NCBI RefSeq assembly: GCF_018609725.1
Contig: NZ_JAHENT010000161.1
Location: 18,860 to 82,859 of the forward strand
DNA length: 64,000 bases
Source: Methanohalobium sp.
Lineage (GTDB): Archaea > Halobacteriota > Methanosarcinia > Methanosarcinales > Methanosarcinaceae
Direction: 5' to 3'
Part shown: positions 1-64,000 of the stretch, in pieces
How positions within the stretch are numbered: the first letter of the stretch is position 1
How the letters are laid out: the number at the start of each line of letters is the position of its first letter
Position numbers and translations under genes: made by a program
The notes under the pieces: model-generated
Told to the model about the DNA's origin: nothing
Databases searched by the model: none
The model's input: the letters and a program-made list of their open reading frames with translations, nothing else

Positions 1-70
1 TACTAAAAGTTACATTACCCAAATTAGAAAAAGAACATAAAATAACCGTACAATAAAAGGGGGATTATAA

Positions 71-568
71 ATGGCTGAAATGATAAGAAGAGGACCTACA
101 GGAATGAGAAGAAGGAGACCCACAGGAATCGCAAAAGGACCATCGTTATTCTCATGGGATCCTTTTGAAGAACTTAGAGAAACCCAGCAGCATTTAAGTG
201 ATTTATTCGAGAACCTTATGCCTGCAGAATGGGCAGAAAGTGAAACCTTTGCACCACTTGTAGATGTCAAAGAAGAGGATAACAATGTTGTTGTTAGCGC
301 TGATATGCCGGGTGTAAACAAAGAAGATGTGGACATCAATGTCAGAGACGACATGGTAGAAATTAATGCCCAGCATAAAGAAGAATCCGAATCTGAAGAA
401 GAAGGATTTTACAGAAAAGAACGTACATACCGAGCATTCTCCAGAGCTGTACCACTGCCTGCATCTGTAACCGAAGAGGGAGCAAGTGCCAAACTTGAAG
501 ACGGTGTCCTTAAAATTACTCTACCAAAAGCCAGTGAGAAAGAAGAAAAGAAAATTACAGTCGAATAA
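71..568 (+). CDS. Small heat-shock protein, Hsp20/alpha-crystallin family
   Basis: PLVDVKE..ADMPGV..ERTY..F.R.V.LP..A.LEDGVLKITLPK motifs; C-terminal IxV motif (KITVE). Confidence 0.95.
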   Translation: MAEMIRRGPTGMRRRRPTGIAKGPSLFSWDPFEELRETQQHLSDLFENLMPAEWAESETFAPLVDVKEEDNNVVVSADMPGVNKEDVDINVRDDMVEINAQHKEESESEEEGFYRKERTYRAFSRAVPLPASVTEEGASAKLEDGVLKITLPKASEKEEKKITVE

Positions 569-589
569 ACAAAATGGAGGTGATATACA

Positions 590-1051
590 ATGGCTGAAAT
601 GATAAGACGAGGATCTACCGGAATAAGACGAAGAGACCCCTTTGAAGAAATCAGAGAAACTCAGGATTATTTAAGTGATTTATTCAACCGATTTGCACTT
701 GGAGGATTCAGCGGCGTTACAGGTACAACATTCTCGCCGCTTGTAGATGTAAAAGAAGAGGACAAAAATGTTGTTGTTACCGCTGACATGCCGGGTATAG
801 ATAAAAATGGCGTTGATATTACAGTAAGAGACGATACCTTAGAAATCAGTGCCAAACGCAGTGAAGAGTCCGAAACCGAAGAAAAAGGATATTACCGCAA
901 AGAGAGAACCTACAGTGAATTTTATAGAACTGTCCCATTACCTGTAACTGTAGATGAAGAAAACGCAAGTGCCAAACTTGAAGGTGGAGTGCTGAAAGTC
1001 ACTTTACCAAAGTCTGAAAAAGAACAGGAACACAAAATTACTGTTGAATAA
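590..1051 (+). CDS. Small heat-shock protein, Hsp20 family (tandem paralog)
   Basis: Same motifs; N-terminus MAEMIRRG shared with upstream copy; RBS GGAGGTGA. Confidence 0.95.
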   Translation: MAEMIRRGSTGIRRRDPFEEIRETQDYLSDLFNRFALGGFSGVTGTTFSPLVDVKEEDKNVVVTADMPGIDKNGVDITVRDDTLEISAKRSEESETEEKGYYRKERTYSEFYRTVPLPVTVDEENASAKLEGGVLKVTLPKSEKEQEHKITVE

Positions 1052-1102
1052 TGTGGATAATTGAATTGAATCGATTTATCCACTACTTTTTTTGATATAT
1101 TG

Positions 1103-1167
1103 GCGGCATCAGAGATTAGATATTCATCATACTTTTACTCAGTCGGGGTAACTTTCATCATCGCCGC
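1103..1167 (-). ncRNA. Archaeal C/D-box guide sRNA
   Basis: Minus strand reads GCGGCG-ATGATGA(C)-AAGTTACCCCGA-CTGA(D')-GTAAAAGT-ATGATGA(C')-ATATCTAATCT-CTGA(D)-TGCCGC; terminal stem; TATATAA-like box ~25 nt upstream. Confidence 0.9.
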
Positions 1168-1244
1168 ACAATAGATGTTATATAGATGATATTATATATT
1201 CCTACTGCTACTTTTAACTGCTATAATCTAAAAGAGGAATATAA

Positions 1245-2012
1245 TTGAAATTAGAAGCGTTTACTGTAGATAATATACCCCTGATTAAAAAGGGCGATGA
1301 CCTTGCAGAAATAATAAGTAATAACATCGAGTTGGATGACGGAGATATTGCTGTAATCGCTTCCACAATTGTAGCCAAATCCGAAGGTCAGGTATTCAAA
1401 CTTGAAGACATAAAACCTTCTGAAAATGCGGTAAGAATTGCAAACAAAAACCGTTTTACTCCTGCTTTTGTACAGGTGATTCTTAACAGAAGTAGAGAAT
1501 GCCTTGTCGAATCCCCAATAATGCTTGTTGAAACATGTAATGGAAACGTCTGTATAAATGCTGGCATAGATGACTCAAATATAGAAAAAGGTTTCATTCT
1601 CGACCTACCGGAAAATCCTGATGAAAGTGCTGAACTGATAGGTAAACGTCTTACAGAACTTACCGGCAAACAGTTAGGAGTTATCATTACAGATACAAAC
1701 GGCAGGGCATTTAAAATCGGACAGACAGGCGTAGCAGTGGGTGTATATCAAATTCCGGCAATCAAGAACTGGCGCGGTGAAACAGACCTTTACGGTAATG
1801 CTCTTGAAATCACAGAAGAGGCTGTTGCGGATGAAATTGCCGGTACTGCCAATCTGCTGATGGGAGAAGGAGATGGCGGTAACCCTGTGATAGTTGTAAG
1901 AGGGATGGATATTTTAACCGAGGAAAAAAGAACGGTTAAAGAGATGCATCGTCCAGACGATGAAGATATAATCAAAAAGGGATTACGCTGTTTGAATCAG
2001 TCAAATTCCTGA
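1245..2012 (+). CDS. cofE: Coenzyme F420-0:L-glutamate ligase
   Basis: P.IKKGDDLA, STIVAKSEG, NAGIDDSN, IITDTNGRAF, EAVADEIA..ANLLMGEG motifs. Confidence 0.93.
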   Translation: MKLEAFTVDNIPLIKKGDDLAEIISNNIELDDGDIAVIASTIVAKSEGQVFKLEDIKPSENAVRIANKNRFTPAFVQVILNRSRECLVESPIMLVETCNGNVCINAGIDDSNIEKGFILDLPENPDESAELIGKRLTELTGKQLGVIITDTNGRAFKIGQTGVAVGVYQIPAIKNWRGETDLYGNALEITEEAVADEIAGTANLLMGEGDGGNPVIVVRGMDILTEEKRTVKEMHRPDDEDIIKKGLRCLNQSNS

Positions 2013-2467
2013 CTGAAATTAATAGTTTCGATTCCCGCATCTGAAAGGAAGTTCAGTGCTTCATCATCAGGATAATCTGAAAAATAAATTACCTTTTTTA
2101 TATTGGCATTGATTATCATTTTAGCACATAGTATACAGGGCTGATGAGTGCAGTAGATAGTTGCATTGTCGGTACTTACACCATGAAGAGCCGCCTGGAT
2201 AATAGCGTTTTGTTCGGCATGAACTGCACGACACTTTTCATGCTGTGTTCCTGACTCTATATTATACTGCTGTCTAATACAACCAATATCAAGACAATGT
2301 TCAAGGTTACTCGGTGCTCCGTTATAACCGGTAGATATAATTCGCTTGTCCCTTACAATAACAGCGCCTACCCTGTTACGCAGGCATGTAGCTCGTTTTG
2401 CAACAACCGATGCTATCTCAAGAAAATATTCATCTATACTGAGTCTATCCTCATTATCTGTCATCAA
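1997..2467 (-). CDS. Cytidine/dCMP deaminase family (ComEB-like) zinc protein
   Basis: HAEQNA and PCILC zinc motifs; STGYNG. Confidence 0.9.
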   Translation of the reverse strand: MMTDNEDRLSIDEYFLEIASVVAKRATCLRNRVGAVIVRDKRIISTGYNGAPSNLEHCLDIGCIRQQYNIESGTQHEKCRAVHAEQNAIIQAALHGVSTDNATIYCTHQPCILCAKMIINANIKKVIYFSDYPDDEALNFLSDAGIETINFSQEFD

Positions 2468-2611
2468 TATTCATAAAATAAAAAGTGGTATATATAATTA
2501 TAAGCGTCTAATCTCCCAAACAATTGGAAGGAAATTTTTAAAAATAAATCGTGTCCTTTACAGTATCAGAGGTTTGAAGAGTATGAAGGGTTACTTTAAA
2601 ATTTAGTTAAT

Positions 2612-3529
2612 TTGGAGTTATTAACCATGAGATTTGGTCTGATAGAAAGTCTGGATTCATTTGTAAAAAATCATAACAACCGGCAGGTTATAATGCTACC
2701 TGTTGCAGTTTTTCTGGTTTCACTTTTAATTATAGGATTGATGTTTTTTAGCAGCGGTTCCCCTGTTAGACTCGGAATGGAATTTGAAGGCGGTTCCATG
2801 ATTGCCATGACCACAGAGGATTCTACTGATTATCTGGAAGAACAGTATTCCGAGTTTCCCATACAGGATTTGCGTAAAACAGGTGACAGGGTGGTTATGC
2901 AGTTTGGGCCTATGGGTAGTGAGCAGCAAATTGCTATTGAAGATGAGATATCATCCAAATATTCAAATGTAGAAATACGACAGATTGGACCTGTGTACGG
3001 GGAATCCCTACAAAGGCAGGCACTGATGGCATTACTTATTTCGTTTATAGGTATGGCTGCTGTGGTTTATCTGATATTCAGAACCCCTGTACCTTCGTTT
3101 GTAGTTATCGCTTCTGCTGTTTCTGATATAACAATTGCTGCCGCACTTATGAACCTTACAGGAATTGAACTGTCTTTTGGCACGGTTGCAGCATTATTAA
3201 TGATTATAGGATATTCTGTAGACAGTGATATATTGCTCAACAATCGTTTGTTAAAGAGAAAGGGTAACCTTGATGAAAAAATAACCAGAGCAATGCATAC
3301 CGGAGTTATCATGACAACTACTACACTTTCAGCAGTTGTTATGCTTTATCTCATATCAACCTATACATATCTTATCATACCCTGGATTTCTCAAGTGAGT
3401 ATTTTATCCGACATATCCGTAGTGCTTATCTTCGGATTAGCCGCAGACCTGTTAAATACATGGGTGTTTAACACCGGGGTACTGAGATGGCATCTTGGAA
3501 AAGGTAAAGGCAGGAGGTCAAAAGCATGA
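2612..3529 (+). CDS. secF: Protein translocase subunit SecF
   Basis: LGMEFEGG, IGPVYG, IIGYSVDSDILL motifs; multiple TM segments; true start may be slightly downstream. Confidence 0.92.
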   Translation: MELLTMRFGLIESLDSFVKNHNNRQVIMLPVAVFLVSLLIIGLMFFSSGSPVRLGMEFEGGSMIAMTTEDSTDYLEEQYSEFPIQDLRKTGDRVVMQFGPMGSEQQIAIEDEISSKYSNVEIRQIGPVYGESLQRQALMALLISFIGMAAVVYLIFRTPVPSFVVIASAVSDITIAAALMNLTGIELSFGTVAALLMIIGYSVDSDILLNNRLLKRKGNLDEKITRAMHTGVIMTTTTLSAVVMLYLISTYTYLIIPWISQVSILSDISVVLIFGLAADLLNTWVFNTGVLRWHLGKGKGRRSKA

Positions 3530-5229
3530 GTGATGATGAAGAAAACGGTAGTCTGCTGAGAGACAGGCGCGTTCAAATTTTTATATTAGCTATTATAGCG
3601 TCCCTTATTGCTATACAGCCTATATACGTCCCCGGTGAAGGTGCACAATCAAACCTTAATTATGGACTCGACCTTGAAGGGGGTTCATGGCTCCAGTTAC
3701 AGCTTCAGGGGGCTATCGCTCAGGTTGATGGTGACTCCGGTAAAATGGTGGAAGATATTGTCGAATCCTCAATAGATGCAGATATTACAATAACCAATGT
3801 AAATATACCTCCAGATGACAGTACCACCGGAACTGTAACATTTGTTACAAACAGCTCCCTTACCCAGTCGCAGATAAACCTTTTAAATATTGGTCAGGCT
3901 TCTATAAACAGAGAAGATAACCAGACCAATGTTGAAATCCAGACCACAAAGCAAAGACTGATTACTTCTTATTTATCCAATGCTTTGGATACTGAAGTAG
4001 TACCTTTGCCCCGACAGGACAGTACAGAGTATGAAATACGAACTTCTGTTTCACAGCAGGAACTACAAAACCTGATGCAAAAAGTTGATGGATCAATTGT
4101 AACAGGTCCAGAAGGGTCTCCACTATACCGACAAGGCGTTACTGAAGATACAAGAGAACTTACTAAAGAAACACTGAGTGAAAAACTGAACGCCCTTGGT
4201 CTGAAAGATATACCCGTACGCAGTGCCGGTGAAAATTACATTCTGATTGATTTTGCCGGTGTTGATCTTGCCACTGCAAAAGAGGTTGCCCAGCAACCCG
4301 GTAAATTCGAAATACGGATTGTTACCGAAGGCAACAGAACCCGTCATGTCCTGTATGGTGAAGAAATAAAAAGTGTAGGGGTACCAAGCTTCCAGAATCA
4401 GCAATGGAATGTTCCGTTTACTCTATCAGACTCAGGTGCAAAATCACTCCAGAAAGCCGCTATAGAAACAGGTGCAATCAATAATCCTTCTGAACATCCT
4501 CTAAAAATGTATCTTGATGATGAGCAGATATATAGTGCTCCGTTAAGTCCATCTGCAGCCAATACTCTGCAGGATTCACTTATCTACTCCTGGCAATCAT
4601 CAGTTGGCGGAGGAGAAGAAGGAAAAGATGAAGCCGAACAGCTCCAAATACACCTAAGGGCAGGTGCGTTACCGGTAAATGTTGAAATCGTCGGTTCTGG
4701 ACACATCGATGCATCACTTGGTGAACAATTCAAAACATTGGCAGTTTTAGCAGGTTTATTTGCTCTGATAGGAGTCGCAGGTGTTATATATAACAAATAC
4801 AGGGAAAAGCGTATCCTTATCCCAATGGTTGGAATATCCTTCAGTGAAGCGGTCATGATACTAGGATTCTCCGCTGCTATCGGATGGCAGCTCGATCTTC
4901 CAAGTATTGCAGGCATTATAGCCGCCATTGGTACAGGTATTGACCATCTGGTAATCATAACAGATGAGGTATTATACGAAGGGAAATTACCTCCCACAAA
5001 GATATATCTTTCAAGAATCACCAAAGCCTTTGGAATTATAATTGGTGCAGCAGCAACAACAATTATAGCCATGTCACCTCTAATGGTTCTTGGTTTTGGT
5101 GCACTGAGAGGTTTTGCACTTACAACTATTGTAGGTGTGTTAATCGGTGTGTTCATTGCAAGACCGGTTTACGGAAAAATCATAAAAGAGGTGCTTAAAG
5201 ATACCACCACGGACGGTACTGAGATATAA
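3526..5229 (+). CDS. secD: Protein translocase subunit SecD
   Basis: LNYGLDLEGG, HLRAGALP, IGTGID, LRGFALTTIVGVLIG; ATGA overlap with secF. Confidence 0.93.
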   Translation: MSDDEENGSLLRDRRVQIFILAIIASLIAIQPIYVPGEGAQSNLNYGLDLEGGSWLQLQLQGAIAQVDGDSGKMVEDIVESSIDADITITNVNIPPDDSTTGTVTFVTNSSLTQSQINLLNIGQASINREDNQTNVEIQTTKQRLITSYLSNALDTEVVPLPRQDSTEYEIRTSVSQQELQNLMQKVDGSIVTGPEGSPLYRQGVTEDTRELTKETLSEKLNALGLKDIPVRSAGENYILIDFAGVDLATAKEVAQQPGKFEIRIVTEGNRTRHVLYGEEIKSVGVPSFQNQQWNVPFTLSDSGAKSLQKAAIETGAINNPSEHPLKMYLDDEQIYSAPLSPSAANTLQDSLIYSWQSSVGGGEEGKDEAEQLQIHLRAGALPVNVEIVGSGHIDASLGEQFKTLAVLAGLFALIGVAGVIYNKYREKRILIPMVGISFSEAVMILGFSAAIGWQLDLPSIAGIIAAIGTGIDHLVIITDEVLYEGKLPPTKIYLSRITKAFGIIIGAAATTIIAMSPLMVLGFGALRGFALTTIVGVLIGVFIARPVYGKIIKEVLKDTTTDGTEI

Positions 5230-5247
5230 GAATAAGGTGTGGATTAG

Positions 5248-6285
5248 ATGAAGGATATCTGGACTGTAAAATACAAACCGAAAAAACTTGATGATATAGC
5301 AGGTAATGAGTTTTCAATCAATACATTGAAAAAAATATTAAAGTCCAATAACCTTCCACACCTTATTTTTCAGGGTCCTGTTAATTCCGGTAAATCATCC
5401 ACTGCTTTTGCACTTGCAAATGAACTCTATGGTAAACATTATGAAAACAATTTTACGTATTTCAATGCTTCTGATTTCTTTGATCAGGGAAAACGATATC
5501 TGGTCAGAGATAGGCGATTTGCACGTATTATCGGTACTCAAGACCCCAAAAAAATACGCATGAGCGTACTATCCATATTCAAACAAATTATCAATGAATA
5601 TGCGAGTATGCGACCTATTGATTCTGATTATAAAATCATATTCATAGATGATGCACAATCTCTGGATTCCAGTTCCCAACAAGCTCTTCGACGTATCATG
5701 GAAAAATACACCTCAACCTGCAGGTTCATACTTTCTACAACCCAACCGTCAAAACTTATACAACCCTTAAAGTCCCGGGGTTTAAGGTTGTTTTTTACCT
5801 ATGTAACCGAAAAAGAGCTTAAAGATTATATTCAACCGATCGCAGAAAACGAAGGCATACAATTTACAGAAGATGGTCTCGAAGCGCTTTGGTATGTATC
5901 CAGAGGAAACATTTCCAGAGCATTAACCACCACACAAATTGCGTATTTGCATTCCAAGGATGAGGATACAAATATATCCCTCCAGGACATTTATGAAGCT
6001 GTATTGAATGATATTCCCGAAAAAGAAAATATCGACCAGCTTTTTAGTGCGGCTGTTAACAAAGATATCGACACAGCACACAAAATTATAGACAATTTGC
6101 TGATTGAAAGCGGTTTTTCAGGATACGAAATACTGGAATCTCTTTATGATGTAGCGGTTGAATCCGGTGACAACGACCTGAAAGTTGCTGATATGGTTAA
6201 AAAAATCGCGGAGATTGATTTCCACATACTTGATGCTGCAAATGCACGTATACAGTTGGAATATCTGATAACTGATTTGTATTGA
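5248..6285 (+). CDS. Replication factor C small subunit, divergent (RFCS2-like, as in the three-subunit Methanosarcina RFC)
   Basis: WTVKYKPKKLDDIAG, atypical Walker A GPVNSGKSS, QALRRIMEKY, LKSR. Confidence 0.85.
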   Translation: MKDIWTVKYKPKKLDDIAGNEFSINTLKKILKSNNLPHLIFQGPVNSGKSSTAFALANELYGKHYENNFTYFNASDFFDQGKRYLVRDRRFARIIGTQDPKKIRMSVLSIFKQIINEYASMRPIDSDYKIIFIDDAQSLDSSSQQALRRIMEKYTSTCRFILSTTQPSKLIQPLKSRGLRLFFTYVTEKELKDYIQPIAENEGIQFTEDGLEALWYVSRGNISRALTTTQIAYLHSKDEDTNISLQDIYEAVLNDIPEKENIDQLFSAAVNKDIDTAHKIIDNLLIESGFSGYEILESLYDVAVESGDNDLKVADMVKKIAEIDFHILDAANARIQLEYLITDLY

Positions 6286-6345
6286 AAAACTTTAATTACC
6301 CTTACTAATTAATCCTTCATATAAAATAACCTTTTTTGAATAAAA

Positions 6346-7989
6346 ATGTCAGAAAATACAGATGATTTTAACCGGGTTTGCAGACAACTTCTTGAAATGG
6401 TACTGGATGGTACAATAACCAGCAACACAGAATTGAACAAAGCCAAGAAAAGATTGAGTTCAGCCTATCGGTTTTCCTCACTTCCGAGAAATTCAGACAT
6501 CATAACGGTGGGTACTGAAAAAGAACAAAAACAAGCAATGGAGATACTTCGCCGTAAACCTGTACGCACTATCTCCGGTGTAGCAGTGGTTGCTGCAATG
6601 ACCTCTCCCGCCCCATGTCCTCATGGTGTATGTGTCCCGTGTCCCGGTGGACCGGATTCAGAATTTAATTCCCCCCAAAGCTACATGGGCCTTGAACCTG
6701 CAACCAGACGTGCTATTCGTAATGAATACGACCCATATAAACTGGTCACATCGCGTTTATCCCAGTTAAAAGAAATCGGACACGATATAGACAAAGCTGA
6801 ACTTATCGTTATGGGTGGTACATTTACATCAAGGCCTATAGATTATCAGGAATGGTATACCAAAAAATGCATTGAAGCAATGAACGATTTCTATGACACT
6901 TCATGGAGAGATAACGCCCATAAAATCGGTAAAACCCAGACATATATACCTCTTGAAGAGGTGCAGAAGGCAAATGAAAACGCTCCTATAAGAAACATAG
7001 GCATAACCTTTGAAACCAGACCTGACTGGACAAATACCCAACATATAGACAGAATCTTGAAACTGGGTGCTACAAAAGTAGAAATCGGTGTCCAAAGTGT
7101 ATACGATTTTGTACTTTCAAGGATTAAACGGGGACATACCGTCAATGATACTGCTGAAGCAAACCGTATGTTAAGAGATAGTGGGCTCAAAGTTGGATTT
7201 CACATGATGCCAAATCTTCCAGGCATGGATTATGAGCGCGAGCTTAGAGGATTTGAGAGATTGTTTGATGATTCACGATTTATGCCTGATTACCTAAAGA
7301 TTTATCCAACTCTTGTAACAGAAGGTACTGAACTCTATAAGATGTGGGAAAGAGGTGAATACACTGCTCTTGATGACAATGAAGCCGTCGAACTGATTTC
7401 AGATGTTAAAGCAATGCTTCCAAAATGGGTGCGTTTGCAGAGAATCCAGCGAGATATACCATCCCAGCAGATATTTGCCGGTGTTAGAAAAAGCAATATC
7501 CGCCAACTTGCAAGAGAACGTCTCCAGGAAAAAGGTGGAAAATGCCGGTGTATCAGATGCAGGGAAGTGGGACACAACATCCTGAAAGGTATTGAACCCA
7601 GTGATGAAAATATCGAGTTTACTGTTGAATCCTACAATTCCTGTGGAGGAGTAGAGCATTTTCTTGCTTTTGAAGATGTAAAACAGGACATACTAATAGG
7701 ATTCCTGAGGCTTCGATTTCCTGCAAGACCCCACCGAAATGAACTGCAGGATGCATCTGTTGTAAGGGAATTACATGTCTATGGTTCAATGGCACCGTTT
7801 GGAAGTTCAGAAAATAAATACTGGCAGCACAGAGGTTACGGTTCCGAACTGCTCGAACAGGCAGAGAAAATATCATATAATAGTGGCTACAAAAAACTGG
7901 CAATCATAAGTGGTATTGGCGCTCGCGAATATTATCGCAAATTTGGATATTACCTTGATGGGGTCTACATGTCAAAACGTCTTTATTAA
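6346..7989 (+). CDS. elp3: Elp3 tRNA uridine(34) acetyltransferase (radical SAM + GNAT)
   Basis: CPHGVCVPCPGG, TFETRPD, LKIYPTLV, VRELHVYG, QHRGYG motifs. Confidence 0.95.
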   Translation: MSENTDDFNRVCRQLLEMVLDGTITSNTELNKAKKRLSSAYRFSSLPRNSDIITVGTEKEQKQAMEILRRKPVRTISGVAVVAAMTSPAPCPHGVCVPCPGGPDSEFNSPQSYMGLEPATRRAIRNEYDPYKLVTSRLSQLKEIGHDIDKAELIVMGGTFTSRPIDYQEWYTKKCIEAMNDFYDTSWRDNAHKIGKTQTYIPLEEVQKANENAPIRNIGITFETRPDWTNTQHIDRILKLGATKVEIGVQSVYDFVLSRIKRGHTVNDTAEANRMLRDSGLKVGFHMMPNLPGMDYERELRGFERLFDDSRFMPDYLKIYPTLVTEGTELYKMWERGEYTALDDNEAVELISDVKAMLPKWVRLQRIQRDIPSQQIFAGVRKSNIRQLARERLQEKGGKCRCIRCREVGHNILKGIEPSDENIEFTVESYNSCGGVEHFLAFEDVKQDILIGFLRLRFPARPHRNELQDASVVRELHVYGSMAPFGSSENKYWQHRGYGSELLEQAEKISYNSGYKKLAIISGIGAREYYRKFGYYLDGVYMSKRLY

Positions 7990-8094
7990 TGATGCAAAAA
8001 ACAATATCTCTATAAACAGATTATTAGGGTTGGTTTAAAATGCTATCAATGTATTATATACCAGTATCCCATATCGAAACTACATTGACAGTCC

Positions 8095-8460
8095 ATGATT
8101 ACAATGTCTGAAAACGATACATTTGACCAAATACTTGACAAACTGAACGAAATCAACGAAAAACTGGACAGACTATTACAGGATACAAACAACAGCAACA
8201 TAAATGATAAAGACAAAGAAAGCATAATATCAAATTCTATGGATGTGATGACACTTATATCACTTCCAGAACACCTTCGCACTACAGCAACCACATTACT
8301 TAAACTGGAACAGGCTACTGCCAATGAAATAGCAGAGATAACTGAAAAAGAAAGGGCGGTTGAAAGTAATTATCTGAACCAGCTGGTTAAACTGGGATAT
8401 GCTTACAAATTCAGGAAGGGAAAACAGATATACTTTAAATTCGATGATAACGTGAATTAA
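8095..8460 (+). CDS. Winged-helix DNA-binding protein with N-terminal coiled coil
   Basis: ATANEIAEITEKERAVESNYLNQLVKLGY followed by wing RKGKQIYF. Confidence 0.75.
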   Translation: MITMSENDTFDQILDKLNEINEKLDRLLQDTNNSNINDKDKESIISNSMDVMTLISLPEHLRTTATTLLKLEQATANEIAEITEKERAVESNYLNQLVKLGYAYKFRKGKQIYFKFDDNVN

Positions 8461-8482
8461 CAATAATTTTAATAAATATTAA

Positions 8483-9244
8483 TTGAGTGGGAATTATATG
8501 AGTTTTACACTAGCGGTTCATTCTTCTAAAGGGGGCACTGGAAAAACAAGTATTGCTATAAATCTTGCAGGTGTATATGCATCAGAAGGTTACAACGTAT
8601 GCCTTCTTGATTTTGATTTCAAAGCTCCATCATTCACCAATTTTTTCAAAATAAAACCCAGATACTGGATTAATGATGTCCTTCATGACAGATGCAGTAT
8701 TAAAGATGCAGTAAATGATATTAGCAATGATTTTGATACATCAGGGCGTTTATATGTAGGTCTTACAGACCCGGATATAGAATCCATCCGCGAGATTTCA
8801 AGTAAAGACCGTGACTGGCAGGCAAAAGCTCTGAGATTCCTTATAAGAGCAAAAAAAGAACTTATTGATTCAGGAATAGATGTTGTTATACTGGATACAA
8901 GCCCGGGTATTGACTATGAGTCAATCAATGCTGTTGCGGCATCCGATTATGTCGCCGTTGTAGTCAAACAAAACTATACATGCATCAAAAGTACTGAACA
9001 GGTAATAGACGGCATCTACAACATACTTCACAAAAATTGTGCCATAATTGAAAACATGTGCCATGATGGATATTTATACCCTAAAAATAGTAAAAATCAA
9101 AACACACCTGTTGTAGAATCAATTCCATGTATGTGCGATATAACTGCAAAAACCGACAATGACCTCATCGTATTTTCTGAACCCGACCACGTTTTTTCAA
9201 AGGCGATGTATAAAATATCACAAAATATTACAAAGATGGGGTGA
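8483..9244 (+). CDS. MinD/ParA family ATPase
   Basis: Deviant Walker A KGGTGKTS, LLDFD, ILDTSPG; last codons and stop come from the adjacent mobile element. Confidence 0.88.
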   Translation: MSGNYMSFTLAVHSSKGGTGKTSIAINLAGVYASEGYNVCLLDFDFKAPSFTNFFKIKPRYWINDVLHDRCSIKDAVNDISNDFDTSGRLYVGLTDPDIESIREISSKDRDWQAKALRFLIRAKKELIDSGIDVVILDTSPGIDYESINAVAASDYVAVVVKQNYTCIKSTEQVIDGIYNILHKNCAIIENMCHDGYLYPKNSKNQNTPVVESIPCMCDITAKTDNDLIVFSEPDHVFSKAMYKISQNITKMG

Positions 9245-9687
9245 CAGGGGTACGTGAAAGCCAACGGTTTCTAACCGTTCTCTTTAAATCAAAACACTCT
9301 AAATTGGAATTTAGAGTTAAATTTAAACCATTGATTTAAGTTGTTTAAAAGATATCTTTAAACGAAGTTTAAAGAGTGATAAAACAACCCCGTTGGTTAT
9401 TTTTTTTGAACCAATATTTTTTTATTTTTGTATAGCATATATAGTATTATAGATACAGCAATGCTATCATTGTACAGTTGCTTTGAGCAAGCTGCCTGAT
9501 GTAAGACATTGTTCAGTCGGTTGTTTGTGTATCATCAGGTTCCATCAAATACTGCTTGGTGTCGAGCACAAACGATGCGGCGGAGACAGTGATGCATCGT
9601 AAGGGAGTACTGGCGCCCCGCAAGTGGCAACGTCAAGATGGATGGCGACCACAGAACCCTACGGATTTATCCGTTGGAGTACGTCAG
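9232..9687 (+). mobile_element. Non-autonomous IS200/IS605-type element (PATE-like), copy 1, no ORF
   Basis: Begins right after TTAC (9228-9231); left-end hairpin AACGGTTTCTAACCGTT; right-end hairpin ACGGATTTATCCGT ending GTCAG; inverted homologous copy at 29942-30364. Confidence 0.8.
9471..9687 (+). ncRNA. Putative ~215-nt structured RNA inside element copy 1
   Basis: TATATA at 9438-9443 conserved in both copies; about 18 differences between copies over this core by manual alignment; stems with G-C/G-U alternation. Confidence 0.5.
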
Positions 9688-9696
9688 ACAAAACAG

Positions 9697-10542
9697 TTAA
9701 TCTTTATTTTTGTTCTCCAAATCCTTATTTTTATCTTCCTGTTCTTCATCCAGTATGCGTTTGACATCATACTGTGCATAATTTATCAGATTCTCCATTT
9801 GCATATCATCGATTTCACTATCGGTTTTTTTAAGTTCCATAATGGAATACTGGAGTGCAGCCACGAGAATAAACATTATGAATGCCGCTCCAAATGCAAG
9901 TATCGACCGTTCAATTGGATAAACAGTAACACTTGACTCAAATAACCTTACAGGCAAATCCATTACCAGTAGTGCAGTGATATTACCTGACATATGGTCA
10001 GTTAATATTGCCATGAGTGAGCCCATAAACAACAGTACAAACGTGTATACACTTACATGCATTAGCTTATGATGATATCGTTTATAGAATATAATGAATG
10101 CAAAAAGAACCAATATATGAAACCATGGTAAATAGAAAACTTCTCGACCTGTGTCAAAAAAATACCACAATACAATCAGAGATGAAAAAATATACAGTGC
10201 CGGTTTTTCTTTTTTTGTAATTATAAGTCCGGAAACAACCGAAGATAACATGACAAATACAGGAGTTGCAAAATGAAATAAATTAGCACTAATATGGCTG
10301 GTATTGGTTATAACATGTGTCATAATACCAAAAAACGATACAATTGGTCCAATATAAGGTCCAAGAAGCATACCGTTTAAAGGACCAAAAGCCGCGACTG
10401 AACTAATATTAACTCCTTCTATCCCCTGCAAGTGAAAATCCGGAAGCCAGCTTGCAAAATATGTAAGGATAAATGCCAATGTTATATAGATTAATTTCAA
10501 TTTTCTTTTTTTAAGCAGTTGATAATGGTATTGTATAGACAC
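9697..10542 (-). CDS. Hypothetical multi-pass membrane protein with acidic C-terminal tail
   Basis: 281-aa ORF with about 7-8 hydrophobic segments; no family recognised with confidence. Confidence 0.75.
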   Translation of the reverse strand: MSIQYHYQLLKKRKLKLIYITLAFILTYFASWLPDFHLQGIEGVNISSVAAFGPLNGMLLGPYIGPIVSFFGIMTHVITNTSHISANLFHFATPVFVMLSSVVSGLIITKKEKPALYIFSSLIVLWYFFDTGREVFYLPWFHILVLFAFIIFYKRYHHKLMHVSVYTFVLLFMGSLMAILTDHMSGNITALLVMDLPVRLFESSVTVYPIERSILAFGAAFIMFILVAALQYSIMELKKTDSEIDDMQMENLINYAQYDVKRILDEEQEDKNKDLENKNKD

Positions 10543-10741
10543 GATATCAATCTTGAAACTTATATATTTATATAATTTGGCATTAATTATTAGTTTTTAC
10601 AGAATTATTTTCACTATATATTGTCGCTATTTTACTCCAAAGAGAATAATCTTTAAATAGTATCGTGTATATACAAAAAATTGTATTGTATAAATTTTTT
10701 ATGCAATATAAAAAAACCACTGATTAATAGTAAGGGATATT

Positions 10742-11176
10742 ATGAAAATTCGAGTCGTAAGTTCAAAAGAAGAAATCGAAAACGTAGATGAAAGCGAAGA
10801 AATAGTACACATGGCTTTCAGACCATCCAATACTGATATTTTTTCACTGGTAATGAGATGTCCAAATCTTAAAGCACTGCATATTCCAAGTTCGTACAAG
10901 CGGACCATTTCAAGCTCTGCCAAGATGTTTCTTGAGATGCAGGGAATCTCATTATTGGAAGGTGACGTTTGGGGACACAGAAAAGACATCAACGAATATT
11001 CTGAAGTATCCAGAAATGTATACAACAGAATAAAGGATTTAAGAGAAAGTGGTCTCTCAGACGAAGAAATAGTTGATAAAATGGTCAGAGAAACTAGACT
11101 AAGCACCGATTTCATCCAGTTCCTTATGAAACAGCAGGAGTCACAGGACACTCAAAAAGCTGCTTCTACAAAGTGA
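10742..11176 (+). CDS. DUF1699 family protein
   Basis: MKIRVVSS..HMAFRPSNTD..LLEGDVWGHRKDINEY; TGA stop supplied by IS right end. Confidence 0.85.
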   Translation: MKIRVVSSKEEIENVDESEEIVHMAFRPSNTDIFSLVMRCPNLKALHIPSSYKRTISSSAKMFLEMQGISLLEGDVWGHRKDINEYSEVSRNVYNRIKDLRESGLSDEEIVDKMVRETRLSTDFIQFLMKQQESQDTQKAASTK

Positions 11177-11750
11177 ATTGCTCCTCCCTTTTGGGAGGAG
11201 CTTCCTGTTTCATAGTTTGTTCTAACAAACACAACTCCACAGGCTCTACCCCTCATCTCGAAGGTGACTTGATGCCTATTAGATTCTGTCTATCCAGTGC
11301 AAACTTTTTAATGTTAACTGATGCATTGATGTCTCTATCATGTGTCGTTTTGCAGCCAGGACATTCCCATTCTCTGTCTCTAAGTTCCAAATCCTTATTA
11401 TAATATCCACATACATGACAGATTTTGCTTGAAGGGTCGAATTTCCCTATAATGATAATGTTTTTACCATACCATTTTGCTTTATACTCTAATTTCTGTA
11501 CAAAACTACTCCATGAAGCATCAGTTATATGCTGTGCTAGATTATGATTTTTCAGCATTCCTTTAACATTCAAAGTTTCCAGACAGACAGCTTGGTTCTC
11601 GCTTATCAATCTGGAACTTAACTTATGCTGGAAATCTTCTCTATGGTTGCTAATCTTCTCATGGTATTGAGCTATCTGTTGTTTCAGTTTTTTGTAATTA
11701 TTAGAACTTTTCTTTTTTCTGCTGAGTCCAATCCTTAAATGATTGGACAT
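11173..11750 (-). pseudogene. tnpB: 5'-truncated IS605-family tnpB remnant with right end
   Basis: RuvC-II (CLETLNVKGM), zinc finger ([15 protein letters not shown]), RuvC-III (HDRDINAS); hairpin GCTCCTCCCAAAAGGGAGGAGC then TTCAC; N-terminal half missing. Confidence 0.9.
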
Positions 11751-11759
11751 TAACTGTTT

Positions 11760-12185
11760 TTATTCGCCATAAATCTGGAGTATAAGTTCTCTATATCTCG
11801 GTCTGTTGTCCAGATTTATCAATACAATCTGTTGCCACGGACCGTTAGCCAGTTCGCTGTTAATTATTGGAAATGTTTCACTCTGACCTAATAAAGAAGC
11901 ACGAACATGAGAAAATCCGTTGCCATCGTGCCATTTATTATCATGCTGATATTCAACATCACTTGGTGCTATTTTTTCCAGTACACTGGTCAAATCAGAT
12001 GTCAACCCCGGTTCATATTCCATACTGGTTACTGCCGCTGTAGAACCAGGTACAAAAACTGTCACAAATCCGTTTTTAATTCCTGAATTGTCGATTACAT
12101 TGGATACGTCCGAAGTGATGTTTACTATATCTATATTGGCTTCTGTTTCGTATTTTAGACGTCTTGTCAGTACACTCATAACCAA
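11760..12185 (-). CDS. YjbQ/UPF0047 family protein
   Basis: FVPGSTAAVT..E, HD......NG.SH.RASLLG, GPWQQI. Confidence 0.9.
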   Translation of the reverse strand: MVMSVLTRRLKYETEANIDIVNITSDVSNVIDNSGIKNGFVTVFVPGSTAAVTSMEYEPGLTSDLTSVLEKIAPSDVEYQHDNKWHDGNGFSHVRASLLGQSETFPIINSELANGPWQQIVLINLDNRPRYRELILQIYGE

Positions 12186-12201
12186 TCAACCCTTTAGAGC
12201 A

Positions 12202-12387
12202 TTATTCTCCATAATCGACTTTCACAAGTTTCAGTCCCAACACCGTAGAAAGCAATACAAATACCAAAAATGATACAATATAACCTTCTGGTGTTAGTCC
12301 TGTCTCCTCTACCAGTATCAATAAAATTATTAAGATTACTACTGAACCTATCGCTGAAAGAATTTCAAAGCTTTTTTTATTCATCAA
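12202..12387 (-). CDS. Small two-TM membrane protein
   Basis: 61 aa, two hydrophobic helices, co-oriented with yjbQ. Confidence 0.65.
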   Translation of the reverse strand: MMNKKSFEILSAIGSVVILIILLILVEETGLTPEGYIVSFLVFVLLSTVLGLKLVKVDYGE

Positions 12388-12496
12388 TTATCAGATGAAA
12401 TATATTATACATCAAGTTAACGCAAATTTAAAAAGAATACAATGTTTATAGTAATGCAGGAATTAATATAAGAAAAACAGATATTCTGGTTTATCC

Positions 12497-12988
12497 ATGA
12501 CAGAATTTGAAAGAGTACTTGTACAATCATTCAACATATTTTTTGAGCAAAACGGTATTAAAGGTATTGCACATCGACTCAAGCAGCATAGATTCGCCCA
12601 GCAATTTCTGGATGTACTTGTAGATTCACTCGACCCTGATTATTATCTGGGTATAGAATGCAAAAGCATATCAGTTGATAAAGGAGCAAATGCCCTTTAC
12701 TTCACCCAGCATTTCACAACGGACAAAAACAACATGCATCAAATAAATCGTATATCGGATTTTTTGAATAAATCAGGCAGGACTGGATTCCTTGCTGTAG
12801 AACTCAGGATGGGTTCAGGATGTTCCAGAAAAGCTCATATCATTCCGTGGACAGAACTTGTTGAACGCTTTCATAACGGTGAATCTAAGTATACAGTTTC
12901 TGAAATACAGGCTTTTCCAGAAATCGAAAGAGATGGAAGCGGATATGTAATAGACCCCAATAAGTGGATATTGGGAAGTAGAATTTAA
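12497..12988 (+). CDS. PD-(D/E)xK nuclease-fold protein, Holliday-junction-resolvase-like
   Basis: EFE...LDVLV...IECKS...HQI pattern. Confidence 0.6.
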   Translation: MTEFERVLVQSFNIFFEQNGIKGIAHRLKQHRFAQQFLDVLVDSLDPDYYLGIECKSISVDKGANALYFTQHFTTDKNNMHQINRISDFLNKSGRTGFLAVELRMGSGCSRKAHIIPWTELVERFHNGESKYTVSEIQAFPEIERDGSGYVIDPNKWILGSRI

Positions 12989-13007
12989 ACAGAGGTCAGA
13001 TACAAAG

Positions 13008-14435
13008 ATGGATTACAATCAGGTAATGCAGGAAATGCGAAATCATGCTGTTAAGTGTGTAGAAGAAATAACAAAATACGACACAGTACATGTAGTATCC
13101 CATATAGATGCAGATGGTCTGACATCTGCAGGAATCATCTGTAAAGCTCTTCAACGCAGAGGTATTAATTATTCCACTCGTTTTTTGAAACAGCTGGATG
13201 AAAGTGCCATAGAAGATATCTCCAGTGAAAACCATGAACTTGTTATATTTACAGACCTTGGCAGTGGTATGATTGAAGAAATAAAGTCAGCAGGTATTAA
13301 TGCTATGATATCAGACCACCATCAACCCAAAGGTGACACAAAGATACTACAAACCCACCTCAACCCACACCTTTTTGGAGTAAATGGTTCATCAGAACTT
13401 AGCGGTTCAGGTACAACCTACATTCTTGCATCAGTCCTTGGCGACAATAATGACCTTGCGGACCTTGCTATTGTTGGTGCTACCGGTGATTTTCAACATT
13501 CTAAAAAAGGGTATCTTACAGGTATTAACCGTTTGATACTACAGGAAGGTGCTGAAAACGGTGTATTGCATTACAAAAAGGATTTAACACTTTTTGGAAA
13601 ACAGACCCGACCTGTTTTCAAATTGCTCCAGTTTTCATCCGACCCATTCCTTCCTGAACTTACAGGCGATGAAGATGCATGTATAGAATTTTTACACAAC
13701 CTTGGCATCCGATTCAGAGGTGATGAACGCTGGAGAAGATGGATTGATTGTACACAGGATGAAAAACAACATATAGTTTCTGCACTTATGCAACATTGTG
13801 TAAGGTCAGGTGTCCCGTCCTACAAAATAGAAAGGCTTGTGTCTGAAGTATATGTCCTTTTAAAAGAACAGGAAGGGACAGAAATGCGTGATTGTTCTGA
13901 ATTTTCCACTCTTCTTAACGCAACTGCACGATATGACCATGCTGATATAGGTCTTGCTGTCTGTATAGGTGATCGTGGTGAAGCCTATGAAAAAGCCAGC
14001 AAACTATTAAGTGAACACAGACAAAATCTTGTCAATGGGTTAATGTTTGTTAAGGAGAACGGTGTTACAAAACTCAACAACCTGCAATATTTTGATTCAG
14101 GGTCAAGTATAAAAGAAACAATAGTAGGCATCATTGCTGGTATGAGTACAACTGTTGTCGGTGACCGATCCTACCCTATAATTGGTTTTGCAGATACTGA
14201 TGATGGTGTAAAAGTATCGGCAAGAGGAACACAAGACCTTTTAAGACAGGGACTTAACCTTTCAGAAGCCATATCCAAAACCTGCGAAGAAGTAGGTGGT
14301 GTAGGAGGAGGTCATGATATAGCATCCGGTGCTACAATACCGCATGAAGTAAAAGAAGAGTTCATATATAAACTGGACGAAATTATTGGTTCACAGATAG
14401 GAAGATATAAGAAAAACAGCAACCAATCGGTGTGA
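13008..14435 (+). CDS. RecJ-like DHH/DHHA1 phosphoesterase
   Basis: SHIDADGLTS, TDLGSG, SDHHQP, GGGHDIASGA. Confidence 0.92.
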   Translation: MDYNQVMQEMRNHAVKCVEEITKYDTVHVVSHIDADGLTSAGIICKALQRRGINYSTRFLKQLDESAIEDISSENHELVIFTDLGSGMIEEIKSAGINAMISDHHQPKGDTKILQTHLNPHLFGVNGSSELSGSGTTYILASVLGDNNDLADLAIVGATGDFQHSKKGYLTGINRLILQEGAENGVLHYKKDLTLFGKQTRPVFKLLQFSSDPFLPELTGDEDACIEFLHNLGIRFRGDERWRRWIDCTQDEKQHIVSALMQHCVRSGVPSYKIERLVSEVYVLLKEQEGTEMRDCSEFSTLLNATARYDHADIGLAVCIGDRGEAYEKASKLLSEHRQNLVNGLMFVKENGVTKLNNLQYFDSGSSIKETIVGIIAGMSTTVVGDRSYPIIGFADTDDGVKVSARGTQDLLRQGLNLSEAISKTCEEVGGVGGGHDIASGATIPHEVKEEFIYKLDEIIGSQIGRYKKNSNQSV

Positions 14436-14529
14436 AAGTAACCGGATTTTTTAAATAAGCAGGAACAAAAGGTTTAATGCCAATAATTTCTAATTTTTAT
14501 ATTTAAAATATACTAATGTAGCGTTTTCT

Positions 14530-15066
14530 ATGGACGAATATAGCGACATCAATAAAATAAAGAATTTTTTCATGTTTGCTGGTAAAGAACAATACCTTAT
14601 CAAAGAATTAGGTTTGCCGGAAGAAGCCATACTTCCACTAATGCTATCTTTAAAATCGGGTGGTTCATGGAGCTATTCTACTGATACACTATCAGTTATG
14701 TCTATAAAAAACCCCTCAACACAATACGATGAAAATAAAGGCACAGGGTATACATTAGAGGAAATCTACCTGTTTTTAAACCCTGAAATTATAAATAAAC
14801 AGGGAAGCGTTTATCGGCTTGAAAAATGCAGTAAACGTGGTGAGCGAGTACTTGTAGAACGTCCCTACAGAATAACTGTTAAAGGTGAAAGGATCATACT
14901 GGCACAGGTAAATCCGGAAAAAAAGAAAATTGAGATTTCTGAACCTGAATACAAATCCATTATTTTCACGGGCTCTCCTGCATACAGTGCAGCACATGAA
15001 ATAGAACATCTAACAACAGAAGAAATAAATGGAGAACCTATCTGGAATTTTGAATTATCAAAATAA
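14530..15066 (+). CDS. Hypothetical protein with peptide-deformylase-like motifs
   Basis: LEKCS..VERPYRITV and AAHEIEHL resemble deformylase motifs EGCLS and HExxH. Confidence 0.6.
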   Translation: MDEYSDINKIKNFFMFAGKEQYLIKELGLPEEAILPLMLSLKSGGSWSYSTDTLSVMSIKNPSTQYDENKGTGYTLEEIYLFLNPEIINKQGSVYRLEKCSKRGERVLVERPYRITVKGERIILAQVNPEKKKIEISEPEYKSIIFTGSPAYSAAHEIEHLTTEEINGEPIWNFELSK

Positions 15067-15084
15067 CAATAATTCGGGTTATAA

Positions 15085-15864
15085 ATGAGAGATGATTATA
15101 CAAAAACCTATCCTGTAACGAAAGTGGATAGAAAAAAAACGGCAACATGTACCAGTTTTTCAGTTGCCAGAGAAGAAAATGTTGAGTTGTATATTAACGG
15201 GTCAAAAATAGCCTCAATTCTCACCTCTCCTGTAGATATAAAAGAACTTGCAGTGGGTTATGTGATATGTGAGGGTATTGCTGATTTTGCAGATATAAAC
15301 AGAATCTATGAAAATAAGAACAGAATTGACCTTGAGATTTTGGATATGGACTGCAAAAGTTTGTCATATGAATTGCGGTCATCCGGATATATGGGTATCA
15401 GTGCAAAAGATTATCCGACAAAAATAGAATCCAATGTGATTTTTGAACCAGAATACATTTTTTCATCTCAAAAATTTCTTGAATCCGGTGTATATCGTCT
15501 GACAAAAGGCACCCACCTTGCTGCACTTATTAATCAAAACGGTGAACTTGTAACACAAGCAGTGGATATAGGCAGACATAATGCAATTGATAAAGTAATA
15601 GGCTATTCCAAACTTGCAGGACTGGATGTTTCCAGTTTGTATCTTCTCTCGACTGGCAGACAATCTAATGGAATGGTGTTGAAGTGTTCAAGATCAGGAG
15701 TACCGTTGTTGGTTACAAAAAGCGCACCTTTTGACAGTGGAATTGAAACCGCCAAAAAAACAGGATTGTGCCTTGTAGGCTTTGCCTCTGAATCCAAGAT
15801 GTATATTTTTGCCAACCCAGAACGTGTTAACCTGGATGATAATACTGATAAAAATAAAAATTAA
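15085..15864 (+). CDS. fdhD: Formate dehydrogenase accessory sulfurtransferase
   Basis: KELAVGY..CEG, THLAAL, DIGRHNAIDKVIG, LSTGR, SAP. Confidence 0.9.
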   Translation: MRDDYTKTYPVTKVDRKKTATCTSFSVAREENVELYINGSKIASILTSPVDIKELAVGYVICEGIADFADINRIYENKNRIDLEILDMDCKSLSYELRSSGYMGISAKDYPTKIESNVIFEPEYIFSSQKFLESGVYRLTKGTHLAALINQNGELVTQAVDIGRHNAIDKVIGYSKLAGLDVSSLYLLSTGRQSNGMVLKCSRSGVPLLVTKSAPFDSGIETAKKTGLCLVGFASESKMYIFANPERVNLDDNTDKNKN

Positions 15865-15914
15865 TATAATAAAACAAGTAATTTTTAAATGATAAATAAA
15901 CAGGAGATGCCCAT

Positions 15915-17030
15915 TTGAGTAAAGATATACTTTTGTGGGATGAAACGTTGTTCAAAAACGCTGAAGTCCTTGAAATCGACCACATTCCTGAACATTTTGC
16001 CTATCGGGACAACCAACTTCAGGCAATCAAATACAGCTTAAAACCTGTTATAAATGGTACGAATCCAATCAATTGTCTAATAAGTGGACCCCCGGGAACG
16101 GGTAAAACCACCGCTGTAATGAAAATATATAACGAAATACAGGAATATGTTGATGATGTTATCTTTTTAAAGGTTAACTGCCAGATTGATTCCACACGCT
16201 TTGCTGTGATATCAAGAATTTATAAACAGGTAACAGGAGTCACACCTCCAACTTCCGGTGTTTCTTTCAGGTCACTTTTTGATAAAACAATGGAAAGTCT
16301 TGTAGAAAATGATAGTCGCCTTGTATTAACTCTTGATGATATTAATTACCTTTTCTATGAAAACCATGCTGATGAAGTTATGTATTCACTGCTTAGAGCA
16401 CATGAACACTATCCTGGTGTAAAAATAGGTGTTATTGCAGTGGTCAGTGATACAGGGGCTTTCTATCAGTTCGATACAAAAGTGACTTCTGTATTCCTTC
16501 CAGAAGAAATTGAGTTTCCCAGATATGAATACAGTGAATTGCAGGGCATTATAGATGACAGAATCAAAAATGCATTTTACCCCGATGTAATACCTGCAGA
16601 GGTAAGAGACCATATTGTGCAGTATGTGGACAACCTCGGAGACCTGCGTATAGGCATTGACCTTCTCAAAAGAGCAGGTTTGAATGCTGAAAAACGTGCA
16701 AGCAGATTTGTAACCAGAGATGATGTTGATAATGCATATGAATCATCCAAATTACTGCATATCTGCCGCAGTATAAGGTCACTTAATTCCAATGAAAAAA
16801 ACCTTCTCAGGCTAATAGTGGATAACAATAATATATATGCTGGAAATCTTTATAAATCGTTCCATGAAGCAACCGAACATGGATACACCTACTTTTATAA
16901 ACTGATAAACAGGTTATACGCAGCCCGGCACATAGACGTGGAATTTTCAGGACAGGGCAAAAGAGGCAGGTCACGGCTTATTAAACTCAAAACCAGTCCC
17001 AGTGATATTTTAAAGTGTCTTGAAAAATAA
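15915..17030 (+). CDS. cdc6: Orc1/Cdc6 replication initiation protein
   Basis: GPPGTGKTT Walker A, TLDDI, GDLRIGIDLL, C-terminal winged helix. Confidence 0.92.
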   Translation: MSKDILLWDETLFKNAEVLEIDHIPEHFAYRDNQLQAIKYSLKPVINGTNPINCLISGPPGTGKTTAVMKIYNEIQEYVDDVIFLKVNCQIDSTRFAVISRIYKQVTGVTPPTSGVSFRSLFDKTMESLVENDSRLVLTLDDINYLFYENHADEVMYSLLRAHEHYPGVKIGVIAVVSDTGAFYQFDTKVTSVFLPEEIEFPRYEYSELQGIIDDRIKNAFYPDVIPAEVRDHIVQYVDNLGDLRIGIDLLKRAGLNAEKRASRFVTRDDVDNAYESSKLLHICRSIRSLNSNEKNLLRLIVDNNNIYAGNLYKSFHEATEHGYTYFYKLINRLYAARHIDVEFSGQGKRGRSRLIKLKTSPSDILKCLEK

Positions 17031-17072
17031 AGAAAAATAGAGCAGTTGTTAGAAACTGCGTATCTAATTTAT

Positions 17073-18728
17073 TTACATCTGGGGCATTCCGCCCATTCCA
17101 CCGGCTCCACCACCGGCGGCTTCTGAGCCACCGCCACTGGATGCTATTACATCATCGATTCTAAGAATCATTACTGCAGCTTCTGCAGCGGCATTGATTG
17201 CCTGTGTTTTGACTCTAAGGGGTTCAAATACACTTTTATCCCACATGTTTATAACGTCCCCACTGTAGACATCAAGCCCAGCATTGACTTCTCCTTTTTC
17301 GTGATGGGCTCTCAAATCCATCAGAGTGTCAATCGGGTCAAGCCCTGCGTTTTCTGCCAGTGTCCTTGGTACCACTTCAATTGCTTCTGCAAATGCCTTG
17401 ACTGACAACTGTTCTCTACCACTAAGACTTGTTGAATAATCATGGAGTTTAAAGGCGAGTTCTACTTCAGGTGATCCTCCACCTGCCACCAGTTTTTCGT
17501 CTTCGATTGCAACTCCTACAACACGCAGTGCATCATGAAGTGCTCTTTCGATGTTATCGACTACATGTTCTGTTCCGCCGCGTAGTAGGATGGATACAGC
17601 TTTTGGATTGTCACATCCTGTGATGAAAGTCATTTCGTCGCCGCCGACTTTCTTCTCCTCTACGAATTCAGCTTTACCAAGGTCATTTTCAGATATTTCC
17701 TCGAGGTTTGTTATCAGTCTACTACCGGTTGCGAGAGCAAGTTTTTCCATATCGCTCTTTTTGACACGCCTTACAGCATAGATACCGGCTTTTGCAAGGA
17801 AATGCTGTGCCATATCATCGATGCCTTTCTGACAGAATACAACATTTGCTCCACTATCGATAACCTTCTGCACCATGTCACGTATCATCTTTTCTTCTTG
17901 GTCAAGGAAGGACTGGAGCTGGTCTGGAGAAGTGATGGAAATCTCGGTTTCAGTTTCGGCTTCTTTGAGTTCGATTGCTTCATTGATAAGAGCGATTTTT
18001 GCACCTTCAACTTTCTTTGGCATGTTGGAATGTACACGCTCTTTATCGATGAGCATTCCCTGTATCAGTTCAGAATCGTCTATACGACCTCCAACTTTCT
18101 TTTCAACCTTGATATTGTCCATATCAACGTTTTTACCGTCGCCTTCTTCAACAACGTTGGTCGCTGCATCTACAACGATTTCTGCAAGTTCACTTTTGGA
18201 TGCTTCAGCGCCTTTACCTGTCATTGCGGTTTCTGCGATTTTAAGAAGCTGATCTCTGTCAGAAATAGTAATGTCACTTGCAATTGAATTTAAAATTTCA
18301 CCGGCTTTTTCTGCCGCCATGCGGTATCCTGATGCGATGATTGTGGGATGTATATCCTGTTCAATCATTTCTTCCGCTTTTTTAAGTAATTCTCCTGCAA
18401 GAACTGCAGCAGTTGTGGTACCGTCACCGACTTCATCATCCTGTGTCTTAGCTACTTCCACAATCATTTTGGCGGCAGGATGCTCGATATCCATTTCTCT
18501 AAGGATGGTAGCCCCATCGTTTGTTATCACTACATCACCCATAGAATCAACAAGCATCTTGTCCATTCCTTTTGGACCGAGTGTAGTCCTTACAGCGTTT
18601 GCAACTGCTTTACCTGCCATTATATTGTTGCTCTGTGCTTCTCTCCCACGGGTTCTCTGGGTGCCCTCTCTTAAAATGAAAATTGGTTGACCTGATGATT
18701 GCCCGCCGTATTGCATTTGACCTGCCAT
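17073..18728 (-). CDS. Thermosome subunit (group II chaperonin)
   Basis: [23 protein letters not shown]-rich C-terminus. Confidence 0.97.
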
Positions 18729-18906
18729 TTTATTTAGCCTCCTTTTTGTTATTGTTATCTTGATGATACTGTTATCTCAAGCTATTTTTTAGTTGTTTGA
18801 AGTTCTATATAAAACTTGTTATTTTTGTTTAAACAGCTAATTCTGGCAGACATCGCCAGTAAAACAAGAAAAAGGAAAAGTTTACAGTAAAGTCCAATTT
18901 AAAAAT

Positions 18907-19080
18907 TTACTTTACTATAGATTTTGGAGAGCGTTTTTTAAACCTGCGTTTGGTTCCATCTGAAGAGAACCTTTGAGCCGGTCCTGTATGTGTTTTATTT
19001 GATCTTGATTCTGGTACTTTTATGGTGTTTCCCTTTCTGCCTTTTACTTTGATCCAGTTGATACTTCCTGTTTTGCCCAT
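18907..19080 (-). CDS. Small basic protein, DUF5350-like (57 aa, below ORF-track cutoff)
   Basis: My translation [57 protein letters not shown]; GAGG RBS upstream. Confidence 0.75.
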
Positions 19081-19207
19081 ATTTTCATCCTCATTTATGT
19101 TTAATATTTATTATTCAAAACTTTCAGATTTGTATATTCGTGCAAGATGTCATATATAGTTAAAAAGTTTGTGGGATACTCATCAACTGGTGAATAAGTA
19201 ACTATTT

Positions 19208-19490
19208 GTGAACTACCACTTGTCTAAAGACCAAGTGACTTACTATTTCATACTTTTCCCATATGAGAACAAGTCCACAGACTCTACCCCTCATCCCGAA
19301 GGTGAAATTAAATTCTGTCTATCCAGTGCGAATTTCTTAATGTTAACTGATGCGTTGATGTCTCTATCATGTATGTCTTTTTGCAGTCAGGACATTCCCA
19401 TTCTCTGTCTTTAAGTTCCAAATCCTTATTATAATATCCACATACATGACAGATTTTGCTAGATGGATCGAATCTTTATAAATAATGATA
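19208..19490 (-). pseudogene. tnpB: Second tnpB 3' fragment with right end, same family as 11173-11750
   Basis: [30 protein letters not shown](frameshift)[13 protein letters not shown]; hairpin CACTTGGTCTTTAGACAAGTG then TTCAC. Confidence 0.85.
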
Positions 19491-19527
19491 TCCCTGTTAA
19501 AATACAATACTGATAGGACTGATTATT

Positions 19528-20694
19528 ATGGGATTCATGGATAAGTTGGTGCTTTTTATCATATGCCTTGTTGCTTTTTTCGGAATGGCTGGCGGTGCAC
19601 TGATGGGGCCCGTGTTACCATCGATGGTCGAACCGCTTAATACATCCCGTGAAGCGGTTGGATGGGTGCTTGGTGTATATACGTTTTCTACCGCATTGTT
19701 TATGGTACTTTTAGGAGTGGTGACAGATAGAATAGGTCGCAAAAAAGTGCTCATACCCTGTCTTTTAATCAATGGTGTAGCTGGTCTAGCGGGTTATTTT
19801 GCACCAAACCTTCCAATACTTCTTGTATTCAGATTTATCCAAGGTATCGGTATTGCAGGCATGATGCCTGTGGTAATGACCATGATAGGCGAACTCTATG
19901 ACGGACTTGAAAGGGTTCATGCTATGGGCAGAATGAGCATGACCACAGCCGTAGGTTCGGTGTCTGCACCACTTATCGGAGGAACCCTTGCAGTTCTCGG
20001 GTGGAATTACCCCTTCCTGTTTTATGGGTTGACTATTCCTCTTGCATTTATAGCAATGCTTTTCTTGCCCGAAACCATGAACTCTAATCCAGAACAAAGA
20101 ACAGGTTTTAAAAAAATGTTCATGTCTCTCAAAGATATCAGAGTGGCATACACAGTGTTTTTAAGTTTTGCAGTATTCTTCCTTTTATACACAATTGTAA
20201 TTTATGTCCCATTTATATTGAAAGATAATTTTGGTTTTACATCACAGGGTGCAGGTCTGGCTCTTGGTGTACAGGGTGCTTCTATGGTAATATTTGCATC
20301 TCAAGCAAAACGTCTGGCATCAAAATATCCAAAATATACCATACTTGGGATAGGGTTCACACTACTGGGTATTGCAGTCGTGGGCATGTCTGGTGTTTAC
20401 TCTATACCACTGGTATTCCTATTATTGCTGGTTTTTGGTGTTGGTTTCGGGATGGTTCAACCGTTGCTAAACACACTTGTCACTCAGGTGGCTCCCAATG
20501 ATGCAATGGGGAGTGTTGTGTCACTATTTAATACAATGAAGTATGTCGGCCAAACTGCAGCACCTGCAGTACTTGGTGTAATACTGTTAAATTCCAACCT
20601 TGTTGTAGTCTTTATAGCCTCAAGTTTGCTGGGTTTTTGTGTTGCTATATCCACCTACATAATGAGACACAAAATCTATACAACAGACACCTGA
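19528..20694 (+). CDS. Major facilitator superfamily transporter
   Basis: GVVTDRIGRKKV motif A, FRFIQGIG, about 12 TM segments. Confidence 0.92.
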   Translation: MGFMDKLVLFIICLVAFFGMAGGALMGPVLPSMVEPLNTSREAVGWVLGVYTFSTALFMVLLGVVTDRIGRKKVLIPCLLINGVAGLAGYFAPNLPILLVFRFIQGIGIAGMMPVVMTMIGELYDGLERVHAMGRMSMTTAVGSVSAPLIGGTLAVLGWNYPFLFYGLTIPLAFIAMLFLPETMNSNPEQRTGFKKMFMSLKDIRVAYTVFLSFAVFFLLYTIVIYVPFILKDNFGFTSQGAGLALGVQGASMVIFASQAKRLASKYPKYTILGIGFTLLGIAVVGMSGVYSIPLVFLLLLVFGVGFGMVQPLLNTLVTQVAPNDAMGSVVSLFNTMKYVGQTAAPAVLGVILLNSNLVVVFIASSLLGFCVAISTYIMRHKIYTTDT

Positions 20695-20695
20695 A

Positions 20696-21799
20696 TCACT
20701 GCACAATCGTGAAAGGTACCAGTGTGAAGCAGAGAGCTCCAAGAACAAATGTGACAATTCCTACTGCAAGCCTTCCTTTATCAAGGTTTATACTGTCTTC
20801 AAGAGGTTCTGGATGTCCAACCATTGAGAAAAACGACAATATAAGCCCCCATACCAGCCATATAGAACCATTTTTATTTAATATATAATTCACATATATA
20901 CCGATTCCAAGAAGTAAAAACGGCATGACCGACGATATATATCTGGATTTATTACCAAACATTGCTTTTAATATATGTCCACCATCAAGCTGTCCTGCAG
21001 GAAGCAGATTCAACAGTGTAATAAACATACCTACCCATCCAGCAAAGGCAACCGGATGAATAGAGTTTCCAACTGTTCCTGTAAGTTCCATGAGAAATAA
21101 GAACAATGGTGGTAAGCCAAGTTCCAGCATAACGGATTGTTGTGTTGTCTGTGAGACGGGATTTAATGACAGCCCTACAATAGTTACAATTATTGACACC
21201 ACAAGTCCTATTATAGGTCCAGAAACCCCTACATCAAATAGAGATTTTCTGTCAGGTATCATCCCCCTGTGTTTTATAACCGCACCCATAGTTCCGATGA
21301 TTGTGGGAAATGGTATAAAATAGGGCAGTGATGTACGCATTCCATGCCATTTTGCAGCAAAATAATGTCCCATTTCATGTGAACCCAGTACAGCCATTAT
21401 TGCTACTGTAAAAGGAAGTCCTTTAACAATCTGTAATGGGTTGCCGGTTATATCCACACCAAACATCGTCGCTCCTGCAAACATAGTGGTAAAAAACGTA
21501 GCTACAGCTAAAGCCAGGTTGACATTAACATTTTCTTTTTTCTCCACATATGGAGTTGCTGCAATGATATGTTCTCCAAGTTCTGATTTGATATGGAGTT
21601 GATAACCCTTATTTGCAAAAAGTTTCCATAGACTCTTGTATATGGTTTTCAAGTCAAGTTTAGGATCACCGTAAAAATAAAGACTGCTATTGTGTCCTTT
21701 TCTAATTTCATATACATTAAACACAGGGTCTATATACTTATGCATTTCACTGATAAGGTTATCCTTTAATTGTTCCTTTCTATCTGTGTCCGATTTCAT
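20696..21799 (-). CDS. Site-2 protease, M50 family
   Basis: HEMGH and NLLPAGQLDGGH motifs. Confidence 0.93.
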   Translation of the reverse strand: MKSDTDRKEQLKDNLISEMHKYIDPVFNVYEIRKGHNSSLYFYGDPKLDLKTIYKSLWKLFANKGYQLHIKSELGEHIIAATPYVEKKENVNVNLALAVATFFTTMFAGATMFGVDITGNPLQIVKGLPFTVAIMAVLGSHEMGHYFAAKWHGMRTSLPYFIPFPTIIGTMGAVIKHRGMIPDRKSLFDVGVSGPIIGLVVSIIVTIVGLSLNPVSQTTQQSVMLELGLPPLFLFLMELTGTVGNSIHPVAFAGWVGMFITLLNLLPAGQLDGGHILKAMFGNKSRYISSVMPFLLLGIGIYVNYILNKNGSIWLVWGLILSFFSMVGHPEPLEDSINLDKGRLAVGIVTFVLGALCFTLVPFTIVQ

Positions 21800-21807
21800 A
21801 ATTAAAT

Positions 21808-22233
21808 TTAATTTTGATGATTATAGTTTTTTATCTCAATACATCCATTACTTCCATCAATTTTTACACGGCAACCGTTTTTTAAAAGCGTATATGGATC
21901 TCTATCAAGTTTGTCCACCAATGGTATACCGGATATAATAGCACCTACAGCTACAATAGGTTCAGATTCGATATTTATCATCGCAGCAGGAGCCACATCA
22001 TTTTTGCTCAACTGGTATAATACATAAGAACCAACTGTAGAACCTTTACCCTGCGGAAAAACAAGAACTTTATCCTTTATGGATTTGTTGTAAAGTTCGT
22101 GACCTGGTTCAACTACAATTCCGGTTTCTGGGTCTACGTTCCCCAGAAATGAGATAGAATCACCAGTAATAAGCACCTCTCCCTCTGCGAATCCTCTGGA
22201 TATCGTCCTGCAGTTAATTTTTGTTGTTTCTAT
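21808..22233 (-). CDS. Phosphomevalonate dehydratase small subunit (AcnX swivel, DUF126)
   Basis: SFLGNVDPETG, KGSTVGSY; conserved N-terminus (CRTISRG.AEGEV) lies upstream of the first GTG at 22176, so start placed tentatively at ATA 22233. Confidence 0.85.
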   Translation of the reverse strand: METTKINCRTISRGFAEGEVLITGDSISFLGNVDPETGIVVEPGHELYNKSIKDKVLVFPQGKGSTVGSYVLYQLSKNDVAPAAMINIESEPIVAVGAIISGIPLVDKLDRDPYTLLKNGCRVKIDGSNGCIEIKNYNHQN

Positions 22234-23410
22234 TGTTATCCCCCGCTTCCCTTATACAATCCATTATACTACCAAATTTTGAAGGTATTTTGCACATACC
22301 CGGAACATAATTTAATGCTTTGCCTGAATTAACCATCATCATATTGTAATTTTCGCTTGCTGGAGATACTATCATACAGGTGTCACAAACTACCATTGCA
22401 CCACTTTTTTCTATTCTGTCAATAATCTGTGAGTTTTTATCCGCAACCTCTCTGGAGGTGCATATCCATACATCCCTGTCAACCTGTTTATTATCCAGCA
22501 ACTGTGCAATGTATTCCAGTTCATCTCCCGAACAGTGCGGACATCCAAGGGCTATAATTTCATCACTGTTCTGGATGTCAGAATTTGTATTATAGACTTC
22601 CTGTATCTGGTCAGCTTCGATTGTTATATTTTCTGACGGCTGTTCAAACCCTATATTTTGGGTTTCAGGGGTCACCCCATCTACATGGTACAGAGCAACC
22701 GCACCAGTAGCAGCCATTGATGCTCCAAGTGCCTTCAACTCATCAGATGACGGTGTATTTTTCAGATGAAACAGTGGAACACGGTTACCCACCATCATTC
22801 CTGTCTGATACCCGAGTGCACCGTAATCAGAACCTGTAAGTTCGCACTCAACCGTTATGGACACATCAGGTATCCTGTTTTCATCCAGATGGTAGCCGTA
22901 ATTTGCTGTTTTTCCTATAAGTGCAGCAGACAGTGCTGAAGGTCCACCTTCTCTGTTTGTTCTTGCTCCAATAACCGAATTGGCATATGATACAGCAGAT
23001 GATTCACTCCATGCCAGATGGTCCCCATATTCTGTATCAAAGCCTTCAAGGTAATAGGGAGTACAGGTGCACTTAGTATTGACACCGAGTTTCCTGTAAG
23101 CATCAATAATCTCCTGCTGTTTTCTGGCAAAATCTTTTGATATGTCCATTTCATTCCAGTTTTCAAGGTCCATTCCCGCAGGATTCAGGATGGCAGGAAC
23201 TTTGACTTCACCTTCAAGGTCGGATATCCATTCAAGTCCTGCATCACCGATGGTTTTGTAGGATACACCTGCAATCTGGGCACTTTTTATAGGTATCAAT
23301 CCATCGGCATCATAGATGTCACCAAGAGCTACAAGAATCTCAATCGCCTTTTGAAGTGTTTCTCCGTGTTCTCCGTTTAATATTTGCTCTTCTTCTTTTG
23401 TAAGATGCAT
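22214..23410 (-). CDS. Phosphomevalonate dehydratase large subunit (aconitase X, DUF521)
   Basis: AQIAGVSYKTIG, CTCTPY, WSESSAVSYANSV.GARTNRE, LGCPH, DTC. Confidence 0.92.
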   Translation of the reverse strand: MHLTKEEEQILNGEHGETLQKAIEILVALGDIYDADGLIPIKSAQIAGVSYKTIGDAGLEWISDLEGEVKVPAILNPAGMDLENWNEMDISKDFARKQQEIIDAYRKLGVNTKCTCTPYYLEGFDTEYGDHLAWSESSAVSYANSVIGARTNREGGPSALSAALIGKTANYGYHLDENRIPDVSITVECELTGSDYGALGYQTGMMVGNRVPLFHLKNTPSSDELKALGASMAATGAVALYHVDGVTPETQNIGFEQPSENITIEADQIQEVYNTNSDIQNSDEIIALGCPHCSGDELEYIAQLLDNKQVDRDVWICTSREVADKNSQIIDRIEKSGAMVVCDTCMIVSPASENYNMMMVNSGKALNYVPGMCKIPSKFGSIMDCIREAGDNNRNNKN

Positions 23411-23428
23411 ATTTGGATGTCCTTGATG

Positions 23429-24694
23429 TTATTCAGGTATTCTGGCTCTTTCGAATTTTTCTGACTCTTTTAGTATTTTGGTTGCATCAAGTCCAATTTT
23501 AGTAGTGGTACCGTCTGATTCGCCTCTGGGGTCAAGTGAACTACCGCGTACATTGGAGACAGTTAAAATATCGGAATCACCCTTTAATCTGGTTGCAATT
23601 GCAAATTCAATGTCATCTGAATCAAAAATATCGATATCATTATCCACAACTACGACATGTTTCAGACTGCTATGTGCTGCAAATGCAGCCATGATTGCAT
23701 TTTTTCCATCCCCTTCTGTCTGTTTTTCAATCTGTACAACAGCATGTAAATAACAGCAACCACCCTCAGTAAGAACGACATTTTTAACAGTAGTAACCTC
23801 ATCAACAGCGTTATAGATTTTGGGTTCGTAGGGAACACCCATCATAAGAAGATGTTCAGCACCTGCTGGAAGAATTCCATGATATATTGGGTCTTTACGG
23901 TGCATGATTTTTGTAATGGTGATAACAGGTTCAGGTCTTACATGGTCGTAGGTTCCTGTAATATCTACAAAAGGACCCTCTTCAGCTCTTTCTTCAGGTT
24001 CAATGTAACCTTCAAGCACGATTTCAGAATGCGGTACTTTGATACCATTATCACATTTAAATAGTTCAATGGTGCCACCACGCAATGCTGCAGCATATTC
24101 AAATTCTTTACCGGTAGGTACACGTGTGGTCGATGCAAAACCAATTACAGGGTCTGCTCCAATTACAATAGCAACCGGTAAACGTTCACCATTTTCAGAT
24201 GCTTTTTTGTGAAGAATATAAGTATGTCTTGGTGGAACAAGGCGAGCAGCCAGTTTGTTTTTTCCGACGACCATAAGTCTATGGATGGATGCATTAGTAG
24301 TATCCCCATATTCTGACACCACAATCCCTGAAGTGATATATGGCCCACCATCCTTTTCAAAATGGGTCATTATGGGATATTTTGTAAGGTCTACCTCATC
24401 ATCAACGATTTGTTTTGTAGGTGATTCATCAACAATCCTTATTTCTCCATTTGGTTCTACATTTGAAAGTTTATGTATGATATTGTCCTTTGAAATATTG
24501 AATAAAGAGGCGAGTTCATCCCTTGAACCCAAAAGGTTCATAATTGCTTTATTGCCATCGATGTCATGGAACAATACTGGTGAACCAATATTTCTGGCAA
24601 TTTTTGGAGCTTCAAAGTTTCTGGATACAGGATATGTTATTTCTTCCAATTTTCCGTCGTTTTTGAGGCGGTCTATAAAATTTCTAAAACTCAT
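23429..24694 (-). CDS. UbiD-family decarboxylase, probably trans-anhydromevalonate 5-phosphate decarboxylase
   Basis: DGGPYIT, EGPFVDITG, VD.DIDIF..IEFA.ATR; co-oriented with the AcnX pair of the archaeal mevalonate pathway. Confidence 0.88.
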   Translation of the reverse strand: MSFRNFIDRLKNDGKLEEITYPVSRNFEAPKIARNIGSPVLFHDIDGNKAIMNLLGSRDELASLFNISKDNIIHKLSNVEPNGEIRIVDESPTKQIVDDEVDLTKYPIMTHFEKDGGPYITSGIVVSEYGDTTNASIHRLMVVGKNKLAARLVPPRHTYILHKKASENGERLPVAIVIGADPVIGFASTTRVPTGKEFEYAAALRGGTIELFKCDNGIKVPHSEIVLEGYIEPEERAEEGPFVDITGTYDHVRPEPVITITKIMHRKDPIYHGILPAGAEHLLMMGVPYEPKIYNAVDEVTTVKNVVLTEGGCCYLHAVVQIEKQTEGDGKNAIMAAFAAHSSLKHVVVVDNDIDIFDSDDIEFAIATRLKGDSDILTVSNVRGSSLDPRGESDGTTTKIGLDATKILKESEKFERARIPE

Positions 24695-24761
24695 TCTATC
24701 CTATCAATAAAAATCAGGTGAAACAATATATACATTGCCCCGTTAAAGTATCTTTATTTTT

Positions 24762-25649
24762 GAGTCCATTTCAAAACTTTAAGATTTTAATAATCCCTCA
24801 TACAATTTCTGTATGAGGGGAGTGAATGGAATTCAAAGAACTTACTGATGATCAATGGGAATTCATCGAACCTTATCTACCGCCGCAACCATCGACCGGC
24901 AGGAAGAGAGTTGATGACCGCAAGGTCATCAATGGTATACTCTTTGTACTGGTCACCGGTTGCCGATGGGGAGATATGCCCAGATGTTATGGTTCACCTG
25001 TGACTGCATGGAGACGATTGAAGACATGGTCACAGGATGGTGTCTGGGATGATATCATACAGGCACTACGCGATACCGCATACAGCAACGGTAACCTTTC
25101 GTTAGATACTGTATGTATTGACAGCAGTTTCATCGAGACCAAAAAAGGGGAGAAATAACACGATATAATGGTTACAAGAAGAGGAAGGGTATAAAACTCC
25201 ATGCGTGTGTAACCACTGATGGATTTCCTGTAGCATTAGTCGTCTCTCAGGGAAACGAACATGACAGTAAAAAGTTCGTTGAACTCATGGATTCAATCAA
25301 GATTAATACCGGGTCCAGACCCAGAACAAGACCTGATGAAGTATTGGCCGATTCGGCATACGATACATTAGATATCCGTGGATATCTAAGATTCAGATTG
25401 ATTAAAAGCAATATACCGGTGAATCCCAGAAATCAGAAAAGGAGGAGACGTGGAAGACCTACAAGATTTGAACCAAGGTCTTATCAAAAGAGAACTACTA
25501 TTGAACGGTTCTTTGCATGGTTGAAAATGGGGTTCAGAAAACTGGACAGCAGATATGAAAGATTGGATTCAGTATTTAAAGGGTTATTAAATATCGCATG
25601 TTTTATGTTATGCTGGAACAAGGTTTAAACCATGTTTTGAAATGAGTTC
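24762..25649 (+). mobile_element. IS5-family insertion sequence (~890 bp)
   Basis: Imperfect terminal IRs GAGTCCATTTCAAAAC / GAACTCATTTCAAAAC; possible TTT direct repeat. Confidence 0.9.
24826..25628 (+). CDS. IS5 transposase in two frames joined by a -1 shift at AAAAAAGGGG (25141-25150)
   Basis: ORF1 (LTDDQW..ILFVL.TGC.W.D.P..YG) ends TKKGEK; -1 frame continues GEITRYNGYKKRKGIKLH..LADSAYD..IERFFAWLK. Confidence 0.88.
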
Positions 25650-25739
25650 TTTATCTAATATATTAAGATTAGATATTGAATTAAACTTTATAGCAAGAAT
25701 TTTGTATCTCTCTGTTCTATAATTTATAGGGGGAATTAT

Positions 25740-25865
25740 ATGAAAATACTGACGATTTCTGATTTTCACGGTGAAACTGAGTTAATGAATAATCTTGTTG
25801 AAAAGATTGAGGAAAAATCACCTGAACTAATATTTTCAGGTATAAACGCTTTTTCTACTACATAA
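25740..25865 (+). pseudogene. N-terminal fragment of a metallophosphoesterase
   Basis: MKILTISDFHG (DxH motif) with GGGGG RBS, stops after ~41 aa. Confidence 0.6.
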
Positions 25866-26030
25866 CCCCCTACTACCATTGTTGGAAGAATCACTGCCAG
25901 AACAAATGCAGCTGCAACCCGTTTTCTATTTAAAGTTATACCTCCTCAAAATTTTAATTAAAAAGTTAGTTAATTTTGAAGACATGTAATACAAAAATAA
26001 AATATAATTGGTTAATGAGCCAATTATCAG

Positions 26031-26612
26031 TTAGTATTCTTCACATTTTACTTCGAAATAGTTGTACGGGTGGTCGCATGAAGGACATTTTTCAGGTGGT
26101 TCTGTACCGGTATGCACATATCCGCATTTGCGGCATACCCACTGCACTTCTTTATCCTTCTTGTACACTGTATTGTTTTCCAATTCTTTAAGAAGTTTTT
26201 TAAACCTCTCCTGATGATGTTTTTCAACCTCTCCGATTGCTTTTAACCTTTCAGCGATTTCTGTAAGGTTTTCTTTTTCAGCAGTATTGGCAAATTCAGG
26301 ATACATGGAAGTTGTTTCGTATTCTTCTCCTGAGATTGAATCCTTGAGATTGTCTATAGTACTTCCACAAACCGGAATGTCCACATCAAGGTTTACTTTG
26401 TCAGGACTGTCTCCACTTTTGCTTTTAAGTTCGTTTATTAACTTCATCATCCATTTTGCATGTTCGCGTTCATTTTCTGCGGTATTGAGAAAGATTTCAG
26501 ATATCTGTTCATATCCTTCTTCTTTTGCTACTTTTGCAAAATTAGTATATCGGTTTCTTGCAAGACTTTCACCTATAAAGGCTTTTGTCATATTTTCTAT
26601 GGTCTTTTCCAT
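26031..26612 (-). CDS. rbr: Rubrerythrin
   Basis: AFIGESLARNRY, ENEREHA, EKHH, CRKCGY..CPSCDHP. Confidence 0.95.
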   Translation of the reverse strand: MEKTIENMTKAFIGESLARNRYTNFAKVAKEEGYEQISEIFLNTAENEREHAKWMMKLINELKSKSGDSPDKVNLDVDIPVCGSTIDNLKDSISGEEYETTSMYPEFANTAEKENLTEIAERLKAIGEVEKHHQERFKKLLKELENNTVYKKDKEVQWVCRKCGYVHTGTEPPEKCPSCDHPYNYFEVKCEEY

Positions 26613-27117
26613 GATATCCCCCTTACTTAAACTATCCTACAATTGTATTATACTTTTCCCTTTATTTTTACATACACGGTTAAAACCATTACGGGTTATT
26701 ATTTTGTTATTTTGTAGTCATTAAATAACAATATATGTTCACAAAATTCCATTTATGAATAAAAATATGAACATAGATTATATCTATTTGTCCATTAATA
26801 TATACAGAGTGGAGATATAAAAACTAAATTATAAAATCTCCCTGAAAAAACGGAAAAACGGTTTGCTCCATTGTTGGATGGGCTCACTCCTCTTGCCCGT
26901 AAAACAAGTTGGATGGTGAAAAACGGAAAAACGGATGTTTAAGACTATACCCCCATAGTCTAATACCCCACTCCTCGTGAAACAGGGTAAATACCCTGTT
27001 TCCGACTATTCTTGCTCTTATTTTTAGAATAATAATTACACTAATTTTTATAGGACACCAAGGGGAAATTATATATATAAGAATATTGATGCTGTACTTC
27101 TTCATCAAGGATGCGGG

Positions 27118-27408
27118 GTGTACCACATGGATGACAAAAAAAAGAACTTAGATCACCTGCTCAAAAATCTCATAAGATATCGGAATGGGTACTTAGCGTT
27201 TGAAGAGCTGGAGTACAGCATCAAAAAAATGATCCACAAATCCAATTCAGAGTTTATAAAAGATGAATTACCCTGTATTCTCTATACAATAAGGTTCTAT
27301 CCTAACAGAATCGATATAATAAACAAAATTATTTCTTATATAGAAATTGAATTGTGGAATACAGAACTTAAACAATATTCACATGACCTGATTTACATGG
27401 GTCAATAA
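27118..27408 (+). CDS. Hypothetical protein
   Basis: 96-aa ORF with plausible composition; no family recognised. Confidence 0.5.
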   Translation: MYHMDDKKKNLDHLLKNLIRYRNGYLAFEELEYSIKKMIHKSNSEFIKDELPCILYTIRFYPNRIDIINKIISYIEIELWNTELKQYSHDLIYMGQ

Positions 27409-27435
27409 AAAATAAAAGATTAGAAGAGAAATAGA

Positions 27436-28410
27436 TTATCGCCTTTTCATCATCGCTGCACCGACTATTAACAGCAAACCAAACAGTGTAATCACTCCGG
27501 TTGTTGTTGTGGGTGCATCCTCTTCCAAATCCAATACTTCCAGATTCGTGTCCTCATACATTATATGGAGGTACGGTTGGTCCTGTTCGTTTGATAATTC
27601 ATATTGTGTGGGCACTGGTGAATCTTCAGGTCCTTCAGGAGTGACTTTTGTATTTGGCATCATTATATGGGTATCTATACCTTCATGCGGTAATTCACTA
27701 TCTGTCATGAGTTCGTAATTATCATCTCTTACATTTTCAGTTGTCATTACATGGAGCAACCGATTGTCACTGACAAGTGTTCCGTTTATATACAGTTCAC
27801 CTACACCCCAGAAGGCACCATATGTATAGACAGTTGGCATCAGCCGTGTACCATATCCTGTTGTACCATGCAGATATCCATCAACAATCACACCACCAAA
27901 GAATGAATGTGCTGGACCTACAGGGATTAGTTTCTTGAGTACAACCTTGTATTCATTTTCACCATCAGGACCAGTGAATTTGAATACCCCATTAGCTACA
28001 TCCTTTGATTGTTTGGTATCAAACGGTGTTTTGTCTATCATCTTGGTTTCAAACGAACCGCTTATTACTGCATGTTTATCCGAAAACCCTGTTGGAAATG
28101 CGGTTTCATTCCATTCAGTTCCATTGTTTTTGGTGGTTCTTTTATCAATAGGTACACCAATATCGTGTTCAAACCCCAGAGGTTTATCAGGTGTTCCAAA
28201 TATCTTCGGGTCAAGTTCTCTGGGTCCCGGTAAAATCCAGTGGACATCCTGACCCTCTTCCTGAGAGGCTTCTATGCCTTGACTTAGTTGCATCTGTTTT
28301 TTTTCAGTATTAGTAGCTGCTCCTGCAGAACTGGTTAAACCTGCAGCAAAACAGATGACAAGTAACAACGACACAAATAATACTTTTAATTTTTTTTTAT
28401 CAGCATCCAA
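27436..28410 (-). CDS. Secreted/surface protein with signal peptide and C-terminal TM plus basic tail
   Basis: N-terminal hydrophobic signal ending AGA; C-terminus APTTTTGVITLFGLLLIVGAAMMKRR. Confidence 0.85.
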   Translation of the reverse strand: MDADKKKLKVLFVSLLLVICFAAGLTSSAGAATNTEKKQMQLSQGIEASQEEGQDVHWILPGPRELDPKIFGTPDKPLGFEHDIGVPIDKRTTKNNGTEWNETAFPTGFSDKHAVISGSFETKMIDKTPFDTKQSKDVANGVFKFTGPDGENEYKVVLKKLIPVGPAHSFFGGVIVDGYLHGTTGYGTRLMPTVYTYGAFWGVGELYINGTLVSDNRLLHVMTTENVRDDNYELMTDSELPHEGIDTHIMMPNTKVTPEGPEDSPVPTQYELSNEQDQPYLHIMYEDTNLEVLDLEEDAPTTTTGVITLFGLLLIVGAAMMKRR

Positions 28411-28561
28411 ACTATTTATGGTATCTCCCCCATCATCTTATTAAAGATAGCATACAAAATAAAGCATGGATTTTATTTATAAAAAAGCGAAAAATAGATA
28501 CTAAAAATTGTTAAGGAAAAAAATGCACATATAAAACAGTAGCCAATTAGCTTAAAATGAG

Positions 28562-28635
28562 AGCCCCGGGCGAGATTCGAACTCGCGACCTAGTGATTAC
28601 AAATCACTCGCTCCTCCTGGCTGAGCTACCGAGGC
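28562..28635 (-). tRNA. tRNA-Thr (anticodon TGT), no intron, CCA not encoded
   Basis: GCCTCGG/CCGGGGC acceptor stem, AGTGA-TTTGTAA-TCACT anticodon arm, GTTCGAATC T-loop. Confidence 0.97.
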
Positions 28636-28709
28636 ATATATTTTTATTGGAGCGAACTATTATACAGACAATCATTGCACATAAATGTTATGGATGAAAT
28701 ACAATAAAT

Positions 28710-29270
28710 TTGGGTAATATGTGGCAGGAAATATCCAGAATAGGCAGAAAACTTGTAGAACACGGTCTTGTAGAATCACATTTTGGTAACATCAGTGTTC
28801 GTGTCGGAAATAAAATGATTATAACAAGAAGCGGTTGCCCTCTTGATGAGGTGACAGAAGGGAATGTGGTAGAAATTGATGTCGACAAGCCCTGCAGCAT
28901 GGATATTATAGGATCATCAGAATCCATTGTTCACCGGGAAATTTATAAAAATACATCAGCACTTGCTATAATCCACGCACATTGTCCTTATGCTGTCACA
29001 CAATCACTACTTAATGATAAAAAATCACTGGTACCAGTTGACAGTGAGGGAAAATATTTCCTCGATGAAATACCTGTTGTTGAAGGAGATATAGGCACAG
29101 AAAAACTTGCATACAACACAGCAGATGCACTGGGTAAATATAAAGGAACAATTGTTTACAGTCATGGTACATTTGCCGCTGGAAAAATTCTGGATGACGC
29201 CTATATAACAACAACCCAGATAGAACACTCCTGCAAAATAAAATACCTTTATGATATGGCTAAAAAATAA
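28710..29270 (+). CDS. Class II aldolase/adducin family protein
   Basis: FGNISVR, ITRSG, SSESIVH, IIHAHCPY, HGTFA.G. Confidence 0.9.
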   Translation: MGNMWQEISRIGRKLVEHGLVESHFGNISVRVGNKMIITRSGCPLDEVTEGNVVEIDVDKPCSMDIIGSSESIVHREIYKNTSALAIIHAHCPYAVTQSLLNDKKSLVPVDSEGKYFLDEIPVVEGDIGTEKLAYNTADALGKYKGTIVYSHGTFAAGKILDDAYITTTQIEHSCKIKYLYDMAKK

Positions 29271-29336
29271 AAAATGGATATAAATATTAATATTCTATTA
29301 TACAGTCCAATAAACAATTTGTATATGTGAGCAACG

Positions 29337-29945
29337 ATGACATCTGATTCATTGAGACCACTGGTGTCAAAAATAATTGAACCATTTGCAGAAAAAGCAG
29401 TAGATATTGGGCTATCACCCAACATTGTCTCATTTTTATCCCTTATATTTGCTATAACTGCAGGAGTTTTTTTTTATTACTCATATACAAATCCATTGTT
29501 TGTACTAATAGCAGGATTACTGGTGGCTTTAAACTCGTTCCTTGATGCAATGGATGGAATCATGGCAAGACATATGCAGACAGCCAGTTTAAAAGGTGAT
29601 TTTCTGGACCATGTGATTGACCGATATTCTGATATATTTGTTATCTGCAGCATATTTCTGGCAGGTCATGTCCAATGGCAAATAGGACTGGCTGCAATTG
29701 TTGGAGTACTACTAACCAGTTATCTTGGGACACAAGCTCAGGCACTGGATATAGGGAGATATTACGGCGGTATCATGGGCAGAGCCGACAGACTCATTTT
29801 AATAATCGCAGCATCATTAATATATTTCCTGTACCCATCTCTGATTTATGGATTTTCAGTACTTGGATGGACCATTGTAATAATTGCAGTGGGCAGTCAT
29901 GTCACTGCTATTCAAAGAATATACCACATATGGAAACAGTTCTGA
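29337..29945 (+). CDS. CDP-alcohol phosphatidyltransferase (archaetidyl-inositol-phosphate synthase-like)
   Basis: DAMDGIMAR....KGDFLDHVIDR signature; stop supplied by the mobile element. Confidence 0.92.
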   Translation: MTSDSLRPLVSKIIEPFAEKAVDIGLSPNIVSFLSLIFAITAGVFFYYSYTNPLFVLIAGLLVALNSFLDAMDGIMARHMQTASLKGDFLDHVIDRYSDIFVICSIFLAGHVQWQIGLAAIVGVLLTSYLGTQAQALDIGRYYGGIMGRADRLILIIAASLIYFLYPSLIYGFSVLGWTIVIIAVGSHVTAIQRIYHIWKQF

Positions 29946-30364
29946 CGTACTCTAACAGATAAATCCGTTGGGTTCTGTGGTCGCCATCCATCCTGACGTT
30001 GCCACTTGAGGGGCGCCAGTACTCCCTTACGATGCATCTCTGTCTGCACCGTATCGTTTGTATTCGACACCAAGTAATACTTGGATGGAACTTGATGATA
30101 CACAAACAACCGACTGAACAATGTCTTATATCAGGCAGCTTGTTCAAAGCAACTGTACACTGAAGGCATTATTGTATCTATAGAAGTATATATGCTATAA
30201 CATAATTAAAAATTGATGGTTAAAAACAATAACCAACGGAGTCGTTTTATCTCTCTTTAAACTGTAGTTTAAAGATATTGGTAAATTTTCAATTTAGAGT
30301 GTTTTGGTTTAAAGAGAACGGTTAGAAACCGTTGACTTTCACGTACCCCTGTTGCCCTATTTTC
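29942..30364 (-). mobile_element. Non-autonomous IS200/IS605-type element, copy 2
   Basis: Follows TTAC (30368-30365, minus strand); same left and right ends and RNA core as copy 1; ~33-bp deletion in the left arm. Confidence 0.8.
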
Positions 30365-30433
30365 GTAAAAACACCTGTTGGAATTAAGTTGTTCGGTTAA
30401 TTTAATGTAGCACAAGCTTCAATTTTATATCAT

Positions 30434-30877
30434 ATGTCTTCTCATGGAACGGAAAAATTCGAATTCTTGGAACATACAGCTGATGCACAATTTAGAGCAT
30501 ATGGAAACACGCTTGAAGAAGCTTTTGAAAACGCAGCACTTGCAATGTTTAATGTTATGGTCGATACAGATAGTGTTTCCGACAGTGTATCAGAATCAAT
30601 TAACATCGAATCACCGGATTTAGATATACTACTTGTGGACTGGTTGTCTGAACTGTTATATCTGTCTGATGTCAACCATTCAGTTTATTCAACATTTAAT
30701 GTAGAATCTATCAAAGAACAAGATGGGAGATATTTTTTATCAGCCCAGATTTATGGAGAAACTCTGAATCTGGACAAACATGAAATTGATACAGAAGTTA
30801 AGGCTGTCACCTACAACCAACTGGAAGTCAGAAAGCTATCAAACGGCTGGATGTTACAGGTGGTTGTTGATATCTAA
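30434..30877 (+). CDS. Archease
   Basis: FEFLEHTAD, LLVDWLSEL, EVKAVTY; directly upstream of rtcB. Confidence 0.93.
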   Translation: MSSHGTEKFEFLEHTADAQFRAYGNTLEEAFENAALAMFNVMVDTDSVSDSVSESINIESPDLDILLVDWLSELLYLSDVNHSVYSTFNVESIKEQDGRYFLSAQIYGETLNLDKHEIDTEVKAVTYNQLEVRKLSNGWMLQVVVDI

Positions 30878-30940
30878 TCCACACCTGTTTTATAGTAAAA
30901 ACCATTGGATAATTTTGAAGCGTAAGAGGAGGTAAATATA

Positions 30941-32404
30941 ATGAAAGGTGAAGATATTAAAGATAATGAAGTTTACCAGATACTTGAAAAAATCGATGAC
31001 AATACATGGAATGTACCAGTTACCTATAAGTCGACAATGAATGTGCCCGGACGTATTTTTGTCTCCAGTGAATTGATGAAAGATTTAGAGAAAGAAACAC
31101 TTGACCAAATGGCAAATGTTGCATCTCTGCCGGGTATTCAGAAATTTTCAATGGCAATGCCTGATGCTCATCTGGGTTATGGATTTCCCATTGGAGGGGT
31201 CGCTGCTTTTGACAAAGATGAAGGAGTTATCAGTCCGGGTGGGGTCGGTTTTGATATTAACTGCGGTGTAAGACTTCTTCGCACCAATTTGCAAATAGAA
31301 GATACCCGACCTTATATAAACCAACTTGTTAACAATCTTTTCAATAAAATCCCCTCTGGACTGGGTTCAAAGAGTGGTTTAAAAGTATCAGATGCTGAAT
31401 TGGATGATGTATTTGTACATGGGGCTCAATGGGCGGTTGATAATGGATATGGAGTAAAAGCCGATGTTGAACATTGTGAAGGTAATGGTCTGATTGAAGG
31501 AGCTGAACCTTCACAGGTAAGTAAAGAAGCTCGCAAACGTGGAAGACCTCAACTCGGTACTCTGGGAAGTGGAAATCATTTTCTTGAAGTTCAATATGTA
31601 GACAAAATTTATGATGAGTACATAGCCTCTGATTTTGGTCTTGAAGAAGGGCAGGTAACAGTTTCAATACACTGCGGATCAAGGGGTGCAGGCCATCAGA
31701 TATGTTCAGACCATCTTCGGGAACTAACACAGGCTGTCAAAAAATATGGTATTCAATTACCGGACAAACAACTGGCATGCGCTCCCGCAAATTCAAGAGA
31801 GGCACAGAATTATTTCAAAGCAATGGCATGTGCTGCCAATTATGCATGGGCGAACAGACAGGTAATCAACCACTGGACAAGGGAAGTTTTTGAAAACATA
31901 TTCGGCAAAGATATTGATATGAACCTTGTCTATGATGTGGCACATAACGTAGCCAAATTCGAAGAACACACAATCAATGGAGAAAAGAAACAGGTTTATG
32001 TACACCGTAAAGGAGCTACAAGAGCATTTCCACCAGAACATCCCGAACTATCAGATGACTACCAACAATCCGGTCAGCCAGTATTGATACCGGGTAGTAT
32101 GGGAACTCCTTCGTTTGTACTCCATGGGACTAAGGATTCAATGGATATATCCTTTGGAAGTGCATGCCACGGTTCAGGACGTCTTATGAGCCGAAAACAT
32201 GCTAAAAAAGAATTATCAGGAGAAGAGATTCAAAAAGAACTTGCATCAAAGGGCATAACAGTTAAAGTGGCAAACCCAAGAATGATTTCTGAAGAAGCTC
32301 CTGAAGCATACAAATCCAGCAGTGAAGTAGTGGATGTTGTTCATGATGTAGGCATAGCCAGAAAAGTAGCAAGATTAAGCCCTGTTGGAGTGATAAAAGG
32401 TTAA
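30941..32404 (+). CDS. rtcB: RNA-splicing ligase RtcB
   Basis: MPDAH.GYGFPIG, VGFDINCG, GSGNHF, HRKGATRA, HGSGR. Confidence 0.97.
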   Translation: MKGEDIKDNEVYQILEKIDDNTWNVPVTYKSTMNVPGRIFVSSELMKDLEKETLDQMANVASLPGIQKFSMAMPDAHLGYGFPIGGVAAFDKDEGVISPGGVGFDINCGVRLLRTNLQIEDTRPYINQLVNNLFNKIPSGLGSKSGLKVSDAELDDVFVHGAQWAVDNGYGVKADVEHCEGNGLIEGAEPSQVSKEARKRGRPQLGTLGSGNHFLEVQYVDKIYDEYIASDFGLEEGQVTVSIHCGSRGAGHQICSDHLRELTQAVKKYGIQLPDKQLACAPANSREAQNYFKAMACAANYAWANRQVINHWTREVFENIFGKDIDMNLVYDVAHNVAKFEEHTINGEKKQVYVHRKGATRAFPPEHPELSDDYQQSGQPVLIPGSMGTPSFVLHGTKDSMDISFGSACHGSGRLMSRKHAKKELSGEEIQKELASKGITVKVANPRMISEEAPEAYKSSSEVVDVVHDVGIARKVARLSPVGVIKG

Positions 32405-32610
32405 GTGAAAAAGTAGGATAGAGGAAACGGTTTTTTTGTTTTAAGAGGGGATGAATGGTTTGCTTGGTAACAGTAATATATGCAAGCAATCACCGTTTCC
32501 TCAACATAAGATAAGTTTATTATTATATTTAAAGTTGTTTGATACTTTGTTAATTAGTTTGTTCAGTATGACCGCTAAACTTATAGTATCCATGGATTGT
32601 TTCAAAAACC

Positions 32611-33075
32611 ATGAACAAAAAATTATCAACGGTTAGGATAATGGCAGATTATCAGTTCGGTAAAGGCTGTGGAGAAAAACTGTTTCCCGAAGATGTCTCT
32701 TTTTTATTGTCCAGAACTGGACGTATTAGACAGATTCTGTACAACAACGAAAGAATAGCAACTGTTAGAGCCAGCGACGGTGTGCTGACGTTGAGTATCA
32801 AAGGAGCAGATACAGTCCATAAAAACCTATCAAAACCCAAACAACGAATAATAATGTGTGAAGAAGCGGTTCCTTTTGTTTCTGCTGGAAAAACAGCTTT
32901 TGCAAAACATGTTATAGATATCGACCCACAACTTCGTGCAGGTGAAGAAGTACTTGTTGTGGATGAATCCGATAATCTCCTGGCTACAGGACAACTTATA
33001 TTGTCACCCGAGGAAATCCATACGATAGAAAGAGGAAGTGCAGTTGACATAAGGACAGGTGTTCAACAACAATAA
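32611..33075 (+). CDS. Stand-alone PUA-domain protein (C-terminal part of split archaeosine tRNA-guanine transglycosylase-like)
   Basis: MADYQFG, SRTGRIRQI, GKTAFAKHV..ID..LRAGEEV.VV. Confidence 0.8.
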   Translation: MNKKLSTVRIMADYQFGKGCGEKLFPEDVSFLLSRTGRIRQILYNNERIATVRASDGVLTLSIKGADTVHKNLSKPKQRIIMCEEAVPFVSAGKTAFAKHVIDIDPQLRAGEEVLVVDESDNLLATGQLILSPEEIHTIERGSAVDIRTGVQQQ

Positions 33076-33225
33076 ATAATATTAATAAATCTATATATAT
33101 CACCCAATATTATATCCCCTTGTAGAAATGTACAACCATGATTTTAATTCTAAAAACGCTAAAACGGATTTCCAGGTGTCCGGGTTCTGGAGAGTGAGAT
33201 TATCACCGATACAAAAGAAGATTTT

Positions 33226-34122
33226 TTGAAAAACTTAGTAATTCCTGATAATACAAAAATGGAAGAACATAACATAGTTGTAGATGGTGGAGTCATTGTT
33301 GGGAGCCATTCCAATATCAATTATGGAATCATAGCAAATTCTGCAATACTGGGTGAGAGTGTACAGGTATCAGGTGATTTGACCACTACATCAGAAGTCA
33401 GAATCGATACATTAACAAAAATTGGCGGAAGCGTTAAAACTGACTCTAATGCCTATATTGGCGAACTTGTTTCCATAAATGGTAAACTGATAGTCAATGG
33501 AGACCTTGATGTTGGAAACAATGTTAAAATCAATGACGGGTTTGTGGCAAAAGGATGGATAATGGTCAGAAACCCTATACCTGTAATGGTGTACCTTTTT
33601 TTATATATTAGTGAACTCCTGAGATTGGGCAAAGATGAGGAAGTTGAAAAAGCTCTTGAAGAACTTTTTGAAGATGATGAGTTAGAAGAATCAATGGAAT
33701 CCGGTGCAATGGTAATACCAAACAGTTCAAGAATTTCAATGGATTCTATACATGTTCCGGCACATGCTTCTATAGGTAACAACTGCCGGTTAATCGGAAA
33801 TATCCGCTCATCATCGTTTGACATGGGTGATGATACAACACTTTATGGAAGTATTCGAACCCAAAACGATATAACTATAGGGAAAAACAACAACATCCAC
33901 GGTAATATCGTAGCCAAAAAGAATGTAACCATAGATAAAGAAACCCATATACTTGGTGAAGTCAGTGCCAACACCATTTCCATACATGAAAATGCACGTG
34001 TTGATGGTTTGATGAGAGCACCGGGCGGACTCTCTTTCAAACGTGAAGATGAAATTGAAAACACAAAGGATTATGAAGATGAAGATACCGATAAAAAAGA
34101 GCTTATAAAGCTGGATATCTGA
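33226..34122 (+). CDS. Beta-helix repeat protein (bactofilin/polymer-forming-like)
   Basis: Two blocks of repetitive GxI/GxV beta-helix repeats separated by a helical linker; start uncertain. Confidence 0.7.
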   Translation: MKNLVIPDNTKMEEHNIVVDGGVIVGSHSNINYGIIANSAILGESVQVSGDLTTTSEVRIDTLTKIGGSVKTDSNAYIGELVSINGKLIVNGDLDVGNNVKINDGFVAKGWIMVRNPIPVMVYLFLYISELLRLGKDEEVEKALEELFEDDELEESMESGAMVIPNSSRISMDSIHVPAHASIGNNCRLIGNIRSSSFDMGDDTTLYGSIRTQNDITIGKNNNIHGNIVAKKNVTIDKETHILGEVSANTISIHENARVDGLMRAPGGLSFKREDEIENTKDYEDEDTDKKELIKLDI

Positions 34123-34200
34123 TATTCAAAAAAGTTCTTCTGTTTTCTGTGCTTTACAAAAGTTTTATTAACTTTTTTGTTTATGTAACAATGAAATAAT

Positions 34201-34734
34201 ATGGACCGAGTAGAACTGGACAGATCTTCATTCAAAGCACTTGCGTCCGATTCCCGCATTGAAATAATCAAACATCTCAACGAAAAAAGTATGCGGGTAA
34301 CCGACCTTGCTGAAAAAATGCAGTTGTCCAAACCCACCCTTATAGAACATCTGAAAAAACTTGAAGAATCAGGGTTGATTGATAGAGAAAACCGTGGAGA
34401 AAAATGGATTTATTATCGCCTGACGGATAAAAGCCGTAATCTGATGGAGCCAAAATCCGACATAAGGGTCAAAATACTATTTGCAACATCAGTTGTAGCA
34501 TTTATATCAGGTTTTGCTCAATTATACAGGTTTTTTGTCCAGCCCCAGCCAAAAGATGCTGGAATAATGACAGAAGATGCCAAAGAAATTCCTGAAAGCA
34601 CAACACCTGATATACCCCCACAGGATATTGTTTCAACTATTCCATGGGATGCTGTCATTTTGCTCGGGATTGCTGTAGTATTGACAAGCATCACTATCTG
34701 GTACTTTAAAACAAGAAGCTCTCCTCTGGATTAA
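34201..34734 (+). CDS. ArsR-type HTH regulator with two C-terminal TM segments
   Basis: FKALASDSRIEII..VTDLA..LSKPTLIEHLKKLEESGLI..YYRL. Confidence 0.85.
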   Translation: MDRVELDRSSFKALASDSRIEIIKHLNEKSMRVTDLAEKMQLSKPTLIEHLKKLEESGLIDRENRGEKWIYYRLTDKSRNLMEPKSDIRVKILFATSVVAFISGFAQLYRFFVQPQPKDAGIMTEDAKEIPESTTPDIPPQDIVSTIPWDAVILLGIAVVLTSITIWYFKTRSSPLD

Positions 34735-34781
34735 TAATCAAAAAAAAAGATGGATGAGATATATCATCTCATCCGGATTAA

Positions 34782-36251
34782 TTATCTTGGTGATATTTCC
34801 TTTTCTGCTGTGGGGGAGTAAGCTCTAGCATTATCATTTCTTATATCTTCAGTGACCTTGAATTCTATAGTTTTGTCACTGTTTGCACCCACTCTGATAT
34901 CCCATTCAACAAAATCGGCGTTTGTTTCAACAGATTCTACACTAGAATCCAACAATTCACCAAATTCCCACATGTAACGAACCGTAACAGTTTCGGGGCT
35001 ATTGCCAAAGTTAGTTATATTTATCTCACCGGTTCTTGTTATATTGCCTACATTCCTTGTTTCTTCAAGAATTTCTGTTTCACCTTTTAAATCAAAGGCA
35101 TTACCAAGATTGATTTCAACTTCACCGCCTTCAGGTGTTCTCTCAATTGAACTTTGACCCACCATTACCTGTAAACCATCTTTTTCCTGATAAACATTAA
35201 CAGTTCCCTTGGGCAGTGGTTCTTCATTGTTTGTAAAAGTTAAAAACTGCCGGACATTTTCACTTCTACCGTATCTTGAGGTAGCGTACATGAATTCGGT
35301 TTTTGATTCTATATTTTTGTCCATATATTTGGTTGATTGCCGTGAATATGCATCAATTGCAAGCTGTCCGAGTTCATATTTATAAACTCTACCTACCTTT
35401 TGAGGTGCTGAAACAGACCTTTCAAAACCATCACGTATAGATTCTCGTTCCTCAGCAAAGCCTACATATCTACTACTCATTACCTGTCCTGATATTAAGT
35501 TGAAGTTTCCATCATAGTTTGTATTACTGGGATTTTTGATTATCATATCTCCACTGAACCTGCTGGAACTATCCGAATCTTTCATGTACAGGTCATATGA
35601 TGCATCCCATGTAATACCATTTACCCGGTATCTAAGCTGGAAATCAAAAGAGCCATTGCCTGAAGATTCAATTCTTGCCATAACTTTTGAATCCGAATCA
35701 CCTGTTGTTTTTATCTGGTTGACATTGTTTGTATTAATGTAGGATATTCCCCCATCATTCTCAAGAACCATAAGACCATAAGGATAATTGTCTTCAATTC
35801 TTAAAAGCACACCTGATACTGTTTTACCAGATGTAAGTTCTACTTCAACTTCTTTACCGATGTTTGTTTTTATATTATCTCTAAAATCCGTTTTTATATC
35901 AACAACCTCTAATATATCCGAATTTTCAGGTTCAAGTTTTATAGAATCTGGATCAACATTATCCAAATTTTCCATATTCTCAAGTTCAACCCAATGTACC
36001 CCCTGTTCAAGTTCAAGGCTAATGCTTTTTTCTACAATACCTCCCTGATTTGAATCATAAATCAGATAGTTTTCATTTGAATTTCCGTTCACTCCATTAA
36101 CCTGAGCAGATACTGCAACTGCGAGTAATGCGACCATTCCAATTATAAGAATAGCTTTTTTTAAAGTATATCTCATTTCCATCACCATGTATAAATTCTG
36201 CTTATGGCTTAATAAAATCATTCTTTTTGTAAGGGAAAGACCTAACAACAA
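34782..36251 (-). CDS. DUF4139-like secreted protein
   Basis: Signal peptide; LRY...GITWDASYDL; LPKG.V.VY; I..TP.G.EV.I.LG.AFD; start probably ~36180. Confidence 0.7.
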   Translation of the reverse strand: MLLGLSLTKRMILLSHKQNLYMVMEMRYTLKKAILIIGMVALLAVAVSAQVNGVNGNSNENYLIYDSNQGGIVEKSISLELEQGVHWVELENMENLDNVDPDSIKLEPENSDILEVVDIKTDFRDNIKTNIGKEVEVELTSGKTVSGVLLRIEDNYPYGLMVLENDGGISYINTNNVNQIKTTGDSDSKVMARIESSGNGSFDFQLRYRVNGITWDASYDLYMKDSDSSSRFSGDMIIKNPSNTNYDGNFNLISGQVMSSRYVGFAEERESIRDGFERSVSAPQKVGRVYKYELGQLAIDAYSRQSTKYMDKNIESKTEFMYATSRYGRSENVRQFLTFTNNEEPLPKGTVNVYQEKDGLQVMVGQSSIERTPEGGEVEINLGNAFDLKGETEILEETRNVGNITRTGEINITNFGNSPETVTVRYMWEFGELLDSSVESVETNADFVEWDIRVGANSDKTIEFKVTEDIRNDNARAYSPTAEKEISPR

Positions 36252-36399
36252 ATTTAGAAATATTATCCACCCAATACACAGCAGCTTAATATGGGACGAG
36301 AATAGTAAATATATAAACCAAATTTTGTAATATGAATATATTTATAAATCCAATTACAGGTTTGCTTATAATTTTAAAACTATATTATAGAGGGAAAAT

Positions 36400-37561
36400 C
36401 TTGCCCGGGTCAGAAACGTATGAATCAATAGTCAGCAGGGACGAAAAATATGTGATGCAAAATTATACCCGCCAGCCCATAGCATTAAAAAAAGGTGATG
36501 GTGCGATTGTTTATGATGTGGATGACAATCAGTACATAGATTGTCTGGCTGGTATTGCAGTAAACAATGTAGGGCACTGCCATCCAAATGTTGTTAATGC
36601 GATAAAAAAACAGTCAGAACAGTTAATCCATGTGTCCAACCTGTATTATACCCAGATACAGACACAGCTTGCTGAAAAACTGGTAGAACTTACAGGAATG
36701 GACCGCATATTCTTCTGTAACTCAGGGGCTGAAGCAATCGAATCAGCAATGAAGCTTGCAAGGTCTGTATCGAAAAAAACGGATTTTGTGGCGGCTGAAC
36801 AATCGTTTCACGGACGAACCATGGGGTCTCTCAGTGTGACGTATAAAGAAAAATTCAAAAAACCATTTGCCCCTTTGATAGAAGATGTAAATTTTGTACC
36901 CTATAATGACTCACAGGCAGTTGCAGATTCGATAACTGATAATACCGCCGCAGTAATCGTGGAGCCTATACAGGGCGAGGGTGGAGTGAATATACCTTCA
37001 AATGATTATCTCAAAAAATTACGAAAAATATGTGACGATACAGGTACACTTCTAATATTCGATGAAGTACAGACTGGTTTCGGAAGGACTGGTGAATGGT
37101 TCTGCAAACAACATTCAGGTGTACAGCCGGACATAATGGCAATGGCTAAGGCTATGGGTGGCGGTTTTCCAATAGGAGCAATCGCATCAAAAGAAGGTAT
37201 TACCTTTGATAAAGGCGAACATGCATCTACATTCGGAGGTAACCCTCTTGCCTGTGCAGCATCACTTGGAGCGATAAAGGCCATAGAAGATGATTCTTTG
37301 ATACAGCGTTCAAAGAAACTTGGAGATTATTTTGTAGAACGTCTTAAAAACATTTCACGTGATGATATAGTGGAGGTACGTGGTAGAGGTCTTATGATAG
37401 GTATGGAACTGGAATCTGATTGTAAAAAGATTTTGAATTATGCACGCGAGAACGGTGTATTTTTAAACTGTACCTCAGATTCAGTATTGCGTATAGTCCC
37501 TCCTCTTGTTATAACCAGTGAGCAGATAGACAGGGTGGTGGACGTAATTGAGCAGGCGTAA
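36400..37561 (+). CDS. argD: Acetylornithine aminotransferase
   Basis: [47 protein letters not shown]; TTG start near 36400 preferred to the 36332 ATG. Confidence 0.92.
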
Positions 37562-38645
37562 CCTCATTAAAGACGGCATAGAAAATATATCAGAATATGT
37601 ACCCGGCAAAACCATTGATGAGATTGCTCTCTCGTATGGGCTTGACCCTGACACCATAATAAAACTGGGTTCTAATGAAAATCCACTTGGACCATCACCT
37701 GAAGCTGTGGATGCCCTTGACAGATACAAGCAGCTTTATCAATTAAGTGTTTATCCATCCGCAGATTCAGGAGAACTTGTAGAGGCTCTTTCTGGCTACA
37801 CAGGATTTCCTGAATCAAATCTCGTTGCATCTGGTCCCGGAATGGATGGATTAATCGATAACCTGATGCGTCTTGTCATCTCACAGGGAGATGAAGTTAT
37901 AATTCCCACACCTACCTTTTCCTATTATGAAATTGCAGCACGTGCAAACGGGGCAGTACCAGTATTTGTTAAAAGAGGTAATGAATTCCAGATAGATACA
38001 GACTCTGTACTTGAAGCAGAAACCCCACGTACCAAGATGATATTTATCTGTTCACCAAATAATCCATCCGGTAACCTCATAGATGAAGAAAAACTTCGCA
38101 GGATAGCAGAATCCACGAAAGGACTTGTTTTTGTGGATGAAGCATATGTTGAATTTGCAGACAGGAATATGGCAAACCTTATCGATGACTATGATAACCT
38201 CATAATAGGTAGGACTTTTTCCAAGGCATTTGGTCTAGCTGGTATGAGAATCGGGTACGGTATTATGCCAAAGTGGCTGAAATCCGAATACATGAGGGTC
38301 TCGACACCTTTTAATTTAAGCGGTCCAGCAATAACAGCAGGTATTGCTGCTCTATCAGATACCAGACATCTGAAACAAAGTGTTGAACTGGCAAGGGAAG
38401 GACGGAAATATCTTAAAGATAATATACCATTTAATGTATATAATTCTCAGGCTAATTTTGTTCTTGTGGATGTTGCCCCTAAAAAAGCTAAAGATGTATG
38501 TGAGCGGCTGCTTGAAGAAGGTATCATTGTCCGGGACTGCACATCATTCAGGGATGCAGGTGATTCATTGATTCGCGTAACAGTAGGAACAAAAGACCAA
38601 AATAAATGGGTTGTAGAAGCCTTTAAAAATCAATATCCGGGTTGA
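37548..38645 (+). CDS. hisC: Histidinol-phosphate aminotransferase
   Basis: [37 protein letters not shown]. Confidence 0.94.
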
Positions 38646-39412
38646 TTATGCTTACCAGTACTTATATACACATTCCAAAAATAGGTAAATCCACCGAACA
38701 TAAAATATGGGCATCAGGAATCACAACATGGGAGGACTTTATAAAATACCATGATTCAGTTCCCCTCCCGAAATCCAAGCAAAATATTATACTTGAAGGT
38801 ATAAATGAGTCAATGGAACGGCTGGATAAAAGAGACACCGAATTTTTTGCAAACTATCTGCCAAATTCAGAGCATTGGAGAGGTTTTCGATACTTTTCGG
38901 ATTCTGTTGCCTATGTAGATATCGAAACCACTGGACTGTCAAAGATACATGATTATATAACAGTAATAGGTGTTTATAACGGCAGCCAAACTAAAACTTT
39001 CGTACATGGAATTAATCTTGATGACGTTGTGGACGAATTGAACAAATACGAATTTATTGTAACATACAACGGAGCATGTTTCGACCTTCCATTTATTAGA
39101 AAAGAATATCCCGAACTTGAGTTTAACCGGCTCCATGTCGACCTGATATATCCCCTAAAAAAACTCGGATACAAAGGGGGTCTTAAGCAGGCTGAAGAAA
39201 AGCTTGGAATATCGAGAAGTGATAACACTACACAAATGTCGGGACTTGATGCAGTGAGGTTGTGGAACAGATATCAAAAAGGCGATAATGATGCAATTGA
39301 CCTGTTGCTTGAATACAATCGCGAAGATATAGTAAACCTTGAGACAATATTAAACACTATATATTCAAGATTAATTGACAAAACGTTTTCTGACGCTAAA
39401 AAAGAATTCTAA
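38642..39412 (+). CDS. RNase H-like (YprB-type) exonuclease domain protein
   Basis: [26 protein letters not shown]. Confidence 0.85.
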
Positions 39413-39436
39413 AAACATTAAAGTTATCCAGCAAAT

Positions 39437-41251
39437 ATGTCTTCTGATTTTGATATATCAAAGTTTCCAGACCTTCCCGGTGTATATTTGATGAAAGATA
39501 AATCAGATACAGTGATATATATCGGGAAAGCACGTTCACTTAAAAAGAGAGTCAGTCAATATTTCCAGTCCCAGAAATATCATTCTCCAAAAACGAGAAC
39601 ACTTGTAAAACATATAGCAGACATTGAATACATAGTTACCCAATCCGAAGTAGAAGCACTGATTACCGAAGCAAGCCTTATAAAAAAGCACAAACCCAGA
39701 TACAATGTCCGTCTAAAAGATGATAAACGCTACCCCTACATTAAAATAACCAATTCAAAATATCCGCGAATTTATCTTACACGGCGACGTTTGATGGATA
39801 ACGCCCTCTATTTTGGACCCTATACAAACGCTGGTGCAGTACGCAAGACCCTTGATATAATATCAAGAATTTTTAAAATACGGAAGTGTAAGACAAAAAT
39901 TGATGGTGATAAAACTCATTCAAGACCCTGCCTTAATTATCATATCAAACGTTGCCTCGGTCCCTGTACAGGTGCAGTCAGCGAAACTGAGTATCAAAAA
40001 GAACTAAATTCTACTATCAAATTCCTGAAAGGCGAAAGTGATGAACTTATAAAAGAGCTTGAAGACAGGATGTACCAATTATCTCTAAACCAAGAATATG
40101 AAGCTGCAAGCGTGGTCCGCGACCAGATTGAGGCTCTTAAAAATCTAACACATCAACAGGTGGCAATATCAGGAACAGATGAAAGAGATGTAATAGCTAC
40201 AGCTGTTGATGAAAATGCAGTATATATCCAGCTTTTCTATATAAGAAACGGGAACCTTGTAGGTAGATCACAATTCACAATGGACAGAGGTGATGATGAA
40301 GTATCCGTTCCTGAAGTTTTATCAGGTTTTATCAAGCAATATTACCAGGATTCACCTGTACCACCCGAAATACTGGTTCAGTATGACATCCATGAAAAAG
40401 ATTTGATAAAAAAATGGCTTTATGAAAAATCAGGTTTGCATGTTAATATTCATGTACCCTTAAAAGGCGAAAAAAAACGAATCCTTGACCTTGCCACCAA
40501 AAACGCTGAAATGTCCATGAAACAGGAAAGGTTAAAAAAAGACCACCAACAGCCCAACGAAGTGCTTGAAAGCCTAAAAACTGACCTATCGCTTGAAACA
40601 CTTCCCTATCACATAGAAGGATTTGATATTTCTAATATATCAGGTACAGATGCAGTAGGTTCAGTGGTGGTATTTGAAAATGGTGTTCCTGCAAACAGCA
40701 AATACCGACAATTCAACATCAAAAATGTTGAAGGCATAGATGATTTTGCAATGATGGCTGAAGTGGTGCATCGAAGATTCAGCCGGATTTTAGATGAAAA
40801 TAAAACCCTTCCAGACCTTATACTCATCGATGGTGGTCCCGGTCAGGTCAGTGCTGCGAAGGATTCTCTTGACAACTTAAACCTTGACAATATACCTTTG
40901 ATAGGTCTTGCTAAACAGTATGAACATATAATAACCCCAGATAATGAAGTAATAATTCTTTCCCAAAAATCAGATTCAATGAAACTTCTTATGAGGATAC
41001 GTGACGAAGCCCATCGGTTTGCAGTTTCGTCCCACCGAAGAAAACGTACTGCAAAACTTACTCATTCAGCTCTTGATGGTATCCCGGGAATAGGTGAATC
41101 AAAAAAACGCGCCTTGTTGGAACATTTTGGATCAGTTGATAATATTATAAACGCAACAATTAAAGACCTGAAACAAGTTGAAGGTATCAATAAGAACCTG
41201 GCACAAAAAATTGTGGATTATTTTGAAAACGAAGATAGTAAAAAATGGTGA
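39437..41251 (+). CDS. uvrC: Excinuclease ABC subunit C
   Basis: GIY-YIG (PGVY..YIGKA..L.KRV.QYF), IEGFDISN, LIDGG.GQ, RDEAHRFA, HhH motifs. Confidence 0.96.
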   Translation: MSSDFDISKFPDLPGVYLMKDKSDTVIYIGKARSLKKRVSQYFQSQKYHSPKTRTLVKHIADIEYIVTQSEVEALITEASLIKKHKPRYNVRLKDDKRYPYIKITNSKYPRIYLTRRRLMDNALYFGPYTNAGAVRKTLDIISRIFKIRKCKTKIDGDKTHSRPCLNYHIKRCLGPCTGAVSETEYQKELNSTIKFLKGESDELIKELEDRMYQLSLNQEYEAASVVRDQIEALKNLTHQQVAISGTDERDVIATAVDENAVYIQLFYIRNGNLVGRSQFTMDRGDDEVSVPEVLSGFIKQYYQDSPVPPEILVQYDIHEKDLIKKWLYEKSGLHVNIHVPLKGEKKRILDLATKNAEMSMKQERLKKDHQQPNEVLESLKTDLSLETLPYHIEGFDISNISGTDAVGSVVVFENGVPANSKYRQFNIKNVEGIDDFAMMAEVVHRRFSRILDENKTLPDLILIDGGPGQVSAAKDSLDNLNLDNIPLIGLAKQYEHIITPDNEVIILSQKSDSMKLLMRIRDEAHRFAVSSHRRKRTAKLTHSALDGIPGIGESKKRALLEHFGSVDNIINATIKDLKQVEGINKNLAQKIVDYFENEDSKKW

Positions 41252-41444
41252 TTTCTAGAATATATATTTTAAAAAATGTATTTTTTTATGAAATTGATTT
41301 TGAACAAGTTTTTAACAAATGAATCTATTAAATAGCAAAACTTAAAACATAACGCATCCAAATTAAATTTATTACAGTTTCCAAGTAAATAGTGCTGTTT
41401 ATAAAGATTGATTAATAAAGGCCAAGTTTAAGGGAGTGTAATTA

Positions 41445-42176
41445 ATGGTCAAAGAAATTAAATTCGGCAGAATCTCCAGAACTGCTAATGTCAGAATGTT
41501 AAATGATATGCATGATGTTCTTTACGATAAAAAACAGATGAGTATTAAAAAAAACCCTGAATTGTATTACATGTATCGCGACCTTTATAAAGATGATTAC
41601 GATTTTGAAACTATTAAAAAACATAACCTAAGATATGACATTACTGTCATCCCTCCAAAAATGGTAGGTAGAGAATATGTAAAAACAGCAGGCCACTGCC
41701 ATCCAAAAGTTCCAGATACAGATGTATCTTATCCTGAAGTATATCAGGTTCTGGAAGGATATGCCACCTACCTTTTACAAAAAATGGAGGGAGGCAAAGT
41801 AGAAGATGTAGTGGTTATCAATGCACAGGCAGGTGATTATGTTGTTATACCTCCTGATTACTGCCATATAACAATCAATACATCAGATGAGACTCTTAAA
41901 ATGGCCAACTGGGTATGCCGTGAATTTTCCTCCCTCTATGACTCCATAAAACAGCGTAGTGGCGGAGCCTATTATCTCATTGATACAGGTTTTATCAAAA
42001 ACCCGGAATATTATGAAGTACCACAGATACGATACCTGTCTCCACTAGAATACCCGAAATTTGGTCTGAATAAAGGTCAGGATATGTATAACCTGATAAC
42101 AGGCATAGGAAAATTAAAATTCCTAACATCACCCCAAGAATATATGGATGACTTTGATTATATAATCGGAAAATGA
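41445..42176 (+). CDS. Cupin-type glucose-6-phosphate isomerase family
   Basis: LRYDITVI, KTAGH.H, YPEVY, V.IPPDY.H.TIN. Confidence 0.88.
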   Translation: MVKEIKFGRISRTANVRMLNDMHDVLYDKKQMSIKKNPELYYMYRDLYKDDYDFETIKKHNLRYDITVIPPKMVGREYVKTAGHCHPKVPDTDVSYPEVYQVLEGYATYLLQKMEGGKVEDVVVINAQAGDYVVIPPDYCHITINTSDETLKMANWVCREFSSLYDSIKQRSGGAYYLIDTGFIKNPEYYEVPQIRYLSPLEYPKFGLNKGQDMYNLITGIGKLKFLTSPQEYMDDFDYIIGK

Positions 42177-42245
42177 TACACAACAGCAGTTCTGGTCAAT
42201 TGACCATAAAAAAATGAGAGTTGTAGGATATAACAGAGGAATAAG

Positions 42246-43019
42246 ATGCAAAAACAGGGAAATAAAAAGGATTACCGAGTACAGTTTACCTTATCCAAAA
42301 TTGTAAACCTGATGTCCAGTACGACCTATGACCCAAAAATAGGCAAAGGTGATGTGATTGCCAATGTTTCAATTATAAACAAGCATGACCTAAACAGAGT
42401 ACTTGAAATATTTAAAACCGCCATGATGAGTGGTTTGACTGTTAGCCCTTTTATAAAAATTCTACATGAGGGAGAAAGCATTGGAGATTTGACTATCGAG
42501 GAAGGTAAAATCGGTCTTGCAACAATGTGCAGTATAACAATTGATGGCATATTGTTAAAAAGAGGCATCCTTGTCAACCCAAAATTTGGGGGGCTGGTTC
42601 AGATTGAAGAAGGGTCACCTGTACGTTTTACCGATGTTTTAACCTATGCAAGTACCTCTATAGACCCACTGGAAGCCCTGATGTCACAGGAGATTACCTC
42701 AGTAACACAGATGATAAGTACAGGGTCTGGCAAGATTCTGGCAAACCTTAGAGAAGTACCTATAGCTGCACGATATGATATAGACCATGTACTTTCTGAT
42801 ATAATGGATGCAGGACTTAGCGGAATACTGGAAGTTGGAGAACCGAATCGAAAGATACTGGATGTTCCAATTGAAAGAGACCATCTTGGTATTGTTGTTA
42901 TAGGCGGTACTAATCCCATGGCTATTGTGAGAGAACACGGCATTCCCATCGAAACAAATGCAATGTCCACTGTTATTGATATTACAGAAATGAGTGATAT
43001 TAAAGATATTAACCTATAA
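42246..43019 (+). CDS. nrpRII: NrpR regulatory-domain protein lacking the HTH (NrpRII, DUF128)
   Basis: CSIT.DG.LL..GI...P.FGG, GGTNP; no N-terminal winged helix. Confidence 0.8.
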
Positions 43020-43037
43020 CTTAAATATATTCATCGA

Positions 43038-44219
43038 TTAACCAACAAGTGATGTTATCTGGGATACAGCATCAATAAATGTATCAATTTCTTCCTGTGT
43101 ATTATACAAACCTACTGATGCTCTTACCGCCCCATCAACATTAAGAGCCTGAAGGGTTGGCATAGCACAATGGTGACCGCTTCGTACACATATACCTTTT
43201 GTTTCATCCAGTATCATGGCTACATCATGAGAATTTAGCCCGGCTATGTTAAAAGGAACTACTCCACTGCGATTCTCAGGTCCATATACTTCTACATATG
43301 GCATTTTTGAAAGTTTGGAAGCCATATCCTTAACAAGAGATTTTTCATGTTTTTCAATATTATTTATCCCTAAATCATGGACATATTCAACACCCTTTCC
43401 AAGACCTATAACACCTGGTATATTGGGTGTTCCGGATTCAAATTTTGTGGGACACGGTTCTATGTCAAAACCAGAAGTAGTTACCGAATGCACCATTCCC
43501 CCTCCAAAATAGGATGGGTCTAAATTTTCGGGTTCTTTAACATATAAAATACCTGTGCCCTGCGGACCCAGCAAACCTTTATGACCGGATGCTGCAAAAA
43601 AGTCACAGCCAATAGAACCCACATCAACAGGGAAATGGCCGACAGATTGAGCCCCATCTATCAAAACCATTGCTCCGTTTTTATGCGAAATCCGGGTTAT
43701 CTCATTAATATCCTGCACTGAACCGAAAACATTTGATACATGGGTTACTGCGACAAGTCTTGTTCTGTCAGTTATAGAATCATATATGTCATCAGGGTTG
43801 ACAATACCTGTATCATCAGGAGATACAACAGTAATATCAACCCCACAATCTTTTAGATTCATCCAGGGTAGAAGGTTGGAATGGTGTTCCAGGGATGTGG
43901 TCACAATGTGGTCATCGGAATTCCAGTCCATTCCAAGTGCTACCATATTCATGCTTTCAGTAGCATTTTTTGTCATTATGGTTTTTGAAGAATCAACATT
44001 CAAAAAACCGGCTACTTTTTCACGTGAATCTTCATAATGATTGGTTGATTCCCGAGCTAAGCGGTGTGCTCCTCTACCATAATTTCCAGAGTATTTATAG
44101 AAATAATCGTTTATGGCTGAAACTACCTGTACAGGTGTCTGCGTTGTAGCTGCACTGTCCAGATATATAACATTATCCAGAACAGGAAAATTTTTCCGAA
44201 TTTCAAAAATGTCGTACAT
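43038..44219 (-). CDS. Cysteine desulfurase, SufS-like class V aminotransferase
   Basis: YLDSAATTQ, EHHSN, SGHKGLLGP, RSGHHCA. Confidence 0.93.
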   Translation of the reverse strand: MYDIFEIRKNFPVLDNVIYLDSAATTQTPVQVVSAINDYFYKYSGNYGRGAHRLARESTNHYEDSREKVAGFLNVDSSKTIMTKNATESMNMVALGMDWNSDDHIVTTSLEHHSNLLPWMNLKDCGVDITVVSPDDTGIVNPDDIYDSITDRTRLVAVTHVSNVFGSVQDINEITRISHKNGAMVLIDGAQSVGHFPVDVGSIGCDFFAASGHKGLLGPQGTGILYVKEPENLDPSYFGGGMVHSVTTSGFDIEPCPTKFESGTPNIPGVIGLGKGVEYVHDLGINNIEKHEKSLVKDMASKLSKMPYVEVYGPENRSGVVPFNIAGLNSHDVAMILDETKGICVRSGHHCAMPTLQALNVDGAVRASVGLYNTQEEIDTFIDAVSQITSLVG

Positions 44220-44604
44220 AGCTTTATATTATTCAACAGGATGAAAAATAAAGTTTTTGCAGGTTATTTTGCCTGTAAACCACCAACCATAAAATCATAA
44301 AGTTCTCTATCTTCTTTATCTAGTTTCTTTTTTGTACGCCCACAAACGACCATATGACAGATTTGTTTTGGATTGCGTTTTTTATCTAACTGATTATCAT
44401 TTGTTACCACTAACTTCTTCATTGATAATACCTCCTGTCTTCATGAATTATTCAAATGTACCCCGCTGAAAATCTTCACACAAAAATATTTGCCAAGTAA
44501 TTACAAGCGTTAAACACTATACTACTCAATTATCACATATAAAACTAACGGTTAAAACCAGTCATCGTAAGGTATAAACAAATGCAACATCGTTTTAGTA
44601 AAAC

Positions 44605-45867
44605 ATGTCAATAATAAATGTTAATCAATCTCTTAAATATCATGAAGGATCACAGCGAGTTTATGATGAAGGTACCACTCTTGAAAAAACAAAATCTCAG
44701 CTTAAAAAAATCGGAGTTACGCGTATAGCAGATATAACTCATCTTGACAGAGTGGGTATTCCTGTCTATTCTGCAATCAGACCAAGTGCTGCTAAAGGTG
44801 CTATATCTGTATATTCCGGAAAAGGTGTTACTTCCACACAAGCCAGGATTTCTGCAATGATGGAAGGATTTGAAAGGTGTCTGGCAGAGAAAAAAGAAAT
44901 GAACAATAACATACAGGAAGATATTATTGCCGATGAATTTGTTGATTCCTTTGATAATATAAAAGAAACATACAATATATTAAACCCTTCAAAACTTCTC
45001 ATATCAGAAGATGTAAGAACAGATGACATAATAGAATGGACCAGTGGATGGGACCTGATAAATGATAATGAAATCTATGTTCCATCAAATTCAGTCTACC
45101 ACCCCTACGATGCCACAAACCAGTGTGTTAAACTGTTCAGAAGCAACACAAATGGTCTTGCAGCAGGTAACGTGATAGAAGAAGCAGTGCTTCACGGATT
45201 ACTGGAAGTTACTGAAAGAGATGCCTTAAGTATTGCAGAAATGAACAGAAACCCCGGTAAAAGGTTAATGCTTGATAAAGATGACGGCATATGTTATGAA
45301 CTAATGCAAAAGTTCAATGATGCAGGTATTAATATCAGACTCTGGGTTCCCTTTCATGATACTGAAATTACAACCGTGGTTGCGTCGCTTGATGATGCTC
45401 AATTAAAAGACCCCGCAATGCTTGTGATGGGAGCTGGATCTCACCTAAATCCGGAAATTGCCACCATGAGAGCCCTTACCGAAGTCGCACAATCAAGGGT
45501 TGTACAGATTCATGGTGCAAGAGAGGATACTGAAAGGGACAAATTCGTCCGTAATATCGGATATGAACGCATGAAAAGAATGAATGGCTTCTGGTATAAA
45601 GATGAAGATGTAGAAACCGTCACATTAAAAGATTTAAACGATTTGTCCGGAAATTCGCCAGCAGAAAATATCAATACAGTAATTGACCAGCTCAAAAATT
45701 TAGTTGATAACGTGGTTGTGGTCAATCTATCAAGGGAAAGCATAAGTATTCCAGTAGTAAGAGTTATTATTCCAACCTTTGAAATGTATACACTTGACAG
45801 AGAAAGAGTTGGCAAAAGGAAAAACATCGCACTGAAAAAAAGCAAAAGAAAAGGCAAAAAAACATGA
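44605..45867 (+). CDS. ycaO: YcaO, McrA glycine thioamidation enzyme (methanogenesis marker 1)
   Basis: SGKG, MEGFER, SNTNGLAAGN..EEA..HGLLEV.ERD, RALTEVAQSR; overlaps tfuA. Confidence 0.93.
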   Translation: MSIINVNQSLKYHEGSQRVYDEGTTLEKTKSQLKKIGVTRIADITHLDRVGIPVYSAIRPSAAKGAISVYSGKGVTSTQARISAMMEGFERCLAEKKEMNNNIQEDIIADEFVDSFDNIKETYNILNPSKLLISEDVRTDDIIEWTSGWDLINDNEIYVPSNSVYHPYDATNQCVKLFRSNTNGLAAGNVIEEAVLHGLLEVTERDALSIAEMNRNPGKRLMLDKDDGICYELMQKFNDAGINIRLWVPFHDTEITTVVASLDDAQLKDPAMLVMGAGSHLNPEIATMRALTEVAQSRVVQIHGAREDTERDKFVRNIGYERMKRMNGFWYKDEDVETVTLKDLNDLSGNSPAENINTVIDQLKNLVDNVVVVNLSRESISIPVVRVIIPTFEMYTLDRERVGKRKNIALKKSKRKGKKT

Positions 45868-46556
45868 AACCACAAACGAATTTGAATATAAAAAAACCAA
45901 AAAATCCCAGAATTGCTGTTTTTGCAGGCACAAGCATAACCCATGAGGATGCTAATGAAATACTCAATGCTAACTATAAACCGCCTGTTTACAGGTGTAA
46001 CATCGATAAGGCGATGAAAGAAGGATACAACATTATAGGAATTATCGATGGAGTATTCTTTGATAAGGCGGCTGTTTCCCATAAAGAGATAATAAAAGCA
46101 CTCAAAAACAATGTCATCATTGTGGGTGGATGTAGTATGGGTGCTTTACGTGCATCAGAACTTGATGATTATGGGATGATAGGCGCAGGAAAAATATATG
46201 AACAGTACAGGGATGGTATTATAGAGGCTGACGATGAGGTGGCTGTTGCTACAAACCCTGATACCTTTGAACCTGTATCCAAACCTCTGATAAATATCAG
46301 GCAAACTCTGAAAGCGGCATATAAAGATGATATTATTGATGATAAAACCTACAACAACTTGATAGAAATTGCAAAACAGACCTATTATCCATACAGAAGC
46401 TACACTGGTATTGTTAAACAGGCTGTAAAAAATAATATCCTTACAGAGGAGGATAGCAACAATATTTTGCGGTATTGCAGAGAAAATGAGATAGACATTA
46501 AACGTAAAGATGCAGTTGCAGTTCTTAAAACCATAAAAGAAATTGTTGATAGCTAA
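45864..46556 (+). CDS. tfuA: TfuA, thioamidation partner
   Basis: IGIIDGVF, SHKEI, SMGALRASEL, ADDEVA. Confidence 0.93.
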   Translation: MKPQTNLNIKKPKNPRIAVFAGTSITHEDANEILNANYKPPVYRCNIDKAMKEGYNIIGIIDGVFFDKAAVSHKEIIKALKNNVIIVGGCSMGALRASELDDYGMIGAGKIYEQYRDGIIEADDEVAVATNPDTFEPVSKPLINIRQTLKAAYKDDIIDDKTYNNLIEIAKQTYYPYRSYTGIVKQAVKNNILTEEDSNNILRYCRENEIDIKRKDAVAVLKTIKEIVDS

Positions 46557-46578
46557 AAAAGAAAAAATGGTTTGCTGT

Positions 46579-47778
46579 TTACTTAGAGTATTTTCTTCTT
46601 ACAAGGTAAAACACTAAAAGCAAACCAGCAATTGAATAAATCGCCTCGAAACCTGGCTCTTCTTCTGGTGGTTGAGCATTTATAACTTCATCAAACCTTT
46701 CTTCTGAATTATTCAGATAACTAAGAGCCATTTCCATGTTATGGACACCAAGACTTCCATCTTCCTCAACCGCAGTCATGTAATACAGCGCATTATTAAA
46801 TACAGCCTGTTGTTCCTGGTATATTTGTGTTCCATTCAATTCTTCCAGTGCTTCTTCAGCATTATCCCGTTTTGTTTCAAGGTCTTGCAGTCTGCTGGAT
46901 ATCCTTGACTGCTGGTTTTCTATAGCACCTGAAAGTTCAGCCCCGTGACATCTGGAACAATTATTTGTGGACTCTGAATCCACAACCAATGAAACATTCA
47001 TATCGAATCTATGTCCGGTCACTGCCGATTCATTTGTAGTTTCATTGAATGGTTTGGCACCCATATGACAGTCCACACACCCTATTTCTACAGGGTGCCC
47101 ACCGTTTACATAACTGGAATTGTTGTACATATCCCACTGAGTGTATCTGGCTATTGTTGTCTCCCCATCTGGTTCTGCACCACGGGAATTATGGCAATTA
47201 GAACATAGTTTTACTTCATCTTCTATATGAAATCCGGTTGAATGCGGCTCATGACAGGCTACGCATGTAAGTCTCCATTCTTCCACATCTGAAGAATTTG
47301 GCAGTTTTTCCTCATTAAAATCATGAACATCTGTACCTTCAAGGTTCACAACTGCTCCTTCAGTACTTTTACAAGCCACACAATCATCAGAATCTTGGAC
47401 AAATGGTTCGGTAACATCTGACGGTTCAGAATGGCTTGTCATGTTTTCTGTATCAAAATCATCCTTAGAATACTCGTCCCACTCATCAAATATTGGTTTA
47501 TGTGGTTCATTATGGCATTTTCCACATAACTCAGCCGAATAATTCATACCAGGGTCTATTTCAGTGGGATTATCAATATGTGCTTCATAACCTTCTTCCG
47601 GTGGGCTATGACAGACATCACAGGCTACATCTGATTCATTTAAAACGGAATGATTTGACATGTTCCATGTTTCATAAACATCTGGATGACACTGGCTACA
47701 GTCCTTTGGATTCAATGCCATGGATGTTGTTGTCATCAATATTAATATAGTCACCACAATAAAAAGATATTTTTTCAT
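46579..47778 (-). CDS. Octaheme cytochrome c (7 CxxCH + 1 CxxCK) with PGF-CTERM anchor
   Basis: CSQCH, CDVCH, CGKCH, CVACK, CVACH, CSNCH, CVDCH, CSRCH; DGSLGVHN; EEEPGF-TM-RRK tail; signal peptide. Confidence 0.9.
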   Translation of the reverse strand: MKKYLFIVVTILILMTTTSMALNPKDCSQCHPDVYETWNMSNHSVLNESDVACDVCHSPPEEGYEAHIDNPTEIDPGMNYSAELCGKCHNEPHKPIFDEWDEYSKDDFDTENMTSHSEPSDVTEPFVQDSDDCVACKSTEGAVVNLEGTDVHDFNEEKLPNSSDVEEWRLTCVACHEPHSTGFHIEDEVKLCSNCHNSRGAEPDGETTIARYTQWDMYNNSSYVNGGHPVEIGCVDCHMGAKPFNETTNESAVTGHRFDMNVSLVVDSESTNNCSRCHGAELSGAIENQQSRISSRLQDLETKRDNAEEALEELNGTQIYQEQQAVFNNALYYMTAVEEDGSLGVHNMEMALSYLNNSEERFDEVINAQPPEEEPGFEAIYSIAGLLLVFYLVRRKYSK

Positions 47779-47941
47779 ACATCCTCCCCCTCTGTATTGT
47801 GCTTTATGGATAAGTTTATCAAAACTGATATAAAAATTTACTCTGATTGATTAACGGTTATATTATATTAAAGATGAGAAAAAATATATAACATGAAGTT
47901 GTGTATAATGAACACAAAACCATAAACGGAGATTGTTAAAT

Positions 47942-48628
47942 ATGGATATTGATAACATAAGAAAAATTGGTACTGAACTTAAAGAGACATACAAACTCAA
48001 AACATCACCTGTTGCAGTAAAACTTGTTTCCAGCACACAGGAAATTCCAGAAGGTATTGAAAGAATACAGGAACCTACCAGGCACTGCCAGATGATAGAT
48101 AATGTCAGGCAAACAGGCACAAGTTTTTATACACTTGTAGAAGACCAGAAATGCAAAGGCGGTGCTTCGGTCATGGGCCTTCGGGAGATGGATGAAAAAC
48201 TTGCAAAAGGAGAAGTCTATTATAAACTCGGTGCTTTTGAAACTTCCAATGCAGCACGACGTACAATGCAAAAAGTGCCTAGAGTTCCTGCTAATTCTGT
48301 AAAAGCTGTAATCTACGAACCCCTTGAAAAAGCGGAATTCATACCTGATGTTGTAGTTTTAATCGGGACTCCAAAACAAATGATGCAAATATCCCAATCC
48401 CTTTTGTACAAACAGGGAGGCAGGATCAATGCAGATTTTGCAGGTAAACAGAGCCTCTGTGCAGATGGTGTAGCAGAGCCATATATGAGTGGTCAGGCAT
48501 GTGTTACTGTTGGATGTGGAGGAAGTAGAAAACATACACAAATAAATGAAGATGAAATGGCAATGGGTATCCCACTGGAACAATTTGAAGATTTAGCCGA
48601 TTCTGCAGAAAAAATGTTTGGAAAATAA
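47942..48628 (+). CDS. DUF169 family protein
   Basis: PVAVK, RHCQM, CKGG...GL, QSLCAD, GCGGSR. Confidence 0.85.
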   Translation: MDIDNIRKIGTELKETYKLKTSPVAVKLVSSTQEIPEGIERIQEPTRHCQMIDNVRQTGTSFYTLVEDQKCKGGASVMGLREMDEKLAKGEVYYKLGAFETSNAARRTMQKVPRVPANSVKAVIYEPLEKAEFIPDVVVLIGTPKQMMQISQSLLYKQGGRINADFAGKQSLCADGVAEPYMSGQACVTVGCGGSRKHTQINEDEMAMGIPLEQFEDLADSAEKMFGK

Positions 48629-48673
48629 ACGTTAAGTGGTTTTATAAACCACCAAATTTTTGCTTATTGCTAT

Positions 48674-48958
48674 TTATTCAAAGGCACTGGTAAACTCGTG
48701 CATGGGTATTGCGGTATAGGTTTTGGTCTTTATACTACCCCTTGATGCGAGTTCAACAGCAGCTTTTGATACTGAGCTTTCGTCTTCTGCTTCTACAATA
48801 TTCAAAAAATCAAAATCCCCCAGTACAAAGAACTGTTCAAGCACTTTTACACCCATTTGTTCAAGTTCATCATTTACTTCTTTTACCCTTTTAGGGTTAT
48901 TTTTTAAAGTTTTTGCACCTTCATCTGTTAATTGAGATATCATCACATATTTAGGCAT
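48674..48958 (-). CDS. GYD domain protein
   Basis: GVKVLEQFFVLGDFDFLNIVEA..GSIKTKT. Confidence 0.8.
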   Translation of the reverse strand: MPKYVMISQLTDEGAKTLKNNPKRVKEVNDELEQMGVKVLEQFFVLGDFDFLNIVEAEDESSVSKAAVELASRGSIKTKTYTAIPMHEFTSAFE

Positions 48959-49158
48959 AACAAACCTCCTAAATCCCCAGAATAAATAATCTGTATTTTA
49001 ACATAAATAACTTATTCTGTGTCCCGTTAATTTTACACCGTTAATATTTTGTTCATTTTCACCCAAAATATATTAAGAAACATAGAAAGGGCACAATATA
49101 ACACCATTAACCACAGCCACGAAAAAGTTAAATAACGAATAGAACATATGTTATATAA

Positions 49159-49240
49159 CTGCGGGACATCTATACCCCCACTCACCAACCCTCTCTACGT
49201 CGTTCTCAGGGATTGAGCTATTTTTTGTCCCGCAGCCTTG
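49159..49240 (-). ncRNA. Candidate structured small RNA
   Basis: Perfect 10-bp closing stem CTGCGGGACA/TGTCCCGCAG; TTTAAATA box at 49271-49264 about 29 nt upstream. Confidence 0.35.
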
Positions 49241-49375
49241 AATGTGTATATTGAGTATACACGTATTTAAAATTACTGATAATATATTATTATAGAACAA
49301 ATGAATTAACAACATCCAGATGTAGTAATATTTCCTGATTTCTAATATTATAATATTTTTTTAATGATCACCTGA

Positions 49376-50029
49376 TTATTTCAACACTTCACCTGTTTGT
49401 GTATACCAAAGATAAAGGTCAAGTTCTGCGGGTGTTAAATCCGCCTCTTCTGCAATTGAATTAAACACCTGTTCAATGTTGTAATACTTTTTCCTTGTAA
49501 GCGTTTTTGGAACTTCTATCAGACCACTATTGCTCAAAATACGCAGTATATGCTTATCAAGAATAGCCAGATGTTTGTAACCAACATTTCTAAGAAAGTG
49601 GCTGGATTCCTTGTATCCGATTCCCTTGATATTTTTGACAATCCATTCACGTGCAGTAAATTCATTTTCCATAGAAGTGATTCTATCCCTGATATCTGCT
49701 GCATTATTTCTGGCAAGTATTATGAATTCAGCTCTTTTTTCATAAAAACGGTGACCCATTTGCTTCAATACTGTGGATAGTTCTTTTTGATCATAAGTCA
49801 GGAAACCATCATTTTTTTTCATATAATTCTGGATATCAATTCCCAGCCTTGCACTTGAATTGGCTGTTAGAAGACAGAAACAGAGTTCATTGAACCACTC
49901 TTTATTGCCTTTTTTATAAAGGGATTCAAATTCAAGGATTCGTTTGTCCACTGTTTCTGATATATCGTCTGCTTTCAAATCTTCAACAATTCTTATTAGG
50001 TCTTTTCTGGATTCAATATTCAATTTCAA
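49376..50029 (-). CDS. ogg: 8-oxoguanine DNA glycosylase/AP lyase
   Basis: ELCFCLLTAN, KGIGYKESSHFLRNVG, ILDKHI, LDLYLWY. Confidence 0.92.
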   Translation of the reverse strand: MKLNIESRKDLIRIVEDLKADDISETVDKRILEFESLYKKGNKEWFNELCFCLLTANSSARLGIDIQNYMKKNDGFLTYDQKELSTVLKQMGHRFYEKRAEFIILARNNAADIRDRITSMENEFTAREWIVKNIKGIGYKESSHFLRNVGYKHLAILDKHILRILSNSGLIEVPKTLTRKKYYNIEQVFNSIAEEADLTPAELDLYLWYTQTGEVLK

Positions 50030-50050
50030 ATTTACACCTGTAGTTATACT

Positions 50051-50872
50051 TTAACTCAAAAGATTGCTTATTTTTCCTTTCACAAGAGAATATGCAAAAT
50101 AAAACACGGACATAACCAGAATAATGGTCGCACCGGATGGTATATCATATAAATAAGATATTCCAAGTCCTCCTGTACTAAATATAGCTCCAAATAATAC
50201 TGACAAAATCATCATCCTCTTAAAATCGGAAGTCATCTGACGGCTCAATGCTGCAGGTATTGTTAAAAGTGCTATTATAAGAATGATACCCACAACTCTT
50301 ACCAGAACCATCACTGTAAGTGCTATCATACACAAAAGCAGATAATAAAGCTTCTCTGCCGGGACTCCCATCACAGTTGTCATTTCCTCATCAAAACTAA
50401 TTGCCAGGAACTCCTTATAGAATATATAGACAACTGAAACAATGACCACATCCAGTATCAACATCAATATTACATCAAAAACAGGTACTGTAAGTATGTT
50501 ACCAAAAAGATAGGTCATGAGGTTGGGCGCATAACCGGGTGTCAGATTCAAAAAAACAATACCTATTGCCATCCCACTTGCCCAGAGTATGCCGATTGCT
50601 GAATCCTCTGGCAAACTGGAACGTTTTGTAATCCATCCTATACCAAGTGCAGATGCAATTCCAAAAGGTAAAATTCCAAGAACAGGATTAAATCCGAGAT
50701 AATATCCCATACCTATACCCCCAAAAGATGCATGAGCTATCCCTCCCCCTATAAACACTATACGTTTTACAACAACATAAGCTCCGATGATTCCACAGGC
50801 TATACTGGCAAGTATTGCCGCAAACAGAGCATTTCTCATGAATTCATACTGGAGGAGTATATCTACCACCAT
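50051..50872 (-). CDS. Zn/Mn ABC transporter permease (ZnuB-like)
   Basis: HASFGG, YLFGNIL, SFDEE, VGIILI.ALL.IP. Confidence 0.92.
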   Translation of the reverse strand: MVVDILLQYEFMRNALFAAILASIACGIIGAYVVVKRIVFIGGGIAHASFGGIGMGYYLGFNPVLGILPFGIASALGIGWITKRSSLPEDSAIGILWASGMAIGIVFLNLTPGYAPNLMTYLFGNILTVPVFDVILMLILDVVIVSVVYIFYKEFLAISFDEEMTTVMGVPAEKLYYLLLCMIALTVMVLVRVVGIILIIALLTIPAALSRQMTSDFKRMMILSVLFGAIFSTGGLGISYLYDIPSGATIILVMSVFYFAYSLVKGKISNLLS

Positions 50873-50884
50873 TTTAAATCTCCA

Positions 50885-51646
50885 TCAATGATCTTTGAGC
50901 ACCCTGTGTGGAACACCGTGAGCTATCATTTCTACTGGACAGTGATAGGCAGCTTCCAGGTCTTCATGGGATATTTCTTTCGAGCCGTGATAGAACAATT
51001 TACGATTAAGACATGCTACCTTATCTACATGTAATGATACAGCAGTTAAATCGTGGGTCACCATGATTATTGCCATATCTTTTTTCAGTTTTGATAATAA
51101 TTCATATAACTCACTCTGCATATGTGTATCAAGACCTGCACTTGGTTCATCAAGCAGCAATACTTCTGGTTCCGCTCCCAGTGCCCTTGCTATAAACACC
51201 CGCTGTCTCTGTCCACCTGATAGTTTACCTATCTGATGGTTGGCATAATCTTCCATATTTACTGTTTTCAATGCTTTATTAGCCTTGAACTTGTCTTCAC
51301 TGCTATAACGTTTCAAAATACCTGCATGTCCCATGCGACCCATGAGAACAACATCCCATACACTTATAGGGAAATCATAATCAAAAGAACTATGTTGCGG
51401 AACATAACCCACATATTTACGATTTTTTGCAGGACTTTCACCAAACAGTTTCACCTTTCCATTACTCGGTTTTATTAACCCAAGTATTACTTTTAATAAA
51501 GTAGTCTTACCTCCTCCGTTTGGTCCAATTATAGCCAGTAGGTCTCTGGGTTGTTCTACTGTCAGGTTAATATCTTCAAGCACAGGTATATTACCATAGT
51601 GCACCCAGACATTGCTGAGTTCAACTGCATTATCATATGTTACCAT
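50885..51646 (-). CDS. Zn/Mn ABC transporter ATPase (ZnuC-like)
   Basis: GPNGGGKTT, LSGGQRQR, LLDEP, VTHDL. Confidence 0.93.
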   Translation of the reverse strand: MVTYDNAVELSNVWVHYGNIPVLEDINLTVEQPRDLLAIIGPNGGGKTTLLKVILGLIKPSNGKVKLFGESPAKNRKYVGYVPQHSSFDYDFPISVWDVVLMGRMGHAGILKRYSSEDKFKANKALKTVNMEDYANHQIGKLSGGQRQRVFIARALGAEPEVLLLDEPSAGLDTHMQSELYELLSKLKKDMAIIMVTHDLTAVSLHVDKVACLNRKLFYHGSKEISHEDLEAAYHCPVEMIAHGVPHRVLKDH

Positions 51647-51663
51647 TTAATCCCTCTTCATGG

Positions 51664-52521
51664 TTACTGATTAAAATTTTCTGCAAGCACTTCAGAAACA
51701 TTTCTAAGATTGGATACATAATCCTTTGAAAGCGGGTCTAACGTTACAACTTTTCCGTTGACTTCATTTGCAATTGATTCAGCACTGGATGTACTAAACT
51801 GCTCCTGTACATATATTACAGAAATGTTTTTCTCCTTTGCTATATCTATAAATTGCTGTAATTCCTTTGCACTTGGTTCCTTGCCTTCTGATTCAACAGG
51901 TATCATATCTAAACCATATTCTTGTGCAAAATAACCCCATGTAGGATGATAAACAATAAAACTTTGATTTTCGTATTCTGATAATGTATTATTTATGTAG
52001 GAATCCAGTTCATCCAGTTCCTGCATGTATCTATCTTTATTCTGTGAATAATAATCCTTATTTTCAGGGTCGACCTGGATAAGACCTTTATAGATATTCT
52101 CAACCATTATTTTGGCATTTTCAGGAGATGTCCAAACATGGGGGTCATTGTTTCTAATAGTTATACCATTTGATGAATTTACAATCAACATTTCATCATT
52201 AACTGACCTGATTTTATCCATCCAGGAATTTTCAAATGGTAGTCCTGAACCCAGTTTTGCATACATCAAAGCGTTACTTAAATCTCTTAGTTGTCCCGAA
52301 GTTGGTTCATGTGTTGCCGGATTTGCTCCAGGAGGTATCATTACTATTGTATTAACTTTCTCTCCACCTATCTGCTCCACAAATTCAGCCTGTGGAAGTA
52401 TGCTGACTGCAACCGTTATATTTCCATCATCTTTTTGTGTTTGAGCCTGTTCTGAACAGCCAGTTACAAGCAATACAGCGATTACCAATAAAACAGACAG
52501 CAGTTTATAATAGTGATTCAT
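51664..52521 (-). CDS. Zn/Mn ABC transporter binding lipoprotein (ZnuA/TroA-like)
   Basis: Lipobox VTGC, NPATHEP, DPHVW, YHPTW.YF. Confidence 0.92.
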   Translation of the reverse strand: MNHYYKLLSVLLVIAVLLVTGCSEQAQTQKDDGNITVAVSILPQAEFVEQIGGEKVNTIVMIPPGANPATHEPTSGQLRDLSNALMYAKLGSGLPFENSWMDKIRSVNDEMLIVNSSNGITIRNNDPHVWTSPENAKIMVENIYKGLIQVDPENKDYYSQNKDRYMQELDELDSYINNTLSEYENQSFIVYHPTWGYFAQEYGLDMIPVESEGKEPSAKELQQFIDIAKEKNISVIYVQEQFSTSSAESIANEVNGKVVTLDPLSKDYVSNLRNVSEVLAENFNQ

Positions 52522-52588
52522 ATCAATTCCTTTTAATTATTGGTATTTATGAAACTTAGTTGGCATCTACGAAAATTTGATGACGACT

Positions 52589-53023
52589 TTAATCAACGAG
52601 TTCACAGCTGTCATGTTTAATCTCCCCGCAGTTGCTTAATTGAGGATGACCCATTGACTTACAAATTCTATCTACTGCATATTTTGAAACATATCCTTCA
52701 AATCGTGATACTTCCCCACATGCATCATTTGTGGACAAACCGTAATGGCTGAGTAAAAGACTAAGGATTCTGTGTCTCCTCAACAGGAATTCTGCATATT
52801 CTCGACCGTATTCAGTAAGACAAACCCCCCTATAAGGTATATGATTTACGTAACCACTTTTTGTAAGTTCATTGATTACTTTGGTGGTTGTAGATGGGTC
52901 CACGCTTAATTGTGAAGATATATCTGTTGTTCTTACTGTTTCATTCTTTTCAAGCAAAAATTTAAGATACTGTATTTTCCGAGGTGTTAGCTCAAGCCCT
53001 GTGAATTCTCCCATAATTAACAA
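52589..53023 (-). CDS. DtxR/MntR/TroR family metal-dependent regulator
   Basis: QYLKFL, VRTTDIS..LSV.PST, HIPYRGV.LT..G, RRHR.L. Confidence 0.88.
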   Translation of the reverse strand: MLIMGEFTGLELTPRKIQYLKFLLEKNETVRTTDISSQLSVDPSTTTKVINELTKSGYVNHIPYRGVCLTEYGREYAEFLLRRHRILSLLLSHYGLSTNDACGEVSRFEGYVSKYAVDRICKSMGHPQLSNCGEIKHDSCELVD

Positions 53024-53074
53024 ATGATCAAATAAAGCATTTATATTTTGTGTATAAGAACAAAAATAATCACT

Positions 53075-53097
53075 ATTTTTGGTGTTACTCCAAAAAT
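53075..53097. promoter_or_regulatory. Palindromic putative operator in the divergent promoter
   Basis: ATTTTTGGTGT-T-ACTCCAAAAAT, one mismatch in 11-bp arms. Confidence 0.5.
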
Positions 53098-53181
53098 TAT
53101 GGTAATTATTAATGATTTTTTATAATAAATACCAAAAGCAATAAATAACTAAATTGACTACTTAACGTTTAGGGGAATTAT

Positions 53182-53475
53182 ATGGTTACAACACAAATTC
53201 CCTGGACATTTGCGTGTGCAGATGAAAAGGGAGAGAATTTAAACGTTGAAATCGACTTGCCTGGCATAAAGAAGGAAAATATTGAATTTAAGATGCATGA
53301 TAACAGTTATACTGTAAGAGCTGTAAATGACGATATTAAATATGCAGGAACCTTTCCCACTTGCTGCCCGGTAACACCGGAAAAAGCAGTCGCCAAATAC
53401 ACAAACGAGAAACTTATTATTACTGTCCCATTCCAGGAACCTCATATGAAATCAATAGATTTAGAGATAGAGTAA
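53182..53475 (+). CDS. Minimal Hsp20/alpha-crystallin-domain protein with CCPV motif (1 of 4)
   Basis: EIDLPGIKKENI, TCCPV.PEKA.AKY, L.ITVP. Confidence 0.85.
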   Translation: MVTTQIPWTFACADEKGENLNVEIDLPGIKKENIEFKMHDNSYTVRAVNDDIKYAGTFPTCCPVTPEKAVAKYTNEKLIITVPFQEPHMKSIDLEIE

Positions 53476-53539
53476 TAAGGATTACTAAGCCACTTAAGTA
53501 GATAAACCAGATTATTGTCAAAAGGGGGAGTATAAAATA

Positions 53540-53842
53540 ATGGCTGAAGCCCAATTAATACAGACACCATGCGTGTTTGCATGTCCTGATGAGTCAGGTG
53601 AATATTTGAACATCGAAATCGACCTTCCGGGTGTGAAAAAGGAAAATTTAGACTTTAAAATGAGTGAAAGTACTTTTTCCATCAAAGCTACAAATGATGA
53701 TGTGAAGTATTCAGGTACATTTTCAACATGCTGTCCAGTGGCTCCGGATAAAGCTAATGCCAAATTCACCAAAGAAATGCTTGTTGTTACGGTACCATTT
53801 CAGAAACCCCATAGTAGAGCAGTTGATGTCAACATAGAATAA
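53540..53842 (+). CDS. Minimal Hsp20-domain protein with CCPV motif (2 of 4)
   Basis: TPCVFAC, EIDLPGVKK, TCCPV. Confidence 0.85.
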   Translation: MAEAQLIQTPCVFACPDESGEYLNIEIDLPGVKKENLDFKMSESTFSIKATNDDVKYSGTFSTCCPVAPDKANAKFTKEMLVVTVPFQKPHSRAVDVNIE

Positions 53843-53859
53843 TTTCTGACGGAGATAAA

Positions 53860-54156
53860 ATGGCAGGTACGATACAAACGCCATGTATGTATGAACGTAT
53901 AGACATCAGCGGCAAAGAGTTAATAATTGAAGTAAATTTGCTGGGTGTAAAAGCAGAAAATATTGATTTTAAACTTGCTGAGGATTCATTCGCTGTAAGA
54001 GCCACCAATGAGAACATAAAGTATTCGGGCAGTTCGTTTACATGTTGCCCAGTTATACCTGATAAAGCAGAAGCCAAATATCTCAATGGCACACTTACTG
54101 TAAGAGTTCCACTTCAAAAACCATTCCCAAAACCAGTGAATATAAAAATTGATTGA
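53860..54156 (+). CDS. Minimal Hsp20-domain protein with CCPV motif (3 of 4)
   Basis: TPCMY, EVNLLGVK, TCCPV. Confidence 0.85.
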   Translation: MAGTIQTPCMYERIDISGKELIIEVNLLGVKAENIDFKLAEDSFAVRATNENIKYSGSSFTCCPVIPDKAEAKYLNGTLTVRVPLQKPFPKPVNIKID

Positions 54157-54171
54157 TGGAGGTAATAAAAT

Positions 54172-54471
54172 ATGGCAGAAACTAATATACAAACACCATG
54201 TGTTTATGCATGTGCAGATGAAACAGGAGAAAACCTAAACATTGAAATCGACCTTCCGGGTGTGAAAAAAGATAATATTGAATTCAAGATAACAGAAGAT
54301 AGTTTTGCCGTCAGAGCAAACAACACCGAAATTAAATATGTCGGCAGTTTTGCTGTATGCTGTCCGGTTATGCCGGATAAAGCTGTTGCAAAATATTCCA
54401 ATGATAAACTCATTGTCACAGTACCGTTTAAAGAAGTACATGAAACTCCTGTAGAAGTTAAAGTACAGTAA
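54172..54471 (+). CDS. Minimal Hsp20-domain protein with CCPV motif (4 of 4)
   Basis: TPCVYAC, EIDLPGVKK, VCCPV. Confidence 0.85.
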   Translation: MAETNIQTPCVYACADETGENLNIEIDLPGVKKDNIEFKITEDSFAVRANNTEIKYVGSFAVCCPVMPDKAVAKYSNDKLIVTVPFKEVHETPVEVKVQ

Positions 54472-54495
54472 TAAATCAAATAAAGAGGGAGAAAA

Positions 54496-54699
54496 ATGTA
54501 TCCAGTAATAGATTACAGTGTATGTGAAGGGGACCTTGCTTGTTATGAAGTATGTCCTGTAGACCTGTTTGACGTTGGCAACAACGAAGAAAAAGAAATG
54601 GAGGTTGCTGTTGTTGCACGACCCGAAGATTGTATTGAATGTGAACAATGTGTAGAAGTATGCCCGGTGGATGCTGTAAGACTGGTTGAAGATGAATGA
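54496..54699 (+). CDS. Dicluster ferredoxin (CxxDxxCxxxCP + CxxCxxCxxxCP)
   Basis: CEGDLACYEVCP and CIECEQCVEVCP. Confidence 0.92.
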   Translation: MYPVIDYSVCEGDLACYEVCPVDLFDVGNNEEKEMEVAVVARPEDCIECEQCVEVCPVDAVRLVEDE

Positions 54700-54741
54700 T
54701 AATGTTATATACAAAATACTGACTGCTCTTCCACGACTGAA

Positions 54742-56429
54742 CAGACTGTCCGACAATTCTGGACTACTGTCAATCTATTTTTATCTATAAGGCAAATAAA
54801 TATAAATGATAGATTAATTAATTTATTAACATGGCTTTCATCCAATCATCTAAAGACCAGACATGGCTGCTGCCACCTGATATAAGAGACATGATAAGTT
54901 CAGACCATATCTGTTACCTAGTAGATTCCTTCGTAGAAGAACTCGACTTCAGCGAGTTTGAAGATAGATATGCAGGTGCAGGACACCCTGCATATCATCC
55001 AAGGATACTCTGCAAAGTGCTGATACAGGCAATGATCGATGGTATCAGATCATCACGTACCATCGCAAGATGTGTACGTGAGAATGTAGTATACATGTAC
55101 CTCGCTGAGAAACTGACTCCGGATTTCAGAACTATAAGTGATTTCAGGAAGGATAATGGTGATTTGATCAGAGAAATCTTCAAAAACACCGTTAATGCTG
55201 CCAGGGAAGTCGGGTCTGTGGGGATGGAACAGATGAGTATCGATGGGTCTGTAGTTAAAGCGTCTGCATCCAATAACAGTACTGTTACAAGAAATGAACT
55301 GGATGTTATAGAGGATTACATCGACAAGATGCTGAAAGAAAGCATTGTAACTGATGAACTCGAAGATGAACAATTACAAGACTGCAGGGGCTACGATCAG
55401 CTTGATGAAAACGGCAAAAACCGAGTTAAGTCTGTCTGTAAGAAGTATGCTGATAAGCTTAATAATACAAATCAGGATAAAAACTCGAGATATCTAAACA
55501 ATGTAAAGGTGGCTAAACAAGAATCCGATAAGGATACCACCAAAGGATTTAGTTTAACTGATCCTGAATCAAGGTTTATCAAGAACAAGAAGGGTAGAAT
55601 CGAACTGGGATACAACACTCAAATCACTGTTGACCATAAGGAAGGAATCATAATCGCAAACGATGTTTGTCAGGATAGAAACGATGCTCATCAGCTTAAA
55701 CCACAACTTGAACTTGTTGAAAAGTACTGTGGGAGATTAGGTAAAAATACGAAAATATGTGCTGACAGTGGTTACATTCATGAAAAGAATATACAATTCT
55801 TGAAACAGAAAGAACTGGATCCCTATATACCGGAACAAATCGATAATAGTTATAAGAAAAATCCTAAACCTGAAAATAATGCTGAACATCCTTACCATGT
55901 TTCAAGATTTATTTATGATGAACAAAGGGATGTGTATATTTGCCCTGAAAACGGGATTTTGACATTTTCATATGAATCATATGATGGAGACAGACCAGAA
56001 AAACGTCGAGTTTACAGAGGTATACATTGCAGAGATTGTAAATCCAAATATCAATGTACCAACAGAAAGGATGGGATACGTCAGTTAAAAATCACTTATG
56101 TATCAGAAGATAGGAAACATCTGAGAGATAAGATGAAAACTGAACAAGCAAAGAGAATATTTGAACAAAGGAAACATACTGTTGAACCTGCTATCGGAAA
56201 TTACAAGCAGAATTTGAGATTCACAGAATTTATTACAAGAGGGTTAAATTCTGTAAAAACTGAATTTAATCTGGTTTGTGCTGCTGTTAATCTAAAGAAA
56301 ATATGGATGAATTCTGGATAATACAAATAATTGATTGAAAATCAATTATTTGTATTGTAGAATAACAAAAAATTCTGCAAAATAATATGGTACGTATTAT
56401 TGTTTAACTAATTATTGTCAGACAGCCTG
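54742..56429 (+). mobile_element. IS1182-family insertion sequence
   Basis: 16-bp IRs CAGACTGTCCGACAAT / CAGGCTGTCTGACAAT; 4-bp TGAA direct repeats at 54738-54741 and 56430-56433. Confidence 0.92.
54831..56321 (+). CDS. IS1182-family DDE transposase
   Basis: LLP....I..DH, G.PAYHP..L.K, PDFRTI.DFR, IDGS...A.A, GYN.Q, ADSGY, R...VEP..G..K. Confidence 0.92.
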   Translation: MAFIQSSKDQTWLLPPDIRDMISSDHICYLVDSFVEELDFSEFEDRYAGAGHPAYHPRILCKVLIQAMIDGIRSSRTIARCVRENVVYMYLAEKLTPDFRTISDFRKDNGDLIREIFKNTVNAAREVGSVGMEQMSIDGSVVKASASNNSTVTRNELDVIEDYIDKMLKESIVTDELEDEQLQDCRGYDQLDENGKNRVKSVCKKYADKLNNTNQDKNSRYLNNVKVAKQESDKDTTKGFSLTDPESRFIKNKKGRIELGYNTQITVDHKEGIIIANDVCQDRNDAHQLKPQLELVEKYCGRLGKNTKICADSGYIHEKNIQFLKQKELDPYIPEQIDNSYKKNPKPENNAEHPYHVSRFIYDEQRDVYICPENGILTFSYESYDGDRPEKRRVYRGIHCRDCKSKYQCTNRKDGIRQLKITYVSEDRKHLRDKMKTEQAKRIFEQRKHTVEPAIGNYKQNLRFTEFITRGLNSVKTEFNLVCAAVNLKKIWMNSG

Positions 56430-56463
56430 TGAAGTCGTGGGGTTCTATTGAACCTTGAGAGCC

Positions 56464-56826
56464 TCAACCTTTAACGAGGTTGAGCATTTGCTGATTCATG
56501 GACGGTACTTGAGAGCTGGTTCTATGACCAGTCGTAGAGGTCCCCTCTCCACAGCCGTTGATTCCCGCGAGCCCCCCAGTATGCTTTTTTGAGTTATAAT
56601 ATGATGATTTTTTCAATATGTTTATCGCAGCATTAAGATCTCTGCCAATTCCTAATCCATAATTACTGCAGTAGAATGTTCTCTCTTCCAATTTCAGTTT
56701 TTCTTCTCTATTAGTTCTACAACGAGAACAGATTTGAGAGGTGTTGTTGGGATTGACTTTGTCTACGATTTTACCTCTCTTGGCTGCTTTATAGGTCACA
56801 TGCTGAACCAGTTTATTCCAGCCCAC
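56464..56826 (-). pseudogene. tnpB: tnpB C-terminal fragment
   Basis: W..L.....YKA..GK, TSQICSRC, RTFYC, RDLNAAINI. Confidence 0.85.
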
Positions 56827-57016
56827 TTCAGAGATTGATTTTGCTAATCTATTATTTTTTTACCTACTGATAGCGATTATACCATAAAATCTAGAGTTGA
56901 TTAGACATCAGCGGAGTACGATTCATCCTTCTTTAAATCATGGATTTTAAGAGCATGAGTGAACTCATGGGCTTTCTCTACCCCTGCGCCCCGTTCATAG
57001 TAAAGGTGTTTTTTTT

Positions 57017-57673
57017 TCAAATATGAATGCTAACTCCTGACCCAATTTCCATAAATGAGTCTGGATACAACTTTGCTATTTTATTTTTATTAGATGTACA
57101 GTGACCTGCAGCAATTAATTTTAAATTTTTGAGTAAATTATATTCCTCGCTTCCGTGAAGCCCACCTATAATTCCTGCTATATCACCATAAACAGATGCA
57201 TTTTCTATTATATTTGTTAATCCGGGATGTGCACAACCTGTTATCACATACACTCCAGCGCTTGTTTCCAATAAAAGGGATTGTTCCTTGATTTTTTTAC
57301 CGAGTTTACCGGTCGTATATATAGATGGATGTATCTCGGTGGGCTGTGATATTTCTATTAATTTGGCTCGCGAAGATATTTCGTCTTTAAGATATTTGGA
57401 AAATGATGCAGGAACATAGACCTCAAGGTCTGTATTGGCATTAAGGATGGATGTAAGCCCACCCATATGATCCCAGTGGTGATGAGACAGCACAACTTTT
57501 CCAATTTCTAATGGTGATACACCCAACATCTTTAAATTGTGGAGGAGCACGTAGCCATCCCAACCCGTATCAAATAGAATTTTGGATTGACCTGTATCTA
57601 TCAGGCAGGAAAAACCCCACCCACTAAGGAATCCATTAATTGCATTATTATCATATACTACTGTTAATTTCAT
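57017..57673 (-). CDS. MBL-fold metallo-hydrolase
   Basis: LFDTG, LSHHHWDHMGG, ITGCAHPG, GGLH, GHCT; real start likely MKLTVVYDN at 57673. Confidence 0.88.
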   Translation of the reverse strand: MKLTVVYDNNAINGFLSGWGFSCLIDTGQSKILFDTGWDGYVLLHNLKMLGVSPLEIGKVVLSHHHWDHMGGLTSILNANTDLEVYVPASFSKYLKDEISSRAKLIEISQPTEIHPSIYTTGKLGKKIKEQSLLLETSAGVYVITGCAHPGLTNIIENASVYGDIAGIIGGLHGSEEYNLLKNLKLIAAGHCTSNKNKIAKLYPDSFMEIGSGVSIHI

Positions 57674-57680
57674 CCAATTG

Positions 57681-57722
57681 GTCGCAGGAGACTCCCTGCG
57701 TAAGCTGGGAGTCTCCTGCGAC
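57681..57722. repeat. Perfect 16-bp inverted repeat, 3' end hairpin of an older iscB element
   Basis: GTCGCAGGAGACTCCC-N10-GGGAGTCTCCTGCGAC; same GTCGCA..TGCGAC boundaries as the hairpin at 57998-58041. Confidence 0.8.
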
Positions 57723-57729
57723 CTATCTT

Positions 57730-57990
57730 TTAAATCTGTACCATCTGAGTTAGAGTTGTGCATCTTGCTGATATCCTCCTGCAGTTTTTCTTAACGTTAG
57801 GGTTTTTCTTGAATGTATTTCCGAATATATCCATGATGCTGAAATTTCCTGATGTTCTCTTACCTTTAACGAAACCTGAGCTGACTGGTGTTTTGATGAA
57901 ATCGAATTTTCTCAATCCGTGGAGTTTTCCTGTTGGTATATTCTTCTCGGATCTTACACCTTTAGTTTGTTAATAATCTCCACTGCTCAC
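57730..57990 (-). pseudogene. iscB: C-terminal remnant of an older iscB of a different subfamily
   Basis: VSSGDY*QTKGVRSEKNIPTGKLHGLRKFDFIKTPVSSGFVKGKRTSGNF..NVKKNCRRISARCTTL; premature TAA; frame continues at 59597-59635 as LSDVVYYKKH. Confidence 0.7.
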
Positions 57991-58018
57991 AAAAAATGTC
58001 GCAAGGAAGCCCACTGCT

Positions 58019-59335
58019 TCAGCAGAGGGAGGAATTGCGACCATCGGTTTTTATATCCGGATTTAAGTTAAGTCTGTCTAGTTGATAGGTATATCCATCG
58101 AATCTCTGTACTAGTTCGAGATATTTATGGTTTATACCCTGTGCAATCCTTTTAGCACCGTTTTTGATGTCGAAACTACCGCTACTCCTGCATGCGACTG
58201 CACCTTTCCAGATACCTTTGTATTTTCCTTTTGGAACGACTGCTTTTATGATGTCTCCTGATTGGAAACTGAATATGTATTTGATTCTTGGTGCAGGTTT
58301 CCTCGGGAAACCATATTTATCCAGCTTACATCTTTTATAACTGCCTCTTCCTTTAGCATGGATATGTAGGACACTATTAGTTTTAAACTTCAGTTCATCC
58401 AGTGTGGATTTGCCTACACAGCACGCATCGAAGTGATGGTCTTTCGGCAAGTTTAATTTTATCCTGTTCATCTTGGTTAGTGCACCTGTACCGCATTCTA
58501 CAGGTAGTTTTGTATCTTTCAGCACTTCAAAGACCCTCCACCTTGTAGAGTTAACTATCGTTGTATCTTTCAGAGGTTTCTTGGCTTTTTCATGCACTCG
58601 AGGGTAACCGTATTCATCAGCTGTCATGTTACCTTTGTTCTGGTTGCAATCATGACAGGCTATGGTCAGATTGCTGACTCTGTTAGAACCACCTCTGCTT
58701 CTCGGTACGATGTGTTCCACCTCTAACTGAACATCCTGTCTGCCGCAATATACACAGGTTCTCTGGAATTTCTCAAGCAGATACTCTCTTACTTCGTAAC
58801 CCTGCAGAGTTCCCTGCTGGTACTCGACACCTTCAATTTCAGGGGTTTCCATCAGCTGTGTGTCGAATTTGATATTTTCGTAAGTTATTGAGCTTATAGG
58901 AATCAATTTCATCAATTTTCTAATCCATGATTGTATGTTGTCCACTCTGCTCTGCAGAGATGGGGGCAGCCATCCTTTCGTTTTTTTTCTGTTATCGAAT
59001 CTGGGTTTTCTGTATCTCAGGTTCTGTGATCTTCTCCTGCGTCTGAAATTCCTTCTATCATCCAGTTTCTTTTTAATATCAGCTCTGTGGTTAATCTGGG
59101 CTAACCAGACTACATCTCTGTTGTTCTTCAATATAGTTAATCCAGTGTATCTTGAACCGTAGTCGATTTTGGGTGTGAAATCATATTTTACGTCGTCTGA
59201 TTTCAGTTCTTTGAGCCTGATTGTAAATGGATATTTCTTATGTATAGTAGCCTTTCCGGCTTTCAGCAGTATTCTTGCTTTAGCCGGATGACACGGTGTT
59301 AAAGGTTTCTTGTTCCTGTTGAGTACGAATACCAT
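58019..59335 (-). CDS. iscB: RNA-guided endonuclease IscB
   Basis: PLMP-like PLTPCHPAKAR, RuvC-I IDYGS, Arg-rich bridge helix RRNFRRRRR, RuvC-II ENIKFD, HNH CVYC..EHIVPRSRGGSN..C..CN, RuvC-III HHFDA. Confidence 0.95.
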   Translation of the reverse strand: MVFVLNRNKKPLTPCHPAKARILLKAGKATIHKKYPFTIRLKELKSDDVKYDFTPKIDYGSRYTGLTILKNNRDVVWLAQINHRADIKKKLDDRRNFRRRRRSQNLRYRKPRFDNRKKTKGWLPPSLQSRVDNIQSWIRKLMKLIPISSITYENIKFDTQLMETPEIEGVEYQQGTLQGYEVREYLLEKFQRTCVYCGRQDVQLEVEHIVPRSRGGSNRVSNLTIACHDCNQNKGNMTADEYGYPRVHEKAKKPLKDTTIVNSTRWRVFEVLKDTKLPVECGTGALTKMNRIKLNLPKDHHFDACCVGKSTLDELKFKTNSVLHIHAKGRGSYKRCKLDKYGFPRKPAPRIKYIFSFQSGDIIKAVVPKGKYKGIWKGAVACRSSGSFDIKNGAKRIAQGINHKYLELVQRFDGYTYQLDRLNLNPDIKTDGRNSSLC

Positions 59336-59596
59336 GGATATTACTCCTTTCTCTGCTTGATGCAGGTTACGCGGCTTATCAGCCGTCTCCCTTCGACAAA
59401 GTTATCCCAGTTTGTCATGCACGCACACTGTCCCTACCTCTCAGGACTGTTTAATGCAGTACGATAGAGCAGCGGACTAGGGAAGCATCCGAGGGTATCA
59501 TGGCCGGGATAACGTAGTTCCTTTAAGGAACTGAGTCTGGTCAATCAGGGCTTTCCGCAGGGACAAGCCCACCTCCTTTAGAGGTGGGTTATTGAC
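59336..59596 (-). ncRNA. omegaRNA (HEARO-type) scaffold; guide is the flank from 59597 upward
   Basis: GTCAATAACCCACCTCTAAAGGAGGTGGGCTTG..GATTGACCAGACTCAG..CTACGTT..GGATGCTTCCCTAGTCC..TTGTCGAAGGGA; GTCAA/TTGAC pairing. Confidence 0.88.
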
Positions 59597-59732
59597 ATGT
59601 TTTTTGTAGTACACTACGTCTGATAACTGTAATGTTGTCAGCAATGTTTGTGCAATCTTTACCCTGAGTACATTGCTTATCTATACATAAAGCACACCAC
59701 ATATTAACTGTTCCTCTATTTTCAAATTGTTT

Positions 59733-60590
59733 TTAAAGCCTTTGTGTTACACGTTCCCAGATATCCCTGATTGTCCTTGATAATTCACTATCAGAATACT
59801 CAATAATTGTTTTTTCCTGTATCATGGCTTCAACTGGTATAGTGTCGTAAGGTATCTTACCCACAACTTCCACCCCTTTTTCCCTGCAGTAATCTTCTAT
59901 AACTCGAGTATTTTCCACATTTATATCATATTTATTTATGCAGACAAGAGTTGGTATATCAAAATAATTCGTCACTTCCAAGATTCTTTTAAAATCATGA
60001 ATTCCTGATATACTAGGTTCTGTAACGACAAGAGTCATATTAACTCCTGTAATAGAAGAAATAACAGAACAACCTGTTCCTGGTGGCCCATCTATAAGGA
60101 TTAGATCACTATTATATTTTTCAACGAGTTCACTGGATGTGTTCCTAACAACAGTGACAAGTTTTCCACTTGCTTCTTCACCTGCTTTCAGGTTTGCATG
60201 ACTCATTGGTCCATATCTTGTTCTGGATTTATAATATTTGCCTGATATCCTGTCATTAAGAGATATCGCATTTTCTGGACATATATATTCACATACACCG
60301 CAACCTTCACAAATAAAAGTATTTACATTAAAATCCTCTGTGATAGCATCAAACCTGCAATAAGATTTACACAATCCACATTCTGTACAAAGATTATTGT
60401 TAACATAAGCCACCTTTGAACCTATGAAATCGAAAGTCTCCATTATTTCAGGGTTCAATATCAGATAAATATCTGCAGCATCCACATCACAATCAGATAT
60501 AACAGCATTCTCTGCAAGTGAAGCAAAAGCTGACGTGAGAGTGGTCTTCCCGGTTCCTCCTTTTCCGCTTATTACAGTAATTTGTTTCAT
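59733..60590 (-). CDS. MinD-superfamily P-loop ATPase with inserted 2x[4Fe-4S] ferredoxin domain
   Basis: SGKGGTGKTT, DCDVDA, CTECGLC..YC, CEGCGVC..IC, IDGPPG.GC. Confidence 0.92.
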   Translation of the reverse strand: MKQITVISGKGGTGKTTLTSAFASLAENAVISDCDVDAADIYLILNPEIMETFDFIGSKVAYVNNNLCTECGLCKSYCRFDAITEDFNVNTFICEGCGVCEYICPENAISLNDRISGKYYKSRTRYGPMSHANLKAGEEASGKLVTVVRNTSSELVEKYNSDLILIDGPPGTGCSVISSITGVNMTLVVTEPSISGIHDFKRILEVTNYFDIPTLVCINKYDINVENTRVIEDYCREKGVEVVGKIPYDTIPVEAMIQEKTIIEYSDSELSRTIRDIWERVTQRL

Positions 60591-60605
60591 ACTATTACCT
60601 TAACA

Positions 60606-61448
60606 TTAGTATTTATCAATTGGTTGTATACTCTCAAACATCTGTGCAAATTGTTTTTTCCATTTAGGCATTTTTTGTACAAACGGGGTTCCATTTGAAT
60701 ACAACTGTGCTATATTCTTATCATAAGGTATTTTCATCAAAACCGGAATATTTTCAGAATAGCAAAATTCCTCTACCTTACTATCACCAACATCACAACG
60801 ATTGATAATTATGCCAAAAGGAATGCCTAACTCTCGTACAACATCAACAGTGAGTAAGAGATCGTGGTACCCAAAAGGTGTAGGCTCTGTAACAAGGATA
60901 CAGTAGTCAGTATCTTCAAGGGTAGCTATTGCAGGACAAGCTGTTCCAGGAGGAGCATCAATTATTGTATTTTTATTTTTATTAATGTTTTTTTTAAGGT
61001 CTTTTATCACAGGTGATGCCATTGCCTCCCCTATATTTTGTTGACCCTGGAAAAACTCTAAATTTCTCTATTCAGTTTCTGATTTTTCAATTGTTCCAAT
61101 GCTTCGTTTTTCTTCGCCAATTGCGTCCATTGGGCAGACAATTCCACATCCACCGCATCCGTGGCAAAGAGTGTTGAAAAGCATTATATCCCCGGGCAAT
61201 ACTGCAATAGCATTAAACTGACAAAAATCCGCACATTTTCCACAAAAATTACATTTATTTTTGTCAATTACTGGTGTAAAAATATTAACATCATGTTTCT
61301 TTACAAGATTGTATCCAAGAAAAATATTACAATTGGGTTCTTCTACATCACAGTCAAGCAATTGGGCACCACCCAAAGAAAGTGCCAAATTAACTGAAAT
61401 CGTTGTTTTACCAGTACCCCCTTTCCCACTTGCTATTGCAATGTTCAT
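60606..61448 (-). CDS. Second MinD-ferredoxin ATPase, 280 codons with an in-frame TAG at 61068-61070 (Pyl readthrough or nonsense pseudogene)
   Basis: Track ORFs 61068..61448 and 60606..61022 are in the same frame, separated by TAG plus 15 sense codons (RNLEFFQGQQNIGEA). Confidence 0.8.
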
Positions 61449-61484
61449 GATATCTCCTTTTCTAAAATTTGAAAAATCTGGTTA

Positions 61485-61844
61485 TTAATGCTGATGCGAT
61501 TTACATGCATTTTCTTTTGTTGCCTCTTCCAGATTTCCAGTATTCCATGATTTAAGGGCGTCTTTTACTGTACCCTTTGCACCCACATATACATCTATAC
61601 AATAATTTTCAAACATGTTTATAGCTCTTGGACCAATTCCTGAGCATAACATTACTTCTACTCCTGATTCGGATAAAATTTCAGGAGGCTTCCTTGTACC
61701 TCCCATATGTTCCCCTATGTTTGGAAGTACTTCTACCGTGTCGGTCTCAGTATCTACAAGAGTATAATATGAGGCCCGTCCAAAATGTTCACATATTGAA
61801 GCCTCAAAACCTCCATTTTCGTTGGAAGGTATACATACTTTCAT
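61485..61844 (-). CDS. NifB/NifX-family Fe-Mo cluster-binding protein
   Basis: MKVCIPS, HFGRA.YY, LCSGIGPRA. Confidence 0.88.
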   Translation of the reverse strand: MKVCIPSNENGGFEASICEHFGRASYYTLVDTETDTVEVLPNIGEHMGGTRKPPEILSESGVEVMLCSGIGPRAINMFENYCIDVYVGAKGTVKDALKSWNTGNLEEATKENACKSHQH

Positions 61845-61848
61845 GAAA

Positions 61849-62226
61849 TCACCTATATGATCTATTAATTCCATTATGAGCTTTTACTGTTGGAACATCT
61901 GACTCGTCAAGCAATCCTGCTTTAAAATCATCGATTGCCTTTCTGATTGTACCTGCAGCTCCAGTATATACATTTATATTGGCTTTGGAAAGTACTGAAA
62001 ACGCATTAGGTCCCACATTACCAGTTATTAAAGCATCTATGTCCTTATCTACAATAGCCTGTGCAGCTTTTATACCCGCTCCTCCTAGTGTTGAATTACC
62101 GGAATTTTCGAATACTTCAAATTCCATTGATTCAGAATCTGCAAGAACAATATACTGGGACCTTCCAAATCTTGGGTCCAGTGGTTCATCCAGATTTTTA
62201 CCTTTAGCTGTAATACCTATTATCAT
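61849..62226 (-). CDS. NifB/NifX-family Fe-Mo cluster-binding protein
   Basis: DPRFGR, GAGIKAAQ, TGNVGPNAF. Confidence 0.88.
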   Translation of the reverse strand: MIIGITAKGKNLDEPLDPRFGRSQYIVLADSESMEFEVFENSGNSTLGGAGIKAAQAIVDKDIDALITGNVGPNAFSVLSKANINVYTGAAGTIRKAIDDFKAGLLDESDVPTVKAHNGINRSYR

Positions 62227-62349
62227 ATTTATACCTCAATTCCAATATAGAAGATTATTTTTCATATTTCACACATAAGTGATTAATTATATAAATATAA
62301 TTGATAATATTTATATATTTTCTCACATAAGAGATATTAAGGTGATAAT

Positions 62350-62658
62350 ATTCCAGGCAGACCCAAGTACCCCAGACGTGTTGAATATAAACCAAAAATT
62401 AACTATTTTAAACCCAGAGGAGTGCCCCTTTCAGAACTTGAGGTTGTATCTTTAGCAGTTGAAGAGGTTGAAGCTTTACGTCTGGTTGATTTAGAAGAAA
62501 TGCAACAGGAAGAAGCAGCCCAAAAAATGGGCATATCAAGACGTGCTTTCTGGGAAGACATCCAGAATGTAAGGAAAAAAATAGCGTTTGCATTGACCAA
62601 TGGTAAAGCAATAGAAATTAAAGGTGGGACTCATACTAACATAAATGATGATGAATAA
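62350..62658 (+). CDS. DUF134 HTH regulator, apparent ATT start
   Basis: [37 protein letters not shown]; conserved N-terminus lies upstream of the GTG at 62422. Confidence 0.85.
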
Positions 62659-62688
62659 TCATAAATTCCTATAAAGGGGAGAGGTTGT

Positions 62689-63576
62689 ATGCCTAAAGAA
62701 TTTATACCAACTGAAGATATTAAAAAAAGCAGCCCAGAAGAAGCAAAAAGTAAAGAGCAACAATCACAGTCACAACCCCAAACTCTGAGTCTGGAAGGGG
62801 TTAAACATAAAATAATGATAATGAGCGGTAAAGGTGGTGTAGGGAAAAGTACAATCGCCGCATTCCTTGCATCAAGTCTTTCTAAACGCGGATACAGGGT
62901 TGGTTTACTGGACTCCGACATCCATGGACCCAGTATCCCAAAGATGTTTGGACTGGAAAATAAAAAACCAGAAATTGATGAAAAAGGTATTGTACCTATT
63001 CCTGTATCAAAGAATTTAAAAATTATGTCTATAGCATTTTTGCTTGAAGGCGAAGATTTTCCTGTTATCTGGCGAGGTCCCGCCAAAATGAGTGCTATAA
63101 AACAATTTTTACAGGAAGTTTCTTGGGGTGTACTGGATTTTCTTATAATTGACCTGCCACCAGGCACAGGTGATGAACCATTAAGTATTGCACAGCTGAT
63201 TCCAGAATTTGATGGTGCTATAGTTATTACAACACCACAGGATGTAGCTCTTACAAGTGTAAGAAAGTCAATAAACTTCTTGGACCTTGTTAATGTTCCT
63301 GTTCTTGGGCTGGTTGAAAATATGAGTGGAGTTATTTGTCCCAGCTGTGGTGATGAGATAGAAGTATTTGGTGGAGGTGGCGTTGAAAAAGCTGCATCAG
63401 ATTTTGGAATATCGGTACTTGCAGAATTACCCATTGAACCCCAAGTATCCCAAAAAGCCGACACAGGTGCTACCTATACCTATGAAGGAAATGAATCCGA
63501 GTGGGATAAGAGGTTCAGCAATGTTGTAGATACTATTGAAAAACTGGAAAATAATACTAAAAACGATGGAAACTAA
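62689..63576 (+). CDS. Mrp/NBP35 (ApbC) Fe-S cluster carrier ATPase
   Basis: GKGGVGKST, DSDIHGPSIP, IWRGP, DLPPGTGD, ENMS..CPSC. Confidence 0.94.
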   Translation: MPKEFIPTEDIKKSSPEEAKSKEQQSQSQPQTLSLEGVKHKIMIMSGKGGVGKSTIAAFLASSLSKRGYRVGLLDSDIHGPSIPKMFGLENKKPEIDEKGIVPIPVSKNLKIMSIAFLLEGEDFPVIWRGPAKMSAIKQFLQEVSWGVLDFLIIDLPPGTGDEPLSIAQLIPEFDGAIVITTPQDVALTSVRKSINFLDLVNVPVLGLVENMSGVICPSCGDEIEVFGGGGVEKAASDFGISVLAELPIEPQVSQKADTGATYTYEGNESEWDKRFSNVVDTIEKLENNTKNDGN

Positions 63577-63592
63577 ATATTAAAAGGGGGTC

Positions 63593-64000
63593 ATGATTAT
63601 GAATTATGCCAAAGCAAGTCAAAAACTTGTTGACTTACTTAATCTAAGGGGTAAGCCCGTTGCAGTCTCATTGTTAAAACAAGAAGAAGACATTCCACAC
63701 GGTTTGGAGGAAGTTTCAAACCCTGAAAGATACTGTCAGATGTTGCAGAAAGCCCGGTTAAATGAAATCACAAGTTTTGCAACTATAGATAAACATGCAT
63801 GCAAAGGTGGTGCTGCAGCAGTAGGTTTGCAGGATTATCCTGACAAACTCAAAAGCGGGAAATTGTATGTAGACAAACTTGGAAAAGAGGTTTCATACAG
63901 CGTTGCCAAGCGTGTGGTTGAAAATATGCCAAGACCAGAGCCAGGATCCACAATTGCCACAGTTATTTCTCCATTGGATAATACAGCCACAAGGCCAGAT
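63593..64000 (+). CDS. DUF169 family protein, runs off the window end
   Basis: My translation MIMNYAKASQKLVDLLNLRGKPVAV..RYCQM..HACKGGAAAVGL.. Confidence 0.8.
   Translation, partial: MIMNYAKASQKLVDLLNLRGKPVAVSLLKQEEDIPHGLEEVSNPERYCQMLQKARLNEITSFATIDKHACKGGAAAVGLQDYPDKLKSGKLYVDKLGKEVSYSVAKRVVENMPRPEPGSTIATVISPLDNTATRPD

What the first reader, a model, noticed from the sequence alone, without database searches (positions are those of the whole stretch)
9232..9687. ORF-less IS605-type element carrying its own promoter and a ~215-nt structured RNA: possible stand-alone guide-RNA cassette
Seen: two inverted copies (here and 29942-30364), both starting after TTAC and ending GTCAG, with end hairpins. 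A TATATA box is conserved 28 nt before a core (9471-9687) that differs at only ~18 positions between copies, while the left arm has indels. Stems include GTTTGTGT with GCACAAAC/ATACAAAC (G-C vs G-U), CGATGC..GCATCG and TGGCG..CGTCA. The core shows no tnpB coding remnant and does not resemble the tnpB-overlapping tails at 11173, 19208 or 56430. Known: TnpB reRNAs end at the right-end TCAN and use the flank as guide; the TAM equals the target site. Inference: a mobile trans-acting guide cassette (guide here ACAAAACAGTTAATCT, TAM TTAC) for a TnpB or domesticated TnpB elsewhere, or a new RNA cargo class.
Basis: partly seen in the sequence, partly recalled or inferred. Interest (0 to 1): 0.8.

Follow-up and report, generated by a model that had tools for sequence, protein, structure and literature searches.

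The report
Gene-less IS605 mini-transposon carrying guide RNA
This is a 456-base protein-less offshoot of a TnpB-carrying IS200/IS605 transposon in the methanogen Methanohalobium; it keeps the transposon ends, a promoter-like box and the guide-RNA scaffold, which makes it a clear archaeal example of an already described kind of element (a PATE that encodes an omegaRNA).

Summary
The two copies are real: 9232-9687 (+) and 29942-30364 (-). Each sits directly after TTAC, ends in TCAG and makes no target duplication. A sister genome has clean empty sites for both. The family has at least 13 copies in this genome and is confined to Methanohalobium.

The last 113 nt of the core are homologous to the last 20 codons plus the right end of a 334-aa TnpB gene carried by a sibling element with the same ends. 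That stretch is the omegaRNA scaffold, and its helices show strong compensatory covariation.

The 5' 104 nt have no detectable homolog. They fold into two hairpins that are as conserved as the transposon ends. The long hairpin matches a parental hairpin in size and position.

Best reading: a non-autonomous PATE transcribed from an internal TATA box into an omegaRNA that reads its guide from the right flank and uses TnpB in trans.

PATEs that encode omegaRNAs, and expressed archaeal PATE RNAs, are already published. This is a new member of a known kind, of modest interest.

The parts
9228..9231 (+). TTAC target / transposon-adjacent motif (TAM) directly 5' of the left end of copy A
   Evidence: 9 of 10 complete copies in three genomes sit right after TTAC; the tenth sits after TTAT. 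The empty site in G001 breaks exactly here.
9232..9279 (+). Left end (LE) with the subterminal hairpin AACGGTT-TCT-AACCGTT (9263-9279)
   Evidence: 94% identical to the LE of the tnpB-bearing sibling C24 and to the LE in front of tnpA in G002. The ssDNA fold shows the hairpin.
9280..9377 (.). Nested 98-nt AT-rich palindromic mini-element (CTCTTTAAA...TTTAAAGAG) inserted right after the LE hairpin. It is not part of the ancestral element.
   Evidence: Absent from copies C28, C88, G1_b and G2_C7 and from the tnpB sibling. At least 19 copies occur in the genome, always just 3' of LE hairpins of several IS605-type families.
9378..9423 (+). Inner left-end segment, shared with the tnpB-bearing sibling up to its T-rich promoter box
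   Evidence: 83% identical to C24 positions 51-96.
9424..9470 (+). Promoter-like spacer with the TATA-like box ATATATA (9437-9443). A second T-rich box at about 9417-9430 aligns with the parental tnpB TATA.
   Evidence: A TATA-like box is kept at the same position in both subfamilies, although the spacer is only 63% identical. No transcript data are available.
9471..9574 (+). 5' module of the core: hairpin P1 (9483-9516) and the long bipartite hairpin P2 (9520-9576)
   Evidence: - 98.6% of cells are paired in 14 copies, against 33-44% in slid controls.
- There are many G-U pairs, so the fold is specific to the + strand.
- It is 84% identical between subfamilies, as conserved as the LE and the 3' half.
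- No homolog was found by blastn, nhmmer, blastx or Pfam.
- A covariance model finds it only in Methanohalobium.
9575..9687 (+). omegaRNA (reRNA) scaffold, made of the remnant of the last 20 tnpB codons plus the right end. Helices: 9576-9584/9593-9601, 9602-9605/9617-9620, 9624-9627/9649-9652 with 9631-9635/9643-9647, and the RE hairpin 9658-9665/9670-9677. It ends in TCAG (9684-9687).
   Evidence: - 84% identical to the tail of the C24 tnpB element.
- blastx matches the TnpB C-termini.
- In 28 sequences 94.4% of cells are paired, against 25-47% in slid controls, and 13 pairs change on both sides.
9688..9703 (+). Predicted 16-nt guide of copy A (ACAAAACAGTTAATCT), followed by a T-run at 9703-9712
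   Evidence: The flank is unique in the genome. In the G001 empty site it follows TTAT with one mismatch. Its use as a guide is inferred.
29942..30364 (-). Copy B, with the same architecture and a shortened nested insert. TTAC lies at 30365-30368 on the minus strand, and the predicted guide AACTGTTTCCATATGT is the reverse complement of 29926-29941.
   Evidence: The empty site in G001 reads TTAC|AACTTTTTCC. The element supplies the last codon and the stop of the CDP-alcohol phosphatidyltransferase gene.

Best explanation
The element is a non-autonomous IS200/IS605 derivative, a 'homogeneous PATE', of Methanohalobium.

Shown:
- It inserts 3' of TTAC without a target duplication and ends in TCAG.
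- It shares its left and right ends with a tnpA-tnpB element (seen in G002) and with tnpB-only siblings (C24 in this genome, six in G001).
- It has no ORF.
- Its last 113 nt are the structurally conserved omegaRNA scaffold of those siblings.

Inferred:
- An internal archaeal TATA box starts a transcript near 9450-9470.
- The transcript runs through two 5' hairpins and the 113-nt scaffold, past TCAG, and about 16 nt into the right flank.
- TnpB made by a sibling element binds this RNA in trans.
- After TnpA excises the element, the rejoined site (TTAC plus flank) is TAM plus target. TnpB cuts it, and repair from the sister chromosome restores the element.

On this reading the ORF-less element is a guide-only parasite of both the TnpA and the TnpB of its relatives. 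The 5' module probably replaces the hairpins that lie inside the tnpB coding region in the parent.
For: Mobility and boundaries:
- Exact empty sites exist for both window copies.
- TTAC lies before 9 of 10 complete copies, TTAT before the tenth.
- At least 13 hits occur in this genome, including 4 copies that differ by only 2-5 nt, which indicates a recent burst.

Parentage:
- The homology map to the C24 tnpB element shows LE and RE shared and tnpB replaced.
- The C24 TnpB is 334 aa with the TNB domain and the D/E/D motifs.
- G001 has six intact siblings.
- G002 has an LE-tnpA-tnpB element.

RNA scaffold:
- 94.4% of cells are paired, 13 pairs change on both sides, and one helix is rewritten CGGUG/CACCG to CGUCA/UGGCG.
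- The shared 113 nt match the 116-nt essential scaffold of ISDra2, which likewise overlaps a dispensable TnpB C-terminal tail (PMC10097598).

Strand and 5' module:
- The + strand folds at -73.7 kcal/mol (z -2.0), the - strand at -58.3 (z -0.8).
- G-U pairs make the fold strand-specific.
- The 5' module is as conserved as the ends.
- The parent has a 58-nt hairpin with the same GUUG...CAAU base at the same position.

Other:
- A TATA-like box is kept in a spacer that is only 63% identical.
- Each guide is unique.
Against: - No transcript, transcription start or RNP data exist.
- The TATA box sits in AT-rich DNA. One copy (C88) has it altered to ATAGATA.
- Copy A carries two mismatches in scaffold helix 1.
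- Covariation in the 5' module rests on essentially one subfamily split. Only 2 pairs change on both sides, no better than shuffles for that measure.
- Only one intact cognate TnpB and no intact cognate TnpA were found in this 97%-complete, 161-contig assembly.
- An orthologous copy without a left end (C76 / G1_c) diverged more in the core (90-91% identity) than in its flanks (96%). That argues against strong purifying selection on that copy, unless gene conversion is involved.
Confidence: 0.6

Rival explanations
1. An inert hitch-hiker. The element is only a TnpA-mobilised mini-transposon. Its conservation reflects young age, the TnpA-binding end hairpins and inheritance of the parental fold. 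The RNA is not made, or has no role.
For: - Copies are only 2-35 substitutions apart.
- The double-change count in the 5' module is not above shuffles.
- The orthologous copy without a left end diverged more than its flanks.
- Terminal-only PATEs of 52 bp still appear mobile in Haloquadratum, so RNA cargo is not needed for spread (PMC3119063).
Against: - Independent one-off deletion derivatives (C73, C149, C126) did not spread, whereas this lineage persists in three species.
- TnpA needs only the ends, yet the internal 217 nt are as conserved as the ends and the spacer is not.
- A whole helix was rewritten by compensatory changes.
- The fold is strand-specific through G-U pairs.
Confidence: 0.2
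2. A TnpB-independent non-coding RNA. The transcript acts on its own, for example as a decoy for TnpA through its RE-like hairpin, or as an antisense or read-through regulator of the gene it abuts.
For: - PATE-derived RNAs are expressed in Halobacterium, and overexpression changed growth. Those authors proposed a TnpA-decoy role (PMC4615843).
- Both window copies sit in the last codons of genes, and read-through from copy B would be antisense to the lipid-synthesis gene.
- The 5' module has no counterpart in known omegaRNAs.
Against: - The conserved part is exactly the TnpB scaffold.
- Insertion sites and flanks differ for every copy and are polymorphic between species, so no common regulatory target exists.
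Confidence: 0.15
3. A guide supply for a domesticated, nuclease-dead TnpB (TldR-like) that regulates host genes.
For: The genome holds 61 TNB-domain hits of many lineages, so a domesticated copy cannot be excluded.
Against: - The cognate TnpB (C24) keeps its RuvC D/E/D motifs.
- The guides are arbitrary flanks, unique and polymorphic.
- The element is still mobile.
Confidence: 0.03

Closest known systems
PATEs (palindrome-associated transposable elements) of IS200/IS605, especially 'homogeneous' PATEs of Haloquadratum walsbyi (Dyall-Smith et al. 2011, PMC3119063) and the omegaRNA-encoding PATEs noted by Meers et al. 2023 (10.1101/2023.03.14.532601)
   Same: - No ORF and no inverted terminal repeats.
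- Near-terminal palindromes shared with IS605-type transposons.
- A 4-nt targeting sequence and no target duplication.
- Strain-specific insertions, and expansion of one type at more than 85-90% identity.
- Some retain the C-terminal coding part of tnpB.
- They are attacked by about 100-bp palindromic repeats that insert at the near-terminal palindrome.
- The published statement that PATEs often encode omegaRNAs used in trans by TnpB.
   Different: - This one is in a halophilic methanogen (Methanohalobium).
- It is not a simple fusion of the ends. About 980 nt of tnpB are replaced by about 150 nt with no homolog, which supply a TATA-like box and two conserved hairpins upstream of the scaffold.
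TnpB omegaRNA / reRNA (ISDra2; Karvelis 2021, Altae-Tran 2021; structure in Nakagawa et al. 2023, PMC10097598)
   Same: - The scaffold abuts the right-end boundary and the guide is the 3' flank.
- The TAM equals the transposon target motif.
- The essential scaffold is about 113-116 nt and overlaps a poorly conserved TnpB C-terminal tail.
- It has several stems plus a possible pseudoknot between the last nucleotides and the 5' part of the scaffold.
- The region 5' of the scaffold is dispensable in ISDra2.
   Different: - There is no sequence or Rfam-model similarity.
- The TAM is TTAC rather than TTGAT.
- The RNA is not embedded in a tnpB mRNA.
- The pseudoknot is only a candidate, because the partner positions do not vary.
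Archaeal sotRNAs and PATE-derived ncRNAs (Halobacterium VNG_R0052; Pyrococcus sRK48/52; the HgcC family), Gomes-Filho et al. 2015, PMC4615843
   Same: These are intergenic archaeal RNAs derived from the 3' end of IS1341-type tnpB with the RE hairpin, and they are expressed from ORF-less LE-RE fusions.
   Different: - Those RNAs were shown to be expressed; this one was not.
- No classical BRE-TATA was found for the sotRNAs, whereas here a TATA-like box is conserved.
- There is no hit to HgcC or any other Rfam model.
Stand-alone omegaRNA loci of OMEGA systems (Altae-Tran et al. 2021; recalled from memory and from earlier scan notes, not read here)
   Same: A guide-RNA scaffold without an adjacent effector gene, presumed to act in trans.
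   Different: Here the locus is a complete mobile unit with both transposon ends and demonstrated insertion polymorphism.

Membership tests
IS200/IS605 non-autonomous element (PATE) | Inserts 3' of a conserved tetra- or pentanucleotide and makes no target-site duplication | tested here: met
   TTAC lies before 9 of 10 complete copies, TTAT before the tenth. Empty sites in G001 are restored exactly by removing 9232-9687 and 29942-30364.
IS200/IS605 non-autonomous element (PATE) | Subterminal hairpins at both ends and no terminal inverted repeats | tested here: met
   The LE hairpin is AACGGTT-TCT-AACCGTT and the RE hairpin is (C)CNACGGAT-TT-ATCCGTNGG. They resemble each other in sequence.
IS200/IS605 non-autonomous element (PATE) | Ends shared with an element that encodes a Y1 TnpA and/or TnpB | tested here: met
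   The same LE precedes tnpA-tnpB in G002. The same LE and RE flank the 334-aa tnpB on C24.
IS200/IS605 non-autonomous element (PATE) | Too short to encode a transposase, with no coding capacity | tested here: met
   No ORF of 40 aa or more starts and ends within the element (the ORFs listed there that touch it run in from or out into the flanks). The three forward frames of the core give no Pfam hit at E<=10.
IS200/IS605 non-autonomous element (PATE) | Mobilised in trans by a cognate TnpA | not testable with these tools
   The insertion polymorphism shows past mobility. In this assembly the cognate tnpA was found only as 27-29-aa remnants.
TnpB omegaRNA (reRNA) | Derived from the 3' end of tnpB plus the right end, terminating at the element boundary | tested here: met
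   Positions 9575-9687 are 84% identical to the C24 tnpB tail plus RE. blastx matches the TnpB C-termini.
TnpB omegaRNA (reRNA) | Conserved secondary structure supported by covariation | tested here: met
   In 28 sequences 94.4% of cells are paired, against 25-47% in slid controls. 13 pairs change on both sides, and all 5 pairs of helix 62-66/74-78 are compensated.
TnpB omegaRNA (reRNA) | A pseudoknot linking the nucleotides just 5' of the guide to the 5' part of the scaffold | tested here: inconclusive
   Complementary candidates exist: GUAC (9608-9611) or the loop GAC (9585-9587) against the terminal GUACGUCAG. The columns barely vary, so covariation says nothing.
TnpB omegaRNA (reRNA) | Transcribed, extends into the flank as a guide, and is bound by TnpB | not testable with these tools
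Rfam families (HEARO RF02033, IS605-orfB motifs, HgcC RF00062 and all others) | A match to the family covariance model | tested here: not met
   No family reaches E<=10 on the core. HEARO matches only at 59382-59596.
SMR-A-type small mobile repeat (for the nested 9280-9377 block) | An element of about 100 bp with prominent inverted ends that inserts at the near-terminal palindromes of IS605-type elements and PATEs | tested here: met
   It is 98 nt with CTCTTTAAA/TTTAAAGAG ends. At least 19 copies occur, all directly 3' of LE hairpins of different sequence families. The description of the class is in PMC3119063. No sequence relationship to the Haloquadratum SMRs was tested.

The most novel reading that the evidence does not exclude
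The 104-nt 5' module may be an evolved, non-coding replacement for the part of the omegaRNA precursor that normally lies inside tnpB. With its own promoter it would make the guide RNA fully independent of tnpB transcription. That would create a 'guide-only' hyperparasite lineage that outnumbers its TnpB donor (at least 13 to 1 in this genome), competes with it for the nuclease, and has persisted through the divergence of three species. Alternatively, the module could be a separate functional RNA domain.
Probability: 0.25. Interest if true: 0.55.

Novelty: new member of a known kind. Interest (0 to 1): 0.3.

Why it matters
It gives a well-delimited archaeal case, with exact boundaries, empty sites, a parent element and a donor TnpB, of a guide-RNA-only IS200/IS605 derivative that has outgrown its protein-coding relatives.

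It supports the view that the transposase, the nuclease and the guide RNA of these elements are separable modules that can parasitise one another.

It offers a natural minimal scaffold of 113 nt for a compact 334-aa archaeal TnpB with a TTAC TAM.

It does not change the known picture. The concept is already published.

Tried and rejected
- Rfam at gathering threshold on the window, and at E<=10 on the region: nothing on the core.
- Search for an origin of the 5' half. blastn and nhmmer against the whole genome hit only family copies. blastx against all genome ORFs found TnpB only for nt 103-162 of the core. Pfam on the three frames found nothing. Ungapped identity to the equivalent parental tnpB segment was 24%, which is chance level. 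The idea that the 5' half is a recognisable decayed tnpB coding region is therefore rejected at the sequence level. Only a positional and structural analogy remains.
- Pattern scans of genome contigs and metagenome contigs gave only the known Methanohalobium copies plus chance matches.
- A covariance model of the 5' half, run over 151 genomes of the family, hit only the genus.
- The only intact TnpA in the assembly (C45) has unrelated ends and 27% identity to the cognate TnpA, so it is not an obvious mobiliser.
- A right-end relic in another genus (L022) with an adjacent TATATAT looked like a second cassette, but it is a solo fragment without a left end.
- The first alignment (A2) was discarded, because loci from the genome search are not re-oriented.
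- The sigma-70 promoter scan was not used, because the host is an archaeon.

Full report
**1. What is there**

The window comes from a 2.09-Mb, 161-contig archaeal genome (window = C161:18860-82859). The genus is Methanohalobium: contigs of a sister genome are titled 'Methanohalobium sp.'. DUF1699 and archease genes flank the sites.

Copy A (9232-9687, +) and copy B (29942-30364, -) align at 87% identity. They differ at 17 positions in the 217-nt core. Both follow TTAC and end in GTCAG.

The boundaries are proven by empty sites. When the two flanks of copy A are joined, they match a congeneric genome (G001) continuously at 96% identity, with the junction ...AAAATATTAT|ACAAAGCAGTTAATC. The same test for copy B gives 94% identity and ...GTTTTTAC|AACTTTTTCCATATG. 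There is no target duplication.

Both insertions lie in the last codons of genes. They change only the last one to three residues.

**2. Family and distribution**

BLAST and a covariance model of the 5' half find 13 hits in this genome, several of them at contig ends. They find 4 in G001 and 2 in G002. No hits occur in the other 148 genomes of the family, that is, in 15 other genera. Pattern scans of GTDB genomes and of JGI metagenomes add nothing.

There are two subfamilies. Four subfamily-II copies in this genome differ by only 2-5 nt, which indicates a recent burst. Of the ten complete copies, nine follow TTAC and one follows TTAT.

**3. Parentage**

[quoted passage not shown] That element is 1187 nt and encodes a 334-aa TnpB with a TTG start, the Cas12f1-like TNB domain and GVDLN / MENL / HADANAA motifs. 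G001 has six intact siblings with a 335-aa frame.

In G002 the same LE precedes a Y1 tnpA, followed by the same tnpB as a pseudogene. The autonomous form is therefore LE-tnpA-tnpB-RE. In this genome the cognate tnpA survives only as 27-29-aa stubs in two one-off deletion derivatives, C149 and C73.

Homology map of copy A against C24:

| Copy A positions | Relation to C24 |
|---|---|
| 1-48 | LE |
| 49-146 | foreign insert, absent from C24 |
| 147-192 | inner LE, up to the T-rich promoter box |
| 193-343 | no homolog |
| 344-456 | last 20 tnpB codons plus 49 nt of RE, 84% identical |

blastx confirms the remnant RCGGDSDAS*GSTGAPQVAT against QCGADRDASYGSTGAPQVAT.

**4. The 3' half is an omegaRNA scaffold**

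I aligned 28 tails: ORF-less copies, tnpB-bearing copies, deletion derivatives and two from other genera. They give four helices with 94.4% of cells paired, against 25-47% when the partners are slid. Thirteen pairs change on both sides, and no shuffle reaches the observed covariation score.

One helix is completely rewritten, from CGGUG/CACCG in tnpB-bearing copies to CGUCA/UGGCG in ORF-less ones. In the parent the loop of this helix holds the tnpB stop codon.

The shared 113 nt correspond closely to ISDra2. There the essential scaffold is 116 nt, the 5' region is dispensable, and the scaffold overlaps a disordered, non-essential TnpB C-terminal tail (PMC10097598). Candidate pseudoknot partners exist, but their columns do not vary, so the pseudoknot is untested.

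Copy A itself has two mismatches in helix 1.

**5. The 5' half**

Positions 9471-9574 fold into a 34-nt hairpin and a 57-nt bipartite hairpin. In 14 copies 98.6% of cells are paired, against 33-44% in slid controls. Twelve pairs vary on one side through G-U intermediates. Only two pairs change on both sides, which is no better than shuffles for that measure.

The many G-U pairs make the fold strand-specific. The + strand folds at -73.7 kcal/mol (z -2.0) and the - strand at -58.3 (z -0.8).

Identity between the two subfamilies, by segment:

| Segment | Identity |
|---|---|
| 5' half of core | 84% |
| 3' half of core | 85% |
| LE | 87% |
| Promoter spacer | 63% |

This argues for constraint on the 5' half. 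Its origin is unknown. No blastn, nhmmer, blastx or Pfam signal was found, and its ungapped identity to the equivalent tnpB segment is at chance level, 24%.

The parent does fold a 58-nt hairpin at the same place, directly 5' of helix 1, with the same GUUG...CAAU base. The module therefore looks like a non-coding stand-in for the hairpins embedded in tnpB. This is inference.

**6. Promoter**

ATATATA at 9437-9443 lies 28 nt before 9471. Subfamily II has ATATTTA at the same aligned position. A T-rich box about 15 nt upstream aligns with the parental tnpB TATA.

An archaeal transcription start about 25 nt downstream would fall at about 9450-9470, where high conservation begins. No transcript data could be obtained.

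**7. Mechanism proposed**

See Best explanation. In short, the element would be a guide-only PATE that borrows TnpA for movement and TnpB for homing. The flank-derived guides are unique in the genome. Together with TTAC they reconstitute TAM plus target at the empty site.

**8. Comparison with the known**

- The PATE class was defined in Haloquadratum (PMC3119063). That paper also describes about 110-bp palindromic repeats (SMR-A) that insert at the near-terminal palindromes.
- PATE-derived RNAs are expressed in Halobacterium (PMC4615843).
- Earlier notes of this scan describe several similar cases. I treat these as leads only.

The kind of element is therefore known. This family is a new, genus-restricted member whose distinctive features are the unrelated 5' module and the internal TATA-like box.

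**9. Verdict**

The novelty is modest, and I score interest at 0.3.

Noticed in passing
window 9280-9377 (also in shortened form inside copy B, about 30265-30316): A 98-nt AT-rich palindromic mini-element (CTCTTTAAA...TTTAAAGAG) is nested in the left end. At least 19 copies occur in the genome, each directly 3' of the left-end hairpin of several different IS605-type families, and some are nested in each other. It behaves like the SMR-A repeats of Haloquadratum. Copies that carry it still transposed, so it does not abolish mobility.
   Followed up: partly
window 58019-59596 (-): A 438-aa IscB (RRXRR plus HNH domains) with a full-length HEARO/omegaRNA match (144.7 bits) immediately upstream. The genome therefore carries both OMEGA nuclease types.
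   Followed up: no
L003 (G000 C76:15759-16044) and L025 (G001): An orthologous copy that lacks the left end is shared by two species. Its flanks are 96% identical and its promoter spacer 98.6%, but its core only 90-91%. The G000 copy is closest to copy B (9 differences). This suggests gene conversion between copies.
   Followed up: partly
L060 (G002 C3:1-1100, minus strand): The autonomous relative: the same left-end hairpin, a Y1 tnpA of about 133 aa, then an overlapping tnpB (MILTYKIKHN...) with an in-frame stop. Here the motif before the left end reads TTGC, not TTAC.
   Followed up: partly
genome-wide (G000): There are 61 TNB-domain (TnpB) hits, but only one intact Y1 TnpA, and that one belongs to an unrelated family. 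Even so, subfamily II of the cassette shows a recent burst. This is the same paradox that was noted for Haloquadratum.
   Followed up: partly
window 11253-11750 (-) and 10742-11176 (+): A 165-aa C-terminal TnpB fragment of a different family lies next to a DUF1699 gene. Its tail shows no similarity to the cassette.
   Followed up: no
window 54831-56321 (+): A 496-aa DDE transposase (DDE_Tnp_1_6 / DUF772).
   Followed up: no
L022 (G009, another genus of the family), 1500-1625 minus strand: A solo right-end / omegaRNA-tail relic, 70% identical, without a left end or tnpB, directly downstream of a gene end.
   Followed up: partly

Follow-up and report, generated by a model that had tools for sequence, protein, structure and literature searches.

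Among solved relatives, the best sequence matches to the protein described here are two bacterial surface cytochromes, OcwA from Thermincola potens (6I5B) and OmhA from Carboxydothermus ferrireducens (6QVM), the latter from the S-layer. They carry nine and eleven hemes, respectively. More distant relatives are the octaheme nitrite reductases (ONR), represented by TvNiR (2OT4/3F29) and the Trichlorobacter ammonificans enzyme (8RV0), and pentaheme NrfA of E. coli, W. succinogenes and D. vulgaris. OcwA, ONR and NrfA all reduce nitrite in vitro. OcwA, a cell-surface terminal reductase with a presumed role in metal reduction, turns over nitrite at only ~1 per minute, and its heme 5, like heme 1 of NrfA, is five-coordinate and binds substrate (PMC6703420). 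Otherwise, ligation by lysine is characteristic of catalytic hemes (PMC4429474).

The archaeal family has been noticed before. In Kletzin et al. 2015, Cluster 1 comprises Metev_2082, Mmah_0727, Mbur_0030, MettiDRAFT_0692 and LI82_01985, and is described as having seven CxxCH motifs and "one additional conserved CxxCK", an ONR-like fold and a C-terminal anchor, and as being confined to Methanosarcinales. The gene analysed here, from a 64,000-nucleotide stretch of Methanohalobium DNA (the window), belongs to the same family and differs from it in nothing of kind. With its CxxCK and ONR-like fold, the family has been in print since 2015, and the observation is not new, contrary to the novelty implied by the preliminary description. 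The 2015 entry predates OcwA and does not analyse the catalytic residues, the loss of heme 2, the lyase or the distribution. Full-text literature searches returned no mention of four of the locus tags in the 2015 table, nor of Mpsy_2270, a guessed tag.

Gene, heme motifs and structure model

The octaheme gene had been placed correctly and lies on the minus strand of the window (Table 1). In the ORF list and its translation it is complete, with 399 codons and a TAA stop. As previously read, the 399-aa product has a signal peptide, seven CxxCH motifs, a CVACK in fourth place, a helical C-terminus (here a three-helix bundle) and a PGF-CTERM signal. The order of three N-terminal hemes, the CxxCK heme, four more hemes and terminal helices bears out the proposed ONR topology. 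All 16 cysteines lie inside the eight heme motifs. In the 2.09-Mb genome, just three open frames contain at least two CxxCH motifs and the octaheme gene, present in a single copy, is the only one with CxxCK alongside, so the motif set is not due to chance. The N-terminus, MKKYLFIVVTILILMTTTSMA, looks by eye like a typical Sec signal, and the mature protein has a pI of 4.27. The host is a methanogen, as had been suggested: the 95%-identical ortholog in genome G005 is identical to Metev_2082 over the ~125 residues shown in the 2015 supplement, and ycaO and tfuA adjoin the gene, with a DUF169 gene also nearby.

Table 1. Features of the octaheme cytochrome gene, in window positions
Feature	Residues	Position	Strand	Basis
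Octaheme c-type cytochrome, Metev_2082 ortholog		46579..47778	-	ORF translation; 95% identity to G005 = M. evestigatum
Signal peptide MKKYLFIVVTILILMTTTSMA	1-21	47716..47778	-	read from sequence, without predictor; homologue N-termini similar, hydrophobic, ending A-x-A
Heme motif 1, CSQCH	27-31	47686..47700	-	aligned to OcwA heme 1
Heme motif 2, CDVCH	53-57	47608..47622	-	equals heme 3 of OcwA and of nine-motif homologues
Heme motif 3, CGKCH	85-89	47512..47526	-	motif scan; alignment
SHSEP	115-119	47422..47436	-	S115, H116, S117, E118 invariant; P119 kept by ≥90% of Lys clade
Heme motif 4, CVACK	133-137	47368..47382	-	equals OcwA heme 5 (CxxCH there) and NrfA heme 1 (CWSCK, E. coli)
Heme motif 5, CVACH	172-176	47251..47265	-	inside conserved EWRxTCxxCHxPH
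Heme motif 6, CSNCH	192-196	47191..47205	-	followed by N-S-R-G, opposite V-E215-Y216 of NrfA
Arg211-Tyr212, predicted Lys-heme distal-pocket pair	211-212	47143..47148	-	aligned to OcwA His380/381 and E. coli NrfA Gln263/His264
Heme motif 7, CVDCH	234-238	47065..47079	-	motif scan
Heme motif 8, CSRCH	274-278	46945..46959	-	motif scan
C-terminal three-helix bundle with G344-V-H346-N347	281-366	46681..46938	-	model secondary structure; OcwA, NrfA and MccA alignments
PGF-CTERM sorting signal PGFEAIYSIAGLLLVFYLVRRKYSK	375-399	46582..46656	-	PF18204, E 1.6e-8

An AlphaFold model built from a 91-sequence alignment reached a pLDDT of 93.2, with long helices at residues 281-313, 319-340 and 348-366 and a pLDDT of 97-98 over most of the bundle. 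Foldseek placed the ONR structures 8rv0, 3f29 and 2ot4 highest by TM-score (TMq 0.56-0.58) and OcwA highest by E-value (1.8e-8). A first model, from a 23-sequence alignment, was discarded (pLDDT 60.7, residues 70-199 below 50); a fold search with it returned the right families at TM ~0.35. HAO-type fold matches were limited to 6h5l (E 0.02 with the good model) and 6t5e (E 1.5 with the first), and profile and sequence searches with the octaheme protein gave no HAO family match. In the helical C-terminus described earlier, the DGSLGVHN segment aligns with DGSNGVHN of OcwA, ENSVGFHN of NrfA and DGSWGMHG of MccA.

The putative lysine heme and its pocket compared with OcwA, ONR and NrfA

Bit scores against the octaheme protein were 103-110 for OcwA, 72-96 for OmhA, 60 for NrfA, and 41 and 26 for ONR, which on sequence places it with OcwA/OmhA-type surface cytochromes rather than with NrfA or ONR. 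Like OcwA and OmhA, it has the same motif order, 'CHN[AS]xG…', no NrfA insert, a three-helix bundle with DGSxGxHN and a (here predicted) cell-surface location. In contrast to these bacterial proteins, it is archaeal with a PGF-CTERM anchor signal, has only eight hemes, and combines CxxCK with Arg-Tyr over the NrfA-equivalent heme, where OcwA and OmhA have CxxCH and His-His. The OcwA heme-2 motif is missing between motifs 1 and 2, and the 'EPHKPIFDEW' stretch after motif 3 aligns as a remnant of the 'HH…EW' pocket of that heme (OcwA pocket from PMC6703420). OcwA is marked by two His-ligated, five-coordinate hemes, heme 2 and heme 5, each under a His-His motif, and this arrangement is not found here. 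Aligned with OcwA, the Methanohalobium protein lacks heme 2 and has Lys in place of His at heme 5.

The likeness to ONR lies in eight hemes, CxxCK at the fourth and the C-terminal helices. ONR has ~520 aa and catalytic Arg, Tyr and His, whereas the Methanohalobium protein has 399 aa and carries Tyr212 and Arg199 at the aligned NrfA-His and NrfA-Tyr positions. TvNiR carries a Tyr-Cys link, for which the Methanohalobium protein has no free cysteine. Homology to pentaheme NrfA covers the last five hemes and the C-terminal helices: CVACK133-137 aligns to CWSCK122-126 of E. coli NrfA, and four distal histidines are shared (H116, H228, H256 and H346), H116 matching the histidine of NrfA 'RGHAF'. H116 and H346 are each predicted to ligate a heme on its distal side. 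NrfA lacks the three N-terminal hemes of the Methanohalobium protein, which in turn lacks the 40-residue NrfA insert 217-255; no counterparts were found beside the gene for the NrfA partners NrfH or NrfBCD, nor any for the E. coli lyase NrfEFG.

The preliminary description had made its enzymatic reading depend on catalytic residues, and these are largely absent. In the alignment, His264 of NrfA is replaced by Tyr212 and the calcium ligand Gln263 by Arg211, Glu215/Tyr216 become Ser198/Arg199, and Arg106 falls in a gap with no counterpart. By alignment, then, the protein has kept neither the catalytic residues of NrfA nor its calcium site. PF02335 (NrfA) is absent among the Pfam matches of the octaheme protein, which reaches 18.7 bits with the NrfA equivalog NF008339, whose cut-off is 595.

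Conservation of the CxxCK, the lack of which would have refuted the preliminary description, is strict. Lys137 is invariant in 22 archaeal homologues at 35-51% identity, as are C133 and C136 (alignment A3), and is the putative proximal ligand of the heme at motif 4, the counterpart of heme 5 in OcwA and of heme 1 in NrfA. Seven non-motif histidines are also conserved (H43, H67, H116, H179, H228, H256 and H346). Since these pair off with the seven CxxCH hemes and none is left over, the distal site of the Lys heme is probably open. The residues at the Arg211-Tyr212 position vary within the family (HH/RH/LH/FH/RY), which could mean relaxed constraint. Most homologues, including all nine-motif ones, keep the catalytic His ('xHPQWE'), and the nine-motif homologues retain heme 2 and 'HHP…EW'.

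A tree was built from 73 OcwA-like sequences, including the Methanohalobium protein, and three NrfA outgroups. The three bona fide NrfA form their own clade (100/100) on a long branch from all 73. CxxCK is restricted to one archaeal clade (support 100/99) and the outlier P0039, and among 150 superfamily cluster representatives it occupies this position in just eight others: P0003, P0024-P0028, P0039 and the fragment P0002. Of the NrfA outgroups, two (L099, L100) are themselves of the CxxCH type. At least three Lys/His changes are required on the tree, and rooting with one and then three NrfA outgroups gave no direction of change. The family occurs patchily, in 28 of 81 genomes and 5 of 16 genera, and nine-heme, heme-2-less and heme-5-less forms coexist in the clade. 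The gene is disrupted in Methanohalophilus euhalobius (G063) and, by TGA and TAA, in the Methanohalobium MAG G021; the Methanolobus tindarius copy has lost the Lys heme. Homologue dN/dS is ~0.2. An in-frame TAG is conserved in homologues of two other genera (codon 76 in the Methanolobus and g13 proteins) and is a candidate pyrrolysine site.

Predicted surface anchoring, heme attachment and electron supply

The C-terminus matches PF18204 (PGF-CTERM) over residues 375-396 with 34.6 bits (Pfam cut-off 18.8), and NCBIfam TIGR04126 stays below threshold (13.5 bits, cut-off 24.5). It has the PGF motif, hydrophobic helix and basic tail of a PGF-CTERM substrate. Archaeosortase A (ArtA), expected earlier as the processing enzyme, is encoded in the genome (G000:C15:9413-10201; TIGR04125, 276.7 bits in a genome profile search), and the control genome of M. 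acetivorans also matched the model. Together, the signal peptide, PGF-CTERM and ArtA suggest that the octaheme protein is exposed at the cell surface.

A search covering CcmABC and CcmF showed that CcmABC and a split CcmF are encoded in the genome. A second ccmF1-ccmF2 locus was considered as a CxxCK-specific lyase and rejected: the copies are 85-92% identical, and the duplicate is confined to this assembly. E. coli needs a dedicated lyase for its CxxCK heme. No such lyase was found here, the other family carriers having a single ccmF2, and heme attachment at CVACK would fall to a single generic CcmF. If the Lys heme is real and catalytic, archaeal CcmABCEF would be capable of attaching heme to CxxCK without a dedicated lyase. 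A genetically tractable test system whose Ccm machinery is defined (CcmABCEF1F2) exists in M. acetivorans (PMC9084895).

In the three genera examined (Methanohalobium, Methanohalophilus and Methanolobus), neither conserved partner genes nor nrfH or nrfBCD were found beside the octaheme gene, and the Methanohalophilus and Methanolobus copies are flanked by unrelated genes. An mmcA ortholog (Metev_1969 type) lies on contig C21, upstream of rnfCDGEAB. The octaheme gene is thus a different gene from that of the Rnf-associated heptaheme MmcA (MA0658), as the preliminary description had held, and is without rnf linkage.

Proposed function and alternatives

Our main reading, to which we give a probability of about 0.45, is that the protein is a surface small-molecule reductase with a Lys-ligated heme, anchored via archaeosortase A and of the OcwA type minus heme 2. 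It would be a secreted octaheme cytochrome of the NrfA/ONR/OcwA superfamily, tethered outside the membrane by its ArtA-processed PGF-CTERM. Three N-terminal and four C-terminal bis-His hemes would wire a distally open Lys heme to a membrane donor. The likeliest donor route would run from reduced ferredoxin through Rnf to MmcA and/or methanophenazine, and is proposed because mmcA-rnfCDGEAB is encoded in the genome. The reaction would be extracellular reduction of small molecules, with nitrite, hydroxylamine, NO or sulfite as candidates. The analysis establishes sequence anatomy, conservation, fold, family relationships and genomic machinery, and we infer heme attachment at CxxCK by the single generic CcmF, the vacant distal site, the location at the surface, the donor and the substrates. 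[quoted passage not shown] The compact extracellular reductase or electron-transfer protein proposed earlier is upheld in its ONR/OcwA fold and surface signals and weakened by the absent NrfA triad and the closer match to OcwA/OmhA. The resemblance of the model to nitrite-reducing OcwA, ONR and NrfA would favour the main reading, as would the invariant, clade-restricted lysine, its alignment with the substrate-binding hemes of OcwA and NrfA, the seven histidines matching seven CxxCH hemes, the surface signals with ArtA, the Ccm genes, the mmcA-rnf operon and the sensitivity of Mcr. On the other side stand the NrfA triad and calcium site, unconserved by alignment, the slow nitrite turnover of OcwA, the lack of a dedicated CxxCK lyase, the absence of conserved neighbours, the varied distal pair, the disrupted copies and the loss of the Lys heme in M. 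tindarius. Efficient formation of ammonia from nitrite is improbable, since the distal pocket looks non-canonical, with Arg211/Tyr212 for Gln/His and no calcium site.

The sequence ranking, led by OcwA and OmhA, and the best Foldseek E-value, to OcwA, would suit a purely extracellular electron-transfer cytochrome that delivers electrons to Fe(III), humics, electrodes or partner cells, whether as a relay or as a terminal reductase. In such a protein the Lys heme would only tune potential or bind shuttles, and nitrite activity would be incidental. OcwA is itself a surface terminal reductase with trace nitrite activity, and the Methanohalobium gene is solitary, without enzyme partners, and encodes a surface-anchored protein lacking the NrfA catalytic residues. 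For Methanosarcina, extracellular electron transfer that relies on MmcA has been documented (PMC11024163). We consider this alternative possible but rather unlikely: OcwA-type proteins have CxxCH at this heme, strict invariance of the lysine is hard to square with a simple relay, and the literature searched documents no extracellular electron transfer or metal reduction for Methanohalobium. A genuine ammonia-forming NrfA/ONR ortholog, serving dissimilatory or detoxifying nitrite ammonification, is improbable. NCBI names several homologues 'ammonia-forming cytochrome c nitrite reductase subunit c552', with precomputed PF02335 matches, CxxCK sits at the NrfA position, the ONR fold is matched at TM 0.58 and most homologues keep the catalytic His; against this stand the missing PF02335 and NF008339 matches, the unconserved His264, Tyr216, Arg106 and calcium ligands, the lack of insert 217-255 and of NrfH/NrfBCD, and the separate cluster of true NrfA. 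That the gene is decaying or dispensable, with no current role, would fit the disrupted G021 and G063 copies, the M. tindarius deletion and the patchy distribution. We regard it as highly improbable, given an intact frame, retention of all 16 cysteines and all ligand histidines, 95% identity to the M. evestigatum ortholog and the low homologue dN/dS.

Returning to the surface Lys-heme reductase, a real and catalytic heme would for the first time tie cytochrome-containing methanogens biochemically to the reduction of N- or S-oxyanions outside the cell. Interest is limited by the 2015 notice of the family and its CxxCK, and by the missing canonical catalytic residues in this ortholog. A wider proposal, which we regard as unlikely in its entirety, is that halophilic methylotrophic methanogens display on their surface a Lys-heme reductase, matured by the single generic archaeal CcmF in the absence of an NrfE-type lyase and fed by Rnf-MmcA/methanophenazine, that reduces N-/S-oxyanions outside the cell as an Mcr shield or minor respiratory sink, with some members requiring pyrrolysine read-through. 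The clade would then show, in extant sequences, the pruning steps that have been proposed for the evolution of multiheme cytochromes: forms with nine hemes, without heme 2 (ONR/HAO-like) and without heme 5 (MccA-like). The archaeal clade is placed between OcwA-type surface cytochromes and NrfA/ONR enzymes, and its side-by-side nine-heme, heme-2-less and heme-5-less forms allow a direct test of the 'grafting and pruning' scenario in the literature.

A heme-2-less relative of OcwA

Translation of the single open frame of 399 codons confirmed the seven CxxCH motifs and the CVACK fourth motif of the preliminary description (table), with all 16 cysteines inside the eight heme motifs. Across the 2.09-Mb genome (97% complete), three open frames contain at least two CxxCH motifs and only this one also contains CxxCK, which excludes a chance origin of the motifs. 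The proposed PGF-CTERM was also recovered, at residues 375-396 (34.6 bits against a Pfam cut-off of 18.8), and archaeosortase A is encoded in the genome (276.7 bits in a profile search). The remaining Pfam results included generic multiheme domains and no match to the NrfA family, PF02335, and the NCBIfam NrfA equivalog scored far below its cut-off (18.7 against 595 bits). The mature protein is strongly acidic (computed pI 4.27). The host is a Methanohalobium. An ortholog in a same-genus genome (G005) is 95% identical, and its translation equals Metev_2082 over the ~125 residues printed in a 2015 supplement.

That survey, by Kletzin et al., listed Metev_2082, Mmah_0727, Mbur_0030, MettiDRAFT_0692 and LI82_01985 as 'Cluster 1', proteins of 399-431 aa with 7 CxxCH and 'one additional conserved CxxCK', a fold matched to TvNiR at 100% confidence and a C-terminal anchor, in 'Methanosarcinales only'; its main text held that function 'might nevertheless be inferred' (PMC4429474). 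The observation and its reading as resembling an octaheme nitrite reductase (ONR) thus already stand in the literature, at the level of a catalogue. A 2021 survey counted 'NrfA' in 3 of 132 Methanosarcinales genomes, and the literature yielded no biochemical, genetic or expression study of the family. Added here are the affiliation with OcwA and OmhA, the loss of heme 2, the lack of conservation at the catalytic positions, the missing dedicated lyase and a wider distribution.

The best solved sequence relative is OcwA (PDB 6I5B; 8.4e-14 in a single-sequence search, 103-110 bits when family profiles were used), a nine-heme cell-surface terminal reductase of Thermincola (PMC6703420). It is followed by OmhA (6QVM, 72-96 bits), NrfA (60-69 bits) and, lowest of the set, the ONRs (8RV0, 41-62 bits; TvNiR, 26-36 bits). 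Hemes 5-9 of OcwA superimpose on NrfA hemes 1-5, and hemes 2 and 5, each with a His-His motif above it, are five-coordinate (PMC6703420). CVACK aligns with the OcwA heme 5 CxxCH and with CWSCK of E. coli NrfA. In many homologues, of 432 aa, motifs 1 and 2 are separated by a ninth motif that aligns with OcwA heme 2, and 'HHP…EW', the heme-2 pocket segment of OcwA, is kept; the window cytochrome lacks the ninth motif and has 'PHKPIFDEW' instead. This indicates that, judged by sequence, the cytochrome is an OcwA-type protein minus heme 2, the loss leaving three hemes ahead of the predicted heme on CVACK (the Lys heme), as in ONRs. In contrast to OcwA, with nine hemes and CxxCH at heme 5, it has eight hemes and CxxCK. 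An AlphaFold model built on 23 sequences was poor (pLDDT 60.7), and a second one, built on 91, was confident (pLDDT 93.2, pTM 0.85). The best fold match of the second model was OcwA by E-value (1.8e-8, TMq 0.52) and the ONRs by TM-score (0.56-0.58), with NrfA at 0.41-0.47 and HAO and MccA marginal.

Features of the cytochrome family and its genome context (G000, this assembly; other G numbers, other genomes; C, contigs; L, loci; motif numbers give the first residue)
Feature	Location	Strand	Details
Cytochrome	window 46579-47778	-	CSQCH27, CDVCH53, CGKCH85, CVACK133, CVACH172, CSNCH192, CVDCH234, CSRCH274
ycaO-tfuA pair	window 44605-46556	+	converges on cytochrome gene
ccmF1-ccmF2 locus 1	G000:C116:8366-10382	-	
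ccmF1-ccmF2 locus 2	G000:C109:31194-32976	+	extends to contig end
MmcA-type cytochrome and rnf	G000:C21:13245-19845	-	522 aa; rnfC, D, G, E, A, B follow directly
Second PGF-CTERM multiheme cytochrome	G000:C79:5274-6647	-	457 aa, 5 CxxCH, no CxxCK
Disrupted ortholog L008	G021:C41:5495-6487		Methanohalobium sp. MAG; stops TGA and TAA
Disrupted ortholog L094	G063:C18		Methanohalophilus euhalobius WG-1MB; stops TGA and TAG
TAG homologues L087, L088, L090	genus g13, outside window		'…KWDR-TAG-YANVD…'
TAG homologues L091, L092	Methanolobus (g4), outside window		'…LYIK-TAG-YGEM…'
NrfA L099	genome of L052		MAG labelled uncultured Anaerolineales; 494 bits to PF02335; CANCH at active-site heme
NrfA L100	genome of L084		Anaeromyxobacter sp. 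MAG; 365 bits to PF02335; CLHCH at active-site heme

The putative Lys heme and its distal pocket

C133, C136 and K137 are invariant in all 22 archaeal homologues aligned (35-51% identity), so the CxxCK motif is conserved. An exhaustive profile search returned 8853 relatives, 164 of them at E≤1e-30. Within the 150 best cluster representatives, only the archaeal group with the highest scores and a single outlier have CxxCK at this site; the others are all-CxxCH, typically with nine motifs and 'PHHS/PQ' at the distal pair. A tree was built from the NrfA-homologous module only, with the K/H column removed and three NrfA outgroups. The NrfAs were monophyletic (support 100/100), and an archaeal clade (100/99), made up of 22 Lys sequences and four His sequences nested among them, was sister to 46 bacterial CxxCH sequences (92/80). 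The tree calls for three or more K/H changes and so does not fix their direction. Two genuine NrfAs used as outgroups carry CxxCH at the active heme, so the Lys/His switch is labile in NrfA too. Both adjoin an NrfH-like tetraheme gene and keep 'QHPEFE' and 'CHVEY'.

Seven histidines outside the motifs are conserved (H43, H67, H116, H179, H228, H256 and H346), as many as there are CxxCH hemes. Four are aligned to E. coli NrfA histidines that we take to be distal ligands of that enzyme. With one histidine per CxxCH heme, none would be left for the Lys heme, and we infer that its distal side is open. Of the preliminary reading as a compact extracellular nitrite/sulfite/hydroxylamine reductase or electron-transfer protein, the reductase part did not find support in NrfA-type catalytic residues. 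In the alignment, E. coli NrfA Gln263 and His264 correspond to Arg211 and Tyr212, Glu215 and Tyr216 to Ser198 and Arg199, Arg106 lies opposite a gap, and residues 217-255, an insert of NrfA, have no counterpart. OcwA His380/381 map onto the same Arg211-Tyr212 pair (the offset of 29 between deposited chain and paper was fixed by locating both His-His motifs). This pair is HH, RH, LH or FH in nine-motif family members and RH or RY in the other forms, the window cytochrome included. These replacements indicate that canonical NrfA chemistry is not conserved, with Arg and Tyr side chains predicted to be still available.

Maturation, electron supply and possible function

The cytochrome gene stands alone, with ycaO-tfuA convergent on one flank, DUF169 divergent on the other and no nrfH or nrfBCD nearby. 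The ycaO-tfuA pair installs thioglycine in McrA of methanogens. Nothing ties it functionally to the cytochrome, since this neighbourhood is not shared by other genera: the genes flanking the Methanohalophilus and Methanolobus orthologs are unrelated. The genome encodes ccmABC and split ccmF1/ccmF2, an arrangement that in M. acetivorans is both required and sufficient to mature cytochrome c (PMC9084895). Its two ccmF1-ccmF2 loci are flanked by different sequences and are 85-92% identical (~90% at the DNA level across 1.8 kb). A single ccmF2 is present in the other two genomes of the genus and in every other genome that carries the Lys-heme cytochrome. The second locus was therefore rejected as a CxxCK-specific lyase; it reflects either recent duplication or strain heterogeneity. 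No NrfE-like specialist lyase was found, and heme attachment at CxxCK is putatively by generic CcmF.

The other multiheme cytochromes of the genome are a pentaheme PGF-CTERM protein and an MmcA ortholog (6 CxxCH and variant motifs; orthologous to Metev_1969 and MA0658). The latter is another gene, upstream of rnfCDGEAB, so the cytochrome is indeed distinct from MmcA, as proposed. The Rnf-MmcA module is known from M. acetivorans and is the obvious candidate electron source. The pentaheme protein may resemble 'Cluster 3' of the 2015 survey, predicted there to be NrfA-like (PMC4429474), and the cell may display two NrfA-superfamily cytochromes.

The most likely reading, with a probability of about 0.45, is a surface-tethered reductase for small N- or S-oxyanions. 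The cytochrome would be tethered to the cell surface, its Lys-ligated open heme would act on these substrates, and electrons would be supplied through the Rnf-MmcA/methanophenazine chain. The cytochrome could plausibly be protective, since nitrite and sulfite are harmful to Mcr and cytoplasmic FsrI and FsrII are already present in M. evestigatum (PMC9295563). The main rival, a pure extracellular electron-transfer role, is the less probable of the two: it would match the closest solved relative, OcwA, which reduces nitrite at only ~1 per minute (PMC6703420), and it has to be set against CxxCK in place of the OcwA heme 5 CxxCH. A canonical ammonia-forming nitrite reductase would share the Lys-type motif of NrfA; given the replaced catalytic positions, it is quite improbable.

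Distribution, variant copies and in-frame TAG codons

The family is present in 28 of 81 sampled genomes of the host's taxonomic family and in 5 of 16 genera. Carriers with names are Methanohalobium, Methanohalophilus, Methanolobus and Methanococcoides burtonii (Mbur_0030). Beyond the archaeal relatives, the next best matches in species genomes are bacterial (≤28% identity). Two disrupted orthologs, L008 and L094, are either pseudogenes or assembly errors; the L094 frame opens only at 'VSFKSTDG', so its CxxCK motif is damaged. In Methanolobus tindarius MettiDRAFT_0692 (L098, genome G053) and the protein P0029, the segment with the CxxCK heme is deleted, while heme 2 remains, as does an additional CKKCH motif. 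With nine-motif, heme-2-less and heme-5-less forms, one archaeal clade mirrors the ONR/HAO-like and MccA-like topologies of the superfamily.

In two further genera, homologues of the cytochrome contain a TAG codon in frame at equivalent positions. Counted from provisional starts it is codon 76 in both genera, and ten residues separate it from the next heme-motif Cys. Upstream of it, the signal peptide and two heme motifs are intact, and dN/dS is 0.16-0.18 in g13, equal to the downstream part, and 0.55 in Methanolobus. These organisms decode UAG as pyrrolysine, which makes the homologues candidate pyrrolysine-containing multiheme cytochromes; the literature searched contained no report of this. 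The NCBI protein P0020 (Methanolobus sp. ZRKC4, 376 aa) begins immediately downstream of the TAG and is probably a truncated form.

Follow-up and report, generated by a model that had tools for sequence, protein, structure and literature searches.

Tandem minimal small heat shock proteins with a Cys-Cys-Pro-Val motif form a conserved gene pair with a ferredoxin in Methanosarcinaceae

What is the role of four very short alpha-crystallin proteins, each with a Cys-Cys-Pro-Val (CCPV) motif, that are encoded in tandem immediately before a ferredoxin in a Methanohalobium genome? How methanogens and other strict anaerobes survive transient oxygen and protect their very large Fe-S proteome is poorly understood, and these proteins, hereafter referred to as mini-sHSPs, are a concrete candidate for the missing protective or assembly factor, a role that would widen the known functions of the alpha-crystallin domain (ACD). 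We analysed a stretch of 64,000 nucleotides (the window), in which the locus is laid out as follows.

50051-50872, minus strand: ABC-3 permease, last of the ZnuA/ATPase/permease set
50885-51646, minus strand: ABC ATPase, after the ZnuA-type gene
51664-52521, minus strand: ZnuA-type binding protein, downstream of the DtxR/MntR-family regulator
52589-53023, minus strand: DtxR/MntR-family regulator, divergent from the mini-sHSP genes (PF01325, E 2.3e-11; PF02742, E 4e-15)
53024-53181, no strand: AT-rich intergenic region between the divergent regulator and mini-sHSP copy 1, read from the sequence
53182-53475, plus strand: mini-sHSP copy 1, 97 aa; Cys 12, 61 and 62 (PWTFAC...TCCPV); PF00011, E 4e-5
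53540-53842, plus strand: mini-sHSP copy 2, 100 aa; Cys 11, 15, 64 and 65
53860-54156, plus strand: mini-sHSP copy 3, 98 aa; Cys 9, 62 and 63; ORF intact
54172-54471, plus strand: mini-sHSP copy 4, 99 aa; Cys 10, 14, 63 and 64; PF04969 (CS), E 5e-5; PF00011, E 9e-5
54496-54699, plus strand: ferredoxin, 67 aa, 7 Cys; Pfam Fer4, E 8e-13
54776-54786, plus strand: T-run ctatttttatc 3' of the ferredoxin, read from the sequence, putative terminator
54831-56321, plus strand: IS-element DDE transposase, just 3' of the ferredoxin

The initial annotation described four tandem paralogues with their own ribosome-binding sites (RBS), a ferredoxin 24 bp downstream, and a divergent metal regulator with an ABC importer, and the gene models agreed with it on each of these points. 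All four mini-sHSP ORFs contain CCPV, and each gene starts with ATG behind a purine-rich GGGG, GGAG or GGAGG stretch. The intergenic gaps from copy 1 to the ferredoxin measure 64, 17, 15 and 24 bp; judged by this spacing of 15-64 bp, the mini-sHSPs and the ferredoxin are probably co-transcribed as a single five-gene unit. The divergent intergenic region (53024-53181) is a putative promoter region, with TATA-like runs (TTTATATT near 53040 and TTTTTTATAATAAATA near 53116) and an RBS-like GGGG before copy 1, and the T-run at 54776-54786 is a possible archaeal oligo-T terminator that likely marks the 3' end of the unit. A scan for sigma-70 promoters and terminators stayed at the level of shuffled sequence, and such a bacterial-type scan is irrelevant to archaea.

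All four copies reached the Pfam HSP20 family (PF00011; 21.3-24.1 vs a gathering score of 20.8), and an AF2 model of copy 4 (pLDDT 92.9) had as its best Foldseek match the ACD of S. solfataricus Hsp20.1 (4RZK; TM 0.86-0.88 by target, rmsd 1.3-1.6 Å), followed by other sHSPs. A profile search of the PDB returned the same top match (E 7.6e-9). Profile alignments to chloroplast Hsp21/25.3 extended to the last residue, C-terminal tail included; the copies end in IDLEIE, VDVNIE, VNIKID and VEVKVQ, and the family consensus at the extreme C-terminus, V-x-V-K-I-E, fits the I/V-x-I/V anchoring motif of sHSPs, which would bind a beta4/beta8 groove. Scores against the NCBIfam model of archaeal Hsp20 (NF041800), at 39.6-50.6 bits, lay below the cut-off of 140 for full-length membership, with coverage of model positions ~73-162 of 162, i.e., domain plus tail. 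The variable N-terminal region of sHSPs, typically 30-90 aa, is absent: strand beta2 opens with an invariant Pro that has just 9-12 residues before it, consistent with the short N-terminus noted earlier, whereas the two canonical sHSPs of the host genome have 137 and 184 aa, both without CC. The mini-sHSPs are thus stripped-down sHSPs, composed of an alpha-crystallin domain and a C-terminal V/I-x-V/I tail, with the N-terminal arm and the beta6 loop gone. Family searches with the copies returned no match to metal-binding families or to Hsp33, whose zinc centre CxCx(27-32)CxxC is absent from their cysteine pattern (P-C-x3-C...CC).

The Sulfolobus-type Hsp20 (NF041800; 4RZK) is the closest known relative by sequence and fold, sharing the ACD beta-sandwich, a short beta5-beta7 hairpin without the beta6 loop and the hydrophobic C-terminal tail. 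In contrast to it, the mini-sHSPs lack a ~75-residue N-terminal region, are paired with a ferredoxin, and show CC at the site that in the Sulfolobus protein follows a Leu and reads P-A. The initial annotation had placed CCPV at the xLP site of Hsp20s; this was approximately right, the profile alignment setting CC directly after the Leu of D-L-P-A-E-V in 4RZK. CS/p23 domains (PF04969) share the HSP20-like beta-sandwich and appear among the fold matches, and copy 4 (24.6) exceeded their cut-off of 21.3. Copies 1 and 2 fell below it (16.0 and 18.7) and copy 3 gave no match, the tail is of sHSP type, and an Hsp90 partner is not expected in archaea. As CS/p23 domains are protein-protein adaptors, they offer by analogy a possible mode of action of the mini-sHSPs toward the ferredoxin.

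The family comprises ~270 clusters at 50% identity and is labelled in databases only as 'Hsp20/alpha crystallin family protein'. Full-text literature searches found no study of the subfamily, in keeping with the earlier statement that no description of such a system was known. An 'hsp20' protein (MA4574) co-purified with HdrD1 in M. acetivorans (PMC4169405); it was not assignable to the mini-sHSP subfamily.

Within the window, copies 2-4 share 45-59% identity with copy 1, and 30 alignment columns, including C-C-P-V, are invariant, a paralogy far beyond chance. At the N-terminus, copies 1-4 show the motif as PWTFAC, PCVFAC, PCMYER and PCVYAC; they contain 3, 4, 3 and 4 Cys in total. Copy 3 had been called partly degenerate, and indeed PCMYER replaces P[C/W]x[F/Y]AC with loss of the second N-terminal Cys, LLG replaces LPG and CCPV is kept; it is also the most diverged paralogue (tree branch 0.70). 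Copies 1 and 4 are orthologues of the first and second copies in a sister genome, G005 (94% and 93% identity, respectively), and no orthologue of the extra copy 2 was found there. The mini-sHSP part of the locus has grown from two copies to four in this genome, which also encodes one of the Cys-free mini-sHSP paralogues that exist.

The ferredoxin carries the motifs C-x2-D-x2-C-x3-CP and C-x2-C-x2-C-x3-CP, and so departs from the 8-Cys dicluster 2x[4Fe-4S] pattern (two C-x2-C-x2-C-x3-CP) in having Asp at the second Cys position of its first motif. All sHSP-linked ferredoxin orthologues lack this Cys too, showing Ala, Ser or Val at that position, and the motif suggests a [3Fe-4S]+[4Fe-4S] cluster content. 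Among 101 sampled Methanosarcinaceae genomes, mini-sHSPs occur in 26 and a close ferredoxin orthologue (E<=1e-19) in 21, all of them among those 26. A mini-sHSP lies directly upstream of the ferredoxin in 19 of the 21 loci, across four genus-level groups; 18 of these paired loci have an sHSP ORF (two shortened) and one a pseudogene, with one to three ferredoxin copies downstream. More distant 7-Cys ferredoxins, all from genus-level groups without the pair, had no sHSP neighbour. Flanking genes vary among the groups while the pairing persists, and the two genes, in the order sHSP-then-ferredoxin, make up an old module of this family. This reciprocal adjacency supports the ferredoxin coupling proposed in the initial annotation.

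We further compared the neighbourhoods of mini-sHSP relatives, which range over Asgard archaea, Thermodesulfobacteriota and other lineages. When the whole phylum was searched with a profile at E 1e-8, canonical Hsp20s were caught as well (273/401 genomes), and only strong matches were used. Rubrerythrin neighbours the mini-sHSP at 11 loci in Methanosarcina, the Methanosalsum locus contains two EncFtn-like genes, and superoxide reductase (SOR) stands beside relatives in two Asgard MAGs. One bacterial MAG shows the order catalase-ferritin-SOR-sHSP-ZIP; a rubrerythrin-like and/or DUF255 thioredoxin-like gene lies beside relatives in three lineages; and DUF1059 is also found among the neighbours. 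An association with redox and iron-stress genes recurs across the wider family, and many family members have uninformative neighbours. The metal regulator and ABC importer are a more local feature: the context held in the two Methanohalobium genomes with a readable upstream region, the sister genome having the same divergent arrangement, and failed in the other genus-level groups. Methanosarcina/g2 loci have a family-4 UDG upstream and no MntR-type regulator, and the Methanosalsum locus lacks the MntR/ZnuABC arrangement. Both winged-helix DNA-binding and metal-binding/dimerisation domains were matched in the regulator, placing it in the DtxR/MntR family, with scores below the cut-offs of the MntR equivalog models.

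Conservation of the cysteines was assessed with HMM-based searches, leaving out the pattern-seeded locus search (CCPVxP[DE]KA). Of the cysteines taken as a set in the initial annotation, the second Cys of CC alone occurs throughout the Methanosarcina clade (120/120 clusters); the first is present in 95 (79%) and the N-terminal Cys in 76 (63%), so that the cysteines do not behave as one conserved set. The N-terminal Cys also moves among strand positions 11, 13 and 15. At the CC site, entire clades carry His, Trp, Gly or Tyr instead, and in 126 unbiased representatives the key position is Cys in ~50 and His in ~25. In the His clade, beta2 ends in a His and a further Cys is conserved five residues before the key position (C60/H65/H16). 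In the tree, the Trp (GW) clade is nested within the bacterial CC clade; therefore, the site can be lost. P-V is kept even in Cys-free clades (GW-PV, DG-PV) and is therefore structural, which ruled out a 'CP' heme-regulatory motif as the main reading of C-P-V. The periodicity of conserved hydrophobic residues suggests that the invariant Cys may point inward, at or beside the position that Leu occupies in the canonical LP motif, and could therefore be largely structural.

We consider a ferredoxin-coupled, redox-stress variant of an sHSP to be the best reading of the locus, with a probability of roughly 0.4. Each mini-sHSP would act, without ATP, as a dedicated guardian or assembly partner of its ferredoxin, and in other lineages would serve iron-based O2-detoxifying enzymes in place of the ferredoxin. 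Assembly would proceed through the C-terminal tail, as in other sHSPs, and the paralogues might build hetero-oligomers. The second Cys of CCPV, at the end of beta7, would be a thiol or thiol-metal switch assisted by the adjacent Cys and the beta2 Cys, such that oxidation alters the assembly or binding state. This proposal is supported by the sHSP fold, the conserved ferredoxin pair, the stress genes that recur nearby in separate lineages, the 120/120 conservation of the second Cys in Methanosarcina clusters, and the invariance of CC in four copies despite their 45-59% identity. sHSPs normally depend on the N-terminal arm to bind substrates and build large oligomers, and it is plausible that the mini-sHSPs are not generic holdases because this arm is missing; its absence also counts against the redox-stress proposal itself, as do the dispensability of the first CC Cys and the N-terminal Cys in many relatives, the existence of Cys-free paralogues, the uninformative neighbours of many family members, the possibly structural place of the invariant Cys, and the Cys-plus-His pattern of the His clade, which resembles a metal site more closely than a thiol switch.

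Known systems offer partial parallels. Hsp33 is a redox-regulated, ATP-independent Zn-Cys holdase that is switched on by oxidation of its metal-holding cysteines, and it is a functional analogy only, with an unrelated fold and a zinc centre that the mini-sHSPs lack. The Hsp12 family of C. elegans comprises very short sHSPs with little beyond the ACD, which are reported to form small oligomers and to show little or no holdase activity; unlike the mini-sHSPs, these proteins are eukaryotic, unrelated by descent within the family, and not known to have a conserved Cys motif or a ferredoxin or ROS-defence context. In human HSPB1, the redox-sensitive Cys137 lies in beta7 at the dimer interface. Yeast Hsp42 is likewise described as having redox-sensitive cysteines and disulfide-driven assembly (PMC13405057). 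The two resemble the proposed switch in having a Cys in or near beta7 whose oxidation changes assembly and chaperone behaviour, but they are full-length with N-terminal arms, and neither a vicinal Cys pair nor genomic coupling to redox proteins is known for them. A further precedent is Hsp17.6 of Methanolobus psychrophilus, also a member of Methanosarcinaceae: this canonical sHSP was shown to shield proteins, and E. coli cells as well, against the oxidants H2O2 and HClO (PMC7961418). It differs from the mini-sHSPs in its size of 17.6 kDa and in a proposed 'oxidant sink' of Asp/Met, not Cys, and none of the three sHSPs in that study (17.6-20.2 kDa) is of ~11 kDa (PMC7961418).

Several other explanations were weighed against the redox-stress role. 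The initial annotation proposed metal or Fe-S binding by these alpha-crystallin proteins. On this reading, Zn, Fe or an Fe-S cluster would be held by Cys/His residues of the beta7 end and beta2, perhaps bridging subunits, and the protein would be a metallochaperone, cluster carrier or electron-transfer partner of the 7-Cys ferredoxin or of SOR/rubrerythrin. We regard this as somewhat unlikely, although the exchange of Cys for His at the key position, at the counts given above, is typical of metal ligands and not of disulfides, and the C60/H65/H16 set points the same way. The copies in the window offer up to four Cys, the linked ferredoxin is short of one cluster ligand, and the neighbours include iron and Fe-S proteins, DUF1059, a ZIP transporter and, in Methanohalobium, MntR/ZnuABC. 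However, the 79% and 63% conservation and the shifting N-terminal Cys leave no conserved set of three or four ligands, neighbouring Cys within a strand normally face opposite sides, the site can be lost, as in the Trp clade, and no metal-binding family was matched. A bolder version, which we hold to be unlikely, is that strict anaerobes recruited the fold as a redox/metal protein instead of a holdase: a possibly subunit-bridging Cys/His site at the beta7 end would bind iron or Fe-S and, together with the dedicated 7-Cys ferredoxin, would repair or load iron-based oxygen-defence enzymes such as SOR, rubrerythrin and ferritin-like proteins or supply them with electrons, with the paralogues in mixed assemblies.

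The mini-sHSPs could also be ordinary sHSP paralogues, either short general holdases or co-assembly subunits with structural or incidental cysteines, and the ferredoxin adjacency would then be inherited synteny without functional coupling. Such an account fits the HSP20 gathering score and Hsp20 annotation, the canonical ACD fold and C-terminal tail, the location of the invariant Cys at or beside a core Leu position, and the Cys-free relatives; tandem sHSP arrays are common as well. It nevertheless appears unlikely given that four genus-level groups retain the reciprocal ferredoxin pairing despite differing flanks, that members in unrelated phyla repeatedly lie next to ROS-defence genes, that the substrate-capturing arm is missing and that two canonical sHSPs are already encoded in the genome. 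Highly improbable, in our view, is membership in a metal-starvation regulon, in which the genes and the MntR-ZnuABC operon would have their divergent promoter region in common and a shortage of Mn, Zn or Fe would induce the mini-sHSP operon, for example in metal sparing or buffering. The divergent DtxR/MntR and ZnuA-type importer arrangement is kept in the sister genome, but it is absent from the Methanosarcina/g2 loci and from Methanosalsum. Inverted repeats in 53024-53181 are AT-rich and unconvincing, with no convincing operator palindrome among them, and operator footprinting of this region was uninformative with G005, the sole comparable genome, being 95% identical.

The redox-stress proposal concerns a small, easily expressed family that in Methanosarcinaceae is tied genetically to one particular ferredoxin and has relatives beside SOR, rubrerythrin and catalase in Asgard archaea and relatives of sulfate reducers. 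Should the mini-sHSPs prove to be ordinary holdases, they would still offer a clean, natural ACD-plus-tail minimal sHSP for assembly studies. At the 3' side of the locus, the IS transposase stands between the ferredoxin and an MBL-fold gene (57017-57763), and in a third Methanohalobium genome the MBL-fold gene neighbours the ferredoxin.

The four mini-sHSP genes of the window, numbered in gene order, share a strand with the ferredoxin gene that follows them, and their surroundings are as follows.

Genes of the array and its flanks (window positions)
49376-50029, minus strand: 8-oxoguanine DNA glycosylase (PF22175, E 4e-68)
50051-52521, minus strand, divergent from the sHSP genes: ZnuA-type binding protein, ABC ATPase, ABC-3 permease
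52589-53023, minus strand, divergent from the sHSP genes: DtxR/MntR-type regulator
53182-53475, plus strand: mini-sHSP copy 1, ORF of 97 aa
53540-53842, plus strand: mini-sHSP copy 2, ORF of 100 aa
53860-54156, plus strand: mini-sHSP copy 3, ORF of 98 aa
54172-54471, plus strand: mini-sHSP copy 4, ORF of 99 aa
54496-54699, plus strand: Fer4 ferredoxin, the fifth gene, ORF of 67 aa (Fer4 E 8e-13)
54831-56321: IS transposase, DDE type (PF13751/PF01609/DUF772)
56464-56826, minus strand: 120-aa ORF between the ferredoxin and MBL-fold genes
57017-57763: MBL-fold gene, set apart from the ferredoxin by the IS transposase

The array is as the initial annotation described it, with four same-strand paralogues of ~98 aa and a ferredoxin 24 bp on, the gaps before it being 64, 17 and 15 bp; the five genes are putatively co-transcribed. 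Each of the five genes has an ATG start and an RBS-like GGGG/GGAG/GGAGG stretch upstream. Identity to copy 1 is 59%, 45% and 59% for copies 2, 3 and 4, and 30 columns are invariant across the four, including C-C-P-V (the vicinal Cys pair, CC, at the end of beta7, then P-V), while the N-terminal motifs read PWTFAC, PCVFAC, PCMYER and PCVYAC in gene order. The ferredoxin contains seven Cys, with C-x2-D-x2-C-x3-CP as its first cluster motif. On the divergent side, the 8-oxoguanine DNA glycosylase gene begins 21 bp past the ZnuB-type (ABC-3) permease gene and may thus share a transcript with the MntR-ZnuABC operon. In another Methanohalobium genome, MBL-fold and DUF1847 genes lie directly 3' of the ferredoxin.

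By Pfam, all four copies score just above the HSP20 threshold; copy 4 exceeds the CS-domain threshold too. Matches to the NCBIfam 'archaeal Hsp20' model were restricted to its C-terminal half (positions ~73-162 of 162), with scores of 40-51 bits, below the cut-off of 140. Copy 4 was modelled with AF2 from a 45-sequence alignment (pLDDT 92.9); the model has seven main strands in a sandwich, a short additional strand at the N-terminus and a tight hairpin where most sHSPs carry the beta6 loop. The best Foldseek matches of this model were to 4RZK, the Sulfolobus solfataricus Hsp20.1 alpha-crystallin domain (TM by target 0.86-0.88, rmsd 1.3-1.6 A); lower-ranked ones were to other sHSPs and to CS/p23 domains. 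4RZK also came first when PDB sequences were searched by profile, with CC placed right behind the Leu of its D-L-P-A-E-V motif. Profile alignments to chloroplast Hsp21/25.3 reach the last residue of the mini-sHSP, and the C-terminal V/I-x-V/I tail is therefore homologous. Family matches, fold and tail homology together identify the mini-sHSPs as members of the sHSP family cut down to the alpha-crystallin domain and C-terminal anchor. The N-terminal arm is absent, as had been noticed from the sequence; the genome's two canonical sHSPs measure 137 and 184 aa and lack CC. Databases name the mini-sHSPs solely 'Hsp20/alpha crystallin family protein' or 'HSP20 family molecular chaperone IbpA'.

Relatives were found in 26/101 sampled genomes of the same family and in 6/16 genera (HMM of the four copies, E<=1e-10), and a genome often holds 2-5 of them. 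When 1.84 billion representatives were searched by profile without a word index, 272 clusters were returned at E<=1e-10, together with a longer tail that brings the total to 5,533 proteins at E<=1e-3 and presumably consists of canonical Hsp20s. Named genome records with members, from a search seeded with the CCPV pattern and used for taxonomy and context only, cover Methanosarcina, Methanosalsum, Methanohalobium, several Asgard lineages, Thermodesulfobacteriota/Syntrophobacterales, Spirochaetota, Anaerolineales and a few other MAGs. The sister Methanohalobium genome (G005) carries this locus too, ferredoxin and divergent regulator included, with only two sHSP copies. A maximum-likelihood tree assigns these two as the orthologues of window copy 1 (94% identity) and copy 4 (93%); copies 2 and 3 lack an orthologue in G005, and the branch leading to copy 3 is long. 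A fifth relative, on a different contig of the window's genome (G000 C102:14890-15144; L005:1501-1764), is Cys-free and 87 aa long, with SYLI for CCPV, Tyr for the N-terminal Cys and no C-terminal V-x-I tail; with orthologues in sister genomes and Methanosalsum, it offers a natural 'no-Cys, no-tail' control.

The main finding came from a search of the 101 sampled family genomes for the window ferredoxin: close orthologues (E<=1e-19, 54-100% identity) turned up in 21 of them, spread over four genus-level groups, and every one of the 21 is among the 26 with a mini-sHSP. Eighteen of the ferredoxin loci have an sHSP ORF immediately upstream in the same orientation (one cut by a contig end, two shortened with an in-frame stop per the genome search), and 1-3 ferredoxin copies follow the sHSP. 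One more locus has the sHSP as a pseudogene interrupted by three stops. None was seen at two others: at L144 the flanking genes have no sHSP between them, and the sequence of the second opens just 373 bp ahead of the ferredoxin. At the more distant 7-Cys ferredoxins, in genus-level groups of these genomes without the pair, no sHSP neighbour was found. In Methanosarcina and another genus-level group (g2) the pair has a family-4 uracil-DNA glycosylase on its upstream side and an ATP-grasp protein on its downstream side; in Methanohalobium the MntR/ZnuABC operon takes the place of the uracil-DNA glycosylase. Thus, of the ferredoxin and metal-transport context first proposed, the ferredoxin is retained and the transport operon is not; the conserved unit is the sHSP-ferredoxin pair rather than the wider neighbourhood. 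A metal-starvation regulon, applicable to Methanohalobium at most, is very unlikely. The mini-sHSPs are a distinct, uncharacterised sHSP variant with a conserved ferredoxin partner. Base-excision glycosylases occur near the module in two lineages, of the 8-oxoguanine type in the window and the family-4 uracil-DNA type in Methanosarcina and g2.

Neighbours of paralogous or more distant family members in other contexts
11 Methanosarcina loci: rubrerythrin, with an HMA-domain P-type ATPase nearby
Methanosarcina L103-L105, L108, L110, L111, L114, L115: second, Cys-less paralogue, DUF1059 and TspO
Methanosalsum: two EncFtn-like genes
Two Asgard MAGs: superoxide reductase (SOR)
L083 (CP070758.1, MAG labelled Gemmatimonadota): compact same-strand catalase-ferritin-SOR-sHSP-ZIP row with a CC-type mini-sHSP
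One Thermodesulfobacteriota MAG: rubrerythrin-like gene
Three lineages: DUF255 thioredoxin-like proteins
One genus: pyruvate:ferredoxin oxidoreductase gamma and delta subunits

The L083 row is the clearest oxidative-stress operon with a family member. Neighbours were uninformative at many other loci; from the reading of the loci, this theme recurs in unrelated phyla, which chance synteny does not easily explain. An oxidant-protective sHSP is known from Methanolobus (PMC7961418). Given this precedent, the gene pair and the ROS-defence contexts, we favour a ferredoxin-coupled role in redox stress, tentatively, at a probability of about 40%. The mini-sHSP would be a dedicated ATP-independent partner interacting with the ferredoxin, might assemble into oligomers via its C-terminal tail, and could use the invariant beta7-end Cys as an oxidation-sensitive switch.

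Across the family, Cys conservation is below what the window copies imply. Among 120 Methanosarcina-clade clusters, the proposed signature of CCPV plus N-terminal Cys held for the second Cys of the pair (120/120) and failed in part for the first (95/120) and the N-terminal Cys (76/120, a further 39 carrying Ser there), and is partly lineage-specific. The N-terminal site on beta2 also alternates by clade: it is at 11 and 15 in the window, at 15 in the Methanosarcina clade linked to the ferredoxin, and at 13 in most of the remaining clades. Among 126 unbiased full-length representatives, just 34 have CC; 50 carry Cys at the second position, 25 His and 19 Trp. The Trp clade is nested inside the bacterial CC clade in the tree, so Cys was lost secondarily there; the P-V behind the pair is invariant everywhere and therefore structural. 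The His clade conserves a Cys five residues ahead of the second-position His and has another His at the end of beta2 (..YHD.. on beta2, ..GCWxLAH.. at beta7). This Cys-to-His exchange with co-varying extra ligands argues for the metal- or Fe-S-binding scaffold of the initial annotation, a serious if rather doubtful rival, but no set of three or four ligands is conserved. An ordinary sHSP with a structural Cys would be consistent with the invariant Cys lying at, or adjoining, the place of the LP-motif core Leu, and we regard it as unlikely. His-clade members number 5-7 copies per genome in another archaeal family of the same phylum, f8; those at L125-L129 and L134-L136 are dispersed or loosely clustered in ~2 Mb genomes with mostly uninformative neighbours.

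The second conserved Methanosarcina locus type runs from a CC mini-sHSP through the Cys-less 'DG' paralogue and the DUF1059 protein to a convergent TspO/MBR membrane protein. The DG paralogue lacks Cys at the pair site and has a C-terminal one (..CARxIPIE), the DUF1059 protein ends in CGCGAL, and the CC copy is a pseudogene or truncated in several genomes. One Methanosarcina family member (G097:C107:7443-7736) has two in-frame TAG codons in an otherwise open frame, and would be either a pseudogene or a read-through candidate, as the genus decodes pyrrolysine.

Follow-up and report, generated by a model that had tools for sequence, protein, structure and literature searches.

A complete IscB element in the 64,000-nt stretch of Methanohalobium sp. 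DNA that we analysed (the window) lies inside the remnant of an IscB element of another family, and we conclude that the arrangement very probably arose by ordinary nesting of IS200/IS605-family IscB elements. We refer to the inserted element as type A and to the interrupted one as type B. The analysis gave the anatomy and boundaries of the elements, both TAMs, an empty orthologous site, multiple unrelated insertion sites for type A, and an absence of other matching targets for its guide. The inserted element and its immediate surroundings are made up as follows.

59597..59616, minus strand: natural guide source, 20 nt, TAGTGTACTACAAAAAACAT, directly 5′ of HEARO model position 1
57991..59596, minus strand: type-A IscB element, 1606 nt, non-autonomous, of the IS200/IS605 'ISC2' type (omegaRNA, iscB and end hairpin)
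59382..59596, minus strand: omegaRNA scaffold (HEARO), Rfam RF02033, 144.7 bits against a gathering score of 83, E=3.4e-31, full model (1-211/211)
58019..59335, minus strand: intact type-A iscB ORF, 438 aa, open frame; Pfam RRXRR 1.5e-68, HNH_5 2.6e-14, HNH 3e-13
57998..58041, minus strand: type-A subterminal imperfect hairpin, 7-bp stem, 5x5 internal loop and upper stem; ssDNA fold -13.3 kcal/mol, z=-3.6
57987..57990, minus strand: GTGA target site / TAM of type A, adjoining its 3′ end

The boundaries of type A were set from six aligned 5′ ends and eight aligned 3′ ends in this genome, together with three copies in two related genomes, G001 and G002. Within this genome, five of the six 5′ ends start with GTCAAT, the divergent one being C24b, and the eight 3′ ends share the sequence ...GCGACNYTTYTY. 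The omegaRNA starts at 59596, which is also the element boundary, and lies directly upstream of the iscB ORF. The encoded protein matches the solved IscB structures (TbaIscB, 3.2e-47; HfmIscB, 5.2e-30; OgeuIscB, 7.4e-29), and in the alignment with TbaIscB the RuvC Asp motif, the HNH motif and the H..D motif all line up; the Pfam and structure matches together give a split RuvC domain (RRXRR, arginine-rich helix) with an inserted HNH domain. The hairpin is kept in all type-A 3′ ends and is followed by a 7-nt tail (57991-57997). Beyond the 3′ end, GTGA is found in all eight copies in this genome and in both copies in G001, and GTGG is found in G002 (10/11 with GTGA over the three genomes). Type A has no terminal inverted repeats and inserts sequence-specifically without target-site duplication; both the corA flanks and the type-B flanks join seamlessly around it. 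Judged by sequence, type A is an IscB / ISC2 element of the IS200/IS605 superfamily, and its IscB would be expected to act as an RNA-guided, TAM-dependent nuclease that cleaves double-stranded DNA.

The sequence on either side of type A comprises the following features.

59628..59702, minus strand: first 25 codons of a DUF1847 gene, the rest deleted; G001 and G002 have the full 188-aa gene (PF08901, 1.1e-51)
59597..59632, minus strand: upstream piece of the type-B iscB remnant, type-B codons ~310-321, LQLSDVVYYKKH; homology to the C61 copy starts at joined position 101, i.e. 59632
57674..57990, minus strand: downstream piece of the type-B remnant, with iscB codons 322-407, end hairpin and tail AATTGG; 83-86% DNA identity to the C61, C143 and G001 copies
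57680..57723, minus strand: type-B end hairpin, 17-bp stem, -24.5 kcal/mol, z=-10.7
57669..57673, minus strand: ATGAA target/TAM of type B; ATGAA follows 9/10 type-B ends

With type A removed, the flanks read ...TCA GAC GTA GTG TAC TAC AAA AAA CAT | GTG AGC AGT GGA GAT TAT TAA CAA ACT AAA GGT, where the upstream flank ends at 59597 and type A begins at 59596. The joined flanks align without gaps across the junction to two other loci in the same genome, C61 (83% of 346 nt, E=1e-99) and C143 (83% of 325 nt, E=3e-95). C61 encodes a full-length 407-aa type-B IscB (RRXRR 2.1e-63, plus HNH) that is 34% identical in protein sequence to the inserted type-A IscB, and the joined remnant is identical to the C-terminus of the C61 protein at 84 of 98 aa. 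The original prediction, made from the window sequence, was that one iscB is nested in another; this holds, since type A sits at a GTGA within a type-B remnant whose flanks align gaplessly to type-B copies, and the predicted joined sequence is also correct, with slightly refined coordinates. The second end hairpin that it described is real (57723..57680). The prediction that the flanks continue into an iscB-type C-terminus was borne out by the C61 alignment, but the old copy is a 3′ remnant (36 nt upstream and 317 nt downstream of the insertion) rather than a whole iscB. An HMM alignment of the joined flanks to IscB had been proposed as a check. The Pfam search matched no family in the type-B C-terminal fragment, because Pfam has no model for the IscB C-terminus, and the family of the remnant was therefore assigned through the C61 paralogue. 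Given that homology to C61, the end hairpin and the TAM are all present, we class the joined flanks as an IscB pseudogene remnant. The C61 element also carries a HEARO-like RNA of its own, which we class as a divergent omegaRNA because its match to RF02033 is weak (73.5 bits, below the gathering score). The type-B ATGAA doubles as the start codon (ATG AAA) of a gene for a metallo-beta-lactamase-fold (MBL) protein (57017-57673; Pfam MBL match), and the sister genome, G001, has an identical ATGAAATTAAC without the type-B element.

The orthologous locus in G001 and G002 is empty of the insertion and retains an intact DUF1847 gene; its flanks are 96-97% (G001) and 79% (G002) identical to those in the window. 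Type A is thus present at multiple loci, while a related genome lacks it at the orthologous position, as expected for a mobile element. Recent mobility of the window copy is not supported, since the closest other type-A copies are just 85-94% identical to it. On the upstream side, homology to the DUF1847 locus of the sister genome extends as far as 59628, and TTACA at 59628-59632 is a microhomology common to DUF1847 and type B at the joint of a deletion. We considered whether positions 59633-59732 might be further decayed type-B sequence, and ruled this out, as they are 96-97% identical to the start of the sister genome's DUF1847 gene. The downstream type-B piece contains an in-frame TAA (57970-57972). 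We conclude that the decay of the old type-B copy is explained by the type-A insertion, the in-frame TAA and the ~2-kb microhomology deletion; nuclease attack is not needed.

Type A occupies about 9-10 loci in this genome at different GTGA sites, including corA, a histidine-kinase gene, tnpB, a P-type-ATPase fragment and, at two positions (after aa 321 and after aa 241), type-B iscB. At the corA site, joining the two contig halves restores a single unbroken CorA (2.9e-75). The genome is a 161-contig draft, and several type-A copies break contigs. The 5′ half of a type-A copy in tnpB (C148) and a 3′ half in tnpB (C63) do not make one simple insertion, as 44 nt separate their flanks when placed on homologous tnpB copies; for the type-A copy in C77, no contig matches as the 5′ half, the overlaps with C148 and C105 being just 87-89% identical. 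This C77 copy is the second one nested in type B, and the intact type-B copy in C61 retains GTGAG at the corresponding position, which would be a genuine self-target if the C77 guide matched it. While type A is expanded here, type B is represented by one full copy plus fragments; in G001 there are 5-6 apparently full type-B elements and two copies of type A. In 5/6 truncated type-B copies the 5′ end falls within type-B positions 1560-1725, and type-B fragments are also bounded by TnpB-type elements and deletions. A TnpB element is itself nested in type B at C132. The genome has one full and three partial Y1_Tnp genes, one of which adjoins a type-B derivative, and a Y1 TnpA supplied in trans may mobilise type A.

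By position, the guide source of the window copy consists of type-B iscB codons, roughly codons 315-321, and aligns to the type-B iscB in C61, C77 and the G001 copies; the prediction that the natural guide is iscB coding DNA next to the TAM was therefore right. Because type A occupies numerous unrelated GTGA sites, the guide is whatever DNA adjoined the landing site, and it is type-B coding sequence by position, not by design. A guide made of rival DNA is likewise a generic by-product of nesting, as the TnpB element within a type-B copy illustrates. It had further been predicted that any uninterrupted old copy would be cut, and here the data point the other way. Among eight uninterrupted type-B sites (three in this genome and five in G001), none combines a matching protospacer with the TAM: each differs from the guide at 2-4 of the 16 TAM-proximal nt, and GTGA is absent from seven through synonymous variation in a Val codon (GTA/GTC). 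The sole uninterrupted site with GTGA, L006, has 4/16 mismatches, position 1 among them. Since the mismatch counts equal the 14-23% background divergence between type-B copies, there is no sign of escape selection. The suggested search for guide targets, run as a scan of the genome_contigs and metagenome_contigs collections with the degenerate pattern GTRTAYTAYAARAARCAYGTGA for an uninterrupted target, gave nine chance matches in unrelated bacterial genes, 0/9 in iscB, with records of or near this genome possibly left out of those collections. A literature search for nested IscB elements or guide competition between elements found nothing specific.

We favour a nested insertion, for which we propose the following sequence of events. 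A type-B IscB element with TAM ATGAA would first have inserted at precisely the MBL-fold gene's start codon, with the DUF1847 gene upstream. A type-A element with TAM GTGA, moved in trans by a Y1 TnpA, would then have landed seamlessly 5′ of a chance GTGA in the Val322-Ser323 codons of the type-B iscB, splitting the gene. Either before or after this, a ~2-kb deletion between the TTACA microhomologies would have taken the type-B omegaRNA, about 310 iscB codons and all but 25 of the DUF1847 codons. The type-A guide may be transcribed by read-through from the upstream operon of Fe-S ATPase and DUF1847 genes. After excision by TnpA, the type-A IscB would recognise the vacated donor joint, which has both the guide match and GTGA, and cutting of this joint followed by recombination with a sister copy would restore type A. 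Nesting of one insertion sequence in another is to be expected in a genome with 61 TnpB matches in 2.09 Mb, which also has >15 IscB-related loci. Set against purely chance landing, type-B DNA contains 0.2% of the GTGA sites in the genome but two of about nine type-A insertions; the probability of this is about 1e-4 if all GTGA sites are equally tolerated, and about 0.01-0.05 if 5-10% are. Type A may therefore have some preference for type B.

Such a preference could be unrelated to the guide. If type-B DNA were a preferred landing pad for type A or other IS200/IS605 elements, for example because a common TnpA is bound at type-B hairpins or because the 3′ part of type B is often single-stranded, nesting would be non-random. 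We regard this as unlikely, although several observations fit it. The type-A and type-B hairpins share GTCGCA...TGCGAC, the 7-bp stem, the 5x5 internal loop, the upper stem and the 7-nt tail; the count of type-A sites in type B and the clustered 5′ ends of truncated type-B copies are both in line with it; and the TnpB element and other IS ends are likewise found next to type-B 3′ fragments. However, the numbers are small, neither type-A copy in G001 lies in type B, insertions persist where they are harmless, e.g. in dead transposons (survivorship bias), and the fragments were found with a 3′-end query (detection bias). An assembly artefact, in which a chimeric contig joins repeats from different loci or strains in a metagenome bin, would be consistent with the fragmented draft and with contigs broken at several type-A copies, but is barely credible here: the edges of the insertion match the canonical type-A termini exactly, GTGA TAM included, the two flanks continue one and the same type-B sequence in register, type A is interior to a 101-kb contig, and the outer flanks show synteny with G001 and G002.

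The original prediction had favoured an active role for the guide, with the type-B-derived RNA directing cleavage of any uninterrupted type-B copy, whether resident in the genome or carried on incoming DNA, leading to competition or homing between OMEGA elements and to decay of the old copy. That the guide is type-B coding DNA adjoining a valid TAM, that type A is expanded and type B reduced here with the reverse in G001, and that type A is found twice in type B all speak for this account, but we consider it very improbable. In this genome and G001, no uninterrupted type-B site has GTGA and fewer than four mismatches in 16 nt, the mismatches are those of background divergence, and the public scans gave no iscB target. 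Type A was not found at the same position in several type-B copies, as homing would leave it, and the two insertions in type B lie at different positions, so that neither was copied from the other by homing; its other sites are unrelated. Moreover, type-B fragments are also bounded by TnpB-type elements and deletions, and the window type B was destroyed by insertion and deletion rather than by cutting, its site persisting on both sides of type A. A combined version, with type-B iscB as a preferred and partly guide-assisted landing pad in an RNA-guided contest between two OMEGA families, strikes us as similarly far-fetched. Here, a first TnpA-mediated insertion into type B would provide a guide that cuts similar alleles in the cell or on incoming DNA, after which repair from the occupied copy would spread type A, or end-joining would delete type B. 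If true, such a contest would account for the expansion of type A and the decay of type B seen here but not in the sister genome.

If the competition model were true, OMEGA nucleases would act against other mobile elements, a plausible step from selfish homing to defence-like targeting. The evidence favours the default, i.e. that in a transposon-crowded genome elements land in one another and automatically gain guides of each other's DNA. The locus gives a clean natural case of nesting, reconstructed in full, with the empty orthologous site, both TAMs and the deletion joint; it offers an archaeal IscB that appears intact and has a short GTGA TAM, and a ready test case for the mismatch tolerance of a natural IscB guide.

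Archaeal ISC2 elements of the GT|GA target type have been described, as have N|ATGA sites (Kapitonov, Makarova & Koonin 2016, PMC4810608), and ISC insertions into other transposons have been reported and used to define element termini (PMC4810608). Type A resembles the ISC2 elements with GT|GA sites, such as ISC2-1_ML and ISC2-2_ML of Methanosarcina lacustris (PMC4810608), in being ~1.6 kb and non-autonomous, in encoding only an HNH-containing IscB, in its subterminal hairpin and GTGA without target duplication, and in its multiple copies in a Methanosarcinales-type archaeon; this likeness is by description, not sequence, and type A differs in sitting in the coding region of another IscB family. 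IscB and TnpB are known to cut donor joints, with a TAM shared with TnpA (bioRxiv 10.1101/2023.03.14.532601). Type A shares with these systems a flank-derived guide, a TAM that is the TnpA target site and its own vacated site as expected target, but that vacated site is another transposon's nuclease gene, and for type A the arrangement is read from sequence. The type-A RNA is a full-length match to HEARO RF02033 / OgeuIscB-type omegaRNA (144.7 bits) immediately 5′ of the iscB ORF, whereas the type-B RNA differs, at 73.5 bits. Type B itself resembles the ISC2 / IS605B elements with N|ATGA sites (PMC4810608) in inserting directly 5′ of ATGA(A); those elements are reported in Proteobacteria and Cyanobacteria, whereas type B is in an archaeon, where its site is repeatedly the start codon of a host gene (ATGAAA).

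The compact IscB element of the window (type A) sits in the iscB gene of a second family (type B), after the codon for amino acid 321 of 407, since its joined flanks match type B across the junction. Read on the minus strand, these flanks run ...GTAGTGTACTACAAAAAACAT up to the junction and GTGAGCAGTGGAGATTATTAACAAACTAAAGG beyond it. In a BLAST search of the window's own genome, the joined sequence matched contigs C61 (83% of 346 nt, E=1e-99) and C143 (83% of 325 nt, E=3e-95), gapless across the junction, and shorter fragments in C132, C64 and C46. C61 carries a full-length type-B element encoding a 407-aa protein with RRXRR and HNH domains, only 34% identical to the type-A protein; the element also has a weak HEARO-like RNA of its own (73.5 bits). 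The joined remnant in the window, which contains an in-frame TAA, is identical to the C terminus of the C61 protein at 84 of 98 aa. The original prediction of one iscB nested in another therefore holds. The second end hairpin that it proposed is real, and the natural guide is, as claimed, iscB coding DNA: type-B codons make up the 20 nt on the 5' side of the omegaRNA.

Features of the locus and its surroundings (window coordinates):
59702..59628: DUF1847 remnant, first 25 codons only, fused to type-B codon ~310
59632..59628: TTACA microhomology at the deletion joint, common to DUF1847 and type-B iscB
57991-59596, minus strand: compact type-A IscB element
59596..59382, minus strand: full-length HEARO/omegaRNA (Infernal RF02033, 144.7 bits against a gathering score of 83, E=3.4e-31)
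59335..58019, minus strand: type-A iscB, open frame of 438 aa, 3' of the omegaRNA
58041..57998, minus strand: imperfect type-A end hairpin (7-bp stem, 5x5 internal loop, upper stem), then a 7-nt tail
57723..57680: type-B end hairpin
56464-56826: TnpB C-terminal fragment, Cas12f1-like TNB (7.8e-21), just downstream of the IscB locus
54831-56321: IS1182/IS5-type DDE transposase gene, just downstream of the IscB locus

The type-A protein has Pfam RRXRR (1.5e-68) and HNH domains and matches the solved structures of TbaIscB (3.2e-47), HfmIscB (5.2e-30) and OgeuIscB (7.4e-29); its RuvC and HNH motifs align in the TbaIscB alignment. We infer that the element has IscB activity and some cognate TnpA, and its guide is probably transcribed by read-through from the co-oriented operon upstream.

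In the window's genome, type-A 5' ends start with GTCAAT in 5/6 copies, the C24b copy being divergent, and GTGA directly follows the 3' end in 8/8. Both type-A copies of a sister genome (G001) follow this pattern, and one copy in a further related genome (G002) has GTGG. ATGAA lies immediately 3' of type-B ends in 9/10 copies. Host start codons repeatedly form this type-B site, as in the ATGAAA of the MBL-fold gene (window 57669-57679) and that of a NADPH-dependent reductase-like gene (C61:17883-17895), and the native upstream region of the host gene is replaced by the type-B end (...CAATTGG). The type-B 3' stubs that remain, 190-350 nt long, may have been kept because host genes now take their expression signals from them. 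In all other type-B copies (e.g. C61:17896-17937) the end hairpin is formed by GTCGCATTCCTCTCCC...GGGAGTCTCCTGCGAC and contains a 5x5 internal loop (-13.2 kcal/mol); in the window (57680-57723) GGAGA stands in place of TTCCT and is exactly complementary to the other arm, so that the stem extends to 17 bp (-24.5 kcal/mol). Such a "perfected" hairpin suggests quasipalindrome (template-switch) correction, and TnpA would probably no longer recognise it.

The flanks of the window locus are 96-97% identical in G001 and 79% in G002. Both genomes have an intact 188-aa DUF1847 gene (PF08901, 1.1e-51) between Fe-S P-loop ATPase and MBL-fold genes, and neither IscB element is present at the orthologous locus of either. 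In the window, type B ends ...GCGACCAATTGG, directly before the MBL start codon. Judged from these sequences, the simplest history would comprise three events: type B would have inserted at ATGAA; type A would have inserted at a GTGA within type-B iscB; and, before or after the latter, a ~2-kb deletion would have taken the type-B omegaRNA and the greater part of both the type-B gene and DUF1847.

Elsewhere in the genome type A occupies unrelated loci; its guide is thus simply the DNA next to which it landed. One copy interrupts corA, whose halves (C105:16714 and C108:13704) join seamlessly into one uninterrupted CorA (2.9e-75); another, internally deleted, lies seamlessly in the HATPase domain of a histidine-kinase gene (C24:29759-30710). 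Both host genes are apparently functional. Further copies lie in tnpB (C148 and C63), in a P-type-ATPase fragment (C149) and in a second type-B copy (C77), there after amino acid 241, unlike the window position. In a published model, TnpA and IscB share a TAM, the motif adjoining the target, and IscB cuts the excision donor joint, whereupon recombination restores the element (10.1101/2023.03.14.532601). On this model, the expected target of the type-A guide would be the element's own vacated site.

The original prediction held instead that the guide would cut uninterrupted copies of the rival iscB. For each uninterrupted type-B copy that we found (three in the window's genome, five in G001), we compared the protospacer with the guide. 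There are 2-4 mismatches in the 16 TAM-proximal nt, and 7/8 sites lack the TAM because GTA or GTC replaces GTG at a synonymous Val codon; GTGAG is kept only at one G001 locus (L006), with 4/16 mismatches including the TAM-adjacent base. The mismatch counts are in line with the 14-23% divergence among type-B copies, and so give no sign of escape selection in these eight protospacers. When one genome per species and 241 million metagenome records were scanned for a degenerate form of the target (GTRTAYTAYAARAARCAYGTGA), nine sites matched, all in unrelated bacterial genes without IscB similarity. Guide-driven competition between the families, though conceivable, has no positive support; we conclude that the observation of nesting is confirmed, and its interpretation partly supported. 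It is possible that type A has a mild preference for type B independent of the guide, e.g. via a shared TnpA. Consistent with this, the end hairpins of the two families have a common architecture and stem, and two of about nine type-A sites fall in type B, which holds 0.2% of GTGA sites (P about 1e-4 without survivorship correction, or 0.01-0.05 if only 5-10% of sites tolerate insertion).

The window's genome (2.09 Mb) has 61 TnpB matches (TNB domain), eight HEARO-type RNAs and Y1 TnpA genes; given this load, and type-B fragments bounded by other elements, nesting is the norm there. In C132:1000-1487, a multi-copy TnpB element directly abuts type-B codons with its right end (...GGTAGTTCAC; ...GCCAAGTGGTAGTTCAC), so that this TnpB guide is type-B coding DNA too. 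The TnpB element lies after TTCAT, which is the ATGAA target of type B itself on the opposite strand. One Y1 TnpA gene (C46:1-576, C terminus only) adjoins an internally deleted type-B derivative, whose omegaRNA runs directly into type-B position ~1605. This joint lies ~8 nt downstream of the type-A site in the window, and the proximity may be coincidence or mark a fragile spot. The window itself has an accumulation zone of mobile elements at 54.7-59.6 kb. The balance of the families is reversed between the sister genomes: type A has ~9-10 loci here and two in G001, whereas type B has one full copy and fragments here and 5-6 full copies in G001.

The two kinds of target site, GT|GA and N|ATGA, are known for ISC elements, GT|GA in archaeal ISC2 families (Kapitonov et al. 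2016, PMC4810608). Type A resembles the elements of that study in its two-base ambiguity, GT standing both at the element start and in GTGA. There, ISC insertions into other transposons served to define termini; the locus described here adds a new and well-resolved case to a kind of event already known.
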